Assembly (NCBI GenBank): GCA_046570105.1
Contig: JBKHVI010000001.1
Coordinates: 32,001 to 96,000 of the forward strand
Length of the DNA: 64,000 bases
Origin: Bacteriovoracia bacterium
Lineage (GTDB): Bacteria; Bdellovibrionota; Bacteriovoracia; Bacteriovoracales; Bacteriovoracaceae
Reading direction: 5' to 3'
In this document: positions 1 to 64,000 of the stretch, in pieces
Numbering within the stretch: the stretch's first letter is position 1
Layout: every line of letters starts with the position of its first letter
Program-made: the position numbers and the translations under genes
Notes under the pieces: model-generated
Databases searched by the model: none
What the model saw: the letters and a program-made list of their open reading frames with translations, nothing else
Told to the model about the DNA's origin: nothing

Positions 1-524
1 TCACTGGAGAAAACTCGCCGATTAGCCTCAAAGAATTGGGCGCTGATTTTGTTTTAGTGGGCCACTCTGAGCGTCGCCAATTGTTCAACGAAACAGACGC
101 GACGTGCGCACTTAAAACGAAGCTCGCTCTCGAAACGAACCTCACGGTGATTTACTGCGTAGGTGAAACACTTGCCGAGCGTGAAGCGGGTAACACGATT
201 AAAGTCGTCACCACTCAATTGCGTACGGGTCTTAAAGACATCGGCACTTGGCAGCCAGGCCAATTGATTATTGCCTATGAACCCGTTTGGGCGATTGGTA
301 CTGGCAAAGTCGCGACGCCAGCTCAGGCCGAAGAAGTTCACGCCGCCATTCGTTCCGAAATGAAGACCATGCTGGGTACTCAAGGCGAACAAGTCCGTCT
401 CTTATATGGTGGCAGCGTAAAACCCGATAATGTCGCAGAGCTTATGCAGCAAAAAAACATCGACGGCGCCCTAGTGGGCGGCGCGAGCCTTAAAGCGCAG
501 GATTTTCTAGCGCTGTGTCAGTGA
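1..524 (+). CDS. tpiA: Triosephosphate isomerase (5'-truncated by window edge)
   Basis: Motifs VGHSERR, AYEPVWAIGTG, LYGGSVKP and LVGGASL; lies upstream of secG. Confidence 0.97.
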   Translation, partial: TGENSPISLKELGADFVLVGHSERRQLFNETDATCALKTKLALETNLTVIYCVGETLAEREAGNTIKVVTTQLRTGLKDIGTWQPGQLIIAYEPVWAIGTGKVATPAQAEEVHAAIRSEMKTMLGTQGEQVRLLYGGSVKPDNVAELMQQKNIDGALVGGASLKAQDFLALCQ

Positions 525-528
525 ACGT

Positions 529-693
529 GAATTCAAAACTCTAGGGTAAGTCTGAAGCTAATCCAGGTTTAGAAAGACGATATCACTTGAAGACGCCTTA
601 AGCTTTCTAGTTAGAGTCATTGATTCAAACTGGCATAAGCTCTATATTTTAAATGGTTTCTGCGCCAGTTTGAGACCCTAGAGTTTTGAATTC
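529..693. repeat. Structured intergenic element, copy A (candidate ncRNA or MITE-like element)
   Basis: Perfect 19-bp terminal inverted repeat (529-547/675-693), internal hairpin 625-673, homology to 14252-14423, flanking direct repeat GTCAGTGAAC. Confidence 0.75.
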
Positions 694-756
694 GTCAGTG
701 AACCTTATAGCTTTTAAGCAAAAGGGCATGTTACAACTATTGCCCTAGGAGATTTT

Positions 757-1164
757 ATGATTACGACCTTGATTGTTTTGCATGTCATCATCTGCGTTCT
801 TCTCGTGGTGACCGTTCTTCTTCAATTCGGCAAAGGCGCTGAAATGGGTGCAGTTATGGGTGGCGGTGCCTCTCAAGCTGTTTTCTCTAGCTCAAGCAAA
901 GGCAACTTTTTCACCAAGCTGACTTCAGTTTTGGCGATCGGTTTCATGTTGAATTCAATCGCGCTCACAACGTTGAAGAGCCGCGAAGCTAAAAAATCTC
1001 TCTTTGATGATGAAGCAGAAATTGCTCAACCACTTAATAGTGATGCTGCTCAAGCTGATGCTGCTGCCAAAGCGGCGGCTCCAACTGCTACAGCTCCAGC
1101 TGAAGCAACTGCTCCTCAAGCAGCTGCTCCTGCCACAGCTCCAACAGAAGCTCCTAAGCAGTAA
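757..1164 (+). CDS. secG: Preprotein translocase subunit SecG
   Basis: Two TM helices, VLLQxGKG motif, Ala/Pro-rich tail, tpiA-secG synteny. Confidence 0.95.
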   Translation: MITTLIVLHVIICVLLVVTVLLQFGKGAEMGAVMGGGASQAVFSSSSKGNFFTKLTSVLAIGFMLNSIALTTLKSREAKKSLFDDEAEIAQPLNSDAAQADAAAKAAAPTATAPAEATAPQAAAPATAPTEAPKQ

Positions 1165-1200
1165 CTAAGAGATTAGTCACAATCCAGTACTAGTAGTTCT

Positions 1201-1225
1201 ATGGGGGCTTCAAGCCCCCATTTTT
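1201..1225 (+). terminator. Intrinsic terminator of secG
   Basis: ATGGGGGCT-TCA-AGCCCCCAT stem followed by a T run. Confidence 0.8.
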
Positions 1226-1313
1226 ATTAGTGACTGTACTTATTTAGCAAAATCTATAATTAACTCCCCCCCCCCTCTGGTTTATTAGTGTTAAACATTA
1301 GTAAACTAGCCTA

Positions 1314-2429
1314 ATGAAAACATTCAACTCAGGAAGTTATAAGCAGCAATTTAAATACAAGAGCTTTTCACCTTCCTTTCTTCCAAAAAATCTTATTATT
1401 GAAGATCCAGCGCTCAACTTACTTGTTGCTGAAGCAAGCAGACATCTAGGTGAGCTCAACGCTTTATCGCAGATGGTTCCTAACGTTGACTTGTTTATCC
1501 ATATGCACGTGATGAAAGAAGCGACTCAATCAAGCCGCATTGAGGGTACACAAACAGGATTTGACGAGGCCCTCATGGAGGAAGAGCAAATCCTTCCCGA
1601 AAAAAGAGATGATTGGCGCGAAATTCAAAATTACACCCTGGCAATGAATCATGCTATTGCACGCTTAAACGAACTACCTCTGAGCATGAGATTAGTTAAG
1701 GAAACTCACAAGACACTGATGACAGCAGCAAGAGGTGAAAGCAAGCTTCCAGGTGAAGTCAGATCAAGTCAAAACTGGATTGGTGGCTCCTCGCTCACTG
1801 ATGCATTTTTTATTCCACCTCACAAAGATGAACTATCGAATCTATTGAGCAATTTGGAAGATTTTTGGCATGATGAAAATATTGTACTAGCACCACTCAT
1901 CAAAGCAGCGCTTTCGCACTATCAATTTGAAACGATTCACCCTTTTTTAGATGGTAACGGTAGAATTGGACGCTTGTTAATTACTCTATACCTCTTAGAT
2001 AAAAAAATACTCAAATACCCAGTTCTCTATCTGTCAGATTTTTTTGAGAGAAACAAAGGCTCATATTACGATAGCCTTACTGTTGTTCGATCAAGCCACG
2101 ATATCGGACAATGGCTGCGTTTTTTCATGACAGGCGTTATCGAAACTTCACAAAAGGGAAAGACAACCTTCGAAAAAATACTCTCACTAAAAGCCAAAAC
2201 GGATCAGGAAGGAACGCGACTGGGGAAAAAATCACCTGAACTCTTCCAGTACCTTTATCGTCACCCTGTCACAAATGTAAATTCAGTTGCTTCAAATCTT
2301 AATATGAGTATCCCTGGCGCCAATAATCTGATTGAACGTTTTACAAACGAAAAATATCTTGTGGAATGGACAGGCCATAAACGAAATAGAAGTTTTACAT
2401 TTGAACCTTACTTAAAGATTTTTGTGTGA
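1314..2429 (+). CDS. Fic family AMPylase (class II, N-terminal inhibitory motif, C-terminal HTH)
   Basis: HPFLDGNGRIGR catalytic motif; SSRIEG inhibitory motif. Confidence 0.92.
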   Translation: MKTFNSGSYKQQFKYKSFSPSFLPKNLIIEDPALNLLVAEASRHLGELNALSQMVPNVDLFIHMHVMKEATQSSRIEGTQTGFDEALMEEEQILPEKRDDWREIQNYTLAMNHAIARLNELPLSMRLVKETHKTLMTAARGESKLPGEVRSSQNWIGGSSLTDAFFIPPHKDELSNLLSNLEDFWHDENIVLAPLIKAALSHYQFETIHPFLDGNGRIGRLLITLYLLDKKILKYPVLYLSDFFERNKGSYYDSLTVVRSSHDIGQWLRFFMTGVIETSQKGKTTFEKILSLKAKTDQEGTRLGKKSPELFQYLYRHPVTNVNSVASNLNMSIPGANNLIERFTNEKYLVEWTGHKRNRSFTFEPYLKIFV

Positions 2430-3175
2430 ACGAAGAAATCTTTGTCGTCCTCCTCTCACTCATCGCTGGCTTCATCGATTCAATCGCCGGTGGCGGTGGG
2501 CTGATCACCATTCCGATGTGGACGCTTGTTTTGGGGCCAGGTGCGCATGTGGTGGCCACCAATAAAGTCGGCGCATTTGTTTCATGTGTCGTTGCTTTGT
2601 GGGTGTATCAGCGGCACCACAAGATTCAGTGGAAAACGGGCATGTGGTTTTTGATCGCCATCTCTGTTGGATCCCTTTGTGGAGCTCAACTCACGGGTCT
2701 AGTATCACCGCTGTTTTTTGCTTGGCTCTTACTCTTGTTGTGCCCATTCATTCTGGTGATTGTCTGGAAAAAAGAGCGTCTCTTTGCCGAGCGACCTGAT
2801 CGACCAGTCTCGCGCAGAAAATTGCTCGCGGCCGGACTCGCGGTGGGAATTTATGACGGCTTCTTTGGACCAGGCGGCGGCACGTTTATGCTACTTGCGC
2901 TCCTGGGACTCACTCAAATGCCCCTGATGGCGGCACTGGCACTCTCCAAACTCTCCAACTCTTTGTCGGCCGGGATATCGCTCGCCAGCTTCACTTGGCA
3001 AGGTTTGGTGGATTGGCGATGGGGAGTTATTGGTGGAGCTTCGATTGTTCTTGGTTCTTTTTTAGGTGCGAGACTCACGACAAGAAAATCATCCCATGTG
3101 GTGAAGCCTGCACTAACGATTGTGGTAATTCTCTTGATGACAAAAATTGTCGTTGATCTGATTAGATCAAATTGA
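2426..3175 (+). CDS. TSUP (TauE/SafE) family transporter
   Basis: GFIDSIAGGGGLI and YDGFFGPGGG motifs; multiple TM segments. Confidence 0.9.
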   Translation: MNEEIFVVLLSLIAGFIDSIAGGGGLITIPMWTLVLGPGAHVVATNKVGAFVSCVVALWVYQRHHKIQWKTGMWFLIAISVGSLCGAQLTGLVSPLFFAWLLLLLCPFILVIVWKKERLFAERPDRPVSRRKLLAAGLAVGIYDGFFGPGGGTFMLLALLGLTQMPLMAALALSKLSNSLSAGISLASFTWQGLVDWRWGVIGGASIVLGSFLGARLTTRKSSHVVKPALTIVVILLMTKIVVDLIRSN

Positions 3176-3773
3176 TTCCCATGACACAGCCGACTTTCTC
3201 TTTATTGATCTGGTCTTCATCGTGCAAATCGCGCGCGGTAAATCCGACTGTAATATGAGGGGCCCAACGCTGCCATTTGAAATCATCCCCTGAGCCACCG
3301 CGTGCGACATAAAGGCGCCAAGCTTCTTGGCGAAAATCTTTCATCGCTGGTGAATCAATGGCAACAAACCAACTGTCTTCACTGCGACCCTTAATTGTGG
3401 CAGTCACTTTTTTGAGACATTTCACTTTGAACTTACTCTTCATCAAGCGCTCTTTGAGCACTAGCTTTTCTACATCTTCCATTTTGAGAACTTGCGACAA
3501 GATACTCCACTCAGGTGGAGTGAGGATGGTGATATGAGCTTCACCACGATGTTGCAGTTTTGCATTAATGGATTTTTCTAAGTTCTGACGAAGCTGATCA
3601 ATCGGTGCAAATGGAAGTGGGACGGCCACCCAATCAGGATGAGAAAGAAAATAAGGTCTCTTTTCAACAGATTCGATTTCTTTTGAAAGAGGAATAGACT
3701 GGATGACTGATTCGGCGTGGGCGACAGAAAGCAGAATAAAAAGTAGGAGGAAACTAAGACTTCTTTTTTTCAT
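3162..3773 (-). CDS. Secreted 2H phosphoesterase family protein
   Basis: Signal peptide (...SVAHA); two HxT motifs (HITI, HITV). Confidence 0.7.
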   Translation of the reverse strand: MKKRSLSFLLLFILLSVAHAESVIQSIPLSKEIESVEKRPYFLSHPDWVAVPLPFAPIDQLRQNLEKSINAKLQHRGEAHITILTPPEWSILSQVLKMEDVEKLVLKERLMKSKFKVKCLKKVTATIKGRSEDSWFVAIDSPAMKDFRQEAWRLYVARGGSGDDFKWQRWAPHITVGFTARDLHDEDQINKEKVGCVMGINLI

Positions 3774-4908
3774 TTTTTTTATTATCCCCGATCACTCGAA
3801 TTTTACCAAAGTCGGCATTCTGTAATGCTTTCACTTCTTCCAAAGGGAGCTGTGCCCATGGAATGGTCGGATCAAAACGATCTGAGAGTTTTAAGTCGCG
3901 TTTAACATCCGCTTTAACGTAGTCGACATGCTTCTCAAAAATATCAAATAACTTTGGCTCAAGCTTCACACCTCTGAACTTTCTCATAACATTCAAGGCA
4001 TCGGCCACATGGAGCACTTGGTTGTAAGAGCGTTTGGTGGTGATGGCATCAAAGAAATCGGCAATGGTACAGGCCCGGGCCATGGGATGAATATCTTCGC
4101 CAGGGATTTGGCGCGGATAACCTTTCCCGTCCCAGTTTTCATGGTGTTCATGCACAATACGAGCGATGACATTTACATCTAATGATGGATGAACTTTTAC
4201 ATGACCAGACAGGAGAAGTTCCAGACCATAACCTGGATGCAATTTGATGGTTTCATACTCGGCGTCCGACAATCCACCAGGACTGTTGAGAATATGCGTG
4301 GGAATTTTTACTTTACCGAGATCGTGCAACAAACCACCGAGACCAATATTCACTAGATCTTGCCGTGAAGCTTTGGGATGGGCCGCACGCCAAATGCTGA
4401 TGCAATACATGGAAACGTTAATCGAGTGATCGTAAGTGTAAAAATCATGAAAGCTTAAATTACCAATCAAACCTTTGAGATCATCAATACCGTACTCTCC
4501 TAAAAGATCGACCATATTTTCGACGACTTCGCGACAGCCTTCAATATTGGCTTCTAAAAGTTCAGTAGAGAACTCACGATTGCCATCGAAGATTTTTCCC
4601 AAATATTCGAGTGCTGAATCTTTTAAGACTGAGGCTTTCTCAGAATCTTCATACTGATCAGAATGCACCAAACTCTTCATATAGAGATTACGCTGATCTT
4701 CTGGAATATAGAGTTGCAGATATTTTCGTCTGAGATTTTCTAGATCCTCTGTCGAAAGCGCTTCTCCCGCAGGAAAAATGCGCACGAATTTTTCCTTCTC
4801 TTTTAGAGAAGAAGAATTGACGAATAAATCAAAGGGGAGCTTGAGGCCTGTCGTAATGAGGTCATAACGAACAGAGAAAAAACTCCGGTAAACACCCGCT
4901 GTGAGCAT
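3754..4908 (-). CDS. HD-GYP cyclic dinucleotide phosphodiesterase
   Basis: TYDHS, LLHDLGK, HHENWDGKGYP and ADFFDA motifs. Confidence 0.92.
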   Translation of the reverse strand: MLTAGVYRSFFSVRYDLITTGLKLPFDLFVNSSSLKEKEKFVRIFPAGEALSTEDLENLRRKYLQLYIPEDQRNLYMKSLVHSDQYEDSEKASVLKDSALEYLGKIFDGNREFSTELLEANIEGCREVVENMVDLLGEYGIDDLKGLIGNLSFHDFYTYDHSINVSMYCISIWRAAHPKASRQDLVNIGLGGLLHDLGKVKIPTHILNSPGGLSDAEYETIKLHPGYGLELLLSGHVKVHPSLDVNVIARIVHEHHENWDGKGYPRQIPGEDIHPMARACTIADFFDAITTKRSYNQVLHVADALNVMRKFRGVKLEPKLFDIFEKHVDYVKADVKRDLKLSDRFDPTIPWAQLPLEEVKALQNADFGKIRVIGDNKKNEKKKS

Positions 4909-4962
4909 TCAAAGATTGTAGCATGGGCCTCAAATTCTATGTATTTGGCAGTGCTTATAGGC

Positions 4963-4989
4963 AAAAAAAGGGCCCACCTAAGTGGGCCC
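4963..4989 (-). terminator. Intrinsic terminator of ssb
   Basis: GGGCCCAC/GTGGGCCC stem with T7 on the minus strand. Confidence 0.8.
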
Positions 4990-5020
4990 ATTGGCAACTT
5001 AATGAGTCAGAGATCAAGGC

Positions 5021-5482
5021 CTAAAATGGGATGTCATCAGAAGCGAAATTAGCTTCAGTTGAAACCTTAAAGTCTTGATTCATTTCAACCGGTGCTGCAC
5101 CTTGGTTGAAGCCAGCGCCATTATCAACATTGCGTTCTGCACCGCGATCAGCAGAAGGGCCGCCAATGAATTGAACTGTGGATGCGTTGATTTCAGTCAT
5201 GTAACGCTTGTTACCGTCTTTGTCGTCCCATGAACGAGTTTGCAGACGGCCTTCAACGAAAGCTTGGCGACCTTTTGAGAGGTACTGGTTACAAAGCTCA
5301 GCGAGCTTGCCCCAGACAACCACACGGTGCCACTCTGTTTTTTCTTGTTTCTGTCCGCCCTTGTCAGTCCACGCTTCAGTGGTAGCAAGAGAGAAATTAC
5401 AAACCGGCGCGCCGCCTGGTGTGTACTTCAACTCTGGGTCTTGACCCAAACGTCCTAGCAAGATGACTTTGTTAACGCTCAT
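5021..5482 (-). CDS. ssb: Single-stranded DNA-binding protein
   Basis: [24 protein letters not shown]-terminal DDIPF. Confidence 0.98.
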
Positions 5483-5600
5483 AGAATCTCCTTCGCCTGA
5501 TGGTTAGGCATAAATGGTTTAAGTGATATCCATCACGAACACCTGTTGTATCGCGAACGATTCAGTCAGGAAATAGTAAGGAATCTCACAAGGGCCTACT

Positions 5601-5617
5601 TGCGTACAGCGTGCCAA
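5601..5617 (-). promoter_or_regulatory. Putative sigma54 (-24/-12) promoter upstream of ssb
   Basis: Minus strand TTGGCACGCTGTACGCA = GG-N10-GC. Confidence 0.5.
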
Positions 5618-5683
5618 TAGAGAGATGAGCGAAGTACTTGAAACACTTCATGTGAAAAAAAACAAAATGAAAATTATTGGACG

Positions 5684-6064
5684 TCAGTTGGAAATTTCTG
5701 GACTCTTTTGAGGCTTTCTTGCGCGAAGCACCGCCGATTCGGGATGCTCGCGAAGATGGTCTTCTACATGACGACGAGCGATGCGCACATCGCGCTTATA
5801 CCAAGTGGGATCAAAGCCACAGACTGTGCACTTGAGTTCGCGTCGATAAAGTAATTTGCGTGAGAATTCGTAGCTGGCCCAAATGAAAAAGAAGCTGCCC
5901 AAAGTTTTCCATTCTAAAAAATCAAACATCAGCCAAGTCAGAACAACTGTTAGCAAGGCCATTTGCAAGTAATGGAGTGGTGAAAGATGACGCTGATAAC
6001 TCATGCTACGCGGGCTGCGACATAAGGCACAGTAACAATCTCTTTTAGCAGCTTTTTGAAACAT
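5684..6064 (-). CDS. Small membrane protein with two CxxC motifs
   Basis: CALC...2 TM helices...CTVC; SD-like GAGG upstream. Confidence 0.7.
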   Translation of the reverse strand: MFQKAAKRDCYCALCRSPRSMSYQRHLSPLHYLQMALLTVVLTWLMFDFLEWKTLGSFFFIWASYEFSRKLLYRRELKCTVCGFDPTWYKRDVRIARRHVEDHLREHPESAVLRARKPQKSPEISN

Positions 6065-6295
6065 TCTTCACCTCACAGAGTATTAAACCACGTCTCGGGG
6101 CAAGACTGAGACTGGGCAGAAATGGCCGCCGAGTCTCCTGCGAGACTCGGGGTAAAGAAGTTGTTGGTGGCGGGGTACTAACAGGTGGGATGCAGAGGGG
6201 GGACAGCCTAGCCAGCTTACGTTCCACATCCAGACCCAAGGCTTCCGTGCCTGGATGCTTTACACACTCCAAATCCCGTACCAAAATACTCGTAA

Positions 6296-8992
6296 ATGAT
6301 ATCAAGAACTTCCCCCAGCCTAGTGACAAAATGCGCCAGTGAGCGGGGCCAAATCAGCATCTTTTTTGCCTCCAGCTTGATCGTTTTGATTTCGATCATC
6401 GCTTTCGTCATCAATATTGGATTGTTCGTTAAGGCGAAGATCAACTTGCAAAATGCGACTGATGCCTCCGCCTATGCCGGTGCAGCTGTTCAAGCCCGTA
6501 TGCTCACTCGCATCGGTTACATGAATTGGGAAATGCGCAACGTCTACAAAGAGTGGATGTTCAAATACTACGTGCTGGGAAATCTCAACATCGACGAAGT
6601 CGAGAATCCTGATATCGCTGGGGATAACATCAGTTTTGCCATGCGACCGGATCCCAACCTCAGTGCCGCTCAAGGTGGAACTGATATTTATAATTTTCCC
6701 TCTGTGTGTCTACACTATGCGGGCGTTCCCACTAACGTCTGTCGTCGCTACGCTGTTCCCGGTATCCCGCGCTTTGAACCCACTAACCTCGTCGGTATTG
6801 ATGAGACCACTTCTTCATTTATTGATGCCATTGTAAAAGAAAAATCGAGTGACTGCTCCAAGCGCACGCAACTGAATTACAACGTCACAAATATGTGGGC
6901 CTACAACTTGAATGATGGCACCACTTCCAGTTCAACTGCTTTTGCAGATGCGCCACAGATTGCTGCTGATCGAGTGGGAGCGTGGCCCAAGGCCGTTGAA
7001 CTTGCCATTCGCACGCGCTCACTTGAATTTGCGATGAATCGTGCTCCTATTTCAGAGGGAGTTTGTAACCCCAACACAGGCCAAGGCTCGCCGGGCTGTC
7101 GAAGTGTAAAAGATTTTGAATCGCAACAACACTACGGTAATGAACGAATCATTAAGGCCTATTATTCAGGCATGAGAAATTTGGGAAGTGATCGCGACAA
7201 TGAAATGCGCGCGAGCTACACCATGTTTGAACTTCCTCCTACTCAAGTTGAAATACCTTCTGAAAATTCTCTCAGTGCACTTTTGATGAGTCCCGATGCA
7301 CGTAATGCGGGTAAATGGTTTGTTGATTTACAACTCCACCTCGTCAACTACGCAACTTTTTTCACCGCGCTCATTGCTCGTGACGATAGTCTTTCTGTCT
7401 CTGGGCAGACGGTGGTAGCAGAAGGTGCTTGTGACGTTTCCAAAATCGCCATTCCGGTTCCTGGTTATCCGTTAGGTTTTATAAAAAATCCAGATGTCCT
7501 CACCTACTACGCAGTTCGTGGAGAAGCAAAATTTCAAGGGCTCTTTAATCCCTTCTCTGGCCCCGTAAAACTGACTGCATGGGCCGCCGCTAAACCCATG
7601 GGTGGAAGAATTGGCCCCGCATTGTTTCGTCAGAGTACAGAAAACACTATTGCTTCACGAACGACGGCTAACAAGAAACGCTCGACTGCTTACTTGAGTG
7701 GCCTCAACCTCACAGATGTACCCAGAAAGGGTGGCGGTGGTAATGTTCCGCTAGGTCAATATGCTCCTGGTATGCCCATTCCAATTAATATGTCGGCAAA
7801 CCCCGAGGGACGCTTCTGGATCAGCGACGCTGGAGACGATGTCGGCGGATGGATTGCGGGACCTAGTATTGTCTTTGGAATTCCTAACTTGGTTTATGAT
7901 TTTGATTTAGATGCAACCGAATCAGGCGAAGTGACTTATCAATCAGGCAGCCAGGACACCAATGTTATCACTCCGGCAGCAGTAGGAAGCGAAGACAACT
8001 ATTCCAAAGGACTTTTTAAAACCAGTCAGTTCAAAAAATTTAAAGAGAATCTAGTTGGAACAGATGATCCGCTAGCGATTGCCACTTCGATCAGCAAAGT
8101 GCGTGCCCCGACTCGTTACGAGGCGGCTAATTATACGGTTCCTGTGCCATCGGAACTCAGCGTGAACGAAGATATTGATGGTGGCACGATGGATACTTTT
8201 GGTTTTGTGACTGGCCCCAACGAAGATGATCGGCGATTTGCGCAAATTTATGCGCCTCTTTATGGGGCGCAAGAAGATGCCATGTATAAAAATGCACCCG
8301 ACGTCGTAAACGCTATTCACACTTTCATGCAGCAACAATCGCAGGCCATGACAAAATACCGCAATTCGATGAATCAAGTGGCGAAAAGAATTTTTCTAGA
8401 TAACCCCGATAAATATCGAGATGCGGCTGAACGAATTTCAAATTTTGATTTTAACCAAGATGCGAACTCAAGCAATCCACTTAACTGCAGAAGTATTACG
8501 GGATCGTTCTTGTGGTTTTATTTTAATGGTGAGGGCAGTCTCGCTGTCAGTAATGCCGATGGACTTTGCCCGACGAGTTTCAAAACTAGTATTGAAACTT
8601 ATTTCACGACCCTAAGCGATAGGTTCAATCCCACTTCACACATTATTGAATATTCGTACAAAGAGGATATGCCTGGCTTAGCTAATTTTTCGCAACTTTT
8701 AACGGGCTATATGCCTGGGCCATTACGTGGTGCAGACCAGAGAGGAATATTTAATACTCCGTTTGGAGGGGCCACTAACTCCGAAACAATGAGACGCACA
8801 GGATACTCCACCAAGCTCGTAACAGTGAAATCGCTGACTGGTTCAGGCAACTATGGTCTAGGGGCCGCTGTAGGATTTGCCATGTACTCTGAGGGTAATC
8901 CCACAACGCTCCAGGAAGACGTAAAACAGAATGCTTTACGCAATGCTTTGGACCTGACCCTAAGCGGCGTCCCTGCAACTATCAATCACTGA
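6296..8992 (+). CDS. Tad (TadG-like N-terminal) domain protein, large Flp pilus-associated protein
   Basis: ERGQ + hydrophobic helix + KINLQNATDASAYAGA typical of the Tad domain; start codon uncertain. Confidence 0.75.
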   Translation: MISRTSPSLVTKCASERGQISIFFASSLIVLISIIAFVINIGLFVKAKINLQNATDASAYAGAAVQARMLTRIGYMNWEMRNVYKEWMFKYYVLGNLNIDEVENPDIAGDNISFAMRPDPNLSAAQGGTDIYNFPSVCLHYAGVPTNVCRRYAVPGIPRFEPTNLVGIDETTSSFIDAIVKEKSSDCSKRTQLNYNVTNMWAYNLNDGTTSSSTAFADAPQIAADRVGAWPKAVELAIRTRSLEFAMNRAPISEGVCNPNTGQGSPGCRSVKDFESQQHYGNERIIKAYYSGMRNLGSDRDNEMRASYTMFELPPTQVEIPSENSLSALLMSPDARNAGKWFVDLQLHLVNYATFFTALIARDDSLSVSGQTVVAEGACDVSKIAIPVPGYPLGFIKNPDVLTYYAVRGEAKFQGLFNPFSGPVKLTAWAAAKPMGGRIGPALFRQSTENTIASRTTANKKRSTAYLSGLNLTDVPRKGGGGNVPLGQYAPGMPIPINMSANPEGRFWISDAGDDVGGWIAGPSIVFGIPNLVYDFDLDATESGEVTYQSGSQDTNVITPAAVGSEDNYSKGLFKTSQFKKFKENLVGTDDPLAIATSISKVRAPTRYEAANYTVPVPSELSVNEDIDGGTMDTFGFVTGPNEDDRRFAQIYAPLYGAQEDAMYKNAPDVVNAIHTFMQQQSQAMTKYRNSMNQVAKRIFLDNPDKYRDAAERISNFDFNQDANSSNPLNCRSITGSFLWFYFNGEGSLAVSNADGLCPTSFKTSIETYFTTLSDRFNPTSHIIEYSYKEDMPGLANFSQLLTGYMPGPLRGADQRGIFNTPFGGATNSETMRRTGYSTKLVTVKSLTGSGNYGLGAAVGFAMYSEGNPTTLQEDVKQNALRNALDLTLSGVPATINH

Positions 8993-9063
8993 TGCTTGCC
9001 CAACAAATTCGCGGCTTTTATACTAGATAAAGTTTTTCCTCCCCCTTCAGCAAAGGATCATTT

Positions 9064-9642
9064 GTGGCCGCTAAAAAAGTAAAAAAAGCTCCTGCAAAAA
9101 AAGCAGCTAAAAAACCAGCTAAGAAAGTCGCTGCTAAGAAACCAGCGAAAAAAGTCGCCGCTAAAAAGCCGGCGAAAAAAGTCGCCGCTAAGAAGCCAGC
9201 GAAAAAAGTAGCTGCCAAGAAGCCAGCGAAAAAAGTAGCTGCCAAGAAGCCAGCGAACAAAGCTGCTGCTCCTGCTAAGAAAGCGGCACCAAAAGCTGCT
9301 GCTAAAGAAAGCAAGAAAGCCAAGGTCGTCGTTCTTCCTGCTGTTGTTCCTGCAACACCTGCTCATGCAAAAACGGCTGCCTTTGACGAAGACTACAATT
9401 CTGATGGCGCTGATGAATTTGACGCTGACTTTGATGATGAAGAAGAAGAAACTCCTGCCAAGCCAGCTGCTGACGAGCCAGCTGAAGAAGAGGAAGAAGA
9501 GGGATCTTATGGTTACGGTTGGGGCTATGAGGAAGGCCTTGATAACCCAGAGGAAGCCGAGGAAGAAGACGAAATCTTTGATGAAGATGAAGAGTACGTT
9601 AAGGGCCCCAAAAAGCCTGAGACAGAGGAAGAAGACGATTAG
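9064..9642 (+). CDS. Histone H1-like Lys/Ala/Pro-repeat protein with acidic C-terminal half
   Basis: Five PAKKVAAKK repeats followed by an Asp/Glu-rich tail; GTG start with AAGGA; terminator downstream. Confidence 0.8.
   Translation: MAAKKVKKAPAKKAAKKPAKKVAAKKPAKKVAAKKPAKKVAAKKPAKKVAAKKPAKKVAAKKPANKAAAPAKKAAPKAAAKESKKAKVVVLPAVVPATPAHAKTAAFDEDYNSDGADEFDADFDDEEEETPAKPAADEPAEEEEEEGSYGYGWGYEEGLDNPEEAEEEDEIFDEDEEYVKGPKKPETEEEDD
9115..9249 (+). repeat. 27-bp coding tandem repeat x5 (PAKKVAAKK)
   Basis: Units of the form CCRGCKAARAAAGTMGCYGCYAARAAR seen directly. Confidence 0.9.
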
Positions 9643-9663
9643 TCAGTTCAACATGGAATACTC

Positions 9664-9694
9664 AGAAGTGGCCCAAACGGGCCACTTCTTTTTT
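9664..9694 (+). terminator. Intrinsic terminator
   Basis: AGAAGTGGCCC-AAAC-GGGCCACTTCT followed by a T run. Confidence 0.8.
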
Positions 9695-9702
9695 AAGGCG
9701 AT

Positions 9703-9954
9703 ATGAAAAAACTAGCTCTCTATTATTTTGATGAATGCCCTTACTGCCAGATCGTCATTCGTGCCTTGAGCGAGACTAAGCTCACTGAACATGTCACAAT
9801 GAATAATATAAGAAAGGTCGCAGCTCATCGAGAAAAGCTCATGAATGATACGGGAAGATCAACCGTGCCATGCCTCTATATCGATGACAAACCAATGTTT
9901 GAGAGTCGTGATATTGCCCGCTGGCTTCATGATTATGCCAAAACGTTGAAGTAA
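9703..9954 (+). CDS. Glutaredoxin family protein
   Basis: CPYC active site, TVPCL, FESRDI. Confidence 0.9.
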   Translation: MKKLALYYFDECPYCQIVIRALSETKLTEHVTMNNIRKVAAHREKLMNDTGRSTVPCLYIDDKPMFESRDIARWLHDYAKTLK

Positions 9955-9964
9955 GGAGTCAGTA

Positions 9965-11260
9965 GTGGAAATTCGAGATCCCGTCCATGGCTCAATCGCA
10001 ATCCACGATGCAGAGATTCCCATTATCGATCATCCGCTCTTTCAGCGATTGAGAAATATTAAACAACTGGGTTTTTCTGAATTTGTTTTTCCTGGTGCCA
10101 CTCACACTCGCTACTTACATTCAATTGGCGTAATGAATGTGGGCACGCTCGTTTTTAATGCTCTCTTCAAAGACAACCTCTACGACAAAGAAGTTTTGCG
10201 TCTACGTCAAACACTTCGACTTGGCTGTCTTCTCCATGACATTGGTCATGCTCCCCTCTCTCACGCCACCGAGAGTGTCATGCCAATGGTGGCTGAACTG
10301 AAACTTCCTAAACGGTTTGATGCGGGTAAAGCTCGCCAGGCTTCTCACGAAGACTACACTCTCAAAAGTATTGTGGACTCGAGTTTTACGAGTTCTTTCA
10401 AAGCCGTTCGCGCTGAATTCGGTGTCACTCCAGAAGCCGTTGCCGAATTAGTCTTAGGCGAAACCAGCGATCCTGCTTATTTTAAAATCGGCGGCGTTGA
10501 TTATTTCCCACTACTCCACCAACTTGTCTCATCAGAGATGGACTGTGATCGCATGGATTATCTCTTGCGTGACAGCTATTTTTGCGGCGTGAGCTACGGG
10601 AAATTTGATCTCGACTGGATTATTGATAATCTTAAATCATGTGAAGAAAATGGCAGATCTTACTTAGGAATTAGTGAACGAGCCGTCTCAACGTTCGATG
10701 ATTTTCTCTTAAGCCGCTTTCATATGTTTATGATGGTGTATTTCCACTATCGTGCCGTCTGCCTCGAACAAATGCTTATGCGTTACTTCAAAGCCTCAGG
10801 CACTTCTGAATATGCTATTCCTGCCGACATTGAAGCGTATCTCGATCACGATGACCCACATCTTTGGAAAATTCTACGGAAGAGCCAAGATCCTTGGGCG
10901 AAACGAGTCGTCAGAAATCACATCCCTCGCAAAGTGATGGAAACATTTGGGCCAGACGGTGAAGACCGCATGGCTCAACTTGAGACATTCCTAAAAACAG
11001 CCAACATTGATTACATTAAGTGTTCCTCCAAGGGCAGACTTTCAAAATATTACGCCGACTCAGCCCCACCGAATACTTATCCAATGAAAGTTTTGCGTGA
11101 AGCTCCTCTGGCCGGCGACAAACGTCACATCAATGTAAATCAAGCGACAGATCTCTTTGAGAAATACTCTAAGAGCCACGCAGTCACTCGTCTCCATCTC
11201 GATTACGATGAACTCTCTGCAAATGAGCAGAAGGCCATCCTCGATATTGTGAGGGCCTAG
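9965..11260 (+). CDS. HD-domain phosphohydrolase (SAMHD1-like dNTPase family)
   Basis: IRDPVHG, QRLRNIKQLG, HTRYLHS, LLHDIGH and DCDRMDYL motifs. Confidence 0.9.
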   Translation: MEIRDPVHGSIAIHDAEIPIIDHPLFQRLRNIKQLGFSEFVFPGATHTRYLHSIGVMNVGTLVFNALFKDNLYDKEVLRLRQTLRLGCLLHDIGHAPLSHATESVMPMVAELKLPKRFDAGKARQASHEDYTLKSIVDSSFTSSFKAVRAEFGVTPEAVAELVLGETSDPAYFKIGGVDYFPLLHQLVSSEMDCDRMDYLLRDSYFCGVSYGKFDLDWIIDNLKSCEENGRSYLGISERAVSTFDDFLLSRFHMFMMVYFHYRAVCLEQMLMRYFKASGTSEYAIPADIEAYLDHDDPHLWKILRKSQDPWAKRVVRNHIPRKVMETFGPDGEDRMAQLETFLKTANIDYIKCSSKGRLSKYYADSAPPNTYPMKVLREAPLAGDKRHINVNQATDLFEKYSKSHAVTRLHLDYDELSANEQKAILDIVRA

Positions 11261-11261
11261 C

Positions 11262-11921
11262 GTGCAAAAGATATTCCTCTATTTCACTCTAGTCATTTTC
11301 TACTTGGGGTTGTCGAAAACACTTTCGCCGACTGAGTTAGGAATGGACTATGTACCCAATGAGAGAGGATTATCGAAAATCATTCCAGGTCAAAACGTCA
11401 CAGTTATCTTAACTGACACTCATGCCACCGGCTTTGTGATTAAAACTTATTATCAAAAATATCGTTTGGTTTATGGCTTTCAAGGCGTAGAAGAAATGAT
11501 CGTACGCACGTCACGGGATTTCGCTTTGAAAAACCGCCAAAACATCGGCATGTCACTCTTTAGGCGACAAGATGGCGCAGAAGAAAGCCTACCCATGCCA
11601 CCAGGTGTAACCTATGTCGGGCATAGAGGATTTGGGGAATGGCGAGCTGACAAAAAAGGTGTGATGCGCTGGAGATTTTATCGCGCTTACAAAAACCTCC
11701 CTCGCTATTTAGGCTGGGGACGTTGGCGTCCTGATGTGACCTTCCAAGAGGACTACATCAGTTTCCGTGAAAGGAAAAAACCATTCTATGGGCGCGAACA
11801 AGAGTTTGGCTCGGATGGAAAAATCACAAAAAAGAATTTTCCCAATTTTTTCAAACCTGAACGTCAAAAGAAAGTTGATCTCAAAAGCTTGTTAGTTCGC
11901 TACTTAAAAGAGAACTTCTAA
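11262..11921 (+). CDS. Hypothetical exported/membrane-anchored protein
   Basis: N-terminal hydrophobic segment; PPGxxYVG...GEW motif; operonic spacing. Confidence 0.65.
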   Translation: MQKIFLYFTLVIFYLGLSKTLSPTELGMDYVPNERGLSKIIPGQNVTVILTDTHATGFVIKTYYQKYRLVYGFQGVEEMIVRTSRDFALKNRQNIGMSLFRRQDGAEESLPMPPGVTYVGHRGFGEWRADKKGVMRWRFYRAYKNLPRYLGWGRWRPDVTFQEDYISFRERKKPFYGREQEFGSDGKITKKNFPNFFKPERQKKVDLKSLLVRYLKENF

Positions 11922-11938
11922 GAGAGAAAGGCAGTTAT

Positions 11939-12841
11939 ATGAATGAAATTTTTGATCGACTCCTCATTCGCATCATTTTGGTGGCCATCGTTTGTGCCAT
12001 GCTCTTTATCTATAAATATGCCCATGTACTGTTTTATCCTAGTATGAAGCAGCAAATGACCAAACGATTCTATCCGGCACAAAATCCCGCCGACACCCTC
12101 CACATGTTTTCGCGTCTCATTGGTTTCGCTGTCATTTTAAGCTCTCTCGGTTTCGATGAAAGCCATGGCCTTTTTCTTAGTATTTTCCATTTCCTCGTTT
12201 GGGGCACTCTCACTTGTGGGCTTTATCTCATCTCACTCTTCATTATCGAAAGCATCGTGCTTTATAACTTCGAATACAAAGATGAGATCCTCAAACGCCA
12301 GAACTTAAGCTACGCGACAGTTTGTTTTTCCCATGCCCTTGCCGTGGCCTATGTGACACGAGCCGTAGTCGATCAATCAGAAAACTCTTTGGTTATTCTT
12401 TTTGTACTCTGGCTACTCTCGATGGTTTTTTTGGGCTTCGGTTCACGCTACTACTCTCTTTTAACAAAATTGAATTTTGACCGTTTGATCACTCAACAGA
12501 AGCCGACGATTGCCCTATCTTATATGGGTTTTACCATCGGCCTTGGATGGTTGGTGGGAGAGAGCTTCACCCAAGAACACTACGACATCACCATGTACTG
12601 CGTTCAGGTATTGCTCAAAATGCTCTTGGCGCTGATTATCTACCCACTTTTTAAACGCGGACTTGAGTATGTCTTCAAAACCCGCATCTATGCCGCTGGG
12701 CCCGACTCTGCTCCTCAGGACGTCGATGTCCAGAACTGGGGCTATGGATTTTACGAGTGTGCCCTCTTTATCGCGTCAGCAATCCTGACTTCGATGATCG
12801 TGAATCATATCCAATTCGGCACGATTTACCCCTTCTTCTAA
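11939..12841 (+). CDS. Polytopic membrane protein (DUF350-like)
   Basis: About 8 TM helices with DEILKRQNLS motif reminiscent of DUF350. Confidence 0.6.
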   Translation: MNEIFDRLLIRIILVAIVCAMLFIYKYAHVLFYPSMKQQMTKRFYPAQNPADTLHMFSRLIGFAVILSSLGFDESHGLFLSIFHFLVWGTLTCGLYLISLFIIESIVLYNFEYKDEILKRQNLSYATVCFSHALAVAYVTRAVVDQSENSLVILFVLWLLSMVFLGFGSRYYSLLTKLNFDRLITQQKPTIALSYMGFTIGLGWLVGESFTQEHYDITMYCVQVLLKMLLALIIYPLFKRGLEYVFKTRIYAAGPDSAPQDVDVQNWGYGFYECALFIASAILTSMIVNHIQFGTIYPFF

Positions 12842-12891
12842 GCCACTCTCCAGAAGAGGTAAAATAGAGCTTGGGACAGGAGGTCCCGAGC

Positions 12892-13428
12892 ATGGGAATT
12901 CGCGAAAAAATTCAAAGCAACGTTTTTCATCTCATCAATCTTTTGACTGGTCGCCTCGCTGCGGTTGAGCGTCGTGTGATGAGATTGCAAGAAGAAGTTG
13001 ATCGCCAACTCGCCATTCAACGTAGTCAGATGGTGCGAATCAAAAATCGCGAAGAAATCAGCGATGACTTTATTTTACGTGGAAAAAGCTACAACGATCT
13101 TTCTCCCGAAAAAGCCTGGAAGTTATTCCAACAAAAAGATTTTGATTTTGTTTTCTTGGATGTCTCTCACAGCGATTTTGAACCTGAAGGTCAGCGCCCA
13201 GGTGTGACGATCCATATTCCATTAGAAGAACTCGAGCGTCGCTGGGATGAAATTCCTAATCACTCCACCCCTGTTTTTATTATTTCCGAAGAAGGCCTGC
13301 GCTCAGTTTTGGCCTGCGACTATCTGGCCACCAAGGGCTACTTCAATTGCAATAATGTGTCTGGGGGATGGAAATTCTGGCCAGGGCATCGCTTAGTAGA
13401 TGTCTCTAAGCGAGAAGCGAGCGCTTAA
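12892..13428 (+). CDS. Rhodanese-like domain protein with N-terminal coiled coil
   Basis: LDV...HIPLEEL...GLRS...NVSGGW; ATG at 12892 preceded by AGGAGG. Confidence 0.8.
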   Translation: MGIREKIQSNVFHLINLLTGRLAAVERRVMRLQEEVDRQLAIQRSQMVRIKNREEISDDFILRGKSYNDLSPEKAWKLFQQKDFDFVFLDVSHSDFEPEGQRPGVTIHIPLEELERRWDEIPNHSTPVFIISEEGLRSVLACDYLATKGYFNCNNVSGGWKFWPGHRLVDVSKREASA

Positions 13429-13473
13429 CTTCAAGCCTTAGGCTCAACTGATGAATTTGAGATTTTCAAGCGC

Positions 13474-13929
13474 TTAGATCAGCGTGCCTTTCTTCTGACT
13501 GCTGATTAATTCTTTGTGCAAGTTCTCAAGCATCAACTCCACACGATCAAGCTCAACCTCACCTAGTTTGCGTGAGTAATGAAGCTCGATATCGTTAATA
13601 ACCTGCAATAGATTGATTTTGAATTTCTCGCCATAATCAGTGAGTTTCACCAACTGCTCGCGCTTATCCACATCTGAGTTATGACGTTTAACGTAGCCGC
13701 GTCTTTCGAGCTCGTTGAGATGGCTCGTCATGGTCTGCTTTTTGAGACCGCAGGCCTTGCCAATTAATTTAATCGAGGGTGAGTCGTGTTCGCTAAGGAA
13801 CATGAGGATCTCTAAAAACGATGCTCTCAAATCGGTGAAACCTCTACCTTGGAGTTCATGAATGAGCTCTACGCTGTAGAGGCGATAGATCTGTTTAACT
13901 AAACTTCCGATGTGGGCTATTCGTCGCAT
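13474..13929 (-). CDS. MarR family transcriptional regulator
   Basis: wHTH with LERRGYV...DKR...LTDYG. Confidence 0.9.
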   Translation of the reverse strand: MRRIAHIGSLVKQIYRLYSVELIHELQGRGFTDLRASFLEILMFLSEHDSPSIKLIGKACGLKKQTMTSHLNELERRGYVKRHNSDVDKREQLVKLTDYGEKFKINLLQVINDIELHYSRKLGEVELDRVELMLENLHKELISSQKKGTLI

Positions 13930-13963
13930 ATAGTATGAAGATAATACTATGCGACCCTATTGA

Positions 13964-14176
13964 TTACAACTGTAACTTAGTAAGAACTCGGCTGATCTCT
14001 TCAGGCAATGGCTTCTGCCCTTGGGCCTTACTTACTTCACCGCTAGATGCTTGAAATTCCTCAACTCCCTCAACCCAAAGATCCCATTTCACGCGCTCTT
14101 TAAGACTCACAGGAGCTTCAGCTAAAGCCGCAGATGAAAGTGTTAGGGCCAAAAGAATGAAAGCAAATAAGCGCAT
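13964..14176 (-). CDS. Small secreted hypothetical protein
   Basis: ATG at 14176 after GAGGAG; signal peptide MRLFAFILLALTLSSAALA. Confidence 0.65.
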   Translation of the reverse strand: MRLFAFILLALTLSSAALAEAPVSLKERVKWDLWVEGVEEFQASSGEVSKAQGQKPLPEEISRVLTKLQL

Positions 14177-14251
14177 GTAAGTCTCCTCGTAGACCAAGGA
14201 TAAGGGATAACCCCACGTGCGTGGGGTTCCTGTGTAAAACTTATCAGGGGC

Positions 14252-14423
14252 TTTTAGATATATAACTCACAAGTAAAGTCCGAAGCTTAAATCAATTTAA
14301 AATCAAAGATTGATTGAGGACGCCTCAAGCATTCTACTAGAATGTGCCGTTCATCCTGGAACAGAACTCCCATTACTAATGGGGCCCTGAACCAGGATGA
14401 GACTTGTGAGTTATATTCTAAAA
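14252..14423. repeat. Structured intergenic element, copy B (candidate ncRNA or MITE-like element)
   Basis: 22-bp terminal inverted repeat with one bulge (14252-14274/14402-14423), several internal hairpins, homology to 529-693. Confidence 0.75.
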
Positions 14424-15539
14424 TCAGTTAAAGAAATTTCGACTATTACTGATCGCCGTGACCATTCCAATACAGACACCATAAGTGAGCATCGCGGATC
14501 CGCCATAACTCATCATGGGTAAGGGGATACCCACAATCGGCATAAGGCCTGAGACCATGCTCATATTAATAAAGGTGTGCCAGAAGAAGATCGCCATGAT
14601 GCCAATTACGAGAACTGAGTCGTAGAAGCGCTGGACCGAGGTCGCTAACCAAATCAAGCGTGTCATTAGAATCAAATATAAAAGCATAAGGAAAACTGAG
14701 CCGACAAAACCATGCTCTTCATTAAAAATGGCAAACACGAAGTCGGTATGGTTTTCCGGAAGATACTGCAAAGAGGCCTGCGAAGAGTTTTTAAAACCCT
14801 TTCCAAACAGACGACCCGAACCAATCGCGATCTCAGATTGAATAGCGTTGTAACCTGAACCTTTGGCATCGGCGTAGGGATCAATGAAGGTATGAATACG
14901 CTTACGTTGATATTCACGTAGTCCGAAGTTATACATTAGGACACCGCCAACCAAGGCAACAAGTCCTAGGGAAATAATCGTCTTCCACTTCAATCGCTTG
15001 TAGAAAATCACTAAGGAGAAAATAAGCAACAGGAGCATTCCGGTACCTAAGTCAGGTTGGAGAATAACCATGACGGCAGGAATTCCGGCGATGAGTCCTG
15101 GAACAGGAAGATCTGTGAGCGAAAGCTCCCTTTCCGGAGAAACACGAGAAAAATAGCGGGCCAGCGCCATCGCCAATCCCAGCTTCATAAACTCAGAAGG
15201 CTGCATACGAATCGGACCTAAATTCAACCAACGTTGCGCCCCCATCCCCACATCACCCATCACCATCACCAAAATCAACAGGAAGAAAGTCACGCCATAA
15301 GCGAAATAAGAGACGCGCTCAAATGTTTTAGGATTGAAAACAATACTGACAACGATCGCGACAACTGTAGCGAGTAGCCACCACATAATTTGTGAACGGT
15401 AGAGGTCACCAAGGCCTTCATGACTTTGCGAGTGAGTTGCCGAGTAGAGATTGAGAACGCCAATGAGAAAGATGGCAAAAAAGCTTCCAATAAAGCTGAA
15501 ATCGTATCGTTTAATATATTGCAGAATTGTTTGATACAT
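14424..15539 (-). CDS. rodA: Rod shape-determining SEDS protein RodA
   Basis: GAQRW, QPSEFMK, QPDLGT, LPENHTDF and SYGGS motifs; follows PBP2. Confidence 0.97.
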   Translation of the reverse strand: MYQTILQYIKRYDFSFIGSFFAIFLIGVLNLYSATHSQSHEGLGDLYRSQIMWWLLATVVAIVVSIVFNPKTFERVSYFAYGVTFFLLILVMVMGDVGMGAQRWLNLGPIRMQPSEFMKLGLAMALARYFSRVSPERELSLTDLPVPGLIAGIPAVMVILQPDLGTGMLLLLIFSLVIFYKRLKWKTIISLGLVALVGGVLMYNFGLREYQRKRIHTFIDPYADAKGSGYNAIQSEIAIGSGRLFGKGFKNSSQASLQYLPENHTDFVFAIFNEEHGFVGSVFLMLLYLILMTRLIWLATSVQRFYDSVLVIGIMAIFFWHTFINMSMVSGLMPIVGIPLPMMSYGGSAMLTYGVCIGMVTAISNSRNFFN

Positions 15540-17494
15540 TATTCATCCTCTGCTGGCGGGGCTTCTGCTTTAATAGCGCGCGCCCACTGGGCGCTCATTT
15601 CTTTTTCTTTTTCAAGATTCTTCAAGTAAGCGGCCGGATGATACTTTTGCATGTAAACCGAAACGACCGCTTCTACGACCGGAGTAGCAGCAGAAGAACC
15701 GTGACATCCGTGCTCCACCAAGGCGGCGGCGGCAATCTTAGGATTATCGTACGGAGCAAAACCTACAAACACACCGTGGTGACGGTAGTCATAATCCATC
15801 TGTTCACATTTTTGATAAACTTTGTCGGCAGCAGCGCGGATAACTTGTGATGTACCCGTTTTCCCTGCCATCAAAATACCCTTACCACGACGATAGAATG
15901 CCGTTCCTTTGGGATTGTTTACCACTTGGAAAAGTCCCTCGCGTACAAACTTCAAAGTCTTTTCGTTTTTAAGTTTGAAATCGTTTAAGAGTTCTGGAGT
16001 GAACGTCTTAATCAATTCGCCTTTGGGATTATAGATATCTTTTACGACATATGGACGGAAGATTTTCCCACCGTTGGCAATGGCTCCATAGGCCTGGGCC
16101 ATCTGAATAGTACTCGCGAGAACATAAGACTGCCCGATAGCACAAGAAAGTGTTTCACCGGGCTGCCACTCTTGCCCGAAACGTTTCTTCTTCCATGACT
16201 CAGTTGGAATGAGTCCCGACACTTCTCGTGGAAGAGAAATTCCCGTACGCTTACCAAGACCAAACATGTTGGCGTACTTCGCGATGGTATCAATATCCAT
16301 TTTCATCGCTGCACGCTGGAAGTACATATTACAGCTTTCACGAATGGCTTTCGGTAAAGTTGTTGAACCGTGACCGGCTTGCTTCCAGCAGTGATAAACT
16401 TTGCGACCAAAGCGCATGTTACCGGAACAGAACACCTCGGTATTCTCATCCAGCACACCTTCCTCAAAACCGGCAATTCCCGTTAATGCTTTAAAAGTTG
16501 AACCAGGAGAATAGTGTTCTTGGATATTACGGTCACGCAGTGGATTGTGTTTGTTTTCAGTCAGACTGCGCCAGTATTCAGACGTAAGGCCTCGTGAAAA
16601 CTGAGATGGATCGAACGCCGGGCGAGAAACCATCGCTAAAACTTCACCAGACTCAACATCAATTGCGATGATACTGCCAACCTTGCCTTCCAGAGCTGCG
16701 TAACCTGCCATCTGCATATCACGATCAATCGTCAATTTGACGTTCATCCCCTGCAAGGGCTTTTCATCCTCAATACCTTTAAACAAGTTATCAGTATTGA
16801 TATAACGCTTACGGCGACCACGAGCATCCACCTCAACAAACTCATGTCCGTTGTTACCACGCAGATACTTATCTAATTGTTCTTCAATACCAAACTGGCC
16901 GATGAAATCTCCCAAGCGATAATCCATAGCATCGCGCTTTCTAAATCTGGGGAGCTGTTGTTGGCTGATTTCAGAAATGTAGCCAAGCAGATGGGCACCG
17001 ACATCTTTGTCTTTGTACTCACGAGAAATAAAAGTCTCAACACTCACACCAGGAAGTTCAGCGTTCAAACTCTCAATCTGAGCGAGTTCTTCAAAATTAA
17101 TATTTTTCTTAATCGTGATGGGACGATAAGTCGCTTGATTGGAATTCTTTTTGAGAACTTTATCAATCGTGCCTTCTTCCAGGCTCAGAATTTTATGCAA
17201 GCGCTTGAGAGTCTCTTCTTTATCCAATAAATACTGAGGAGTCAGAATCGCATCGTAACGAGGGATGTTATCCACCAGAAGCTGGTCATCACGGCTGTGA
17301 ATCATTCCTCGTGGGGCCCACACCACTTCTTTACGAAGACGATTTTGAATAGAGAACTGATGAAGCTGTTCACCTTTATACACCTGCAAATACCACAAGC
17401 GGGCCAACAAAAGGCCAAAGGCTGCGAAGATGATATTGGTAATCATCCCGGCACGGGTTTTATGGACTTTAACGAGTTCTTCTTCGCCAAACAT
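15539..17494 (-). CDS. mrdA: Penicillin-binding protein 2
   Basis: PGSTFK (SxxK), SCN (SxN), KTG; mreCD context. Confidence 0.96.
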   Translation of the reverse strand: MFGEEELVKVHKTRAGMITNIIFAAFGLLLARLWYLQVYKGEQLHQFSIQNRLRKEVVWAPRGMIHSRDDQLLVDNIPRYDAILTPQYLLDKEETLKRLHKILSLEEGTIDKVLKKNSNQATYRPITIKKNINFEELAQIESLNAELPGVSVETFISREYKDKDVGAHLLGYISEISQQQLPRFRKRDAMDYRLGDFIGQFGIEEQLDKYLRGNNGHEFVEVDARGRRKRYINTDNLFKGIEDEKPLQGMNVKLTIDRDMQMAGYAALEGKVGSIIAIDVESGEVLAMVSRPAFDPSQFSRGLTSEYWRSLTENKHNPLRDRNIQEHYSPGSTFKALTGIAGFEEGVLDENTEVFCSGNMRFGRKVYHCWKQAGHGSTTLPKAIRESCNMYFQRAAMKMDIDTIAKYANMFGLGKRTGISLPREVSGLIPTESWKKKRFGQEWQPGETLSCAIGQSYVLASTIQMAQAYGAIANGGKIFRPYVVKDIYNPKGELIKTFTPELLNDFKLKNEKTLKFVREGLFQVVNNPKGTAFYRRGKGILMAGKTGTSQVIRAAADKVYQKCEQMDYDYRHHGVFVGFAPYDNPKIAAAALVEHGCHGSSAATPVVEAVVSVYMQKYHPAAYLKNLEKEKEMSAQWARAIKAEAPPAEDE

Positions 17495-17497
17495 GAA

Positions 17498-18034
17498 TTA
17501 GATTTCCACGCCGGAGCGGCCGACTTCATTCTCTACTGCCCAGACCTTATCCAATAGTTTGAATAAGAAGGGAGAGAGGATAGATAATAAAAAGGTACTT
17601 GGGATTGCATTCCAGAACAAAAGACTGAACTGATCAAAGCTACCGAGCTTAAGACATATAATTGAAACCGTCGTGAGGTACCAAACGATCTGGAATATTT
17701 GCACGGTAATAATAGTGGCGATAGCACTTGAGAACTGCAGAATTTCTTTCATGTAGCTAGCGATCAATGACACAAAAATTCCTACCAAGGTACCAAGCGC
17801 CCAACCTTCCATTGAGAAAGCTGAATGGACGAGTTGCAACATCACTACGAACCACGGCAAGAGCGGTGTGGTTAATTTAAGTGCCATGAACAAAATGATC
17901 ACAACGTTGAATGCCAGACGATAATCACGCCAGCCGATCGCGGGCAAGAATGCCGAGGTGGCAATTTCAAGTGCGACGAGAATGCCTAAGGTGACAAGTG
18001 TCGAAAGAATAAGTCTAGAGAGACGCGGTTGCAT
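17498..18034 (-). CDS. mreD: Rod shape-determining protein MreD
   Basis: Small polytopic membrane protein between mreC and mrdA. Confidence 0.75.
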   Translation of the reverse strand: MQPRLSRLILSTLVTLGILVALEIATSAFLPAIGWRDYRLAFNVVIILFMALKLTTPLLPWFVVMLQLVHSAFSMEGWALGTLVGIFVSLIASYMKEILQFSSAIATIITVQIFQIVWYLTTVSIICLKLGSFDQFSLLFWNAIPSTFLLSILSPFLFKLLDKVWAVENEVGRSGVEI

Positions 18035-18036
18035 AC

Positions 18037-18915
18037 TTACTTCCCTTTCGCTTGTTCAGTGGTGGTCGTTGGCACCAACAGTGCAGTGACTTGAGGACGT
18101 GGAAGAATCACAATCACTTCTTCCAGTTTTCTAAAATCAACCGACGGAGTGATTTCTACTCCCAAAGTCATGCCAGAAGTTTCACGATCAATATCTGTGA
18201 TCATGCCGACCTTAATGCCTTTGGGATAAATGCCACCCACACCGGCCGTCATGAGCTTGTCGCCCACTTCAATCGGTTCAGTACGAGATACATATTTCAA
18301 AGCACAGCGGTAGTTAAAGACACCTTCTACAATACCGTGAGTACGTGTGCGCTCACTAATGGCGTCCACTCGGTTGTTGGGATCTAGAATGGTGAGTACG
18401 TCAGCGTAATTAGGGCCCACACGATAAATGTAACCAACTAGACCCATGTGAGTGATGACCGGAGACATCAGTTTAATTCCGTCATTCCCACCACGATTCA
18501 AACGTAAGACTTTAAACTGGTTGGCCGAATCCCACCCGATCACTTGCGCCAAGATTTTCTCTTGGCCGATATCTTCTGAGTAATTCAACATTTGTTTGAG
18601 ACGGAAATTTTCGCGACGGATTTCTTCCATCTGAAAAAGATCGTCTTCTAGCCGTTCAATCTTCTTACGAAGATAAACGTTTTCTTTGCTGGTGTTCACA
18701 ATGCGAACATAATTATCAACTAGGTTACTTAGCTCCTGACGTGAGTTGGATAAACCTTTCTGCACAGGAGCAACAACTTCAACGACGAGTTGTTGGAAAA
18801 GCGTCATCTCTTCTAAATCGAAGCGCTTTTGTGAAAGACCATAAATGGCCAAGCCCAACACCAGTAGGTTGTTGATGATTTTAACTTTGGAAGACTCAGA
18901 AACTATCCGTCTCAA
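18037..18915 (-). CDS. mreC: Rod shape-determining protein MreC
   Basis: TM + coiled coil (ENFRLKQML), GLVG, TAGVGGIYPKGI. Confidence 0.95.
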   Translation of the reverse strand: MRRIVSESSKVKIINNLLVLGLAIYGLSQKRFDLEEMTLFQQLVVEVVAPVQKGLSNSRQELSNLVDNYVRIVNTSKENVYLRKKIERLEDDLFQMEEIRRENFRLKQMLNYSEDIGQEKILAQVIGWDSANQFKVLRLNRGGNDGIKLMSPVITHMGLVGYIYRVGPNYADVLTILDPNNRVDAISERTRTHGIVEGVFNYRCALKYVSRTEPIEVGDKLMTAGVGGIYPKGIKVGMITDIDRETSGMTLGVEITPSVDFRKLEEVIVILPRPQVTALLVPTTTTEQAKGK

Positions 18916-19048
18916 GAATTACCTCGGGTGAAAATGAACTACTCAAGGGTAACGCGCTCTGAGTCGCCTTGCCAATGATGGAATCTCCTTTGACCACATA
19001 AGGTTCGTGCCGTTAGAATGTGTGGGTTCGTAACCCTTAGGAGAAGTC

Positions 19049-20542
19049 ATGAAAAACTCTTTTGTGAGCAAAATTGCCACGTTTGTCCTCAGTCTTGTAT
19101 TCCTACTTATCATTGTGAGTTTCCTCTTTGGGGACTACCAAAACCAAGGCTCAGCATCTCCACAGGACGTTGCATCAGTGGATGGTCTTTCTATCACTCC
19201 GCGTGAATTTAATATGCGCCTCTCACAACAAGTTGAGTTTTTTAATCAGATGATGGGCCAACAGCTCACACCGCAACAAATTCAACAAATGGGCATTAAA
19301 GAGACCGTCTTAGGTCAATTGGTGCAAGGCAAACTACTTCTTTCATTCGGTATGAAGAATGGTTTCAATCTATCTGAAGCCGAGCTCAAAGATGAAATCA
19401 AGCGCCTTCCTTATTTCCAACGCGACGGGCGTTTTGATGTCGGCATGTACCGTGGTCTTTTGGCACAAAACCAATACACACCAGCTCAATTCGAAGAAAC
19501 GATCGGCCAAGATGTAGCTTCGCGCAAAATTGAGCAGATGCTTTCAACGCAAGTTATCTCGGAAAACCTGGCCCGCGATATTCTTCGCTTCAAACTGACA
19601 GGCGTAAAAACTGAAGCCGTCCGCGTTGAGCGCCAAGACTTGGTGGCCCTGATCGAAGTTACTTCTCAGGAAGCGACTGAGTTTGCCAATAAACCAGAAA
19701 ATAAAAAACTTCTAGAAGACATGTATCAGGAGAGCTTTGCCAAATATAATAAGCCAGAAGAAGCCAAAGCACGCCACATCCTCTTCGCTGCTAAGTCCCC
19801 TGCCGAAGAAGCAGCCGCTAAAGCGAAAGCCGATAAATTGGCCGGTACACTTAACGCCAAAAACTTTGCTGAAAAAGCCAAAGCACTCACTGAAGATCCA
19901 TCAGGCAAAGACAATGGTGGTGATCTAGGATGGTTCGCTCGTGGTCGTATGGTGCCAGAATTTGAAAAAGCTGCGTTCGAAGGCAAAGTTGGCCAAGTTG
20001 TCGGCCCAATCAAAACTAGCTTCGGTTATCACTGGCTCTTTATCGAAGGCAAAAAAGGCGAAGAGAAAAAAACTTTCGATCAAGTCAAAGCAGAGCTCGC
20101 TCGCATGGCCCTGCAAAAACGTAAAAGTCTCGACCTGGATAAAATCATGGCCGATACCAAGACTCATCTCCAGCAAGTCCTTCAAACCAACAATAAAGCC
20201 GCTATCACAACTGATAAAGCACGCATGAATTTGGTGCATTTACCGGGAACTGAGGTCAATCAATATGATTTAACTGTTGGCCCCCACGCCCTTACGGCCG
20301 TTGAAGGCGGACGCCTGTTCGCTGCCAAAGAGGGGGAAATTCTTGATTTCTCAACTCCTGGCGCACTGTTTCTCGTTAAAGTAGGCGCAAAAACTAACGC
20401 AGACGTTGCCGCCAAAATCGACGCCCAAGTTAAGACAGAAGTTCAATCTCAGGCACAGGTCTTTGGCCGCAGTCTTAGAGATGACCTCATCAAAGAGCTA
20501 AACGCCAACGCTAAAGTTGTCACTAACCCTGCTCTCCTGTAA
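19049..20542 (+). CDS. ppiD: PpiD-like periplasmic chaperone (SurA N-terminal + parvulin rotamase)
   Basis: N-terminal TM; ARHIL...GGDLGWF...MVPEFE...FGYH rotamase motif. Confidence 0.85.
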   Translation: MKNSFVSKIATFVLSLVFLLIIVSFLFGDYQNQGSASPQDVASVDGLSITPREFNMRLSQQVEFFNQMMGQQLTPQQIQQMGIKETVLGQLVQGKLLLSFGMKNGFNLSEAELKDEIKRLPYFQRDGRFDVGMYRGLLAQNQYTPAQFEETIGQDVASRKIEQMLSTQVISENLARDILRFKLTGVKTEAVRVERQDLVALIEVTSQEATEFANKPENKKLLEDMYQESFAKYNKPEEAKARHILFAAKSPAEEAAAKAKADKLAGTLNAKNFAEKAKALTEDPSGKDNGGDLGWFARGRMVPEFEKAAFEGKVGQVVGPIKTSFGYHWLFIEGKKGEEKKTFDQVKAELARMALQKRKSLDLDKIMADTKTHLQQVLQTNNKAAITTDKARMNLVHLPGTEVNQYDLTVGPHALTAVEGGRLFAAKEGEILDFSTPGALFLVKVGAKTNADVAAKIDAQVKTEVQSQAQVFGRSLRDDLIKELNANAKVVTNPALL

Positions 20543-20550
20543 ATATAGCT

Positions 20551-20577
20551 CGCCCCTCCTCGTGAGGGGCGCTTTTT
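20551..20577 (+). terminator. Possible intrinsic terminator after ppiD
   Basis: CGCCCCTC/GAGGGGCG stem followed by CTTTTT. Confidence 0.6.
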
Positions 20578-20590
20578 CAGGAGTCCTCTA

Positions 20591-20821
20591 ATGGCAGATA
20601 AAAAACATAAATTCGCTCAAAACGTAGCCGGTAAATACTTCGTCGATGACCAGTGCATTGCCTGTGATGCCTGCTGTGTAGAAGCTCCGCGTTTTTTTGC
20701 CATGAATGACGACGATGGCCATGCCTTTGTAAAATTGCAGCCCATCACTCCGGAAGATTTTAAAGAAGCTGAAAATGCGCTGGCGGCCTGCCCTGTTGAA
20801 GCCATTGGCAACGACGGCTGA
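20591..20821 (+). CDS. Monocluster ferredoxin
   Basis: CIACDAC...CP motif. Confidence 0.92.
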   Translation: MADKKHKFAQNVAGKYFVDDQCIACDACCVEAPRFFAMNDDDGHAFVKLQPITPEDFKEAENALAACPVEAIGNDG

Positions 20822-20891
20822 GACAAAACTCTTGTCGTTTTATGCCCTGTTTCTTAAATTGAAATGACATAAATATTCGAAGGAACTGACT

Positions 20892-21305
20892 ATGTTGAAG
20901 ACTCTTGTTGTCGCTTTAAGCTTTCTCTCATTTGCCCACGCCGCAACTCCAGGCCCAAAACTTAGCTATCCAAAACCTTTCTGGTTTTTCGAAGCCACCT
21001 ACGCTGATGGCCGTATCCTCACCTATCCAATCCAAATGGAAGAGTTCACCATGAAGCTTCCTTACAATGGCCGTGTGCTGTCAGCAGAAATTCCTGAAGT
21101 CATCAGTGCTGCCCATGCAGTAAAGAAAAACCTCAAACGTCGCTTCACTGCTGTTCGTGGCAACGACAAGCTTTCAGGCGAAATGCAGTGTGATCTCTCT
21201 AAGTTTAAAGACGAAGGCAAAGAGGCCGGCGAAGCTGTCCTCAATTTCAGCGGCGGTGACAAGAATGGCACGCCCACGAAACTTCGCATGTTCTGTCAGT
21301 TTTAG
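20892..21305 (+). CDS. Secreted hypothetical protein
   Basis: Signal peptide ending AHA; SD AAGGA. Confidence 0.7.
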   Translation: MLKTLVVALSFLSFAHAATPGPKLSYPKPFWFFEATYADGRILTYPIQMEEFTMKLPYNGRVLSAEIPEVISAAHAVKKNLKRRFTAVRGNDKLSGEMQCDLSKFKDEGKEAGEAVLNFSGGDKNGTPTKLRMFCQF

Positions 21306-21339
21306 TCTGGGTTAATCAATTAAATCAGATGGTTACGCC

Positions 21340-21382
21340 TATAAGTGAAAATCCGTGGTAGCTCCACGGATTTTCACTTATA
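21340..21382. promoter_or_regulatory. Perfect 19-bp inverted repeat overlapping a -10 box (putative operator)
   Basis: TATAAGTGAAAATCCGTGG-TAGCT-CCACGGATTTTCACTTATA; TATAAT at 21379-21384. Confidence 0.6.
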
Positions 21383-21390
21383 ATGATATT

Positions 21391-22545
21391 ATGTATATTA
21401 AAAGAGCACTGGATCTAAAAAAACATCTCGATCAAAAAAGTGTTCTTTTACTTGGCCCTCGAAGAACCGGTAAATCTTCGTTCATCCAGCAGCAGATCAA
21501 ACCAGACATTTATCTCAACTTGCTCGACACCGAAACTTTTGCCAAATTTGCCTATCAACCAAGCCTACTAAACCAGCTAATCAAAAAAACAGATCGCATT
21601 ATCTGCATTGATGAAATTCAAAAACTCCCTAATTTAATGGATGAAGTCCACGGCCTCATAGAAAAACATAAAGACAAACGCTTCATACTTACAGGCTCAA
21701 GTGCCAAGAACCTAAAAAAAACTCATACTTCCCTTATGGCAGGAAGAGCGCGCCAGTTAAACTTTCTGCCTTTTAACTATCATGAAGTGAAAGATTACAA
21801 GTTCGATTTAAATAAATTTTTACTCTACGGTGGTCTGCCTGATACTTATCTTTCAACTGACCCCTGGGAAGAGCTTAAAGACTATGCAGGCACCTATCTG
21901 CGAGAAGAAATTCAAGCCCAAGCATTCGTTCGTAAAATTGAAAACTACGCGCGCTTCCTCGAGTTTGCCGCCCAAACGAGCGGACAAATTCTCAACTACG
22001 AATCCTTAGCAAGTGATTCATTTATCCCTGCTCGCACCATTAAAGACTATTACCGCCTGTTAGAAGAAACGATGATTGGGTATAACCTTCAGCCGTATCG
22101 AAAGAAAGGTAGTCGCAAAGAGGTATCAACAAGTAAGTTCTATCTATTTGATACGGGAATTTTGAACGCCTTCGTTAGAAGAAAAGCTCTTAAAGAAAAA
22201 ACAGAAGAATTTGGACTCTTATTCGAGCACTTTATCTTTCTCGAACTTAAAGCGTACCAATTACTCAATCGAGCCGACTGGACTCTCGAATTTTGGCGCA
22301 GTCACAAACACGAAGAAGTCGACTTCATCCTTGGTAGTGGCGAAGTCATTATTGAAGTAAAATCTGGAACGAAAATTCGACCTGAACATCTTAAAGGTCT
22401 ACAGAAGTTCAAGTCCGATTATAACTGCAAAAGATCGATCATCATCTGCCAAGCCACTCAAAAAGAAACGATTCAAGGAATCGAAATCTATCCTTGGGAT
22501 GAGTTTTTAAATGAACTTTGGCTTGGCGAAATTATTAAAGACTAA
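21391..22545 (+). CDS. AAA_14 ATPase with DUF4143 and C-terminal nuclease-like motif
   Basis: GPRRTGKS Walker A, IDEIQK Walker B, LTGSS, KFYLFDTG, EVDF...IEVK. Confidence 0.88.
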   Translation: MYIKRALDLKKHLDQKSVLLLGPRRTGKSSFIQQQIKPDIYLNLLDTETFAKFAYQPSLLNQLIKKTDRIICIDEIQKLPNLMDEVHGLIEKHKDKRFILTGSSAKNLKKTHTSLMAGRARQLNFLPFNYHEVKDYKFDLNKFLLYGGLPDTYLSTDPWEELKDYAGTYLREEIQAQAFVRKIENYARFLEFAAQTSGQILNYESLASDSFIPARTIKDYYRLLEETMIGYNLQPYRKKGSRKEVSTSKFYLFDTGILNAFVRRKALKEKTEEFGLLFEHFIFLELKAYQLLNRADWTLEFWRSHKHEEVDFILGSGEVIIEVKSGTKIRPEHLKGLQKFKSDYNCKRSIIICQATQKETIQGIEIYPWDEFLNELWLGEIIKD

Positions 22546-22653
22546 AATCTTGGTTTAAATCGCGTGCTCTCCCTCTGTTATTTTTACCCACGCTTCCCCC
22601 TAAATTTTAATTTTCGCTATATTGCGCGCTCACCAAACAACCGGAGCGCGTGC

Positions 22654-23412
22654 ATGAAATCTCAACTTGTCCTAGGCCTCATTATCCTGACTTCTGCTAC
22701 AGCACACGCCCGCGTAGTACGCGAGAAACCGGTTGAGAAGATTTTTAAAAACACCCAATGCGAAGCTTCTGATAGTTGTGGGCTCACTGAATTCAAAGTT
22801 CATACTTATAACTATGAAGCTATTTTCCCAGATGGCTCATCTCACGGCACCAGTGCCTTCATGAGTTACAAAACGCAAAAAGTAGATCAACTGGAGAACT
22901 TTGCCATCGTTCAAAAAATTAAAGGCTGCCAATTCCAATCTCAACTCACACCAGAAGGAGTTGTGACTAAGAATTTTGCCCTCGCTCGTGAATTCTTTGA
23001 TCAAGTGATTACTTATAATCATCCTGAGTGGGTGATTGATTCAGTTGATCTCGATCCCATGTATAACAACTGGTCGCCTGATCGCCGTCACGCCGCTTAT
23101 CGCTGGAACAAAGTCGCCGGCTCTTATGACAAGACCACCGAAATGAAATTCGGCCCAACCTTCCCTACTCGCCCTGAGCTCTATGTTTCAGATCTTCCGG
23201 GCACAGCTTTCTTCATGGGTGGTGTGGCTAAAAACATCAGCCTGCAATTTGAAGTCTGTATTCACAAGACAAGTGATGTCCCCACAACCTCTCGTCCCGA
23301 TTCCGAAATCGCTTCTCCTATCGCCTGCCACACTTGGGCCAGCTCGTTCATTTACAATCACACAACGAACAAGTTCGAATCGAAAGCTGAGATTGATGAG
23401 TTTTGTAAGTAA
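22654..23412 (+). CDS. Secreted hypothetical protein
   Basis: ATG at 22654 after GGAG; signal peptide ending AHA. Confidence 0.7.
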   Translation: MKSQLVLGLIILTSATAHARVVREKPVEKIFKNTQCEASDSCGLTEFKVHTYNYEAIFPDGSSHGTSAFMSYKTQKVDQLENFAIVQKIKGCQFQSQLTPEGVVTKNFALAREFFDQVITYNHPEWVIDSVDLDPMYNNWSPDRRHAAYRWNKVAGSYDKTTEMKFGPTFPTRPELYVSDLPGTAFFMGGVAKNISLQFEVCIHKTSDVPTTSRPDSEIASPIACHTWASSFIYNHTTNKFESKAEIDEFCK

Positions 23413-23463
23413 AAACCCAATAAAAGAACTTTGATTATAGATAAAGAAAATTTACTCTTTGGT

Positions 23464-25020
23464 ATGAGAGAAAAACTTGCTCTATTGATAAGAAGTAATT
23501 GGGCACCCCTTTTTGCCATCTATCTCTTTGCCATTTTTTTTGCCACCCTCAATCTCCCTTACGCAACAATAGATCTGTATGATGAAACAATTTATCAGGT
23601 TGGAGCGAAATTTAATTTAATTCAAAGCTGGTCACCTCTCTACTCACTCTACTATCGATTGATAGGTTTATTTACCGAAGATCAATTAACCGTACAGCTC
23701 GCGGGACACCTTTCGATAAATTATCTGCTCTTTCCAACTGCAGTTTATTCGCTCTCGATGCGGTTTTTTGCGGGAAGATCTATTCCATTCATCTTAACTC
23801 TGTATTTACTTTTAACTTTTTTAAACGTTAACGAGATACCAAGAGTTCACTCATTTAACTTTTCGATACTTACACTTTCAGTTCTCACTCTATTTGATCT
23901 AAAAAACAGAAAAAAGCTAATCGCTTTGTCATTCTTGTTTGGATTATTCATACATATTCGATTTGAAAATCTGGCTGGAGGCTTACTCTTTCTGGCCCTG
24001 GTCATGTTTTATTTAGGTGACCCCAAAACCAAAATAGGAACTATCAAAGTTTCTATGATCAGTATTATTTCTGTAACTTTTGGATACGGCTTATTATTTA
24101 TATTCTTTAGTGATTGGTCTTTTATTGCCCATGACAATCGCTCATTTCACGCTTTCCAAGACTACTTCACATGGGAAAAAAGTAATGCATATACCAACAT
24201 CGGTGAATTTAATCAGCAGTTTAACTCCTCTAAAGATTTAGTTTCTTTTATCTTGAATTACCCAACAACATTCATTAAACATTTATTAAATAATCTTTTG
24301 GCACTTCCAGAAGCAATATTCGCAACACTGTATCCAGCCAAAGTCTCGGTTCTACATACGTATAGCAGGAGATTCGTTCTAATCTTCTTTGCCACACTAA
24401 TTTTTCTGCCTATAAAACCCAGAAACGATTGGTCGCGACATTTCATAATTGCTTTCTCAGCTCAATCAATACTGGTCTCACTCATTACAAAACCAGCAAT
24501 TAAATATCTTCTTTTTCCAGGATTTTCCTGGTTACTACTCATACTCATTGGGATTAACAAGGTCCGAAGTAAAATTACATACGACCTGACTCGTTTTCGA
24601 TTCATTCCCATAACCTTTGTTGTCCTTTTGGCAGCATTTCAATCTTATGAAATTAAAAGCCAAGACAGAGGTCTACGAAAAGCAATTGATAGCCACATCA
24701 ATGAATGGAATAAAATAGATATTCAACAAGAAGAAGTTATCTTTTTTCCAAATTCAATTCCATTTTTTGCCGGTGTAAATACGCAAAGAAGCTTGGTTAC
24801 ACAATTTGATTACCGGAATGAACTTGAGCAACATTTTTTAGATTGGATAGAAAAACGAAAAATTTCACTCATTTGCTATTCTGATGGTTTTACCTGGTAC
24901 AATTTTATTCATAAGCCTGCTGACTATGATCAATTCGAAGAAAAACATAACGAACTTCTTTACGAAAGAATCAATCCAGAAGATCAGTTTATTAGATGTT
25001 ATCGAAAGATTGAGCTTTAA
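23464..25020 (+). CDS. AT-rich polytopic membrane protein (possible GT-C glycosyltransferase fold)
   Basis: Many TM segments, early YDE motif and a soluble C-terminal domain; function is inferred. Confidence 0.55.
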   Translation: MREKLALLIRSNWAPLFAIYLFAIFFATLNLPYATIDLYDETIYQVGAKFNLIQSWSPLYSLYYRLIGLFTEDQLTVQLAGHLSINYLLFPTAVYSLSMRFFAGRSIPFILTLYLLLTFLNVNEIPRVHSFNFSILTLSVLTLFDLKNRKKLIALSFLFGLFIHIRFENLAGGLLFLALVMFYLGDPKTKIGTIKVSMISIISVTFGYGLLFIFFSDWSFIAHDNRSFHAFQDYFTWEKSNAYTNIGEFNQQFNSSKDLVSFILNYPTTFIKHLLNNLLALPEAIFATLYPAKVSVLHTYSRRFVLIFFATLIFLPIKPRNDWSRHFIIAFSAQSILVSLITKPAIKYLLFPGFSWLLLILIGINKVRSKITYDLTRFRFIPITFVVLLAAFQSYEIKSQDRGLRKAIDSHINEWNKIDIQQEEVIFFPNSIPFFAGVNTQRSLVTQFDYRNELEQHFLDWIEKRKISLICYSDGFTWYNFIHKPADYDQFEEKHNELLYERINPEDQFIRCYRKIEL

Positions 25021-25051
25021 TCGTCTGATCTGTAACTAAATTCAAATTAAT

Positions 25052-25077
25052 AAAAAAGGCCCCCATCGCTGGGGGCC
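25052..25077 (-). terminator. Intrinsic terminator of flagellar operon (after flgE)
   Basis: GGCCCCCA/TGGGGGCC stem with T6 on the minus strand. Confidence 0.85.
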
Positions 25078-25120
25078 CTTCCGGAAAATTTAACTATCAG
25101 TAGTAATATCAGTCTAACTA

Positions 25121-26401
25121 TTAGCGTTTGATGTTCAGAACTTCTTGCAACATCTGGTCCGAAGTTGTGATCGTACGAGTGTTCGCTTGGAAGTTACGTT
25201 GAGCTGCCATCAAGTTAATGAACTCGTTAGCAATATCGACGTTCGAAGCTTCAATAGACTTCGAGAGAACTTCACCGCGACCATCGAGACCCGGCTTGCC
25301 GATAGCGGCCTGACCAGATTTACGAGTTTCTTTGAACAAGTTCTTACCAGTTTTGAACAAGCCTTCAGTGTTTTCGAACTTCGCGATCGCCACTTGGCCC
25401 AATTCGCGTTGAACACCGTTGTCGTAAACCGCTGTGAGTACGCCGTCGTCATTGAATGACATTGAGGCAAGTGTCGCAGCTGAAGAACCGTTCTGACTGT
25501 GACGAGCCACTGAAGAACGTGAACCGTACTGAGTTGAAGCATCGATACCTGTTCCGCCGTCCTTGATTGACTTACCGAAGTCGAAAGCAATCTTCTGGCC
25601 TTGACCGGCGCCCTTGTTGAAATTGAAAGCGTTGTTCTTTTCAACTTCTTCTTCGAGCACACCTTTAGCATTGAACTTCAGTGTACCTGTTGCCATCTCA
25701 ACCATTTCACCTGGTTTTCCGCCTTGAGCGTCAGCACCGTCTACCAATGCATGGTAATCCCAGTTGCCGTCCGCGGTCTTATTGAAATAGAGAGTCACTA
25801 AGCGAGCTGTACCGACGTTGTCGTAAACAGTCACAGAGTTGTTGAAGTTTGAAGTCTTGTCTGGATTCTTTGGATCGAACTGCATAACGTTTTCACGGCT
25901 ATCAAGGTTCATTGAAAGCTTCACTTCTTCCGTAGCTGTCGCTGGAATTGTGGTGCTACCAAGCTTGATTGGCTCGAGTTTGTTTGTCATTTTACCATCA
26001 GCGTCCGGTTGGAAACCGTTTACACGGTAGCCGTCGCCGTTGATCATGTAGCCTTCTTTATCGAAATGGAATGAACCATCGCGAGTATAACCTTTACCAA
26101 ATGGTGCATCGACTTGGAAAAAGCCGTTACCGTTAATGGCAAGGTCAGTGATTGACTGGGTACGCTGAATGGTACCTTGAGTCCACTGTGGTGTGACGTG
26201 CGCAAGCTTAGTACCAGAACCGATCTGGTCACCGCCGTCGATACCTTTTAATGAGGATGCGAGAGTGTCTTGAAACTCTGCGCGAGATGATTTGAAACCG
26301 AAGGTGCCGGCGTTGGCGATGTTATCACCCACGACACTCATCGATGAGCCAGCTGCGTTCAGGCCCGTGATACCAATGTTAAACGATGAAAGAATACTCA
26401 T
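25121..26401 (-). CDS. flgE: Flagellar hook protein
   Basis: NIANAGTFGFK, DLAINGNGFF, YTRDGSF, SNVDIANE..QRNFQAN. Confidence 0.96.
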   Translation of the reverse strand: MSILSSFNIGITGLNAAGSSMSVVGDNIANAGTFGFKSSRAEFQDTLASSLKGIDGGDQIGSGTKLAHVTPQWTQGTIQRTQSITDLAINGNGFFQVDAPFGKGYTRDGSFHFDKEGYMINGDGYRVNGFQPDADGKMTNKLEPIKLGSTTIPATATEEVKLSMNLDSRENVMQFDPKNPDKTSNFNNSVTVYDNVGTARLVTLYFNKTADGNWDYHALVDGADAQGGKPGEMVEMATGTLKFNAKGVLEEEVEKNNAFNFNKGAGQGQKIAFDFGKSIKDGGTGIDASTQYGSRSSVARHSQNGSSAATLASMSFNDDGVLTAVYDNGVQRELGQVAIAKFENTEGLFKTGKNLFKETRKSGQAAIGKPGLDGRGEVLSKSIEASNVDIANEFINLMAAQRNFQANTRTITTSDQMLQEVLNIKR

Positions 26402-26547
26402 TCGTGTCCCTCCTAGACTTCTTGCTTGAGTTCTCTTGGTACTACAGACCTTGAGAGGGGCTTCCGGGAAGGACCAGCCTTATACTCAAACAAACGTTAA
26501 TATTACTACCGTCTCACACGTGGCTTCCGTTCCTCGTGTGTGATTTC

Positions 26548-26949
26548 TTAATTCATAAATATGGTCGAGTCGATCTTAGTAAAGACGTTCTCACCCATAC
26601 TGTCGCGATCAACTGCAGTCACCACCATGCCGCGATCTACGTCCATGACGTATGCCGCTTTATTTGTGATAACGAGCGAATCATGACCACCTTTCACGCG
26701 CAATTTTCCAAGAGCTTCTTGTAGCTTTATGTACTCTTGCGTATCAAATTCAATATTACGTTCCTGCAAACGTTTCGTAGCGTGAGTCGAAAGTTCTACA
26801 CCATTCTTCGCTTGCGGCTTTTCAGCTTGCTTCACGAGTTGATCGAACTCACTCTTCTGACCTGGGGTCAGTTTATTCGACGTCTGGGCCTTTTCCTGTG
26901 AAGGAAGGCTCGTGACATTGGGAATAAGTAAGTCGTTAATCCGTGACAT
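26548..26949 (-). CDS. Flagellar operon protein (TIGR02530-like)
   Basis: STHATKRLQER...SLV...VVTA...NVFTKIDS; lies between flgD and flgE. Confidence 0.85.
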   Translation of the reverse strand: MSRINDLLIPNVTSLPSQEKAQTSNKLTPGQKSEFDQLVKQAEKPQAKNGVELSTHATKRLQERNIEFDTQEYIKLQEALGKLRVKGGHDSLVITNKAAYVMDVDRGMVVTAVDRDSMGENVFTKIDSTIFMN

Positions 26950-26961
26950 TTACTTCTCTAG

Positions 26962-27873
26962 TTAATCGTAAATTCCCTCTCCTTGTGCACGGTAAGCATT
27001 TTGTGCTTGCTGCGCGCTCGGAGCTGGAGCGTTATTCAATCTTAAGGCATTCTGTTGCTGTTGTGCAGTAGGCATGTTTTGCATTGCGCCTGTATTTTCT
27101 TGATTATGGAAACTCACTACATCACGCAAGAAAACTTTTTGTCCATCAACTGAAAGCACTGGCTCACCTTCATCAAAAGTCACACTCGTCACAAGACCTG
27201 TCGCCTGTGTGCGTGTAGGAACTTCTTGACCCGCAAGATCCCAAGCTTTGACTGTCGCTTTGTAATTTCCTTTAGCAGTCAACTGACCATCTAAAGTTAC
27301 ACCATCCCAAGTGACTTCATGAGCACCTTGAGACATACCATCTTTCCAGATCTCACCAACTGTTTGGCCTTTCTGATCTTGGATACGGATAAGAACTTTA
27401 GCTGCTTCGCCATCAAGCTTGAAGAGAACATCAGCGTTGCCGCCTTCTTCTTCAATCTTCAAAGATGAACCTGCAGTGACAACTTTTTTGCCAACAAAGT
27501 TTGCGGCATAAAATTTATCTTGGATCATTTGGTTTTTTTGAACCTTATCAAACTTTGAGTTTAAGTTTGAAAGCTGCTCGAGTTGTGAGAACTGAGCAAG
27601 TTCACCGGTCATTTTACCTTGATCCATCGGATTCATCGGATCTTGGTTTTGTAATTGATAAGTGAGGAGTTTCAAAAACTCATCCTTACCCATTTCATTA
27701 TGAGGACCGTCTTTATGAATGCCTTCTGGTTTTCTACCAGTGGCACGATTGATAATTTGTTCATCTAGTTGGCGTGCGCCACCACCAGTACGATTGGACA
27801 AAGCCTTGGGGGCCATAGTGACTTGGCGATATTGCTGTGCTTGTGGATCGACCGGGCGTCCAATTTCAGGCAT
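26962..27873 (-). CDS. flgD: Flagellar hook cap protein
   Basis: FLKLLTYQLQNQDPMNPMD...LAQFSQLEQL. Confidence 0.96.
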   Translation of the reverse strand: MPEIGRPVDPQAQQYRQVTMAPKALSNRTGGGARQLDEQIINRATGRKPEGIHKDGPHNEMGKDEFLKLLTYQLQNQDPMNPMDQGKMTGELAQFSQLEQLSNLNSKFDKVQKNQMIQDKFYAANFVGKKVVTAGSSLKIEEEGGNADVLFKLDGEAAKVLIRIQDQKGQTVGEIWKDGMSQGAHEVTWDGVTLDGQLTAKGNYKATVKAWDLAGQEVPTRTQATGLVTSVTFDEGEPVLSVDGQKVFLRDVVSFHNQENTGAMQNMPTAQQQQNALRLNNAPAPSAQQAQNAYRAQGEGIYD

Positions 27874-27875
27874 GG

Positions 27876-29186
27876 CTAGGCGACTTCCTTCTCACGCATG
27901 AGTTCCCAAAGATCGTGGCGGCGTTGTTGCTCTTCACGACGTTGGTTCTGTTCACTGCCGAACTGACGATCATGGCCTGGAGAACCTTGTTGATTCGATT
28001 GGCCCATATCTTTTTGTGAGTTCGAGCTCTGCTCCATCTTCAAATCAGTGACCGATACACCGGCCTGAGAAAGATGAGTCATAAGTTGTTCACGGTGTTG
28101 ACCTAAGAACATCTTGGCACCTTGATCTTGAGCAGCGATAGCAATGTTAACTGCATCGTTCACACCACGATTAACCGTGATATCCAAAAGACCTAAGTCT
28201 TGGTGCATAACTTTCATGTTCACTGTCGGCTCTTTAGCGGCTTTGGCTTGTACGATATAGTCAGTGACTTGAGTCAAAACAGTTTCAGCATCTAAGTTTT
28301 GTGACTTCGAAAGATTCTGCAAATCAAATACTTTCTGAGGAGCTTCATTTTCGGCTGCCATTAATGTCGCTGGTGCAGCTACTGCAAAAACAGTTTCAGC
28401 ATTCGTCATTTGTGGAGCCGTCATAAGTGGTGAAGTCTCAAGCGCTTTCAAAGACTCGTTATTCAATTGAGTCTTCACTGGCTCATTCAAAGTCGATTTC
28501 ATCGGCATGCCATAAGCATTAGGATTAATCGTTTTACCAGTCACCGCATTTTTCTGAGCTACGAAGTCTTCAAAGCCCATCAGTTGTGGATCAACTTCTG
28601 CTTTAGCAAAATCAATCGCCGGAGCACGCCCTGGCGTTTTAGCACTTTGCTGCATCAAAAGATCTTTCAATTGAAGCAACTCACCTTCCGCTGGCATCGC
28701 CTGAACTTGTTCTGCACCTTGCGGAAGAACAACTTCATTCACTTGCTTGATCAGCGTAGGGTCAATTAGCTTTGGAGTTGGCTCAGTTGAAAGTGGAAGA
28801 CTTTGTGGTGAGCGCTCCATGGCCCAATTCACTTCTTCCATTGTAACAGGAGCCGCTTGCATATTACCCTGTGGCTTCACTGCATGAACCAATGACTCGG
28901 AAGTAGGCATTGCTTCACCAAGAAGCTGAGTACTCAATTCGGGATTTAAAATGGCTTCACCATCGACCACAGGCATTGCTTCGCCAGTGACAACAGCTTC
29001 TTTGCCAGTCAGTGCATCAAGAGTATTCGCACGGCCTTCTCCAACCTGCTCCATGAGCATAGAAGCAAAGTCACCTGGCATGACTGGAGCTTCACCTACG
29101 AGCTTGTTGGCACCTTGAGGCGCGGTTTTACCTGCGCTCTTCGCTGCTACAATCTGTTGGTCTAGGTTTTGGATAGGCGTCATCAC
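27876..29186 (-). CDS. fliK: Flagellar hook-length control protein
   Basis: Low-complexity N-terminus, C-terminal Flg_hook-like domain (DLGLLDITV...LSQAG); upstream of flgD. Confidence 0.8.
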   Translation of the reverse strand: MMTPIQNLDQQIVAAKSAGKTAPQGANKLVGEAPVMPGDFASMLMEQVGEGRANTLDALTGKEAVVTGEAMPVVDGEAILNPELSTQLLGEAMPTSESLVHAVKPQGNMQAAPVTMEEVNWAMERSPQSLPLSTEPTPKLIDPTLIKQVNEVVLPQGAEQVQAMPAEGELLQLKDLLMQQSAKTPGRAPAIDFAKAEVDPQLMGFEDFVAQKNAVTGKTINPNAYGMPMKSTLNEPVKTQLNNESLKALETSPLMTAPQMTNAETVFAVAAPATLMAAENEAPQKVFDLQNLSKSQNLDAETVLTQVTDYIVQAKAAKEPTVNMKVMHQDLGLLDITVNRGVNDAVNIAIAAQDQGAKMFLGQHREQLMTHLSQAGVSVTDLKMEQSSNSQKDMGQSNQQGSPGHDRQFGSEQNQRREEQQRRHDLWELMREKEVA

Positions 29187-29205
29187 TCTGCGTTACCTCG
29201 TTGGG

Positions 29206-29754
29206 CTATCTTTTCATATTCATGTACTGTTTTTGAAGCCGGGCAGAAACTTCCTTGTCCATGAGATTAAAAATCTTAGACGCCTTCTTAGGATCAAGGA
29301 GTTGCAAAATCTGAACTGCAATGTCGGCTTCTTGCACAGATAAGAGCAAGGCAGCTTTTGCCGGTTGCATATTAGAGACGACTTCAACCTGTTGACTCAC
29401 ACGATTTTTGGCGTCTTCTTCATTTTTTTGCAAACAACCCAACACCGCATTTTGTTCGGCATTAAAATCTTTGATCTTCTTTTCTAAATCTTGCGAACTC
29501 ACTTTCAATTGGTCTTGACGCTTTTCTAGGTCAAGCTCTCTCAATCGAAGTGTCTCTTCTTTGGTAACAAGTTCTTTGGTGAGTTCACTGACACTTTTAT
29601 TTTTTACGTTATCAACTTGGCGACGAACTTCTTCAGCCACTTTTTTGGTGAATTCTTCTTCACTATAGGTCTTGCTTGCTTTGGCAGGCTTTGCGTTTTG
29701 GGCATAAGAGGTATTAATAAATAAGGTCACTAGGACAAGAATGAAGTACTTCAT
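29206..29754 (-). CDS. MotE/FlbB-like flagellar protein (coiled coil + MgtE-N-like)
   Basis: NMQPAKAA...KKASKIFNLMDKE; position after fliJ. Confidence 0.7.
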   Translation of the reverse strand: MKYFILVLVTLFINTSYAQNAKPAKASKTYSEEEFTKKVAEEVRRQVDNVKNKSVSELTKELVTKEETLRLRELDLEKRQDQLKVSSQDLEKKIKDFNAEQNAVLGCLQKNEEDAKNRVSQQVEVVSNMQPAKAALLLSVQEADIAVQILQLLDPKKASKIFNLMDKEVSARLQKQYMNMKR

Positions 29755-30212
29755 CTTTCCTCCTGATTGCTTTTGAGGTTTTCACCCCATAATTGAACCA
29801 TCTCTTCAACTTTCATATTTTCTTCTTTATTAAAGGCTTTTTTCCAAGCCTGTAGATCTTTTTCTTTCAGATTTTCCATTAACTTTAAATCAGCACGTTT
29901 TTGAGTAAGTTCGACTTTTTTATCTGCTATCTTGGCATCTAAAAGCTCTATCTCTTTTTTAATCTCTTTAATTTTACTCTCTTTCCCGCTTACGGCCTGA
30001 GGAAAGAAAGCCGCATGAGATGCTTTCATGCCTTTCGACATGTGTGTTTCTTGTTCTGTGTAAGCCGATTGAATATCATGAAGAAGGGTTTCAATAAATT
30101 CGACTAAGTTTTGTCGCTCTACCATCAAGAGACCTAGTTCACTTCGACAGGTCTCTTCCAACATTGATCGCATCTTGCGGACTGCTTCGAGGCGGAATTG
30201 ATAGCGTTTCAT
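29751..30212 (-). CDS. fliJ: Flagellar export protein FliJ
   Basis: YQFRLEAVRKMR N-terminus, coiled coil, follows fliI. Confidence 0.85.
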   Translation of the reverse strand: MKRYQFRLEAVRKMRSMLEETCRSELGLLMVERQNLVEFIETLLHDIQSAYTEQETHMSKGMKASHAAFFPQAVSGKESKIKEIKKEIELLDAKIADKKVELTQKRADLKLMENLKEKDLQAWKKAFNKEENMKVEEMVQLWGENLKSNQEER

Positions 30213-30215
30213 CTA

Positions 30216-31574
30216 TCACCCCTGAGGATAGCTTGGATCAACAGCACGCTCAGCTTTGCGGGCAATCTCAAGCATAAGATCAAACAACTCATTAATCGTG
30301 AGTTTCTCTGTCACGTCTTGGCGCAAGAGCGCATTAAGATCGTCAATAACAGCAATGGCTTTATCTACTTTAGTGTTACTGCCGCGGGCATAGGCACCGA
30401 CGGTAATAAGATCTTCACTTTGTTTATAGGCGGCCATCAAATCACGCAAGTGGCTGGCGACGATTTTGTGTTCGCGAGTAGAAACTTTGGGCATAACCCG
30501 TGACACACTCTGAAGAACATCAATAGCAGGATAATGATTTCGAGCGGCCAGCTCACGCGAAAGAACAATGTGACCATCTGAAATTGATCGAACTGCATCA
30601 GCGATTGGCTCATCCATATCGCCACCCTCTACAAGGACAGTGTAAATTCCTGTGATCGTCCCAGCGCCAGCTTTCGTTCCTGCTCGCTCCATTAATTTGG
30701 GAAGTTTGGCAAATACTGAAGGTGAATAACCTTTGGGGCCTGGTGCTTCACCACTTGATAAAGAAATTTCTCGGCTTGCCATAGCAAAACGGGTGATCGA
30801 ATCCATCATCAACAAAACGTCTTTGGATTGATCACGGAAATATTCTGCAATCGTAGTAGCGGCATACGCCGCCTTCATACGAATAAGAGCTGAGGTATCT
30901 GATGTCGCCACGATCACAACCGAACGTGCCAAGCCTTCTTCACCCAAATCACTTTGGATAAACTCGAGAACTTCTCGGCCACGTTCTCCGATCATAGCAA
31001 TGACGTTAATATCCGCAGAAGTATTGCGCGCTACCATTCCCATCAAAACTGATTTACCCACACCCGAACCGGCCATAATAGCTAAACGCTGACCTTTGCC
31101 GGCAGTGATAAATGAATTAATTGATTTAATGCCCACATCAAGTGGCTCACGAATCGGCGGACGATCTAGCGGGTTCATGGGCTGACCATAAATCGAGCGC
31201 GTCTCAAAAGTCCCTTCAAGAGGTCCCTTGCCATCCATCGGACGGCCTTGGAAATCCAAAACGCGGCCAAGCATAGCCGTGCTGACTTTAAGTTCAGTCA
31301 CAATATCTTTGAGATAAATTTTTGTTTCAGAATTGATGCCTGAGAGTTCATGATACGGCATCACCATACATTTACCGTTTTGCAAGGCGACCACTTCACC
31401 AAGAGAGCGATCACCTTGTTCTGTTTCAAACTCAACGTGTGAGCCAAGCACGGCCCTTGGTATGCTCGCCTCATAAACCATTCCGCGCGTTGAAACGATC
31501 TTACCTATGCGCTGCCAAGGCACGCGGTTTTCTGTCCACTTGGAAATATCTCGCAAGTGAAGCGAATCAGACAT
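30216..31574 (-). CDS. fliI: Flagellar export ATPase
   Basis: AGSGVGKS, IGERGRE, MDSITRFA, DGHIVLSR. Confidence 0.96.
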   Translation of the reverse strand: MSDSLHLRDISKWTENRVPWQRIGKIVSTRGMVYEASIPRAVLGSHVEFETEQGDRSLGEVVALQNGKCMVMPYHELSGINSETKIYLKDIVTELKVSTAMLGRVLDFQGRPMDGKGPLEGTFETRSIYGQPMNPLDRPPIREPLDVGIKSINSFITAGKGQRLAIMAGSGVGKSVLMGMVARNTSADINVIAMIGERGREVLEFIQSDLGEEGLARSVVIVATSDTSALIRMKAAYAATTIAEYFRDQSKDVLLMMDSITRFAMASREISLSSGEAPGPKGYSPSVFAKLPKLMERAGTKAGAGTITGIYTVLVEGGDMDEPIADAVRSISDGHIVLSRELAARNHYPAIDVLQSVSRVMPKVSTREHKIVASHLRDLMAAYKQSEDLITVGAYARGSNTKVDKAIAVIDDLNALLRQDVTEKLTINELFDLMLEIARKAERAVDPSYPQG

Positions 31575-32370
31575 GATTCACCACGGTTTCATACATTTTA
31601 TCAATCGTTTGAAAGAGAGCTTCAGGTGTTGAGTCAAGAATGCCGTTTTCTGTTTCTAGAATGACTCCACGGCCTTTCATATCGACGTCTGGCTCGATAC
31701 GAAGATTAGTCAGCGAACCTAGACGTTTTTCTAGATCTGCAATGATCTGGGGCATATGGGCGAAATCATCAGGGTGAACGCGCAAAGTAATATTTTGACG
31801 CTGATTCATTTCAAGAATCATTTTCTCGATGAGCTTTGGTAAATAAGCCTCATCTTTAACTTCTTTTAATACCAACCACTTCACTAAGCGCTTACTCATC
31901 TCGTAAATATCACTCTTATGAGCTTCTAAGCGTGACTCACACTGCTGGCGAAGATCGACGAGCATGTTTTCCACTTCGTCGATTTGTTTCGCATGCTTCT
32001 CCATCGCTTCACGCATGGCCGCATCGGCACCTTCCATGCGTCCTTTCTCAAGACCTTCACGATAAGCTTGATCGCGCATTTCACGAATACGTTGCTCGAC
32101 TTCACGATTAATACGTGTCTCAAGATCATCTTTCTCTTGCGAACTCAAACCGCGCATATCTCGCACAATGGCATCAATCTTAAACTGTGTCTTAGCTTCG
32201 GCTTCGCGTTCTGAGCGGATAATCTTTGACGAAGGTTTCTTATCTTGTGAAGCCACCCCCGTAAGATCACGAAACTCAAAATTCTTAAATCCACCGACTG
32301 ATTCACCGCCTTCTTCAAAAGCAGTGAAACTAAAAGGCTTAACATCCTGTGTCCCCGATCGCTTTTCCAT
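31567..32370 (-). CDS. fliH: Flagellar assembly protein FliH
   Basis: GxxxG repeats, LRVHPDD, GVILETENG; between fliG and fliI. Confidence 0.9.
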   Translation of the reverse strand: MEKRSGTQDVKPFSFTAFEEGGESVGGFKNFEFRDLTGVASQDKKPSSKIIRSEREAEAKTQFKIDAIVRDMRGLSSQEKDDLETRINREVEQRIREMRDQAYREGLEKGRMEGADAAMREAMEKHAKQIDEVENMLVDLRQQCESRLEAHKSDIYEMSKRLVKWLVLKEVKDEAYLPKLIEKMILEMNQRQNITLRVHPDDFAHMPQIIADLEKRLGSLTNLRIEPDVDMKGRGVILETENGILDSTPEALFQTIDKMYETVVNHV

Positions 32371-32382
32371 TTTCTCCCCTTA

Positions 32383-33423
32383 TCAGACGAAGGAATCGCC
32401 TTCACCGCCACGAGCGATGATAGCTTTGCCTTTGGCCTCAAGGTCTTTAACCTGTTGTACGATCTCTTGTTGTGCTTTCTCCACATCAGACACTTTCGTT
32501 GGCCCCAAGCTCTCCAAATCTTCTTTGAGAAGAGTCGCTGCACGGTTAGACATGTTCTTAAAGAGTTTAGTTTTAACTTCTTCCGGAGCCGTCTTAAGCG
32601 CCACAGTAAGCTTCTGGTTGTCCACTGACTTGAGAAGCTCTTGGATACCTTTGTCGTCGACGTAGATAAGATCTTCGAAGACGAACATGAGTTTTCTAAT
32701 CTCTTCCGCCAACTCTGGATCTTTTTCTTCCACACGCGCCATGATGCTCTTCTCAGTGTTTTTATCCATGAGGTTAAGCATGTCTGCGATAGGTTCAACA
32801 CCACCCAATTGTTGTGTATCGATTGACCCAAGTGTAGAAAGTTCAGTTTTAAGAACATCGTCCAACTGGGCAATAAGCTCAGGTGAAACGAAGTCAAGAT
32901 TGGCCACACGAAGCACGACTTCAGCTTGCAAACCTTCTGGAAGCTTACGAAGTACATCCACTTTCTTCTCAACCGGCAAGTGGGCGACAATGAGAGCAAT
33001 CGTTTGTGGGTGTTCGTTGATAAGGAAGTTCGCAAGTGTACGCGTATCAACCAATTCCAGAGATTCTAGGGTATTGGTATTTCCTACGTCGACGACTTGA
33101 CCCAAGAGTTGCTTGGCGCGATCTTCACCCAAAGTAGAAAGAATAAAGTCGCGACCTTTGTTTTCAGCAAACAAGAGTTCTGCGTCTTCATTAATGGAGC
33201 TATAAAACTCTTCAAGAACTCGCTTCACCATCCAAATCGGTGATTTCGAGATCGTCGACATACTATTAATCATACGTTTAACGTCGTTGTCCTTCATATG
33301 TTTGAAGATCAACTTCGTTGCACTGGGGCCCAGCGCAGAAAGTAGAATAGCGGCTTTTTCTTGGCCGCTTAGGAGTTGATACTCAACATCAGGATCTAGG
33401 TTCGGTTGTTCTTCCGTAGCCAT
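32383..33423 (-). CDS. fliG: Flagellar motor switch protein FliG
   Basis: EHPQTIAL, MFVFEDL, NMSNRA. Confidence 0.97.
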   Translation of the reverse strand: MATEEQPNLDPDVEYQLLSGQEKAAILLSALGPSATKLIFKHMKDNDVKRMINSMSTISKSPIWMVKRVLEEFYSSINEDAELLFAENKGRDFILSTLGEDRAKQLLGQVVDVGNTNTLESLELVDTRTLANFLINEHPQTIALIVAHLPVEKKVDVLRKLPEGLQAEVVLRVANLDFVSPELIAQLDDVLKTELSTLGSIDTQQLGGVEPIADMLNLMDKNTEKSIMARVEEKDPELAEEIRKLMFVFEDLIYVDDKGIQELLKSVDNQKLTVALKTAPEEVKTKLFKNMSNRAATLLKEDLESLGPTKVSDVEKAQQEIVQQVKDLEAKGKAIIARGGEGDSFV

Positions 33424-33439
33424 TTCTCTCCCCTACCTG

Positions 33440-35128
33440 CTAAGCGATCTCTTTCTGTCCTTCAGCTGAGTGGATCATGTCATGAACCACCTGAGCTGCC
33501 TTGGACGGATTTTGTTCGACTAGCGCAATAATTTTTTCTCGAAGCATATTACCTTCGATTTTTTCTGGATTCAGTTTGTCTTCAATTGAAGGAAGTACAT
33601 CCTCAAGGCCTGGCAACTTCTGGTTAGCTTGGATTTTTTCAAGCTCTTCCAAAGTACGAGGGAGAAAGTCTTCGATCGATTCAACAGTGTTCTCAGTAAG
33701 CCATTGGATAAATGGACGAACCACCATGAAGAAGAACAAGGTAATCAACGCCCCAATCATGAGGTATTTCGTTACGTTCTTTAAGATCTCGCGGTTTTCA
33801 CGAGCACGCATGATCGCTTCAATTTCCGCCAAGTCTTCTGTCGCGAACTCCATATTCTTAATAACAAGCTTATCACCGCGGGCCGCATTGACTCCGATGG
33901 CACTTGAAACAATCTGTTGGAAGTTCGCAAGCTCTGCTTCAGACCATGCCTGATACTTCGTTACTGCCAGACCCTCGTCGTTAAGCACAGTCTGCCCTTC
34001 TTTGTCTTTTACAGGCACGCGCTTGCCGTCCAACATAACCGCGACACTAATCTGTTGCACGTCGGCTGTAGGCTTTTTGCTGCGAACAACTGTCGTTGGG
34101 ACGTTGTAGTTACGAGTCACAAGACTCTTATCTACATCGTTACGTGTCTCAGGAATTCCTGGCTGAGGTTGTTCACCGGGAAGATTTGAGCGAGCTCCCG
34201 GGATCCCTTGTGGAGATGGGCGCACACCCTGCATCTTTTGTTCGTTCTTCACTTCAGAAACGACAGCAGAGTTTTCTTGGTCGTATTGAGTCTGAGTTGA
34301 AGTTGATTCAGTAAAATCCATTTTCACGGTAACTTTAGCGATAACTTTTCCACTACCGACGACGCGAGCAAGAATGTCTTCAATACGCTTTTCGTACTGA
34401 TCATTCATCTTCGTTTCAAGAGCAATTCTATTTGCAGTCTGCGTGCTCATACTATCGCCATCGTTTTCCGATAGCTTTTTACCGCGACTATCAATCACCA
34501 CTACATGATGACCTCGCATGCCATCTACTGAAGAAGCGACCAAGCTCTGGAGACCCTTGATCTCATCAGATGTCATTGTTACGCCACGCTCAACATCAAG
34601 AACTATTGAAGCTGATGGTGGTTTTCTTTCTGTTACAAATGGGCTTGAGTCAGGAATTGATAAGTGAACACGAGCGCGTGCGACACCACGAAGATGCATA
34701 ATGGTCTTAACCAATTCACCTTCGAGGGCACGTTGTTTATTAATTTTTTGAACAAATGAAGTGGTACCAAAGCTTTGCTTGTCAAAGATTTCATAACCAA
34801 CAGTATTTGAGAAATCGACGCCTTTTTTAGCGATCTCTAAACGCCAGATTTCAACTTGCTCTTCTGGAACAAGAATCGTTTTACCTTCATCTTTGATTTG
34901 ATAATCAATCTTGCCTTCTTCAAGGAGTCTGGCGATAGTCGCCGAGTCTTCCTTAGCAAGCTCGGTATAGAGAACTTTATATTGCCCTTTCCCTGCCCAC
35001 ATCAACACACCTGCGAACATGGCGATGATGAGACCGGTTACCGCGATGACACCGATCTTTCGACCAGTCTCAAGCGCGCGGAAGAACTCTAAAAAGTTGG
35101 TCAGCGTATTTTGTAAGAAACCGTTCAA
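33440..35128 (-). CDS. fliF: Flagellar MS-ring protein
   Basis: GYEIFDK..FGTTSF..RALEGEL..ARVHL; two TM segments. Confidence 0.97.
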   Translation of the reverse strand: MNGFLQNTLTNFLEFFRALETGRKIGVIAVTGLIIAMFAGVLMWAGKGQYKVLYTELAKEDSATIARLLEEGKIDYQIKDEGKTILVPEEQVEIWRLEIAKKGVDFSNTVGYEIFDKQSFGTTSFVQKINKQRALEGELVKTIMHLRGVARARVHLSIPDSSPFVTERKPPSASIVLDVERGVTMTSDEIKGLQSLVASSVDGMRGHHVVVIDSRGKKLSENDGDSMSTQTANRIALETKMNDQYEKRIEDILARVVGSGKVIAKVTVKMDFTESTSTQTQYDQENSAVVSEVKNEQKMQGVRPSPQGIPGARSNLPGEQPQPGIPETRNDVDKSLVTRNYNVPTTVVRSKKPTADVQQISVAVMLDGKRVPVKDKEGQTVLNDEGLAVTKYQAWSEAELANFQQIVSSAIGVNAARGDKLVIKNMEFATEDLAEIEAIMRARENREILKNVTKYLMIGALITLFFFMVVRPFIQWLTENTVESIEDFLPRTLEELEKIQANQKLPGLEDVLPSIEDKLNPEKIEGNMLREKIIALVEQNPSKAAQVVHDMIHSAEGQKEIA

Positions 35129-35130
35129 TG

Positions 35131-35173
35131 GACCCTCCTGGTCTCATTTGTTATCATCAAGGCCATCCTGGCC
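35131..35173 (-). promoter_or_regulatory. Two GGA-loop hairpins in the fliF leader (putative CsrA/RsmA sites)
   Basis: Minus strand GGCC-AGGAT-GGCC and GACC-AGGAG-GGTC (the second contains the SD). Confidence 0.5.
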
Positions 35174-35175
35174 TA

Positions 35176-35535
35176 TTAGATCTGCATTCTCATTATCTCT
35201 TTGTACGCATCAATCACTTTCGAGCGTACTTGGTTCATCGCTTTGAAAGCGATCTCAGCTTTTTCTACTGCCAAAAGTGTTTCATGAAGATCTCTACTCT
35301 CTCCACTTGCCAACTTTTGCATTGAGACATCTGCATCGTTCTGCAAAGCATTCACTTTGCCGATTGAATCTTGTAAAAAATCACCAAAAGTTTTACCCGT
35401 TTCACCTGTCCTCTCGACTCCAGGAGTCTCGAGGTGGCTCATCTGGTCTGCAAGCTCGTTGCCAACTTTCTTCGCCCAGCCGCGAGCGTCGCCAGTACCT
35501 AAGGTTTGATCAAGCTGCGAGATATTTTTAATCAT
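35176..35535 (-). CDS. fliE: Flagellar hook-basal body protein FliE
   Basis: DLHETLLAVEKA...QVRSKVIDAYKEIMRMQI. Confidence 0.96.
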   Translation of the reverse strand: MIKNISQLDQTLGTGDARGWAKKVGNELADQMSHLETPGVERTGETGKTFGDFLQDSIGKVNALQNDADVSMQKLASGESRDLHETLLAVEKAEIAFKAMNQVRSKVIDAYKEIMRMQI

Positions 35536-35547
35536 GCGCTAGTATCC

Positions 35548-35988
35548 CTAGTTTTTACCAATCTCTAGCGTTTTAAGCGCCATTGATTTGGTGGTGTTAA
35601 CTGCCGAAACGTTCGCTTCATACGCACGTTGCGCTTCAATCATGTCGGCCATCTCTTGCATCACATTGATGTCTGGATAAGCGACATAACCATCTTTATT
35701 TGCATCAGGGTGAGAAGGCTCGTATTTCAAGATAGGTGGCTTGTCGCTGTTCACGACTTCAGTCACGTGAACAGTCTGGGCCTTCTCGTCTAGCTCGCCT
35801 TCAAGAATTTCAGCGAAACTATCACGAGCTGGCTCCGATCCAAAAACCACTTCTTTTTTACGATAAGGGCCACCTTCAGCGGTACGCGTAGTTTGCGCAT
35901 TCGCAATATTAGATGAAACGCTTTCCATACGTTTGCGCTGGGCCGCGAGCCCTGAAGCACTAATTCGTAAGCTGGTTAAAAGATCCAT
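35548..35988 (-). CDS. flgC: Flagellar basal-body rod protein FlgC
   Basis: NIANAQTT...GPYRKK...PSHPDA...RAYEAN. Confidence 0.97.
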   Translation of the reverse strand: MDLLTSLRISASGLAAQRKRMESVSSNIANAQTTRTAEGGPYRKKEVVFGSEPARDSFAEILEGELDEKAQTVHVTEVVNSDKPPILKYEPSHPDANKDGYVAYPDINVMQEMADMIEAQRAYEANVSAVNTTKSMALKTLEIGKN

Positions 35989-35997
35989 GCGTTATCC

Positions 35998-36411
35998 TTA
36001 CTTCTCGCTGTTAAGCGCGTACTTCATTAAGCCCAGCTTCTTATTAATCAGCTGAACTGTGGTGTCGTACATGATCTTGTTTTCCGCCATGCGGGCCATC
36101 TCGGCCTCCACATCGACAGTATTACCATTCTCAGAAACAATTCCATTGGGATCTTCGTAGACTTCCGGCTCAAGATTATTGAAGCCCCCTCCTCCGACAT
36201 TGAAGTGGCGCTCATCCGATGCATTCATCGAAAGATTGCCATCTACATCAGTTGCCCGCGCAAGAGCTTCTTCAAAATCTAGCTTCACCGCTTTGTACCC
36301 AGGGGTCTGGGCATTGGCGACGTTACCAGTCATGAGCTCTTGGCGCATTTCACGAAACTTCAGTGAAGTTGCGAGGGCGCGAAAGGTTTTGTCGTTTACA
36401 TCCATCCTCAA
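35998..36411 (-). CDS. flgB: Flagellar basal-body rod protein FlgB
   Basis: NVANAQTPGYK, NGNTVDVEAE; start may be the ATG at 36405. Confidence 0.95.
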   Translation of the reverse strand: MRMDVNDKTFRALATSLKFREMRQELMTGNVANAQTPGYKAVKLDFEEALARATDVDGNLSMNASDERHFNVGGGGFNNLEPEVYEDPNGIVSENGNTVDVEAEMARMAENKIMYDTTVQLINKKLGLMKYALNSEK

Positions 36412-36417
36412 AATTCC

Positions 36418-37356
36418 TTAGCGAAGATTAACAAAGTACTGTGAGCCCTCAGAGCGGTACTCGTTAATTTTGTTACGCAAAGTACGGATACTTACACCCA
36501 AGATTTTTGCCGCTTGCGTGCGGTTCTCAGAGGTAAATACCAAGGCTTTCTTGATAAGAAGCTTTTCTGCATCTTTCAAAGACATGAGCTTTACGCCGTC
36601 TTCGTCTGTCTCAAGAGTGAAGCCTTCCACACGCTTGCCTTCCGTTTGGAAGCAAGACACATCAAGGATACCTTCTTGTGCTTGTGAAGCAGCTGCGCGA
36701 ATTGATTGGCGAAGCTCAGTGAGATTGCCGTTCCAAGCTTGGTCGTTTAAACGAGCACAAGCATCAGCAGCGATTGAGATAGTTGGAGTTTGTGTTTCTT
36801 CACACCATTCTTGCACGAAAAGGTTGGCCAGTAGTTCCACGTCAGTCCCTCTCTCGCGCAATGGCATCAAGTGGATTTGTGCTCCACCGAAGTAAGTGAG
36901 AAGCGCCCTTGAGAACTTTCCGGCGCCCACCAATTTCGAGAGATTCTTCGTCGTGGTGGCGAGCACGCGGACATCGAGTTCGTAATCAGGCAATTCTTGA
37001 AGGATAGTATACAGTCGTTTCTGGAAATTATCATCCAGTGCATCAATGTGGGCAAAGATGACCGTGCCTCCATTTGCGACTTCAAGGACACCACGTTGAA
37101 AGCGGCCATCGGCTTCTCTAAAGCCAAGGACTCGACGTTCAACTTCAGCAATATCAGCACTGCAATCAACTACTTCAATCACTGCGTTCTTTCGAACAGA
37201 GTGAGTGTGAATGTAGTGTCCTAAAGTGCGTTTACCACAGCCCGCTTCTCCGCTCAGGAGAACCGGAGTCTTTGTGACGGCCACATTACGTGCTGTCTCC
37301 AATGACTTGGTGAATTTAGGGTGGTTACCGACGATGTTCTGCGCTGACTTTAACAT
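36418..37356 (-). CDS. Degenerate sigma54-activator-like AAA+ protein with Fis-type HTH
   Basis: Walker A GEAGCGK, WNGNLTEL, NRTQAAKILGVSIRTLRNK; no GAFTGA and no Walker B DE. Confidence 0.8.
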   Translation of the reverse strand: MLKSAQNIVGNHPKFTKSLETARNVAVTKTPVLLSGEAGCGKRTLGHYIHTHSVRKNAVIEVVDCSADIAEVERRVLGFREADGRFQRGVLEVANGGTVIFAHIDALDDNFQKRLYTILQELPDYELDVRVLATTTKNLSKLVGAGKFSRALLTYFGGAQIHLMPLRERGTDVELLANLFVQEWCEETQTPTISIAADACARLNDQAWNGNLTELRQSIRAAASQAQEGILDVSCFQTEGKRVEGFTLETDEDGVKLMSLKDAEKLLIKKALVFTSENRTQAAKILGVSIRTLRNKINEYRSEGSQYFVNLR

Positions 37357-37385
37357 TAGACCTCCTGTCCGTTGTCAAAGAGTGA

Positions 37386-40070
37386 CTATAACCGCTTTTC
37401 TTTCAATTCGAGGGCCGACAATTCCGTCCTGGCCATCTCCCTCACGTAAAGCGGGATCTCTTGTTTCTCTGAAAGGTTCCGAAGAACCGTTTTACCTTCA
37501 TCTAGTTTACCATTTCTTAGGAGCGAGAGACCTAACAAATACTCAATCCGGGCACTGTAAGGAGATTTTAAAAATTTCTCCCTGAAGTTTTTTACTAACC
37601 CTTCGATCTCACTCCACACTGGTTTTTCATCACCTACCAACGATTCAATCAGTAGGTAGTTTACTCGTTCCGCTACATTCAAGATCGATGCCGACTTTGA
37701 TTGTTGGATATCATTGGCCAAGGCTTTTACTACTGTTTTGAAACGCTCTTGATCTTTTAAATTATAGAGACTCTCGACATAACCCATCAGAAGTTCAGAC
37801 ATCTGACGTGGGGTAAGGCGGTTTTTTGGGTCTTGTTTGAGGAGAACTCGTTCAAATTGTTCGGCGGCTAAGCTCCAGTTACTACGTTGAAAAGCGATCA
37901 ATCCACTATAGTAGGAGTAGTTTACAGAGTCCCTAAGTGACACTGGATAAGAGGCCAACTTGGCCTCGGCCTGGGCCCATTCGCGCGAAGAAACGGCCTT
38001 TATGAGACTGAGTTCCTCTACCATATCTTTCAGAGGAAGATCTTTTGTACGATCTACCCAAAGTGGATATTCACGAACTTCTTCGCCACCCATCGCTTGT
38101 AGAATTTTATATGAGCGCTCGAAACTTTGGTAAAGACCGAGCTTGATGAAGCTGTCCGCGACAACGAAATTCATATAAGGATTGCCGGCGACACGCTTTT
38201 CAAATTTATCTTTGTAGGTTTCCCACATTTTGACCGCACGTGAGTAATCTTCTTTTAAGTACGCTTGCTGTATAACGCCAAAAACGATCTCTGCTCCATC
38301 TCCATCAAAAACACGACGTTCGGTTGGGCGAAGAGTATCAAGAGGAATAGATGCGAGATAAGCAAGGGCCTTATCGTATTCACGTTGATTCACAAAAGTT
38401 CTTAAACGTACCAACCATAATAGTTTTTTATGATCAGCCGTTAAGCTCTTTTTCTCATCTGATGATTGCTCAAGGAAAACTTCCACTTCTTTGTCTTCAT
38501 CACTGAGTTGTAGTTTTCTAGCCAGGCGCATTCCTACATAACGAAGTTTAGCTTCAAAACGAACTTCAGGGTAAGGGCTACGGTCGATAGCATTTTTATA
38601 AAGTACTAATGTCTCAGCAGCTGGCTTATCTAAGAGTTCGTAAGCAAGACCCATGCGCAAACGAGCCGAAGCAGCTTCTTTTAAATGTGCCCAGTCAGAT
38701 ACGAAGAGATCAAAAACGCGAATAGCTTCGGTGTATTCCGCTTCTCTGAAGAGTGCTTCGGCAGCGTTATAAAGAATACTTGGGTGAATCGGCTTCACTA
38801 AACTCTTTTCAATTGCTTTGAATCGCTTAACTAACTCGCCACTTTTCCCAGAGCCTAGTAACGCATAAGTGGAATAAGCCATTTCTGTCTGTGGAGGCAG
38901 CATAGAAGCCAATTTTTTATCTTTTAAGAATTCCGCGATTTTGTCATCTTGTCTGAGTCTTGCAAGGGCATTCAAGATGACATTTGATGCTTGGATAACC
39001 ATGTCATGGTCATACTGTCCGCGAGCTTCAACAAAAAGTCGCTTCGCTAAATCTAAACTCTTAAAATAGTCGCCACGATCTAAATGATATTGAAGTACAT
39101 AGCGGAATGCCGCTCGCTTCATTTCATAATCAGTTGTTCTTTCTAGGAGATTGCCAACCAGATTCATCGCAGAGGCCTGCAATGTGCGATCTTTCTTAGT
39201 AATGTTCGTCTTGAAAAGTGAATTAATGCGAATCCACTCATTCATATCGTAGTTCGAATCTTGGCCGTATTTCTTCTGATAAAGTGTGAGGGATTTATTC
39301 ATCAACCCCCACTTCTGCTCACGATAGAGATTAATGGTTAACTGCATATGAGCTTCTTTAGGATCATCTAAGAGCTCACGATCTTTAATCTCATATAAAG
39401 AATCCGGAATCTTGCTCTCTAACAAAATATCACGCTCTAGGGCCGGCAAAAGAGCAGGATAGTCCCAGATAAAAGCAGCACCGTAGCGGAAGTCTCGATA
39501 CTCAGGATTTAATTTTTTGGTAGCTGCTAGTGGAACAGGCACAACTTCAATTAAAGAGTTCTTAGGTGATTTTAGAGCGAGTGGAATTGATTTCTTCGTA
39601 GCGACAGGCTTTTTTTCTTCAACCGGCAACGGAAGAGGCTTTTTAAATGATGCCGCTTTTGATGGAAGTGAGTCAGCGTTTACCCAAAAATCCATAATCC
39701 ACTTACGGTCAACATCACGATAAAAACTAAAAAGCTCAACTGAAGCATCTTTTAGTGTGACCACAACTCGTGCAGGTTTACTGGGAAAACCCTCTTGGCT
39801 GTAGGACACATTTTCAATATAGCCCTGAGCTTTTTTCATTTTGACCATCTCGCCGGCCAATTGCTCAAACAAAGGAAGATTCAATGTCTCAAGAATGACT
39901 TGATTGTCATTCTTGGAAATACTGACCTGCTCTTTCGAGACGATCAGATTCCAACGAAGATGAGTTTTGAATGTTTCTTGATTAAAAACGTCGGAATACG
40001 CCGTCGATGACCATGCGGTCAAAAGAAGAATAATCGTGAGCCATCTTGGCAGCGCGAACATCTTAGTCAT
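37386..40070 (-). CDS. Large exported tetratricopeptide-repeat protein heading the flagellar operon
   Basis: Signal peptide from the ATG at 40070; helical TPR-like repeats. Confidence 0.75.
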   Translation of the reverse strand: MTKMFALPRWLTIILLLTAWSSTAYSDVFNQETFKTHLRWNLIVSKEQVSISKNDNQVILETLNLPLFEQLAGEMVKMKKAQGYIENVSYSQEGFPSKPARVVVTLKDASVELFSFYRDVDRKWIMDFWVNADSLPSKAASFKKPLPLPVEEKKPVATKKSIPLALKSPKNSLIEVVPVPLAATKKLNPEYRDFRYGAAFIWDYPALLPALERDILLESKIPDSLYEIKDRELLDDPKEAHMQLTINLYREQKWGLMNKSLTLYQKKYGQDSNYDMNEWIRINSLFKTNITKKDRTLQASAMNLVGNLLERTTDYEMKRAAFRYVLQYHLDRGDYFKSLDLAKRLFVEARGQYDHDMVIQASNVILNALARLRQDDKIAEFLKDKKLASMLPPQTEMAYSTYALLGSGKSGELVKRFKAIEKSLVKPIHPSILYNAAEALFREAEYTEAIRVFDLFVSDWAHLKEAASARLRMGLAYELLDKPAAETLVLYKNAIDRSPYPEVRFEAKLRYVGMRLARKLQLSDEDKEVEVFLEQSSDEKKSLTADHKKLLWLVRLRTFVNQREYDKALAYLASIPLDTLRPTERRVFDGDGAEIVFGVIQQAYLKEDYSRAVKMWETYKDKFEKRVAGNPYMNFVVADSFIKLGLYQSFERSYKILQAMGGEEVREYPLWVDRTKDLPLKDMVEELSLIKAVSSREWAQAEAKLASYPVSLRDSVNYSYYSGLIAFQRSNWSLAAEQFERVLLKQDPKNRLTPRQMSELLMGYVESLYNLKDQERFKTVVKALANDIQQSKSASILNVAERVNYLLIESLVGDEKPVWSEIEGLVKNFREKFLKSPYSARIEYLLGLSLLRNGKLDEGKTVLRNLSEKQEIPLYVREMARTELSALELKEKRL

Positions 40071-40179
40071 TAGTTCCTGTGGGGCGACCACCCATCCTAG
40101 GTGGAAACAACTCCCATGAGGCAATTTTATCCCATTTTTGATTTTGTGGTGGAAAAACTTACCTGCGGCAAAAATCTCC

Positions 40180-40195
40180 TGTCTAAAGATTGACA
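40180..40195. promoter_or_regulatory. TGTC-N8-GACA palindrome (FleQ/FlrA-box-like)
   Basis: TGTCTAAAGATTGACA upstream of the flagellar operon; similar site at 48689. Confidence 0.45.
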
Positions 40196-40273
40196 TTGAC
40201 CCCGTTCGCTTTCATTTACAAAGGTTTATCACTCCTTTTAAATTGTAGTTTGAGTTGTGAGAAGGATTCCCGC

Positions 40274-40768
40274 ATGTGCCGGCATGGCCGACAATTTCTC
40301 TTTGTTTTTATTCTGCTTTTAGCAGGATGCTCTTCGCTTGTTCCCAAAAAAGCTCCACCGGTAAAAGACAAAAATCTTCACATCGTTTTTCCTAATGATG
40401 ACTGGGGAATGATTGATGCTCGAACAAGCGATCATGCGTGGTCACACAAAAAACGTGGCGATGTCATCGTGCTAAATTCTTTTTGTGGCGAATTTCAATC
40501 GCTCCCCCTTGAGTCTTTGGCACTCAAAACTTTTCAAACATACCCAGGCTTTCAACCACTCGGAAAAAGAACTATCGATTGGTTTGAGCGTGAAGCCTTT
40601 GAAATGGAAGCTGAAGCACTGGTGGATGGAGTCAAAGTCCTCATTTATATGCGCAATTATCGGCGTAATCACTGCTACTATGACTTCGTCCTTATTACTC
40701 CACGCCAACGTGACCCGCAGACCTACCAGGCCTTCCGCGAACTCTTAAATGGCGTAAGGTTTAAATGA
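40274..40768 (+). CDS. Lipoprotein of the mla operon
   Basis: Lipobox LLAGC after the ATG at 40274; overlaps the mlaE start. Confidence 0.75.
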   Translation: MCRHGRQFLFVFILLLAGCSSLVPKKAPPVKDKNLHIVFPNDDWGMIDARTSDHAWSHKKRGDVIVLNSFCGEFQSLPLESLALKTFQTYPGFQPLGKRTIDWFEREAFEMEAEALVDGVKVLIYMRNYRRNHCYYDFVLITPRQRDPQTYQAFRELLNGVRFK

Positions 40769-41526
40769 TCACCAAAGCTAAAGATAATTTAGAATTTGTC
40801 GGCGAGATGATTGAACTCATCTGGCAAACGACCAAGGCCATCTTTAGCCGCCCCTTCTACTGGCATCGCCTGAACGAACAGATCATTGAACTGGGCTCTC
40901 GCTCACTTTCAATTACTCTCGTGATCGGCTTTGTGATGGGTCTGGTGATGACTCTGCAATTTGGATACGGACTCGCTAAGTTTGGCGGGACACTTTATGT
41001 GCCGGCGATTGTTTCTCTCTCACTTATCCGTGAGATGGCGCCAATTTTTACATCACTTCTTGTGGCAGGACGAATCGGTTCAGGTATTGCTGCTGAGATT
41101 GGTGCTATGAATGTGACTCAACAAATTGATGCCATCCGCGCGCTGGGCACTTCACCTATTCGTGTTTTAGTCGTGCCAAGAGTGGTGGCAGGAATCGTGA
41201 CTCTGCCTCTACTAGGAATCCTCGCCACTTTCATGGGAATCATCGGCGGCATGATTATCGCACGCACAGAATTTGATATGGCCTTTGGTTTTTATATCAA
41301 CAAAGTTCTTGCGACGATTCGTCTCCACGATGTCTTTAGCTGCTACATCAAGTGCGCCTTCTTCTCGGTAGTCATTACTCTGCTTGCTTGCTGGCGCGGT
41401 TTTCAAACCAAGGAAGGTACACGTGGCGTTGGTGAAGCGGCCACGTGGGTCGTGGTGCGTTCATCCATAGTGATTCTTATCTCTGACTTCTTTTTGAGCA
41501 AGGTACTTATCTTGCTCTTTGATTGA
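40765..41526 (+). CDS. mlaE: MlaE family ABC permease
   Basis: REMAP...AGRIGS..AAEIGAM..TQQIDA...GVGEAAT. Confidence 0.93.
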   Translation: MITKAKDNLEFVGEMIELIWQTTKAIFSRPFYWHRLNEQIIELGSRSLSITLVIGFVMGLVMTLQFGYGLAKFGGTLYVPAIVSLSLIREMAPIFTSLLVAGRIGSGIAAEIGAMNVTQQIDAIRALGTSPIRVLVVPRVVAGIVTLPLLGILATFMGIIGGMIIARTEFDMAFGFYINKVLATIRLHDVFSCYIKCAFFSVVITLLACWRGFQTKEGTRGVGEAATWVVVRSSIVILISDFFLSKVLILLFD

Positions 41527-41534
41527 GGCCAGCC

Positions 41535-42263
41535 ATGCAACAAATTTTACAAGTCAAAGACCTCAAAAAAAGTTTTGGCAGCAAGTCTGTCCACAACGGA
41601 GTTAATTTCGTCCTTCACAAAGGTGAAACAGTTGGGCTATTGGGCAACTCGGGCACAGGTAAAAGTGTTCTCTTGCGATGCTTGATCGGACTTGAAACGA
41701 TGGATGATGGTGAAGTCTGGTTTGAAAAAAAGCGCATTGATCTTCTTAATGAGGCACAGATTCTTAAAATCAGAACACGCATATCCTATGCCTTTCAAAG
41801 TGGCGCTCTCTTTGACTCACTCAGTGTCTATGACAATATCGCCTACCCTGTTCGTGAACATTTAAAAATGAATGAGACGGAAGAGTCTCATAAGGTACAT
41901 GAAATGCTTCGGCTCGTGCGTCTTGATGAATCAGCGAAACTTTTTCCGTCAGATCTCTCAGGTGGTATGCAAAAGCGCGCAGGCCTTGCCCGCGCCATGG
42001 TGCTTTCGCCTGATATTATTCTTTATGATGAACCAACAGCGGGTCTTGATCCCGATAACGTAGAAAACGTACTAGAGATCATGCGCACTTTTAAAAGTCG
42101 CGGAGTCGCAGGCATTTTTGTGACTCATGATATTCCAGCTGCCAAAAAAGTTTGTGATCGCTTGTTAATTATAGATCATGGGCAAATTGCCTTCAGTGGA
42201 TCAATTACAGAATTTGAAAATAGCACTAACCCATTTGTTAAACGCTTCCATACCACGGACTAA
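41535..42263 (+). CDS. mlaF: MlaF family ABC ATPase
   Basis: GNSGTGKS, FQSGALFDS, LSGGMQKR, YDEPT. Confidence 0.92.
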   Translation: MQQILQVKDLKKSFGSKSVHNGVNFVLHKGETVGLLGNSGTGKSVLLRCLIGLETMDDGEVWFEKKRIDLLNEAQILKIRTRISYAFQSGALFDSLSVYDNIAYPVREHLKMNETEESHKVHEMLRLVRLDESAKLFPSDLSGGMQKRAGLARAMVLSPDIILYDEPTAGLDPDNVENVLEIMRTFKSRGVAGIFVTHDIPAAKKVCDRLLIIDHGQIAFSGSITEFENSTNPFVKRFHTTD

Positions 42264-42272
42264 GAGGATTTT

Positions 42273-43067
42273 ATGCGCGCACAAGACAGATCAAATCTCG
42301 TTAAGGTCGGCATCTTTGTTACATCCTTAACTATCGTGCTAGCGATCATGATTACCGCCATCGGGAAAGAGTCCTCGATGTTTAGTCCTAAGGCGATCAT
42401 CAAAGCGCGCGTAATCAACGCAGAAAATCTCAAAGTCGGCTCTACCGTTGAGCTAAGAGGTCTTCGTATCGGCCATGTGGAAGAAATTAGAATTGTGGGC
42501 TACCAGTCTGTAGAAATTCTCATCAATATCATCGCTGAAAACTTGCGCTGGATTCGTAAAGACAGCAAAGTCGCTATCAGCAATGCTGGTTTGGTGGGTG
42601 ACAAGTATCTTGAGATTCAGGGAGGCACTGAGGAAGGCGGAGACTTTAACCCCGAGTCTGATGTACTGCTGTCAGAGCCTAGCCTCGACTTCAAAGCTAT
42701 TGCCACTAAAGGTGGCAACATTGCAGACAAAGCAGATCGCGTCCTCGACAAATTAGAATTGATGTTAGTAGCGATAGATGCCAAGAAACTTGCCGTGACC
42801 GTCGATGGACTCGCTAAGACTGCCGACAATCTTGGAAAAGCTACTGGCCCTTTAGTTGCAACTTCTAAAAAGCTCGAAAGTGCTTCAGAGCGCTTTGATG
42901 CTGTCATGACTCGTGTGCAGAAAGGCCCCGGCACCGCTCACTCGCTCGTTTATGACGATGGTCTTTACGAAGATCTGCGCAAACTGATGGGCGGTGCTGA
43001 ACGCAACTCCATTATCAAGTACTTCATCCGCGAATCAATTAAGAAGGCCCCGCCCAAAGAAGACTAA
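42273..43067 (+). CDS. mlaD: MlaD/MCE family substrate-binding protein
   Basis: LKVGSTVELRGLRIGHV, GLVGDKYLEI; helical extension. Confidence 0.92.
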   Translation: MRAQDRSNLVKVGIFVTSLTIVLAIMITAIGKESSMFSPKAIIKARVINAENLKVGSTVELRGLRIGHVEEIRIVGYQSVEILINIIAENLRWIRKDSKVAISNAGLVGDKYLEIQGGTEEGGDFNPESDVLLSEPSLDFKAIATKGGNIADKADRVLDKLELMLVAIDAKKLAVTVDGLAKTADNLGKATGPLVATSKKLESASERFDAVMTRVQKGPGTAHSLVYDDGLYEDLRKLMGGAERNSIIKYFIRESIKKAPPKED

Positions 43068-43097
43068 AAGGTGTCACTCACCTTTTGGCGCAAGCAT

Positions 43098-43397
43098 CTA
43101 CTTATCAAGAAGAAACTTCAAATATCCAAGTGATATCGACATCGAAGTGAGCGTCATGGTGAGCATCATGGCCCCTAGCTTGAGAGTTAGTCGAGTTTCG
43201 AGGTGATTCATTTTTTCATCGATTAATCGGACGTGCTGGTCAAAACGATCGTTCCATCTATCATCGAGAGATTTGAAATCGTCCTTAGTCGCCAAATTTT
43301 GAATTGAGTCGGACATAAGATTCACCGTCTCCTCAGCTTGCTTTCGAGTAAAACCCACCATCTCAAGTCTCTTAGTATACTTCAAATCACTGTACAT
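43098..43397 (-). CDS. DUF1640/CCDC90-like coiled-coil membrane protein
   Basis: LEMVGFTRKQAE...LATKDD...RLTLKLG + C-terminal TM. Confidence 0.8.
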   Translation of the reverse strand: MYSDLKYTKRLEMVGFTRKQAEETVNLMSDSIQNLATKDDFKSLDDRWNDRFDQHVRLIDEKMNHLETRLTLKLGAMMLTMTLTSMSISLGYLKFLLDK

Positions 43398-43425
43398 TTG
43401 TTACCTCCTGTTTTGGACAAGAGTG

Positions 43426-43441
43426 TGCAAGTGATTCGCCA
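43426..43441 (-). promoter_or_regulatory. Putative sigma54 promoter
   Basis: Minus strand TGGCGAATCACTTGCA = GG-N10-GC with TTGC. Confidence 0.55.
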
Positions 43442-43523
43442 CTTTGCTTTTCATCTAACTTCGCAATTTAATTATTAGCTTCAGAGTATCGCGAGAAAAA
43501 AAGTCTCTCGTTAGAAGAAAAAA

Positions 43524-44204
43524 TTACTCGCCTCTTTCTTGTACTAACCCCGACGAACCGAGCCACTGAAAGAAGGCAGCAACGGCTTCTTGATCTTCGG
43601 GTGCATGTTCCAACGCAAGCCCGAGGCCAAAAGGTAGCGCCTTTAAAACATCTTCTTCCCAACGTGTGAGTCGACGAAAATGCAACCCCGACTCTTTCAT
43701 CCAAAAAAGGATTCTTTGCGAAGCATGGTCACCAATTTCTTGTGTTTGATAAAGCTCCATCACTGGATATGAAAATTCCTGGATATCTAACGGGGCCAAC
43801 ACTAACTTCGTTTCTTCATCCATAGAAGGCAATGGCAGCACTTTGAGTCGTTCATGCGTCCAAGGATGAATCTCCATCGCCCATTCAAAGCGCGCGAGCT
43901 CGCACGTTGCCAAATCCTTTTCATTGCCCATTATGAATTGCAAAAAAACTTCACCGAAAAAATCCAACGAGCGTGGTGAGTGAGGTTTAGATTCCCAGAA
44001 ACTTGTCCATAAACTCTCCCACTTCTCCCCCATATGAATCTTGGTTTGGGGAAAAGTCTCTTCAATGGCTTCTCTAATTTTTGATTGGTGCTGATAGCGA
44101 TAATGCTCAAGCGCAATCTGTGCACTGGCACTCTTGGCCCCGATTAAATCAAGCGTTGGGTTCTCGCCTTTCATCCCGAGTTTAAATTGCTCAAACCAAT
44201 TCAT
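43524..44204 (-). CDS. DUF2063-type MNIO partner protein
   Basis: HYRY..IEETFP...PHSPRSLDFFGEVF...ELARFEW; coupled to the DUF692 gene. Confidence 0.8.
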   Translation of the reverse strand: MNWFEQFKLGMKGENPTLDLIGAKSASAQIALEHYRYQHQSKIREAIEETFPQTKIHMGEKWESLWTSFWESKPHSPRSLDFFGEVFLQFIMGNEKDLATCELARFEWAMEIHPWTHERLKVLPLPSMDEETKLVLAPLDIQEFSYPVMELYQTQEIGDHASQRILFWMKESGLHFRRLTRWEEDVLKALPFGLGLALEHAPEDQEAVAAFFQWLGSSGLVQERGE

Positions 44205-44995
44205 ACCGACCTCTGCAGTTTCAGTGCTTGATCAAGAATGGGTTTGACTTCATCGAAGTTGGGAATATCCGCATCCCACTCAATCATAAAGGGAATATCG
44301 TTTCTGCGCTTACAAGCCTCAGACCACAACTGCCAGGTTTTCTCATGAGGCGGCTTAGAATGGGTATCAATGACAAAATGCTCGCCTTCGCTGAAACCAG
44401 CTAAATGCACTTGGGCCACTTTAGTGAGATTAAGATGATTAAGCTCTTGAATGGGATCAATACCAAAGTTAATGGCATTGACGATCATATTATTCACATC
44501 GAGTAGAATCTGGCAGTCAGTGCGCCGACAGAGTTCTGCTAGAAATACATATTCAGTCATTTCATTTTTATTTGTTGTTATATAAGCGGAAAGATTCTCT
44601 AAGATAAGCGGACGCTTGAGTGTGTCCTGCCACTTGAGAACCTTCTTAGTAATTAATTTGAGATTTTCTTCTGTATAGGGAAACGGCAATAGGTCATGCC
44701 AATGATGACCGCCAAGAGAGGACCAGCAGAGATGATCCGAAATACGTTCTGGTTGAAATTCATCTGCAAAAACTTTGAGTTCTTGCAGATATTTTTTGTC
44801 ATGTTCTTCAGGTGCTGCCAGTGAGAGCGAAACTCCGTGAAATGAGAGCTCGTAATTCTCGCGCAGCTTACGCAGTGTTTGGCGACGAGTGCCTTTATCC
44901 CAAAGATAATTTTCGGTGATAATCTCAAGCCACCCGATCTCCGCGTGGCCTTCAATTAAGGCATCAAAAAATGGGGCCCGGAAACCGAGCCCCAT
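44201..44995 (-). CDS. DUF692 multinuclear non-heme iron oxidase (MNIO)
   Basis: GLGFR, EIITENY, HGVSLS, SDHLCW, LEN, LLDVNN, HLAG, IDTH, IEWD; likely start is the ATG at 44995. Confidence 0.93.
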   Translation of the reverse strand: MGLGFRAPFFDALIEGHAEIGWLEIITENYLWDKGTRRQTLRKLRENYELSFHGVSLSLAAPEEHDKKYLQELKVFADEFQPERISDHLCWSSLGGHHWHDLLPFPYTEENLKLITKKVLKWQDTLKRPLILENLSAYITTNKNEMTEYVFLAELCRRTDCQILLDVNNMIVNAINFGIDPIQELNHLNLTKVAQVHLAGFSEGEHFVIDTHSKPPHEKTWQLWSEACKRRNDIPFMIEWDADIPNFDEVKPILDQALKLQRSV

Positions 44996-45002
44996 GGTTT
45001 TA

Positions 45003-45263
45003 CTAGCCGCAGCCATTAGCGCCGCAACCGTTCTTTTCTTCTTTACCGTCTTTCTTCTTACCTTCAGCAGTTTTGCAAGCATTCTTGCCGTCTTTTGACT
45101 TGCACGAGTGCTTACCATCTTTTGATTTGCAAGAGTTCTTGCCTTGGCAACCAGCTTTCCCTTCTTCTGTTTTCTTTTCGTCATGGTTATGTGCCAAAGC
45201 ACCCTGACTTCCCAAAAGCATTCCCGCAACTGCCACTGACATTAACAACTTTGAATTTTTCAT
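45003..45263 (-). CDS. Secreted Cys/Lys-rich repeat peptide, putative MNIO RiPP precursor
   Basis: Signal peptide, three 9-aa K[NH][SA]CK repeats, C-terminal NGCGANGCG; directly upstream of DUF692. Confidence 0.85.
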   Translation of the reverse strand: MKNSKLLMSVAVAGMLLGSQGALAHNHDEKKTEEGKAGCQGKNSCKSKDGKHSCKSKDGKNACKTAEGKKKDGKEEKNGCGANGCG

Positions 45264-45338
45264 ATATATGCCCCTCCAGGCTTTGAGTCTTCTGACTCAA
45301 TGGTTTTCAGTTGATGTTTCTCGTGCTCAAATTGTGAC

Positions 45339-45932
45339 ATGAAATTCATTGAAGACAGCACATTTCGCCAGGCCTTCCTCAACTCAGAGCCACAAGCAGT
45401 AAACGCCTTTGTTGAGCACTTTGTGACAGTCCTCAATAAAATAGGTTTCGCCCAGGGGCTAAGTCGTGAAGAAGCCGAGGATGCTGTACAAGAATGTTTC
45501 AGTGTGTTTTTTCGCAAGCTGCCAGAAATACACGACAACGTAAAACTCTCCACTTTCCTCTTTGGCATCCATCTCAATAGTGTACGTGAGGCCCGTCGTC
45601 GCAGAGGCAAAGTAGAGTCTCATGGTGATCTCGCGGCCATTGAGCATCTCGTCTCTCAGCAATACGATGAAAAAGGACACTGGAAAACTGGAGTAGCACC
45701 TAAGCCTATTGATAAAGTGCTCGAAGACGAGGCCAATGCCAAACTGCAAGATTGTATCAAGGGACTTCCTGATAAGCACAAAGAAGCCATCTTTCTCACT
45801 TTAAGCGAAGACAGCGACGGCAAAGATCTCTGTCACATATTGGGTGTGAGTTACGCTAACTTTAGACAGCTCCTCACTCGCGCCCGACATGCTCTGCGCT
45901 TGTGCCTGGAAAATTATGTGGGAGAAGCGTAA
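45339..45932 (+). CDS. ECF sigma factor
   Basis: AEDAVQECF region 2; region 4 CIKGLP...LTRARHALRLCL. Confidence 0.9.
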   Translation: MKFIEDSTFRQAFLNSEPQAVNAFVEHFVTVLNKIGFAQGLSREEAEDAVQECFSVFFRKLPEIHDNVKLSTFLFGIHLNSVREARRRRGKVESHGDLAAIEHLVSQQYDEKGHWKTGVAPKPIDKVLEDEANAKLQDCIKGLPDKHKEAIFLTLSEDSDGKDLCHILGVSYANFRQLLTRARHALRLCLENYVGEA

Positions 45933-46162
45933 TGCTCACTTGCCGCCAAGTACCCGATGCGCTCGAGAAAGAACCTAAGACTCTCAAAGACAGAGTTCAA
46001 TTACGTTTTCATTTATTCATCTGTGCGCGCTGCCGTGCCCTTGAAGCGCAATATAAGGCTCTCTCCAGTGGTCTTAAACGTCTCATCGACACCGCACCAC
46101 CGGCCAATCCCGAATTGGTTAAAAAAGTGCTGGAAGATTTTAAAAATCAAAAGAAAGACTGA
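45932..46162 (+). CDS. Zinc-finger (zf-HC2/ZAS) anti-sigma factor
   Basis: MLTCR...HLFICARC; ATG overlaps the sigma stop codon. Confidence 0.88.
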   Translation: MLTCRQVPDALEKEPKTLKDRVQLRFHLFICARCRALEAQYKALSSGLKRLIDTAPPANPELVKKVLEDFKNQKKD

Positions 46163-46217
46163 TTTCAAGGCGTTGCGAATATTTCGATTAAACGCAACCC
46201 TGTGCTATAATCAATTC

Positions 46218-46589
46218 ATGTCAAAAAAGAAAAAATCCTCCAACTCCACATCCATTCCTCGCCAAGATCGTCTTGCATTGTTAGAAGCCCGCGTGAAAGC
46301 GATGACTAAAGAAATGCAAGCAATGCGGGAGAGAATGATGGAGATTGAACAACAGGCAAGTCTTGGTCACAACGTGATGCTGACCACCCAAGAAGCTGCT
46401 GAATATATCGGTAGCTCAAGACCTTATGTGATAAAGCTCATCGAGGAAGGCAAACTTCCTTGTGAAATGGTGGGCACGCATCGTCGCATAAGTATCGAGG
46501 CGCTTAATCGCTACAAAGAAGAGCGACGCGAACACAGGACAAAGGGTCTACTTGAATTACAAAAATTAGAGCAAGAACTCGGTATTTAG
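46218..46589 (+). CDS. Excisionase-like HTH protein (putative antitoxin)
   Basis: LTTQEAAEYIGSSRPYVIKLIEEGKLP...VGTHRRI; ATG at 46218 after TGCTATAAT. Confidence 0.85.
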   Translation: MSKKKKSSNSTSIPRQDRLALLEARVKAMTKEMQAMRERMMEIEQQASLGHNVMLTTQEAAEYIGSSRPYVIKLIEEGKLPCEMVGTHRRISIEALNRYKEERREHRTKGLLELQKLEQELGI

Positions 46590-46590
46590 T

Positions 46591-47148
46591 ATGAATAATC
46601 TAAAAGCGGTTATTGATACCAACGTGCTCTATAGCTCGATGGCGCGAGACATTCTGCTGTGGCTAGCAACCTATGACTTATTTCAACCCGTATGGTCTGA
46701 AAAAATTCTGCAAGAGCTCTACTTTGCGCTCAAAAAACTACCTAAAACTGAGCGCGTAAAACTCATCACTCGTCTTAAAGAAGTTTTTCCAGATGCTTTG
46801 ATCGAACAACTTCCAGAGACTGGCACAATCCACCTCCCCGACGAAGATGATCTTCATATCGTGGCCTGCGCGCTTGCCAGTAATGCAGCTACTATTATCA
46901 CTTTTAATCTCAAAGACTTTCCGGCGGATGAACTGGCACCTATTAAAGCCATTTCTCCAGATGATTTTTGTCTCAATTTACTTGAACAGAATGACTTGAT
47001 GGGCATCAAGGCGATAACTATCCACTGGAGAGGTTATCAAAATCCAAAAATTTCTTGGGAAGAATATACCGCGCGCTTGAATCGCGCGCGGTTACATAAA
47101 CTTAGTCGTAAATTGAAAAAACTAGACCTCAGTTCCGCCGGTCTCTAG
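46591..47148 (+). CDS. PIN domain protein (putative toxin)
   Basis: VIDTNVL, PDEDDLHI, ITFNLKDFP. Confidence 0.88.
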   Translation: MNNLKAVIDTNVLYSSMARDILLWLATYDLFQPVWSEKILQELYFALKKLPKTERVKLITRLKEVFPDALIEQLPETGTIHLPDEDDLHIVACALASNAATIITFNLKDFPADELAPIKAISPDDFCLNLLEQNDLMGIKAITIHWRGYQNPKISWEEYTARLNRARLHKLSRKLKKLDLSSAGL

Positions 47149-48648
47149 GCCCTTCTTTTTCATCTTTTCAATCAACGTTGTGCGATTGAGAGAAAGAAGC
47201 TTCGAGGCCTGATTCTTGTTTCCACCAGTGCGAGAAAGCGCCTGAAGGATAAGAGAATCTTCGATATCAGAAAGAATCGTCTTGAGATCAACACCCTGCT
47301 GAGGAAGCTCAAAGATCGTTTTGTATTGGCTCGAGACCAATGGATTGGTGCGATAGATTTTTGATGGAAGATCCTCTGGAAGAATCTCATTCCCACCACG
47401 CAAGATCACCAAGCGCTCAATCACATTCTCAAGCTCACGAACGTTTCCTGGCCACTCATAGCTCATTAACAAATCCATCGCTTCATGGCTGAAGCTGATT
47501 TCATTTGAACGGTCAGCTGAAGTAAAGCGATCGAGGAAGTAGCTAATTAAAAGTGGGATATCTTCACGGCGCTCTTTCAAGGCCGGAAGTTTCACTGGAA
47601 TAACATTTAAGCGATAGAACAAGTCTTCGCGGAACTTACCATCTTTCACTTGAGCATCAAGATCACGGTGAGTGGCAGCTACTAAGCGCACATCCACATC
47701 AATGGCTTCACTTGAACCGACCGGCTCAATCTGTCTGAGCTGCAATACACGCAAGAGTTTCACTTGTAAGAGCAAAGGCATGTCACCAATCTCATCTAAG
47801 AAAAGTGTTCCTTGATGAGCGAGTTCAAAGCGGCCTTTGCGATTTGAAATGGCTCCTGTGAATGAACCTTTGATGTGGCCGAAGAGCTCACTTTCTAAAA
47901 GTTCACCTGGAATCGCTCCACAGTTTACTGACACACGAGGAAACTCAGTGCGAGTCGAGAGCTTATGAATAGCGTTCGCCACCAACTCTTTGCCGGTTCC
48001 AGATGGGCCAGTGATCAAAACAGTTGAATCAGACTTAGCGACTTTCTTAATGCGCTCAAAAACTTCTTTCATCGCTTGAGAGCGGCCAACCATGCCGTAG
48101 AACATATCTTCAGCGATAGGACGCTCAAGCGTGAGCTTTGGCATTAATGGACGGGCAGCGCGAGTTCCACGGTTAGGTGACTCATCGGCGACAGAATTAA
48201 CTACGCCACCCAATTCAATCGAGAGACGTTCGCGAAATCCATTGAAGACGAGTTGTTTTAAAACATCGAGCTCGAAAGGTTTAGTGAGGTAATGGAAGGC
48301 TCCGCGCTTAGTCGCTGCGATAGCTGTCTCAATGCTGGCAAAGCCCGTCATGACCACTGAAGCGAAGGTAAAGCCCTTCTCTTTCAAGATATCAATCAAG
48401 AGCAGGCCATCCGAGCCTTGGCCTAATGAAATATCGGCCAAGAGAAAGAAGGGGGCCTTGGGATCATGATTCTTGGTGAACTCTACCAAGCAATCCTCTG
48501 ATGAGGTGTAGAGCAAAACCTGGAGCCCAAAAGTTCTTTCCAGATACTTCTTAAGCGTCAGTCCCAAGAGGTTATCGTCTTCGACAATAACCAGTGGTGC
48601 TGATGAGGTTTGAGTGAAGGAACGCTGCAGGAAATTAAGATCGTCCAT
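47122..48648 (-). CDS. Sigma54-dependent response regulator (REC-AAA+-HTH)
   Basis: REC domain, GPSGTGKE, ESELFGHIKGSFTGA, LFLDEIG, WPGNVREL, Fis HTH. Confidence 0.93.
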   Translation of the reverse strand: MDDLNFLQRSFTQTSSAPLVIVEDDNLLGLTLKKYLERTFGLQVLLYTSSEDCLVEFTKNHDPKAPFFLLADISLGQGSDGLLLIDILKEKGFTFASVVMTGFASIETAIAATKRGAFHYLTKPFELDVLKQLVFNGFRERLSIELGGVVNSVADESPNRGTRAARPLMPKLTLERPIAEDMFYGMVGRSQAMKEVFERIKKVAKSDSTVLITGPSGTGKELVANAIHKLSTRTEFPRVSVNCGAIPGELLESELFGHIKGSFTGAISNRKGRFELAHQGTLFLDEIGDMPLLLQVKLLRVLQLRQIEPVGSSEAIDVDVRLVAATHRDLDAQVKDGKFREDLFYRLNVIPVKLPALKERREDIPLLISYFLDRFTSADRSNEISFSHEAMDLLMSYEWPGNVRELENVIERLVILRGGNEILPEDLPSKIYRTNPLVSSQYKTIFELPQQGVDLKTILSDIEDSLILQALSRTGGNKNQASKLLSLNRTTLIEKMKKKGLETGGTEV

Positions 48649-48688
48649 AGATCCTCCTGCCAATATGCTAACGAATCCTGAGAGATTG

Positions 48689-48704
48689 TGTCAATTTTCA
48701 GACA
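48689..48704. promoter_or_regulatory. TGTC-N8-GACA palindrome (FleQ/FlrA-box-like)
   Basis: TGTCAATTTTCAGACA upstream of the sigma54 regulator. Confidence 0.45.
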
Positions 48705-48720
48705 CCGCGCTAAGTACTTA

Positions 48721-48954
48721 TTATAATTCAACACTTCTTTGCCATTTCATGAACTTTCTTACCGCCTTGTCAGGCCCACCGGCGTAATAGTACCAGCCGA
48801 GCGCCAACATCGGCAGAATCATGATGATGAGGCAGGCGCGGGTCGATTTCTTCTTTTTTCTGAGCCAAAAAATATAAGCAAATTCACCCGCAATAATGAT
48901 GAGGGGAATGGCCCAAAAAGGCGTATGGCGAATCATGAAATAAAATTCAGTCAT
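48721..48954 (-). CDS. Small two-TM membrane protein
   Basis: Two hydrophobic helices separated by RKKKK. Confidence 0.6.
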   Translation of the reverse strand: MTEFYFMIRHTPFWAIPLIIIAGEFAYIFWLRKKKKSTRACLIIMILPMLALGWYYYAGGPDKAVRKFMKWQRSVEL

Positions 48955-48980
48955 AAAAAAAAGGGGCCCAAAAGGGCCCC
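48955..48980 (-). terminator. Intrinsic terminator of metK
   Basis: GGGGCCC/GGGCCCC stem with T8 on the minus strand. Confidence 0.85.
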
Positions 48981-49005
48981 TCTCATAAGTGCTCTTACTT
49001 ATATT

Positions 49006-50172
49006 CTAGAAGAAAGCTTTCAACTTCTCCACCATGTCGGTTTGTTCCCATGTGAACTCGCCTGGCTTACCGGTCCGGCCAAAGTGTCCGTAGGCCGCAG
49101 TAGAAGAGTAAATTGGGCGCATGAGATCGAGGCGCTGAATGAGGGCCTTCGGACGCATATCAAAGAGTTCGTTGATGGCAGCTTGAAGCTTCATCTCATC
49201 AACTTTTGCAGTCCCGAAAGTGTCGATCAATAGGCTCATCGGTTTTGCTACACCGATAGCGTAAGCGACTTGAACCAAGGCTTTATCGGCCAATCCTGCA
49301 GCCACTACGTTCTTAGCAATGTGGCGAGCAGCATAAGCGGCTGAGCGGTCAACTTTAGAAGGATCTTTCCCTGAGAAAGCACCGCCGCCGTGAGCGCCGT
49401 GACCACCGTAGGTATCAACGATAATTTTGCGACCCGTGAGACCGCAATCTCCCATTGGTCCACCAATAACAAAGCGACCCGTTGGATTAATGAAATATTT
49501 TGTGTCTTTATCAACGAGGTGTTGAGGAACAATCTTCTTGATGACTTCTTCCATCACGCCTTCTTGAACTTGTTTCAACGTCATGCCTTCAGCATGTTGA
49601 GTAGAAACAACGATCGCATCAAGACGCTTCAATTTGCCGTCGACATATTGAGCTGTCACTTGAGTTTTTCCGTCAGCACGAAGGTCTTTCAAAGTGCCAT
49701 TCTTACGAACGTCAGTGAGACGCTTGGCAAGTTGGTGAGAAAGATCGATCGTCACTGGCATGAGGCTTGAAGTTTCATTAATAGCGTAACCAAACATAAG
49801 ACCTTGGTCACCAGCACCTTGATCGAGGTACGTGCCTTCGCCTTCGTTCACACCCATAGCAATATCTTGTGATTGTTTGCCAAGAGCTACAGTCACACCG
49901 CAGGTATTGCAGTCGAAACCTTTATCTGAGTGGTCGTAACCGATTTCTTTAATCTTGTTGCGAACAACATCTTGGATATTAATGTTGGCATTTGTTGTCA
50001 CTTCACCGGCAACAACAACGAGGCCCGTTGTAATCAAGGTTTCACAAGCTACGCGTGATTTAGCATCTTGAGCTAACATGGCATCCAAAATAGCGTCCGA
50101 AATCTGATCGGCCATTTTGTCTGGGTGACCTTCTGTGACTGACTCAGAAGTGAACATATAGTTTTTCAACAT
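49006..50172 (-). CDS. metK: S-adenosylmethionine synthetase
   Basis: [34 protein letters not shown]. Confidence 0.98.
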
Positions 50173-50218
50173 ACGGGTGCTCCTCGCGCGGGTCTAAACA
50201 ATTAATAGACTAGGGCGC

Positions 50219-50248
50219 GTTATACACCTGAATTCTGTGCTTTCGCAA
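50219..50248 (-). promoter_or_regulatory. Putative sigma70 promoter of metK
   Basis: TTGCGA-N18-TATAAC followed by a GC-rich discriminator. Confidence 0.45.
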
Positions 50249-50254
50249 AGGATT

Positions 50255-51955
50255 TTACTTCAGCGAAGTACTATTTCCGTTCAAACCGAAATAGGTAAAG
50301 TAGTGCGGGTTTCGCCAGGAATAAAATAACCACTTCTCTTGGAAGAGACGGGCCACATATATTTTATTTTCCAGCTCAATGACTTGGTATTTCTCACCCA
50401 CAGGATCTGTGAATTGATAAAGGTACTGCCCCGCGCCCTTACTCCAAAGACTTCTTAATTTGTCCTGGGATTCCGCCAAAAGCCCCGGACGCTCGGGCAG
50501 TGAATGGTAGTTATCCCATACGCTCGCCATATTTATTCGGCCAGGCATAGAAGCTCGTGAGAAGTAGCGAAGGGCCTTAAACTCACTGCGAGGATTTCGC
50601 AAAAGCGCCAAGGCAATTTCTAAATTTTCGCGCTGAAGACGCAAACCCGTTTTGGAAAAATCAGGACAAAAAGCTTTCACCGCACCCGGCATATAATAAT
50701 AAGTGAATGAAAACTCACCACGTCGATAAAGCACATTCAACCAATGTTCATTTTGGATAGCTTTCTCAGAGAGCTCTTTACGCAATAATGGAAACATCTC
50801 TTGGGCCGGGTCGAGTTGACGATAAAACGGAACACCATGACGATTGACTACCACTTGAGCGACATCTAAACGCTCCAACGCTTCATGCGAATCTACATCG
50901 CCCACTTCATTATAAAGAATGGTCTCAATGCTATAGAGTGCTTTCATGGTGTCGTCCTGTTTCTTCCACCATAGCCAACTCAGCGTTTGTTTTGAAGCGA
51001 CCCACTCTTTTAGAAGCAGAGTCGCCTGATTTTTTTCACGAATATGAGCACGAGCTTTCTCTTTATTCTCTGGACGGACGAGATCTTGATAAAACTGTAA
51101 AGCGCGTGAGGTTCGTTCTTCCCATTCACCTAAGCGCGCAATCAGAGCTGGTTTGCCGCGCTCGAGTTCTTTCTTGATACGAGCCAGCACGAACTGAAGA
51201 TCGTATCGTAAGTCTTCGGCTAAAACCAACATCGGACGATCCATTTCAAGCTGGACTGTATCGATGGTTGTTCTCAACCACGAGTCACTGGATGTTTGAT
51301 CGGGATTATAAGCACCGTCTTCTAAGAGGCGACGATAGAAGAAAGCATAGTTGGCAATTTGCTGAGAAGTCGGCTCAGGTTGATCACGGAATTCATCATA
51401 GATCTTGCGATTTTTTAAATGATCAACAGGAAATGAGTAATTAGTCAGGAAGGGCGTGAGACGCACAAGCTTGGCCCACTCACCTTTTAACTTTTTTAGT
51501 TCGACGAGTGAATTCTCTCCGGCCTTCTTTCGATTCTTCTCACTACTATCTGTTTCCCAAGCTCTCTTATGTTGTAAGAGCACTTTCATTTTCTTTTCAA
51601 TATTTTCAAGTGTAACGAAACCAGGTAATTTCTTTTTTTGAATTAACCATTTTCGTTGTTCTTGAATCCACTTAAGTTTTTTTTCAATTTCAGGGATTAA
51701 CTTTTCGACCGTGACAAAATCAACATCACTCGAAAGCTCTGGAACCCAGTGACCTTGACCCCGGTAACGCTTAAGAAGCTTATTGAATTCTTCCTCAGTC
51801 CCATTAGGACAAATCTCTTTGGCATGCTCTCTATATAAAGCATGGTACTGAGCAAGTGTTTTCCCTTGTCGTGATGGCTCTAATGAAGAAGCACAAGACT
51901 GCAGTGAAAAACTTAACAGCGTTAAAAGAATTAAACTATTTGAGAGCTTGAACAA
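50255..51955 (-). CDS. Lipoprotein with C-terminal SleB/Hydrolase_2-like cell wall hydrolase motif
   Basis: Lipobox-like LQSC; ILYNEVG...DVAQVVVNR...VLYRRGEFS...ALRYF resembles SleB. Confidence 0.6.
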   Translation of the reverse strand: MFKLSNSLILLTLLSFSLQSCASSLEPSRQGKTLAQYHALYREHAKEICPNGTEEEFNKLLKRYRGQGHWVPELSSDVDFVTVEKLIPEIEKKLKWIQEQRKWLIQKKKLPGFVTLENIEKKMKVLLQHKRAWETDSSEKNRKKAGENSLVELKKLKGEWAKLVRLTPFLTNYSFPVDHLKNRKIYDEFRDQPEPTSQQIANYAFFYRRLLEDGAYNPDQTSSDSWLRTTIDTVQLEMDRPMLVLAEDLRYDLQFVLARIKKELERGKPALIARLGEWEERTSRALQFYQDLVRPENKEKARAHIREKNQATLLLKEWVASKQTLSWLWWKKQDDTMKALYSIETILYNEVGDVDSHEALERLDVAQVVVNRHGVPFYRQLDPAQEMFPLLRKELSEKAIQNEHWLNVLYRRGEFSFTYYYMPGAVKAFCPDFSKTGLRLQRENLEIALALLRNPRSEFKALRYFSRASMPGRINMASVWDNYHSLPERPGLLAESQDKLRSLWSKGAGQYLYQFTDPVGEKYQVIELENKIYVARLFQEKWLFYSWRNPHYFTYFGLNGNSTSLK

Positions 51956-53387
51956 AATCAGACTCCCATAAGCCTAAACAAGTACGGTTAGATAAAATAA
52001 CTAATACATCGCCGCTTTTTATGGTCGCATCGATGGCTGCACGTAGTGGTGCCAACGTTGAAACACAAGAAGCAGGTTTATGATGAAGTGATGATATTTC
52101 ACTGGCGAGCCTTACTCCATCGAGATCCTTACCACCCAAAGCCGTCGTAGCGATATCAGGTTTTGCGATAATCACTTCATCACTTGTAGCTAAACTGTCA
52201 CGAAACTCATCTTGAAAAATCGCTGAGCGAGCTGTTGCTGAGACAGGTTCGAAAACTGTAATAATACGTCGATTTTTAAAACGCGCCCGAATTGCATCAA
52301 GAGTGACAGTGATGGCACGAGGATGATGGGCAAAATCATCGATCACAGTGGCACCCTTATAAGTCCCACGCACTTCTTGACGACGTTTCACCATGCCTAA
52401 GTTCAGAACTGCTTTTTGTAGTTCTGCAATTTTAAATCCTTCCCCATGCAAGAACGCCAAACATGAAGTGATATTGAGAATATTATGTTGTCCGATTGCG
52501 GAAGTTTTAAACTTTGTTTTTTCACCATTGAGAATTAATGAAAACTCACTGCCATTCTCTTCCGTCACAATATCATAGGGGCCGATCGCAGCGCCCGGAC
52601 CATAACTCGTCCAAGACTTCGCCAGTGTTTTGCCTTGATACTCGTTCCACAACTTTTGCGAAGAGGGATACTCCAAGTTCATTATCACTTGGCCAGGAAG
52701 TTTCGGTAGGACATCACGGAACTCATCTTCAATCTTTTCAACACTCGAAAATATATCAGCATGATCAAATTCAAGCGAAGTTAAAATCATGTGCTTGAGT
52801 TCGTACAAACGAAACTTTGAAATTTTATGAAAATATCCTGAGTCGTATTCATCCCCTTCGATGGGAAAATATTTGCCAGTTCCAAGTCTCGCTGGATCAC
52901 GTCCATCAATAATTCCGCCGACGAGATAACCGGGTTTCTGTCCAAGAGACTCTAACATCTGAGTTAGAAAAAAAGTCGTAGTCGTCTTACCGTGTGTTCC
53001 ACAAATTCCAACGACCTGACGTTCTTTTAAAACGAGTGCACCAAGAGCAGCAGGAAAAGAAGTCAGAGGAACATCAAGTTGTTCAAGCATACGGGCCTGT
53101 TCTGATTTGCCCGACAAAGAATTTCCTACGACAATCAAATCGAATTTTTTTAGAAATTCTGGATTTGCTGTTTCAATTTTATGGAGAGGAATTCCTGTGC
53201 TCTCAAGATATGTCGACATAGGAGGATAGAAAGCGCTATCAGCACCTTCCACATCTAGTCCTGCCTCTTTCATTAAAACTGCAGCAGGGCCCATGCCGGC
53301 CCCACATATACGATAAAAGAATATTTTTTTAAAATCACGACGACGCTGGATGAGCTCGTCTTGCTTAATTAAATTGCGTAAGTCCAT
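51936..53387 (-). CDS. mpl: Mur ligase, Mpl/MurC family (murein peptide ligase-like)
   Basis: ICGAGM, GSD..FYPPMST, GTHGKTTT, EGDEYDS, LEFDHAD, DDFAHHP. Confidence 0.8.
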   Translation of the reverse strand: MDLRNLIKQDELIQRRRDFKKIFFYRICGAGMGPAAVLMKEAGLDVEGADSAFYPPMSTYLESTGIPLHKIETANPEFLKKFDLIVVGNSLSGKSEQARMLEQLDVPLTSFPAALGALVLKERQVVGICGTHGKTTTTFFLTQMLESLGQKPGYLVGGIIDGRDPARLGTGKYFPIEGDEYDSGYFHKISKFRLYELKHMILTSLEFDHADIFSSVEKIEDEFRDVLPKLPGQVIMNLEYPSSQKLWNEYQGKTLAKSWTSYGPGAAIGPYDIVTEENGSEFSLILNGEKTKFKTSAIGQHNILNITSCLAFLHGEGFKIAELQKAVLNLGMVKRRQEVRGTYKGATVIDDFAHHPRAITVTLDAIRARFKNRRIITVFEPVSATARSAIFQDEFRDSLATSDEVIIAKPDIATTALGGKDLDGVRLASEISSLHHKPASCVSTLAPLRAAIDATIKSGDVLVILSNRTCLGLWESDFVQALK

Positions 53388-53415
53388 GGTACAGATAACT
53401 CCTCAAAGTGAGGTT

Positions 53416-54201
53416 TTATTGTACCAGGCTCACTTGCAATAAGGCATCATTCTGCATTTCTGACAATCTTGCTCGGCAAATCATTTCAATACGAGCTTTG
53501 ACAGCATAAGCACTCACAAACGGAGAACTCTCCGTTGGAAGCCGTGTTCCACTTAAGTCAGTTGGGCACCAAGCAAATTTTGGGAAAAGCTTATCTGCAT
53601 CTCCCGCCACTACCAAACGAGCTGTATTGAGCATCGTCGAGTAACTCAAGCGTCTTTCTTGGTGCTCTTCGTTAACAATATCAAAAGTTGTTACGTAAGG
53701 AATTTGATCGAGTGGTATTTCACGCGCTTCCACCGGCCTGATATAGATACTCAAAACACGCCCTGGATACAGCTTTTGCAGCTCTTGAAACACTTCTGGA
53801 TCCTGGCCGACATCATCTCCAACCAAAACAACTTCTTCTTCTGGATAGCGATCCATAATCTGTGAAATGCTGCGAACTTTATACTTCAATTTCGATTCGA
53901 AAATATTGCGACGAAGAGTAAGAGTTTCGTAAGGCACTTCGTAATGCGCCAAAAGCTCTCTGATCTTTTTCTCTAATAAACTTGGTGAGGCAGTCACAAA
54001 ATGGAGTGTGGCTCCATCTTTTGCCCAGGCCTTGTAAAGTTCCGGCATTGCGGGAAAGACATCCTTAGTGAAAAGCCCACGCCAGGCCCCTTGGAGGGCA
54101 TCGCCTGAATTAGTGATTTTTATGGTGTCATCCACATCACTTATTACCATATAGGCTTGCGCCGAAGTGGTTAAAAAGAGGGTAAATAGCAAGCTCAGCA
54201 T
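53416..54201 (-). CDS. Secreted App1/DUF2183 phosphatidate phosphatase family protein
   Basis: ISDVDDTIK (DxDxT), LVGD..QDPE..; signal peptide. Confidence 0.85.
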   Translation of the reverse strand: MLSLLFTLFLTTSAQAYMVISDVDDTIKITNSGDALQGAWRGLFTKDVFPAMPELYKAWAKDGATLHFVTASPSLLEKKIRELLAHYEVPYETLTLRRNIFESKLKYKVRSISQIMDRYPEEEVVLVGDDVGQDPEVFQELQKLYPGRVLSIYIRPVEAREIPLDQIPYVTTFDIVNEEHQERRLSYSTMLNTARLVVAGDADKLFPKFAWCPTDLSGTRLPTESSPFVSAYAVKARIEMICRARLSEMQNDALLQVSLVQ

Positions 54202-54321
54202 AAGAGACCTCTCATCCTTGAGGGTTTAAAGTGCTGTCATTTTTACATGTTGATGACGGTTTTTCTCCTCTCAAAACATGACGGCCATAGAATTTTATAA
54301 AATTCGCAATTCCGAGGTCAT

Positions 54322-54795
54322 ATGAAGGCTTTTACCCTAGTCGTTTTGTCGGTCATGTCTCTCAATTTGTGGGCATCACCTTGTCAGGTGAAACTGGTTT
54401 TGGAAGCCAGTGGTAAAAGCGTCATCAGCATCAATGAACTAGATAATGACGGAAGAATCGCTCGTGAAATTCTCACTGAAAATATCGAAGCTCTCATTGA
54501 AGGCACACGTGAAGCAGGCCTTGAACTGATTGAAGAAGATAATGAGCAGATTCTTCGTCTTAATTTAATTTCCAACCGCAAAAACGAAAAACTTAAGAGC
54601 ACTGGCATCGAAGTAGAATTTAATTATGAAAATAAATGGGGAACACGCAACTCAATCAAGTTCTCTCGTGAATCCTCATTACCATTCTTGGCGCAAATTG
54701 GTGTGACATCCGCCACTGTGGCTCAAAAAAATGAACTCAAAAAGCGAGTTTTTGAAGCTCTCTCTGAATTAAAGAGCTTCCCAGGATGTCGTTAA
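54322..54795 (+). CDS. Secreted hypothetical protein
   Basis: Signal peptide; SD GAGG. Confidence 0.65.
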   Translation: MKAFTLVVLSVMSLNLWASPCQVKLVLEASGKSVISINELDNDGRIAREILTENIEALIEGTREAGLELIEEDNEQILRLNLISNRKNEKLKSTGIEVEFNYENKWGTRNSIKFSRESSLPFLAQIGVTSATVAQKNELKKRVFEALSELKSFPGCR

Positions 54796-56363
54796 AACTG
54801 CTGACTACTTATCTTATCCCAATCTTCACGCCAGCGAAGAGGCGGAGTTGTTAGCCACTCCCCGTCTTTTGACCACGGAACTAAATGTTGCCAAGATTTG
54901 ATTTCAAAATCGGAAATACGCCTTCTTAAATGAGACGGATTTAAATCTCGATGAGAATGAAGGCCCATCGCTCCAATCATTTCTGCAACCGCTTTGAGTG
55001 TTTGTTCGTGGAAATTTTTGGCGCGTGATCTTTTGTCGGCCACCACTAACCCTTTTGTAAGTCTAGGATCTTGCGTGGCGATTCCTGTTGGACACTCATT
55101 GGTATTACAGCGAAGCGCTTGAATACAACCAAGTGAGAGTAAAAATGGACGAGCGGCATACATCACATCAACACCCAAACACATTAAACGAATAAGTCCG
55201 AATGCTGTCGTAAGTTTTCCAGAAGCAAATACGCTGATTTTGTCCTTTAGGCCAAATCCCTTAAGCGCATTCACTACAAATACCACGGCATCTACTCCGG
55301 GCATCCCAACTGAATTCGAAAACTCTAATGGCGCAGCCCCGGTTCCGCCCTCTCCACCATCCACTGATATATAATCAAGATAACTTTCTGTCTCGACCAT
55401 CGCCTTACAAAGGGCCAGGAACTCTTCTTCTCGTCCGACACACAACTTGACTCCAACCGGCTTGCCGCCGGACAAATCTCTTAAGCGTTGGGCAAATGCC
55501 AAAAGCTCACGAGGTGTTGAGAAAGCAGAATGACCCGGTGGTGAGATCACATCGGCACCAAGAGGAACGTTGCGGATTTTAGCAATTTCTGGATTTAGTT
55601 TTTCCTTAGGCAGAATCCCACCATGACCAGGCTTTGCCCCCTGACTCAACTTAATCTCGATCATTTTCACTCGGGTGTCAGTCGACTTTTCCGAGAAAAG
55701 TTTTTCATCAAACTGGCCTTTCTCATTTCGGCATCCAAAATAGCCTGTTCCAATTTGCCAAATGAGATCTCCCCCATTCTCTAGGTGCCAAGGAGAGAGA
55801 CCACCCTCTCCGGTGTTGTGAGCGAAACCACCATCTTTGGCACCACCATTCAATGCTTTTACGGCTTCTTTAGAAAGAGAGCCATAACTCATCGCTGAGA
55901 TATTAAAAATGGATGCATTGTAAGGCTGCTTACAAAGTGGCCCACCGACATTCACACGAAGCTTCTTGGGATCCATATGGTGAGGCCGCATAGAGTGACC
56001 GACAAACTCATAACCCTCGCGGTAAACGTCTTGTTGTGTACCAAAAGGAATCGTATCGGTAACTTTTTTAGCTCGTTGATAAACGACGGAACGATTCTCG
56101 CGATTGATGGGTGTTCCATCGGTATTACTTTCAATGAAGTATTGATTTATTTCGGGACGGATCATCTCAAACAAGTAGCGAAAGTTCCCCAAGACAGGAA
56201 AGTTACGACGAATGGCCTGTCGAGTCTGCAAGAGATCCAGCATTCCCAAAATAAAAATCGGCATAATGATAAGCAATGACCAAAGACCACTAGGCCAATA
56301 AAAAGCAAAAACTAGATTTAATAGAAAAGCGACAGCAGACGCTAAGATAAATAGATGACGCAT
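54792..56363 (-). CDS. FMN-binding glutamate synthase family protein
   Basis: ISAMSYGSLS, HNTGEGG, EIKLSQGAKPGHGG, GCIQALRC...CPTG. Confidence 0.93.
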   Translation of the reverse strand: MRHLFILASAVAFLLNLVFAFYWPSGLWSLLIIMPIFILGMLDLLQTRQAIRRNFPVLGNFRYLFEMIRPEINQYFIESNTDGTPINRENRSVVYQRAKKVTDTIPFGTQQDVYREGYEFVGHSMRPHHMDPKKLRVNVGGPLCKQPYNASIFNISAMSYGSLSKEAVKALNGGAKDGGFAHNTGEGGLSPWHLENGGDLIWQIGTGYFGCRNEKGQFDEKLFSEKSTDTRVKMIEIKLSQGAKPGHGGILPKEKLNPEIAKIRNVPLGADVISPPGHSAFSTPRELLAFAQRLRDLSGGKPVGVKLCVGREEEFLALCKAMVETESYLDYISVDGGEGGTGAAPLEFSNSVGMPGVDAVVFVVNALKGFGLKDKISVFASGKLTTAFGLIRLMCLGVDVMYAARPFLLSLGCIQALRCNTNECPTGIATQDPRLTKGLVVADKRSRAKNFHEQTLKAVAEMIGAMGLHSHRDLNPSHLRRRISDFEIKSWQHLVPWSKDGEWLTTPPLRWREDWDKISSQQF

Positions 56364-56401
56364 AATATTCCTTGTTAGCTCTATTATAAACTAGCAATGA
56401 A

Positions 56402-57875
56402 TTATGTTGGGAACTTTAAATCAAACTTCATGGTTGGCGATTGATCATCTAAGCGAAGGGCTGCACCAATATTTTTAGCGAGATTCTGAGAAACCGATAA
56501 ACCTAATCCAGTTCCTTGCCCTGGAGGTTTCGTAGTAAAAAATGGCTGAAAAATTTTTGCCTGCAATGATGCTGCAATCATTGGCCCTGCATCAATCACA
56601 GAGTGTACGATCTGAACATTTTCTTTGATTAATACAACTTCTACCCAACGATCAGTTATATCAAGCAGAGAATCTACTGAGTTATTTAAAAGATTGAGAA
56701 GAATCTGAGAAATGTGCACTGGGTTAGTTGTTATTCTATAGCCAGTACTAGGTAGCTTGATTCTAATCTCGTTCTTATTTAAACGTCCCTGACATAGATT
56801 AATTGTATCCTTTATCACTTCCAATAAACTCGTTTCAGTCATCATCCGATTTGAAGATTCACGTGAAATATTTCGCATGCCTTGGACAATTGAAGCGATT
56901 CGATCGACCGTTAAACGAATCGAAGAAACTGTTTCACTAATTTCTCTGTGATCAAGTTCCTTATCTTGTAATAACAACTCGAGTACTTGTGTTTTACCCG
57001 AAATAATTGTCAGCGGATTATTAATCTCATGGGCGATCCCGGAAGCCATCTCACCTAGGGCCGTCATTTTAGCTGAAGGCTCTAGCGCGATGGCAGCTTC
57101 TGTTTGCTCTGTGATGTTCTCAGTGACCAATGCCACCGTCAGACTTTCGCCAAGGACGGATAGACCATCGAAGCCAGATACGGCTGCCATCATCTCGTTC
57201 AAAAAGATCACGATCACTTGAAAGTTCTTCACCTCTTAGAGCTCGTTGATGAATATCTTTCCAGCGTTGAGGGATATCTGAAAAAATTTCATAATGAGAT
57301 TTTCCGATAAACTCCTTATCTATGATTGAGAAATCTTTCAGCCATTTTTCACTCGCTGCTAAATATTTCATTTCTGTGTCGACCATCGCCGTAGCAGCTG
57401 GCATATCATTGATAAGGCGAAGAAGAAGTTTTTGGTCCTGCTCTGAAACGATACGGGCTTTCTCTGTTACATTTACATCTAAATGTGTCCCGGTAAAGCG
57501 CGTCGGTTTACCATTCTTATCTCGAGCAGAAATGGCACCGCGATCTAAAATATAAACCCAATCGCCATTGGTGTGCTTAAGGCGATGAATGTTTTCATAA
57601 TTAGGTGTTTCACCCTCTAGATAGCGCCTGATATCCTCATAAGCGCGGGCCTTGTCGTCGGGATGTACAAGAGCGTCCCAGGTGCTTAAACGCATTTCTG
57701 TTTTATGTTGATCAAGCCCCAGCATCTCACACCAACGACGGTCGAAGTGAACACTGTCTGTGGTAAGATCCCAATCCCAAATTCCAACACCAGCACCTTC
57801 AATGGCCAATTGAAGTCGCTCGGCAAGCTCCGTTGGATTAAGTTCATCAAGAAATGAGCTACGTTTTGAAGACAC
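56402..57875 (-). pseudogene. PAS/PAC sensor histidine kinase split by a frameshift near 57125
   Basis: 57120-57875 encodes two PAS domains ending SDGGIG; the kinase part (TENITEQ...IAHEINNPL...GTGLGL) continues in another frame. Confidence 0.8.
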
Positions 57876-57928
57876 GGGTTATTTTAACCCGAACTGACTT
57901 ATGGAACTTCTGATTTTTATCAGATTAT

Positions 57929-58810
57929 CTAACCTGACCAAACTAGTGAGCCGATCGCTCGACGAAGTTCATTAAGGCCATCCTTGCGATACCAGCCATC
58001 ACGCGTAGCATTTGATAGTATGACGTGGCCCATCATTTTCTCAGCATCAATCCAAACAGAGGTTCCCGTGAAACCAAGATGGCCGAAAGTCTGAGTCGAA
58101 CAACCGACGCCGGCCAGAGTCTCTTGAGGATTTTCAACTCGATCCCAACCAAAAATAAACCGGTGCGGATGATTGGCCATACCTGTTTTAACGAGATTAA
58201 TGAATTTTGATTCTTCTTCTAGCTTGAGAAGGGCTCGGCACACACCAGCAACAGTCCCGAAAAGACCTGCATGGCCACACCACTCTTTGATCACCCAGGC
58301 GTTAGGATCATGCACATCACCCTGAATGACGTGATTGTTGCGCTCGCCGGTCGCAACACAAGCAGCATCACCGGGAAGATTGCGCCAGAAACACACTTCT
58401 TTATCCCAAATTTTTTTCAAAATTTCAGGCGTCGTCTTTTTGAATTTATTTTCAATTTCTAAATTGGCACGAATAGCAGAGTAATCAGAATAGAGAGTCG
58501 CAGCTTCTTTTGGGTGGTATGAATTTATAATCTCTTTCCATCCGGGATTGGGAAGTAATCCCCAAGCAGGGAGTCCTGCACGATGCTCAATCAAGAGTCT
58601 CATCTCAGGAGAAAACTCTTTTGGATGAAGTGCATACACAGATGCCATTCCCAAAACTTTCGTCACTGAAGCTAGATCAAAATAAGTATCAGTGTGCCCG
58701 CAAGTCGTGAAACTTTGTTTCTTAAAGTCGATAACTCCCACCGCAAGTGCATCAAAGTGCACTTGTTGTGGGAGCATCAGTTCAATCAAACGTTGAATTT
58801 CGGGCTTCAA
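57929..58810 (-). CDS. Serine hydrolase, beta-lactamase family
   Basis: ASVTK (SxxK), YSD, GHAGLF, GHLGFTGT; start uncertain (TTG at 58810 overlaps the ppdK stop). Confidence 0.88.
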   Translation of the reverse strand: MKPEIQRLIELMLPQQVHFDALAVGVIDFKKQSFTTCGHTDTYFDLASVTKVLGMASVYALHPKEFSPEMRLLIEHRAGLPAWGLLPNPGWKEIINSYHPKEAATLYSDYSAIRANLEIENKFKKTTPEILKKIWDKEVCFWRNLPGDAACVATGERNNHVIQGDVHDPNAWVIKEWCGHAGLFGTVAGVCRALLKLEEESKFINLVKTGMANHPHRFIFGWDRVENPQETLAGVGCSTQTFGHLGFTGTSVWIDAEKMMGHVILSNATRDGWYRKDGLNELRRAIGSLVWSG

Positions 58811-61467
58811 GATTTCAGTGCTGCCTGAGCTGCTGCCAATCTTGCAATAGGAACTCGGAAAGGAGAGCAAGATACGTATTCAAGACCAATCTGATGACAG
58901 AATTCGACTGAGCTTGGTTCGCCACCATGCTCACCGCAAATTCCGGCATAAATGCTGCTGTTACCTTTTTTACCCTCTACTACGGCATGCTTCATAAGGA
59001 AGCCTACGCCATCGCGATCAATCGCCACAAATGGATCCTTTGGATAAATTCCACGGGCAGTATAGCTTGGCAAAAACTTACCAGCGTCATCGCGCGAAAG
59101 ACCGAAGGTCGTTTGTGTGAGATCGTTCGTACCAAATGAGAAAAAGTCAGCCTCCGTCGCAATCTCACGGGCCATGATACAGGCGCGAGGAAGCTCTAGC
59201 ATCGTTCCGACTTTGTACTTAACCTTGGTGCCTTTTTCTTTAAACACCAGTTCAATCTCGGCCATACATTCTTTCTTAATTGTAGCGTACTCACGCAATT
59301 CACTGGTGAGAGGAATCATGATCTCTGGAAGAGTTTTAATCCCTTGTTTCTCACACAAAATTGCAGCTTCAATGATCGCTCTCGCCTGCATCTGATAAAT
59401 CTCAGGATAAGTGATCGCTAAACGACAGCCGCGATGACCGAGCATTGGATTGAATTCGTGAAGAGCGTTGTTGCGCTCATGAATGCGCTTCTCTGAAACA
59501 CCTAAAACCTGCGCAAGCTCTCGCGCCTCATGCTCCTGGTGAGGCAAGAACTCATGAAGAGGTGGATCAAGTAAACGAATATTGGCCGGCAATCCATTGA
59601 GTGCTTTAAAAATACCTAAGAAGTCTTCACGCTGGAATGGCAGCAGCTTATCCAATGCTTTTTTTCTATCTTCTGTGGTTTCTGCAAAAATCATCTCACG
59701 AACTGCGAGAATGCGCTCAGGAGCAAAGAACATGTGTTCAGTACGACAAAGACCAATGCCTTCGGCACCAAACTCGAGGGCCACTTTGGTATCGTGAGGA
59801 GTGTCGGCGTTAGTACGAATTTTGAGACGACGAGTTTCATCGGCCCAGCCCATAAATTCAGCAAAGGCAGAAGAAATTTGTGCTTCGACTGTAGGGATCA
59901 ATCCTTCAAACACTTCACCGGTCGCACCATCAAACGTGATGAAATCACCCTCTTTAAAAGTTTTCCCTTTCACATTTAACGTTTTATTTTTTTCATCAAT
60001 AACAAGAGGAGTACAACCCGCGACACAAGGCTTGCCCATTCCGCGCGCCACCACTGCTGCGTGCGAAGTCATACCACCACGTGCAGTTAGGATTCCTGTA
60101 GCTGCCGCCATTCCGCCGATATCTTCTGGTGAAGTTTCAGTACGAAGTAGCACTACTTTTTTCCCGCCTTTCGCCCACTCTTCTGCATCTTTAGAGTGAA
60201 ATACGATATGGCCAGCTGCAGCTCCCGGAGATGCAGGCAATCCAGTTGCGAGCAACACCTTTGGAGCTTTAGGATCAAGGCGCGGATGCAAGAGCAAATT
60301 CAAATCATCAGGCGATACACGCAAAAGAGCATCTTTCTTAGTGATAAGCCCTTCATGAACTTGGTCAACTGCTACGCGCATTGCAGCCGCGACAGTGCGT
60401 TTGGCATTACGAGTTTGCAGAATATAGAAACGGCCACCTTCGATGGTGAACTCGATATCTTGCATATCGCGATAATGCTTTTCTAGCATCTGATAAGTTT
60501 GCACGAGTTCTGCATAGGCCTTAGGCATCGCCGACTCGAGAGTCTTGAACTGCTTATTTTGATCGTTGGTTGAAACGAGATTGATAGGCCATGGTGTACG
60601 AATTCCTGCCACCACGTCTTCACCTTGAGCATTAATCAAATACTCACCAAAGAATTTCTTATCGCCGGTACTTGGATCACGAGTGAAGCAAACACCCGTG
60701 GCACAGTCTTCACCAAGATTTCCAAAGACCATCGATTGAATATTGACCGCTGTTCCCCAGTCGTGAGGAATGTTGTTCATCTCGCGGTATTTCGTAGCAC
60801 GATTATTGTTCCATGAATTGAAGACCGCTGAGACAGCTCCCCACAATTGCTCCATCGGATCTTGGGGGAACTTCACACCGTGTTCTGAAAGAAGAACATC
60901 TTTGTAAACTTGTACGAGTTCTTGTAAATCGCCCGCTGTGAGCTTGGTGTCTTCATGAACACCGCGAGCTTCTTTTAAGTCTTCCAGTTGTGCTTCGAGT
61001 ACACTTCCGCGAATACCCAGGACAACGTTTGAATACATTTGAATAAAGCGACGATAAGCATCCCAAGCAAAACGAGGATTGCCCGTCTTCTTTGCCATTC
61101 CCAAAACTGTTTTGTCGTTGGTTCCAAGATTGAGAACAGTGTCCATCATCCCTGGCATAGAAGCGCGTGCGCCCGAACGAACTGAGAAGAGCAGAGGATT
61201 GGTTTCATCACCAAACTTCTTGCCAGTGAGACCTTCGACCCATTTGAGCGAGGCTTCGATTTGACCGCGAATTTCTGGTGAGATGGCCTTGTCGGTTTTG
61301 TAAAAATCAAGACATGCTTCTGTTGAAACAGTAAAACCTGGAGGGACAGGAAGCTTCAGCGCACACATCTCGGCGAGGTTAGCCCCCTTACCGCCTAGGA
61401 GTGCCTTCATGTCTTTGTTGCCCTCGGTTAACTCGGCCGAAAACTTATAGACCCATTGGTGTGCCAT
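58807..61467 (-). CDS. ppdK: Pyruvate, phosphate dikinase
   Basis: LGGKGANLAEM, GGMTSHAAVVARG, GIGLCRTEHMF, FSFGTNDL. Confidence 0.98.
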   Translation of the reverse strand: MAHQWVYKFSAELTEGNKDMKALLGGKGANLAEMCALKLPVPPGFTVSTEACLDFYKTDKAISPEIRGQIEASLKWVEGLTGKKFGDETNPLLFSVRSGARASMPGMMDTVLNLGTNDKTVLGMAKKTGNPRFAWDAYRRFIQMYSNVVLGIRGSVLEAQLEDLKEARGVHEDTKLTAGDLQELVQVYKDVLLSEHGVKFPQDPMEQLWGAVSAVFNSWNNNRATKYREMNNIPHDWGTAVNIQSMVFGNLGEDCATGVCFTRDPSTGDKKFFGEYLINAQGEDVVAGIRTPWPINLVSTNDQNKQFKTLESAMPKAYAELVQTYQMLEKHYRDMQDIEFTIEGGRFYILQTRNAKRTVAAAMRVAVDQVHEGLITKKDALLRVSPDDLNLLLHPRLDPKAPKVLLATGLPASPGAAAGHIVFHSKDAEEWAKGGKKVVLLRTETSPEDIGGMAAATGILTARGGMTSHAAVVARGMGKPCVAGCTPLVIDEKNKTLNVKGKTFKEGDFITFDGATGEVFEGLIPTVEAQISSAFAEFMGWADETRRLKIRTNADTPHDTKVALEFGAEGIGLCRTEHMFFAPERILAVREMIFAETTEDRKKALDKLLPFQREDFLGIFKALNGLPANIRLLDPPLHEFLPHQEHEARELAQVLGVSEKRIHERNNALHEFNPMLGHRGCRLAITYPEIYQMQARAIIEAAILCEKQGIKTLPEIMIPLTSELREYATIKKECMAEIELVFKEKGTKVKYKVGTMLELPRACIMAREIATEADFFSFGTNDLTQTTFGLSRDDAGKFLPSYTARGIYPKDPFVAIDRDGVGFLMKHAVVEGKKGNSSIYAGICGEHGGEPSSVEFCHQIGLEYVSCSPFRVPIARLAAAQAALKS

Positions 61468-61476
61468 GCTGACTCC

Positions 61477-62796
61477 TCAGAGATTAAATGTATCCTTCAA
61501 ATATTTTTTTACTTGATCTAAAGCCACGCGCTCTTGCACCATCGTATCGCGATGACGAACTGTGACCGCTTGGTCAGTCAGCGTATCAAAATCAACGGTG
61601 ATACAAGCTGGTGTGCCTGTCTCATCCTGGCGACGGTAACGCTTACCAATTGAGCCAGCCGTATCATAATCACACTTGAAATCTTTTTGTAATTCACGCA
61701 AGAGCTTCTCGCCTACTCCTTCGAGGTCTGGCTTCTTCATCAACGGCATAATCGCTGCTTTCACAGGTGCCAATGATGGCTTAAAGCGCATAACTGTTCT
61801 TTCTTTTTCAGCATCACCCTTGTTTTCCAAACGATAAGCATCAGAGAGAATTGCAAGTAAACAGCGATCTGCGCCGACAGAAGTTTCCAACACATAAGGA
61901 ATAAACTTTTTGTTTCCGTCGAGCTGATCGACGTACATAAGATTTTTCTTTGAGTACTCCATGTGTTGTTTCAAATCGAAATCAGTACGAGAGTGAATGC
62001 CTTCCATCTCTCCCCAACCATGAGCAAATTCATACTCAATATCAAAGGCAGCATCGGCGTAATGAGCAAGTTGTTCGTGTTTGTGGAAACGTAACTTGTC
62101 TTTTCTCAATCCCATTTCAAGATGCCAATCCCAACGGATCTGCTTCCATTGCTCCATGGCTTCGGCTTGCGTACCAGGCTTGATGAAGTATTGCATTTCC
62201 ATTTGTTCAAATTCACGCATCCGGAAAATAAAGTTTCCAGGTGTAATTTCGTTACGGAAAGCCTTTCCAATTTGTGCGATACCGAAAGGAAGTTTACGGC
62301 GCATGGTTGATTGAACGTTTAAGAAATTAACGAAAATACCTTGAGCCGTTTCAGGGCGAAGATAAATTTCTGCTGCAGATTCTTTCACTGCACCCATGTG
62401 AGTGGTAAACATCAAGTTAAAGTTACGTGGCTCAGTGAATGAGTTTTTTTCTTTGCAAGTAGGGCAAGGAGCCGAGAGATCAATTTGATCGGCACGAAAG
62501 CGACCTTTACAGGCTTTGCAATCGACTAAAGGGTCAGTGAAATTATCTACGTGACCAGAAGCTTTCCACACCATGGGATGCATGAGGATAGCGGCATCCA
62601 CACCATCAACATCGTCACGGAAAGTCATCGAACGCCACCAAGCATTCTTGATATTATTTTTGAGTTCCACACCCAAAGGTCCCATATCCCAACAAGAGCC
62701 AAGACCACCGTAAATTTCCGAGCTCTGGAAAATGAAGCCGCGACTTTTACAAAGACTGACTAGTTCACTCATTGATTGGAGGTTTTCTTCTGACAC
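61477..62796 (-). CDS. glyQS: Glycine--tRNA ligase, homodimeric (alpha2) type
   Basis: [39 protein letters not shown] start after AGGAG. Confidence 0.95.
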
Positions 62797-62918
62797 GTTG
62801 CTCTCCTGAAGGAATCTGTGAGGGTAATTTTGAGAAATTTTTACCATAATAGCGACCTTGGCGCATGAGATTTCTCCAAGAGTTAATCTCGTCCCGAATA
62901 ACCCGAGAAGTTAACACC

Positions 62919-64000
62919 ATGAAAGACGATAGGAACCCCGGCTGGCTCGAAAGCAGGTACTGGGATTTGTTTAATTTATTTGCTGCTCCAGGGCAAAAGC
63001 ACCATCCGGTTCGTGCTTATAAACTGCATTCCTTGCTGCTCACCTTTACGATTTCACAAATTTTCATGATCTTTTTTGCCGTCATCGGTGTTCGCTATAT
63101 TGAATCTCCCGTGATGCTCTATGGTCCCTCTATCTGCGTAGCAGTATCTTGGTTTGGTTTGTTGGCCTATCGGCTATGGCACAACATGTTCTTCTCATCC
63201 AATCTCTTCTTGCTATCAGTCTCAAGCTATATTTTTATCTTTTGTTGGTGCATTGATGGCTTCCGCCAAACAACTTTTGCATGGTTTGCCCTAATTCCCA
63301 TCGCTGCAGGCATGTTAACGAATCGCATCTACACTTCGGCCTGGTCGCTAGTCGTAATTATATTAGCGGCGATTGGTTATTGGGCTAGCTCTGAGGGAAT
63401 TGCTGTTAATTTGCTATCGCAGAAAGGTCACATGGCATTGACCTTAATCCAGCAACTCGGATTTCTTTTTAGCATTGGTATTATTACTTTGTTTATTCTC
63501 AACCAACAAAAAGTTGTCTCTGATTATCTGCGTGAAAAAGTCGTCTCCAAGCAAAACCTACTGCGCATTCTGGTTCACGATATTTCAACTCCACTCACGA
63601 TTATGCGTATGACGGGTCAAATGCTTGCTAACGGACAAAAAGTTGATCCGCGAATCGCTGGACTAAAAATCGACAAAAACGCAGAACAAATGACAAATAT
63701 TATTAGTCTCATTCGGGATATGGAGAGCTGGGAAGCTCATCATAAAAGTTTACCCGCCACTCCGATTGAACTTGTCTCACTGCTCGATCAGGTTGTGGAA
63801 CTTTACAATAATCGCCTTGTTACTAAAGGGATTCACGTCGCTAAATTTTACTCAAGCGAAGTTTATGTCTTAGGTCACGAAACGATGCTCGTGCATCAAA
63901 TTTTTGGTAATTTACTGAGTAACGCCATTAAGTTTTCAAATCAACAAAGTCGCATTGAAATTGGTATCGAGCCACTCTCCGCCCATCAAGTTTCAGTCGT
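62919..64000 (+). CDS. Membrane-bound sensor histidine kinase (3'-truncated by window edge)
   Basis: Manual translation from ATG 62919: several TM helices, LVHDISTPL H-box, NLLSNAIKFS N-box; not in the ORF track. Confidence 0.88.
   Translation, partial: MKDDRNPGWLESRYWDLFNLFAAPGQKHHPVRAYKLHSLLLTFTISQIFMIFFAVIGVRYIESPVMLYGPSICVAVSWFGLLAYRLWHNMFFSSNLFLLSVSSYIFIFCWCIDGFRQTTFAWFALIPIAAGMLTNRIYTSAWSLVVIILAAIGYWASSEGIAVNLLSQKGHMALTLIQQLGFLFSIGIITLFILNQQKVVSDYLREKVVSKQNLLRILVHDISTPLTIMRMTGQMLANGQKVDPRIAGLKIDKNAEQMTNIISLIRDMESWEAHHKSLPATPIELVSLLDQVVELYNNRLVTKGIHVAKFYSSEVYVLGHETMLVHQIFGNLLSNAIKFSNQQSRIEIGIEPLSAHQVSV

Follow-up and report, generated by a model that had tools for sequence, protein, structure and literature searches.

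Elements A and B Are Copies of a Structured, Probably MITE-Type Repeat of a Small Bacteriovoracaceae Clade

Two Elements in the Window and Their Repeat Family

The window, by which we mean the whole 64-kb stretch of DNA that was analyzed, comes from a 3.0-Mb Bacteriovoracaceae-type metagenome-assembled genome (MAG), here called G000, of a predatory bacterium. An R1 profile search found only two copies of one repeat family in the window, elements A and B, both on the forward strand. Element A is an insert of 167 nt at 527–693 (GT, followed by 529–693; profile match 532–692, 135.7 bits), flanked on the left by a 10-bp target-site duplication, GTCAGTGAAC at 517–526, in which lies the stop codon that ends the tpiA-like gene upstream, and on the right by its repeat at 694–703. 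Its terminal stem P1 (529–547 with 675–693, 19 of 19 pairs Watson-Crick) encloses helix P2 around a variable hairpin (550–594; GTCT 550–553/AGAC 591–594), the core motif TTGAAGACGCCTTAAGCTTTCTA (587–609), which is conserved in the sequence comparison of copies, and a long hairpin with a variable distal part, P4 (625–673; TCAAACTGG 625–633/CCAGTTTGA 665–673). Element B (14259–14419, 137 bits) has the corresponding P1 arms (14260–14274/14402–14416), P2 (GTCC 14278–14281/GGAC 14318–14321), core motif (14314–14336, the counterpart of 587–609 in A) and P4 (TCATCCTGG 14351–14359/CCAGGATGA 14392–14400), although its outer limits are not fixed because it lacks a clear flanking duplication. Folding z scores against shuffled controls were −6.2 for A and −9.7 for B. 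The motifs and pairings listed in an earlier note on this DNA (P1, P4, the core, and P2 as GTCT/AGAC versus GTCC/GGAC) were thus all recovered in place.

That note regarded A and B as two distant elements. Both are real and homologous, but they are no isolated pair: G000 contains 32 full-length copies, of which A and B are two, and 4 fragments. A profile was built from A and B alone; it retrieved 30 further G000 copies at E values of 6e-4 or better, so that chance does not come near to explaining the similarity of A and B. Copies were also found in genus relatives and in a second genus. Of 10 genus relatives, G003, G006 and G007 contain 5, 11 and 20 matches, respectively, and 7 contain none; the second-genus carriers G136 and G161 contain 5 and 4 (the MAGs of G000, G136 and G161 are 88, 100 and 96% complete). 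A family-level survey gave 4 of 151 genomes as positive, with G136 and G161 as second-genus carriers, and a pattern search of the genomes of 185,579 species yielded 50 hits, 16 of which are true copies, all in Bacteriovoracaceae or Bacteriovoracia MAGs. The repeat is ~165 bp long (160 to 170 bp), and all 32 G000 copies are mutually different. Since loop lengths vary, no conserved ORF is possible in it. The G000 fragments are mostly 3′ parts, and 5′-arm-only fragments also occur. The repeat is therefore a small noncoding multicopy element of a small Bacteriovoracaceae clade.

Insertion as DNA

Direct repeats of 10 to 15 bp abut 5 of the 32 G000 copies, versus 3 of 140 mismatched-flank controls at the same score, and two further duplications flank copies in relatives (lengths 10, 10, 10, 12, 13, 13 and 15 bp); between stem and duplication lie 0 to 10 extra unpaired bases. 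For A (in G006) and for copy C44a, which is missing in the closest relative, unoccupied sites were found at which the target sequence stands once. At a third copy, C38a, the flanks are adjacent in G007, where the duplicated sequence occurs once with one base different and a solo stem arm lies 9 nt off. At the site of B, G007 has only a mini hairpin with 12-bp arms and a 14-nt loop, the inner arm sequence of which is as in B.

Both alleles of insertion A are present in one metagenome (run X2). The filled allele is covered by a contig that spans 497–723 with zero differences, and the empty allele joins 516 to 694 (10 letters ambiguous), with GTCAGTGAAC present once. The empty allele skips 177 nt, that is, the 167-nt insert plus one 10-bp duplication. 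The tpiA-secG locus was found in 8 genus relatives, and A is absent from all of them. At least 5 near-identical copies in G136 are enclosed by an outer inverted repeat of 24 bp, and 2 of 3 testable copies have duplications of 9 bp; this genome shows a recent burst. Thus, the whole unit, including P1, inserts as DNA and duplicates 10 to 15 bp of target, and at least one insertion, namely A, remains polymorphic in nature. The duplications, the empty sites and the filled/empty polymorphism all speak for the nonautonomous mobile element that the earlier note had offered as one option.

A Fold Conserved on Both Strands

All copies share one architecture: terminal stem P1, the P2 GTCC/GGAC helix with its variable hairpin, the long hairpin P4 and near-invariant unpaired motifs. 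P1 is formed by complementary ends of 13 to 21 bp in 32 of 32 G000 copies; these ends are the least conserved sequence of the repeat, yet they are paired. P2 occurs as GTCC/GGAC, GCCC/GGGC, GCTC/GAGC, GCCT/AGGC and GTCT/AGAC, and in the P4 hairpin of G136 6 of 9 pairs differ, all of them compensated. Across 60 copies, 97.0% of 1620 pair cells are paired versus 80.7% in shuffles (0 of 500 reached the observed pairing), and changes on both sides occur at 21 of 27 pairs, in 253 cells, where the counts come from a model-fitted alignment biased toward structure and from copies that are not independent of one another, whether they share a genome or belong to kin. In slid-alignment controls only 30 to 48% of cells were paired. 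The description of A and B as members of a covarying, structure-conserved family was therefore well founded.

The pairing is strict. Watson-Crick pairs account for 1562 of the 1620 cells, the remainder being 9 G:T, 12 A:C and 37 other, and the mean folding z scores of the two strands of the 32 copies are −6.0 and −6.3 with RNA parameters and −5.8 and −6.2 with DNA parameters. Because wobble pairs are nearly absent and both strands fold alike, the constraint should act on DNA or on both transcripts, and not on one RNA strand. The covariation, we infer, arises because pairs must be strictly Watson-Crick in the DNA, or in the transcripts of both strands. Selection on single-stranded structure, as the earlier note had it, does not agree with these data if a single RNA strand is meant, with 9 G:U-type against 12 A:C cells and equal folding of the strands.

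Two RNA-based readings bear on this point. Retron RNAs have an a1/a2 layout, in which conserved hairpins are closed by a terminal stem whose sequence is free, and the clover resembles it; the repeat could then be a template of the msr-msd type, or else a SINE-like RNA served by a reverse transcriptase in trans. Variable duplication lengths, extra junction bases and the prevalence of 3′ fragments would suit such a process, whereas the 5′-arm-only fragments, the symmetry of the strands and the lack of a wobble excess would not. RVT_1 was not found in G000 (88% complete), G003, G006, G136 or G161, and of the carriers other than G000 only G007 (one of five) has one; the ~32 dispersed copies carry target-site duplications, none adjoins a reverse transcriptase, and Rfam gave no retron or group II match in the window or in the 15 copies searched. 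The retron likeness drawn in the earlier note is thus one of layout, and we regard this reading as most improbable.

The strong structural covariation and the invariant unpaired motifs speak for a second reading, in which the copies are small RNA genes that are expressed, or ribozymes that cleave themselves, act in trans and move only incidentally. We consider this very improbable, and the suggestion of a ribozyme or trans-acting RNA gained no support. Pairing shows neither wobbles nor a strand preference, 0 of 32 copies have a tRNA- or tmRNA-like fold, orientation to neighboring genes is not fixed (in tandem spacers, 5 copies in the same and 2 in the opposite orientation), and copies directly adjoin stop codons, which leaves no space where a promoter could lie. 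Rfam covariance models gave 0 matches in the window at the gathering score. At E ≤ 1, 15 copies gave 7 matches, 5 of them in the flank of one copy, and no family recurred across copies; a weak salivarius-1 match inside one copy scored 23.8 bits against a gathering score of 50 (E 0.41). That the earlier note could match the element to no known RNA family agrees with this outcome.

Gene Context and Retention of Copies

With crude gene calls (longest ORFs of at least 100 aa), 28 G000 copies have both neighbors called, and 21 of these lie in convergent, 0 in divergent and 7 in tandem spacers. The usual insertion point is at a gene stop codon, in a tiny spacer between convergent genes.

Orthologous copies, compared where they are still recognizable and hence with an ascertainment bias, differ from those in G000 at 2/152 (G007), 2/76 (G006) and 8/37 (G003) of the family-conserved columns, versus 54/220, 76/110 and 36/55 of the variable columns; the comparison was summarized as 1 to 3% change in motifs against 25 to 69% in loops, next to the 8/37 motif columns of G003. 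Orthologous P1 pairs changed on both sides versus one side numbered 4 versus 5 (G007), 11 versus 1 (G006) and 7 versus 0 (G003). Several orthologous sites hold a remnant or are empty. Because motifs and pairing persist at sites whose loops have reached saturation, selection appears to retain resident copies at many loci. Their most plausible role is that of a putative orientation-independent 3′-end module, a hairpin/terminator or a protein-binding site, between converging genes.

The same data could be taken to mean that the repeat is mainly a host cis-element of old spread with little or no present mobility, such as a bidirectional 3′-end hairpin/terminator or a REP/BIME-like site for a nucleoid protein. 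The convergent spacers, the motifs and pairing kept at orthologous sites, folding of both strands and the divergence of all 32 copies are consistent with this, but the polymorphism of A and its absence from all 8 relatives, the absence of C44a from the closest relative and the burst in G136 are not; furthermore, at sites that carry the element in a relative, a spacer of 4 nt suffices for convergent gene pairs of G000. As the main account, such a host element is decidedly unlikely. It overlaps the second half of the explanation that we prefer, and the two are not mutually exclusive.

Candidate Mobilizing Enzymes

The strict, strand-symmetric pairing would suit a DNA hairpin substrate of an IS200-like Y1 (HUH) transposase encoded elsewhere, which would move the repeat as folded single-stranded DNA, REPIN- or PATE-like, with P2 and P4 as left- and right-end hairpins. 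A 210-aa protein occurs in G000 as 9 paralogues; it bears an HUH motif and a Tyr of catalytic type, matches Y1_Tnp (E 2e-4, 21.9 bits, cutoff 23) and REP_Tyr_transpos (NF047646; E 3.5e-4, 20.5 bits, cutoff 80) weakly and gave no sequence match in the PDB. At the paralogue C33:17232-17864, the 3′ half of an element (P4 and the right arm) begins at the stop codon, as it does at the G007 orthologue. Among the genomes of the genus, element and protein occur together in 4, the protein occurs alone in 1, and 6 lack both. Against this, the element adjoins Y1 at just 2 of 20 loci, which form one orthologous pair; G008 has 5 protein copies and zero elements; and the carriers G136 and G161 have no match to the 210-aa protein or to Y1_Tnp. 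Orientation relative to GC skew is unbiased (16 versus 16), and the repeat does not consist of two inverted REPs, as its left half (P2), when inverted, is not a copy of its right half (P4). Insertions here duplicate 10 to 15 bp, whereas single-strand Y1 transposition of the IS200/IS605 type makes, to our knowledge, no target duplication. REPIN hairpins do share compensatory changes and partial excision footprints, but the paper describing them never uses the term target duplication (PMC3116915). The repeat is thus only weakly linked to an IS200-like Y1 transposase, and we hold this route to be unlikely. A strict IS200/IS605-derived PATE was rejected, since PATEs are defined by a lack of duplication and by a bias of insertion toward one replication strand, and here duplications are present and orientation is 16:16.

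We therefore favor, with a probability of about 0.6, the view that A and B belong to a structured MITE (a transposable element of the miniature inverted-repeat type) of ~165 bp, clover-shaped and close to bcr1 and REPIN elements, i.e., a known kind in a new variant form. Either strand can fold into a clover in which P1 closes P2 and P4, joined by the near-invariant unpaired motifs. Since the ends are variable but paired and the interior is conserved, the machinery most likely recognizes a folded or subterminal core, not terminal sequence. The enzyme would act in trans and cut the target in a staggered manner; that it is a still unseen transposase of this kind has, in our estimate, slightly less than even odds. 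No transposase with matching ends was found in the MAGs searched, which may lack IS copies, and we infer one acting in trans; DDE_Tnp_1 and TnpB were not found in G000. An rve IS at C21 was rejected as parent because its ends and distribution differ, as was an IS5-like element adjoining a G007 copy, which has its own inverted repeats.

The variable duplication length counts against the MITE reading, and nonconserved termini with 0 to 10 extra junction bases are odd for a classical terminal-inverted-repeat transposon. It is tempting to assume that the pairing of a stem, whatever its sequence, instead defines the ends: an enzyme yet to be recognized would read the folded core and cut at the stem end, giving variable termini and 10- to 15-bp duplications. 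Many copies would then have been adopted by the host as a module that serves converging genes in either orientation, with a factor dedicated to them bound to the invariant motifs. This is quite unlikely; if true, it would constitute structure-guided DNA transposition of a form not described for bacteria.

Comparison with Known Systems

In MITEs, conservation lies in the terminal repeats, which agree with those of a parent IS. The present family is below ~500 bp, noncoding and multicopy, with terminal inverted repeats, target duplication and empty sites, but its terminal repeats are least conserved and no autonomous parent IS with common ends was found; the G136 lineage, with its conserved 24-bp outer repeat, is the exception and resembles a MITE in this respect. 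QMITE2 of Coxiella is small, AT-rich and intergenic, with terminal inverted repeats, 7- to 9-bp direct repeats and a core, and transcripts of such MITEs are predicted to form stable stem-loops (PMC10969869). Smallness, AT richness, intergenic location, terminal inverted repeats, direct repeats of variable length and a core are shared with the classical MITEs (QMITE2, Correia/NEMIS and ERIC).

In a REPIN, two REPs stand inverted to each other, the ends are conserved and the spacer varies. In the present repeat, by contrast, the ends vary, an asymmetric interior is conserved and duplications are made; the Y1 family here is multicopy, with 9 paralogues that are only weakly similar to RAYT, and has no match in two carrier genomes. 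REPINs and RAYT are described as long-lived intergenic hairpin repeats with compensatory changes, partial excision footprints and a Y1-type gene next to a repeat hairpin (PMC3116915); the traits of the repeats recur here, and at one Y1 paralogue and its G007 orthologue part of the element adjoins the gene.

For bcr1, the group A interspersed repeats of the Bacillus cereus group, the published account gives a dispersed, noncoding repeat of ~155 bp, the distribution of which is not conserved between close strains, with direct-repeat flanks, a cruciform-like fold of two independent stem-loops with compensatory changes and no known transposase of its own (PMC3184786). The fixed 5-bp direct repeats, reported transcription and treatment of structure at the RNA level are particular to bcr1 in that account, whereas 10- to 15-bp duplications, a different phylum and the lack of wobble pairs set the present repeat apart. 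The likeness, judged against the description of bcr1, is one of architecture only, and it takes in size, noncoding nature, dispersal, direct repeats, a compensated fold and the absence of an own transposase.

Structure and distribution of the repeat

The two intergenic stretches singled out in the earlier note carry the arms, motifs and hairpins claimed for them. In copy A (527-693) the terminal stem, P1, is formed by perfectly paired 19-nt arms (529-547/675-693), and in copy B (14259-14419) by the arms at 14260-14274/14402-14416. The copies have AAGTCYGAAGC in common, and each contains the motif TTGARGACGCCTYAAGCWTTCTA (587-609 in A, 14314-14336 in B) and a hairpin closed by TCA..TGG/CCA..TGA (625-633/665-673 in A, 14351-14359/14392-14400 in B). 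Both fold much more strongly than their shuffled counterparts, with z scores of -6.2 for A and -9.7 for B.

A and B are the only copies in the 64-kb window and had been described as two distant elements; both are real, but they are not just two. A profile made from A and B alone found 30 further copies in the source genome, G000 (a 3.0-Mb assembly in 131 contigs, 88% complete, with the window at C1:32001-96000), which after three search rounds holds 32 full-length copies and 4 fragments. The covariance-model search that the earlier note had proposed yielded further homologs in G000, G003, G006, G007, G136 and G161. The model of the 32 G000 copies gave 34 matches in G000 and 5, 11 and 20 in the genus relatives G003, G006 and G007, respectively, with zero matches in the remaining seven genus relatives; a single weak match (E 8.7e-4) was seen in G012. 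Four of 151 sampled family genomes had matches, two of them from a second genus, G136 (5) and G161 (4). When one genome from each of 185,579 species was scanned with an exact pattern, 50 loci were hit; 16 of them are genuine copies, confined to four records that bear the title of Bacteriovoracaceae or Bacteriovoracia MAGs. These counts come throughout from MAGs, in which multi-copy genes may be absent, and from related genomes that are not independent observations. A single-gene genus tree, testing for a carrier clade, gave no resolution except for G000 with G007. Among the papers that our literature searches listed, none describes a repeat like A and B in Bdellovibrio-like organisms, which does not prove that no such account is in print.

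Pairing is conserved while sequence changes

RNAalifold of the 32 copies gave three helices: P1, with 14 modelled pairs (13 to 21 bp across individual copies); P2, in which GTCC pairs with GGAC around a variable hairpin; and P4, a long hairpin with a 9-bp base and a variable distal portion. Among 60 distinct copies from several genomes, standard pairs occupy 97.0% of 1620 pair cells, a level that none of 500 shuffles (80.7% paired) attained, and changes on both sides occur at 21 of 27 pairs, spread over 253 cells, including all 14 pairs of P1; fitting the alignment to the model tilts these figures toward the structure, and the copies are kin. Sliding the partners by 1 to 3 columns lowered pairing to 30 to 48%, and covariation is also evident in a MAFFT alignment. 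The G136 P4 reads CCATGTCTT/AAGACATGG, with six of nine pairs altered and pairing retained at all. The family is thus covarying and conserved in structure, as had been proposed from A and B.

The pairing constraint acts on DNA or on both strands

The earlier note inferred selection on single-stranded structure; three results speak against a single RNA strand as its target. The 1620 cells comprise 1562 Watson-Crick pairs, 9 G:T, 12 A:C (G:U if read on the opposite strand) and 37 others. The 32 copies fold no better on one strand than on the other, with mean z scores of -6.0 and -6.3 under RNA parameters and -5.8 and -6.2 under DNA parameters (30 mononucleotide shuffles each), and orientation is free, at 5 same and 2 opposite relative to neighbor genes in tandem spacers and 16 versus 16 relative to GC skew. 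Since a functional RNA strand should show wobble tolerance and asymmetry, and neither is seen, the pairing has to hold in DNA or in transcripts from both strands. Strong covariation by itself is insufficient to call an RNA gene, while the scarcity of wobble pairs and strand symmetry provide simple tests that tell DNA-level from RNA-level constraint.

Readings as a retron, a ribozyme or an sRNA gene lack support. Consistent with the earlier failure to place the repeat in a known family, Rfam gave nothing consistent either for the window at gathering score or for 15 copies at E values up to 1, and aragorn called no tRNA or tmRNA gene in the 32 copies. The layout had been likened to a retron, which calls for a reverse transcriptase; RVT_1 is absent from G000 and, among five other carriers, present in G007 alone. 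A ribozyme-like RNA, also suggested, finds nothing in its favor in Rfam or in copies that fold alike on both strands. Contigs from RNA runs X17-X19 over positions 200-1100 of the window leave the element uncovered; being low-share contigs, they are uninformative on transcription.

Insertion with target duplication

The option of a non-autonomous mobile element, in contrast, was borne out. Abutting direct repeats of 10 to 15 bp flank 5 of the 32 G000 copies (A and the copies C38a, C44a, C49 and C1c), whereas only 3 score as high among 140 mismatched pairs of flanks. With two further copies in relatives, the duplications measure 10, 10, 10, 12, 13, 13 and 15 bp; most begin with YAG and take in the upstream gene's stop codon. 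At the tpiA-secG locus, A is missing from all eight genus relatives compared, with both flanks matched in G006, G010, G005, G009, G002, G003 and G008; in G001 one flank matched. The empty site of G006, ...CTGTGTCAGTGAAGCTTATAGC..., has the duplicated decamer once and no trace of P1. Likewise, TAGGGAATCTTA is present once at the C44a site in G007. The C38a flanks are adjacent in G007, but a lone left arm of the same sequence as the element's own stands 9 nt off. In DNA run X2, from another study, one contig spans the filled A site (497-723) with zero differences at a depth of 11.2, and in a second, at a depth of 14, position 516 is followed directly by 694; this junction passes over 177 nt and leaves 10 letters assignable to either side. 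The A insertion is thus polymorphic, and the inserted DNA amounts to 167 nt plus the 10-bp duplication. The element, then, moves in as one piece, leaves a staggered duplication of the target, and is still polymorphic. Between stem and duplication lie 0 to 10 unpaired extra bases (e.g., TTATC, TTATCCC), so the exact termini are not conserved.

G136 carries five or more near-identical copies, enclosed by a conserved outer inverted repeat of 24 bp that occurs 14 times, versus 0 for a reversed-pattern control, and 9-bp duplications flank two of three testable copies. The cloverlike element is here embedded in a ~236-bp unit (loci L198-L201, L204 and L206-L209), and it seems that a MITE of classical appearance, carrying the element, has recently multiplied in a burst. 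Two G136 loci retain only the last ~50 nt of the unit's right end.

Candidate mobilizing enzymes

Neither DDE_Tnp_1 nor TnpB genes were found in G000. A 416-aa rve-type IS (C21:32617-34193, C30:31348-32035 and C113:1-533) was rejected, its ends being unlike the element and its distribution discordant (G001 has the IS; it was not found in G006). Its copies lie at contig ends, where breaks in the assembly suggest that further copies went unassembled. The single DDE_Tnp_1 gene of G007, 225 nt from an element copy, was also rejected, as it belongs to an IS5-like unit (L064:1846-2742; 250-aa protein) with its own ~20-bp inverted repeats, TTAGGGCGTGTTGACGTTT; the position of this unit 180 nt downstream of the copy is probably due to chance. 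A metagenome scan for element halves beside genes gave 10 loci (nine full copies and one low-scoring match of 44.5 bits) and no new partner gene.

In a self-comparison of G000, the sole multi-copy transposase-like genes were nine paralogues, all outside the window, of a 210-aa HUH/Tyr protein with distant likeness to Y1_Tnp and RAYT (C33:17232-17864, C72:5643-6260, C4:84151-84762, C62:8277-8882, C62:13130-13722, C59:8169-8777, C14:21271-21885, C63:12843-13448 and C2:36490-37101; 61 to 93% identical). Their repeated unit, ~640 bp with no inverted repeats seen, starts 35 to 95 nt ahead of the start codon and stops short of the stop codon, so that the C-terminal tail differs per copy; its conserved leader, ACATATGCCCC..GGAGGCAT, is predicted to be able to sequester the ribosome-binding site. 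Mobilization of the element by this Y1 protein is a minority reading. The 3' half of the element lies at the stop codon of one paralogue and of its G007 orthologue, and within the genus four genomes have both protein and element, one the protein only and six neither. However, this adjacency concerns 2 of 20 Y1 loci examined and represents one evolutionary event, the carriers G136 and G161 have no Y1 match at all, and the target duplications and missing strand bias also speak against a Y1 enzyme. A different Y1/RAYT gene, accompanied by a tandem repeat, is present at C1:125721-126960, and the covariance model of the element has no match at that locus.

Residence and persistence in 3' spacers

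With genes called crudely, as ORFs of 100 aa or more, both neighbors could be assigned for 28 copies: 21 pairs are convergent, 7 tandem and none divergent, with the copy usually 0 to 20 nt from a stop codon. The element thus has a preference for the 3' spacers of convergent genes, or survives there. It is not indispensable, since one convergent spacer that holds a copy in a relative is only 4 nt long in G000. Several copies lie directly behind intrinsic-terminator-like hairpins. One such hairpin, ACCCCACGTGCGTGGGGT (14196-14222), stands ~35 nt left of B, and G007 has the same hairpin.

Seven copies share their sites with G007, G006 or G003. With conserved columns defined from the other 46 sequences, orthologues differ at 2/152 conserved and 54/220 variable positions in G007, 2/76 and 76/110 in G006, and 8/37 and 36/55 in G003, figures biased by restriction to still-recognizable copies. 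P1 pairs changed on both sides versus one number 4 versus 5, 11 versus 1 and 7 versus 0, respectively, and either partner of the G003 pair is Watson-Crick at 14 of 14 P1 pairs. Fold and motifs therefore persist. As neutral decay at the loop rate would erase the motifs, many resident copies would appear to be constrained, or hairpin-templated repair may keep the arms matched, in this comparison of recognizable copies.

Further orthologous sites are empty or hold remnants, including solo arms and 3' fragments. At one, a full copy in G007 faces a mini hairpin in G000; at B's site, the full element is in G000 and the mini hairpin in G007 (L117:2260-2320). In G000, mini hairpins and solo arms of the P1 type, the core absent, lie at C29:~7995-8045, C9:43441-43510 and C6:22225-22260. 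The junction of an arm with TCATTAATT occurs twice, once in C29 and once to the right of the copy in C6. Short hairpins with P1-like arms, looked for across the whole genome, proved few and degenerate and do not make up a separate abundant family.

Other repeats adjoin some copies. Four tandem TTTTGGAG units (C3:18309-18350) run into the left arm of the most divergent G000 copy. A GC-rich repeat of ~60 nt (..CGCCTCCTGGCT.CGGCGGCATACC..; C44:18167-18230, C28:18862-18917, C62:8979-9042, C12:51071-51126, C60:8773-8830 and L060 in G007) adjoins two element copies, lies upstream of one Y1 paralogue, and forms a tandem triplet beside a G007 copy.

A structured miniature mobile element and its relatives

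The repeats make up a family of structured, miniature mobile DNA elements. A trans-acting enzyme would move them, recognizing the conserved folded or subterminal core and not the termini, and the host may retain copies as an orientation-independent 3' module. The conservation usual for miniature transposons is reversed, the ends being free in sequence yet always paired and the interior fixed; fold and motifs are kept at orthologous sites despite saturated neutral positions, and the duplications vary in length. Together, these features make the element a clear-cut example from nature on which to ask how short mobile DNA may be recognized by shape, and how mobile DNA is turned into a retained component of 3' spacers as tiny as those in a compact predator genome.

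As described in PMC3184786, bcr1 of the Bacillus cereus group is ~155 bp long and cruciform-like, with direct repeats and two stem-loops kept by compensatory changes, and on that description it is the nearest analogue in architecture. REPINs share long persistence, compensatory hairpin changes and Y1 association, going by the account in PMC3116915, and classical MITEs, as outlined in PMC10969869, are likewise built of direct repeat, inverted repeat and core. Unlike all of these, the present element, for which no parent element was found, combines inverted conservation, variable 10- to 15-bp duplications and strict Watson-Crick symmetry.
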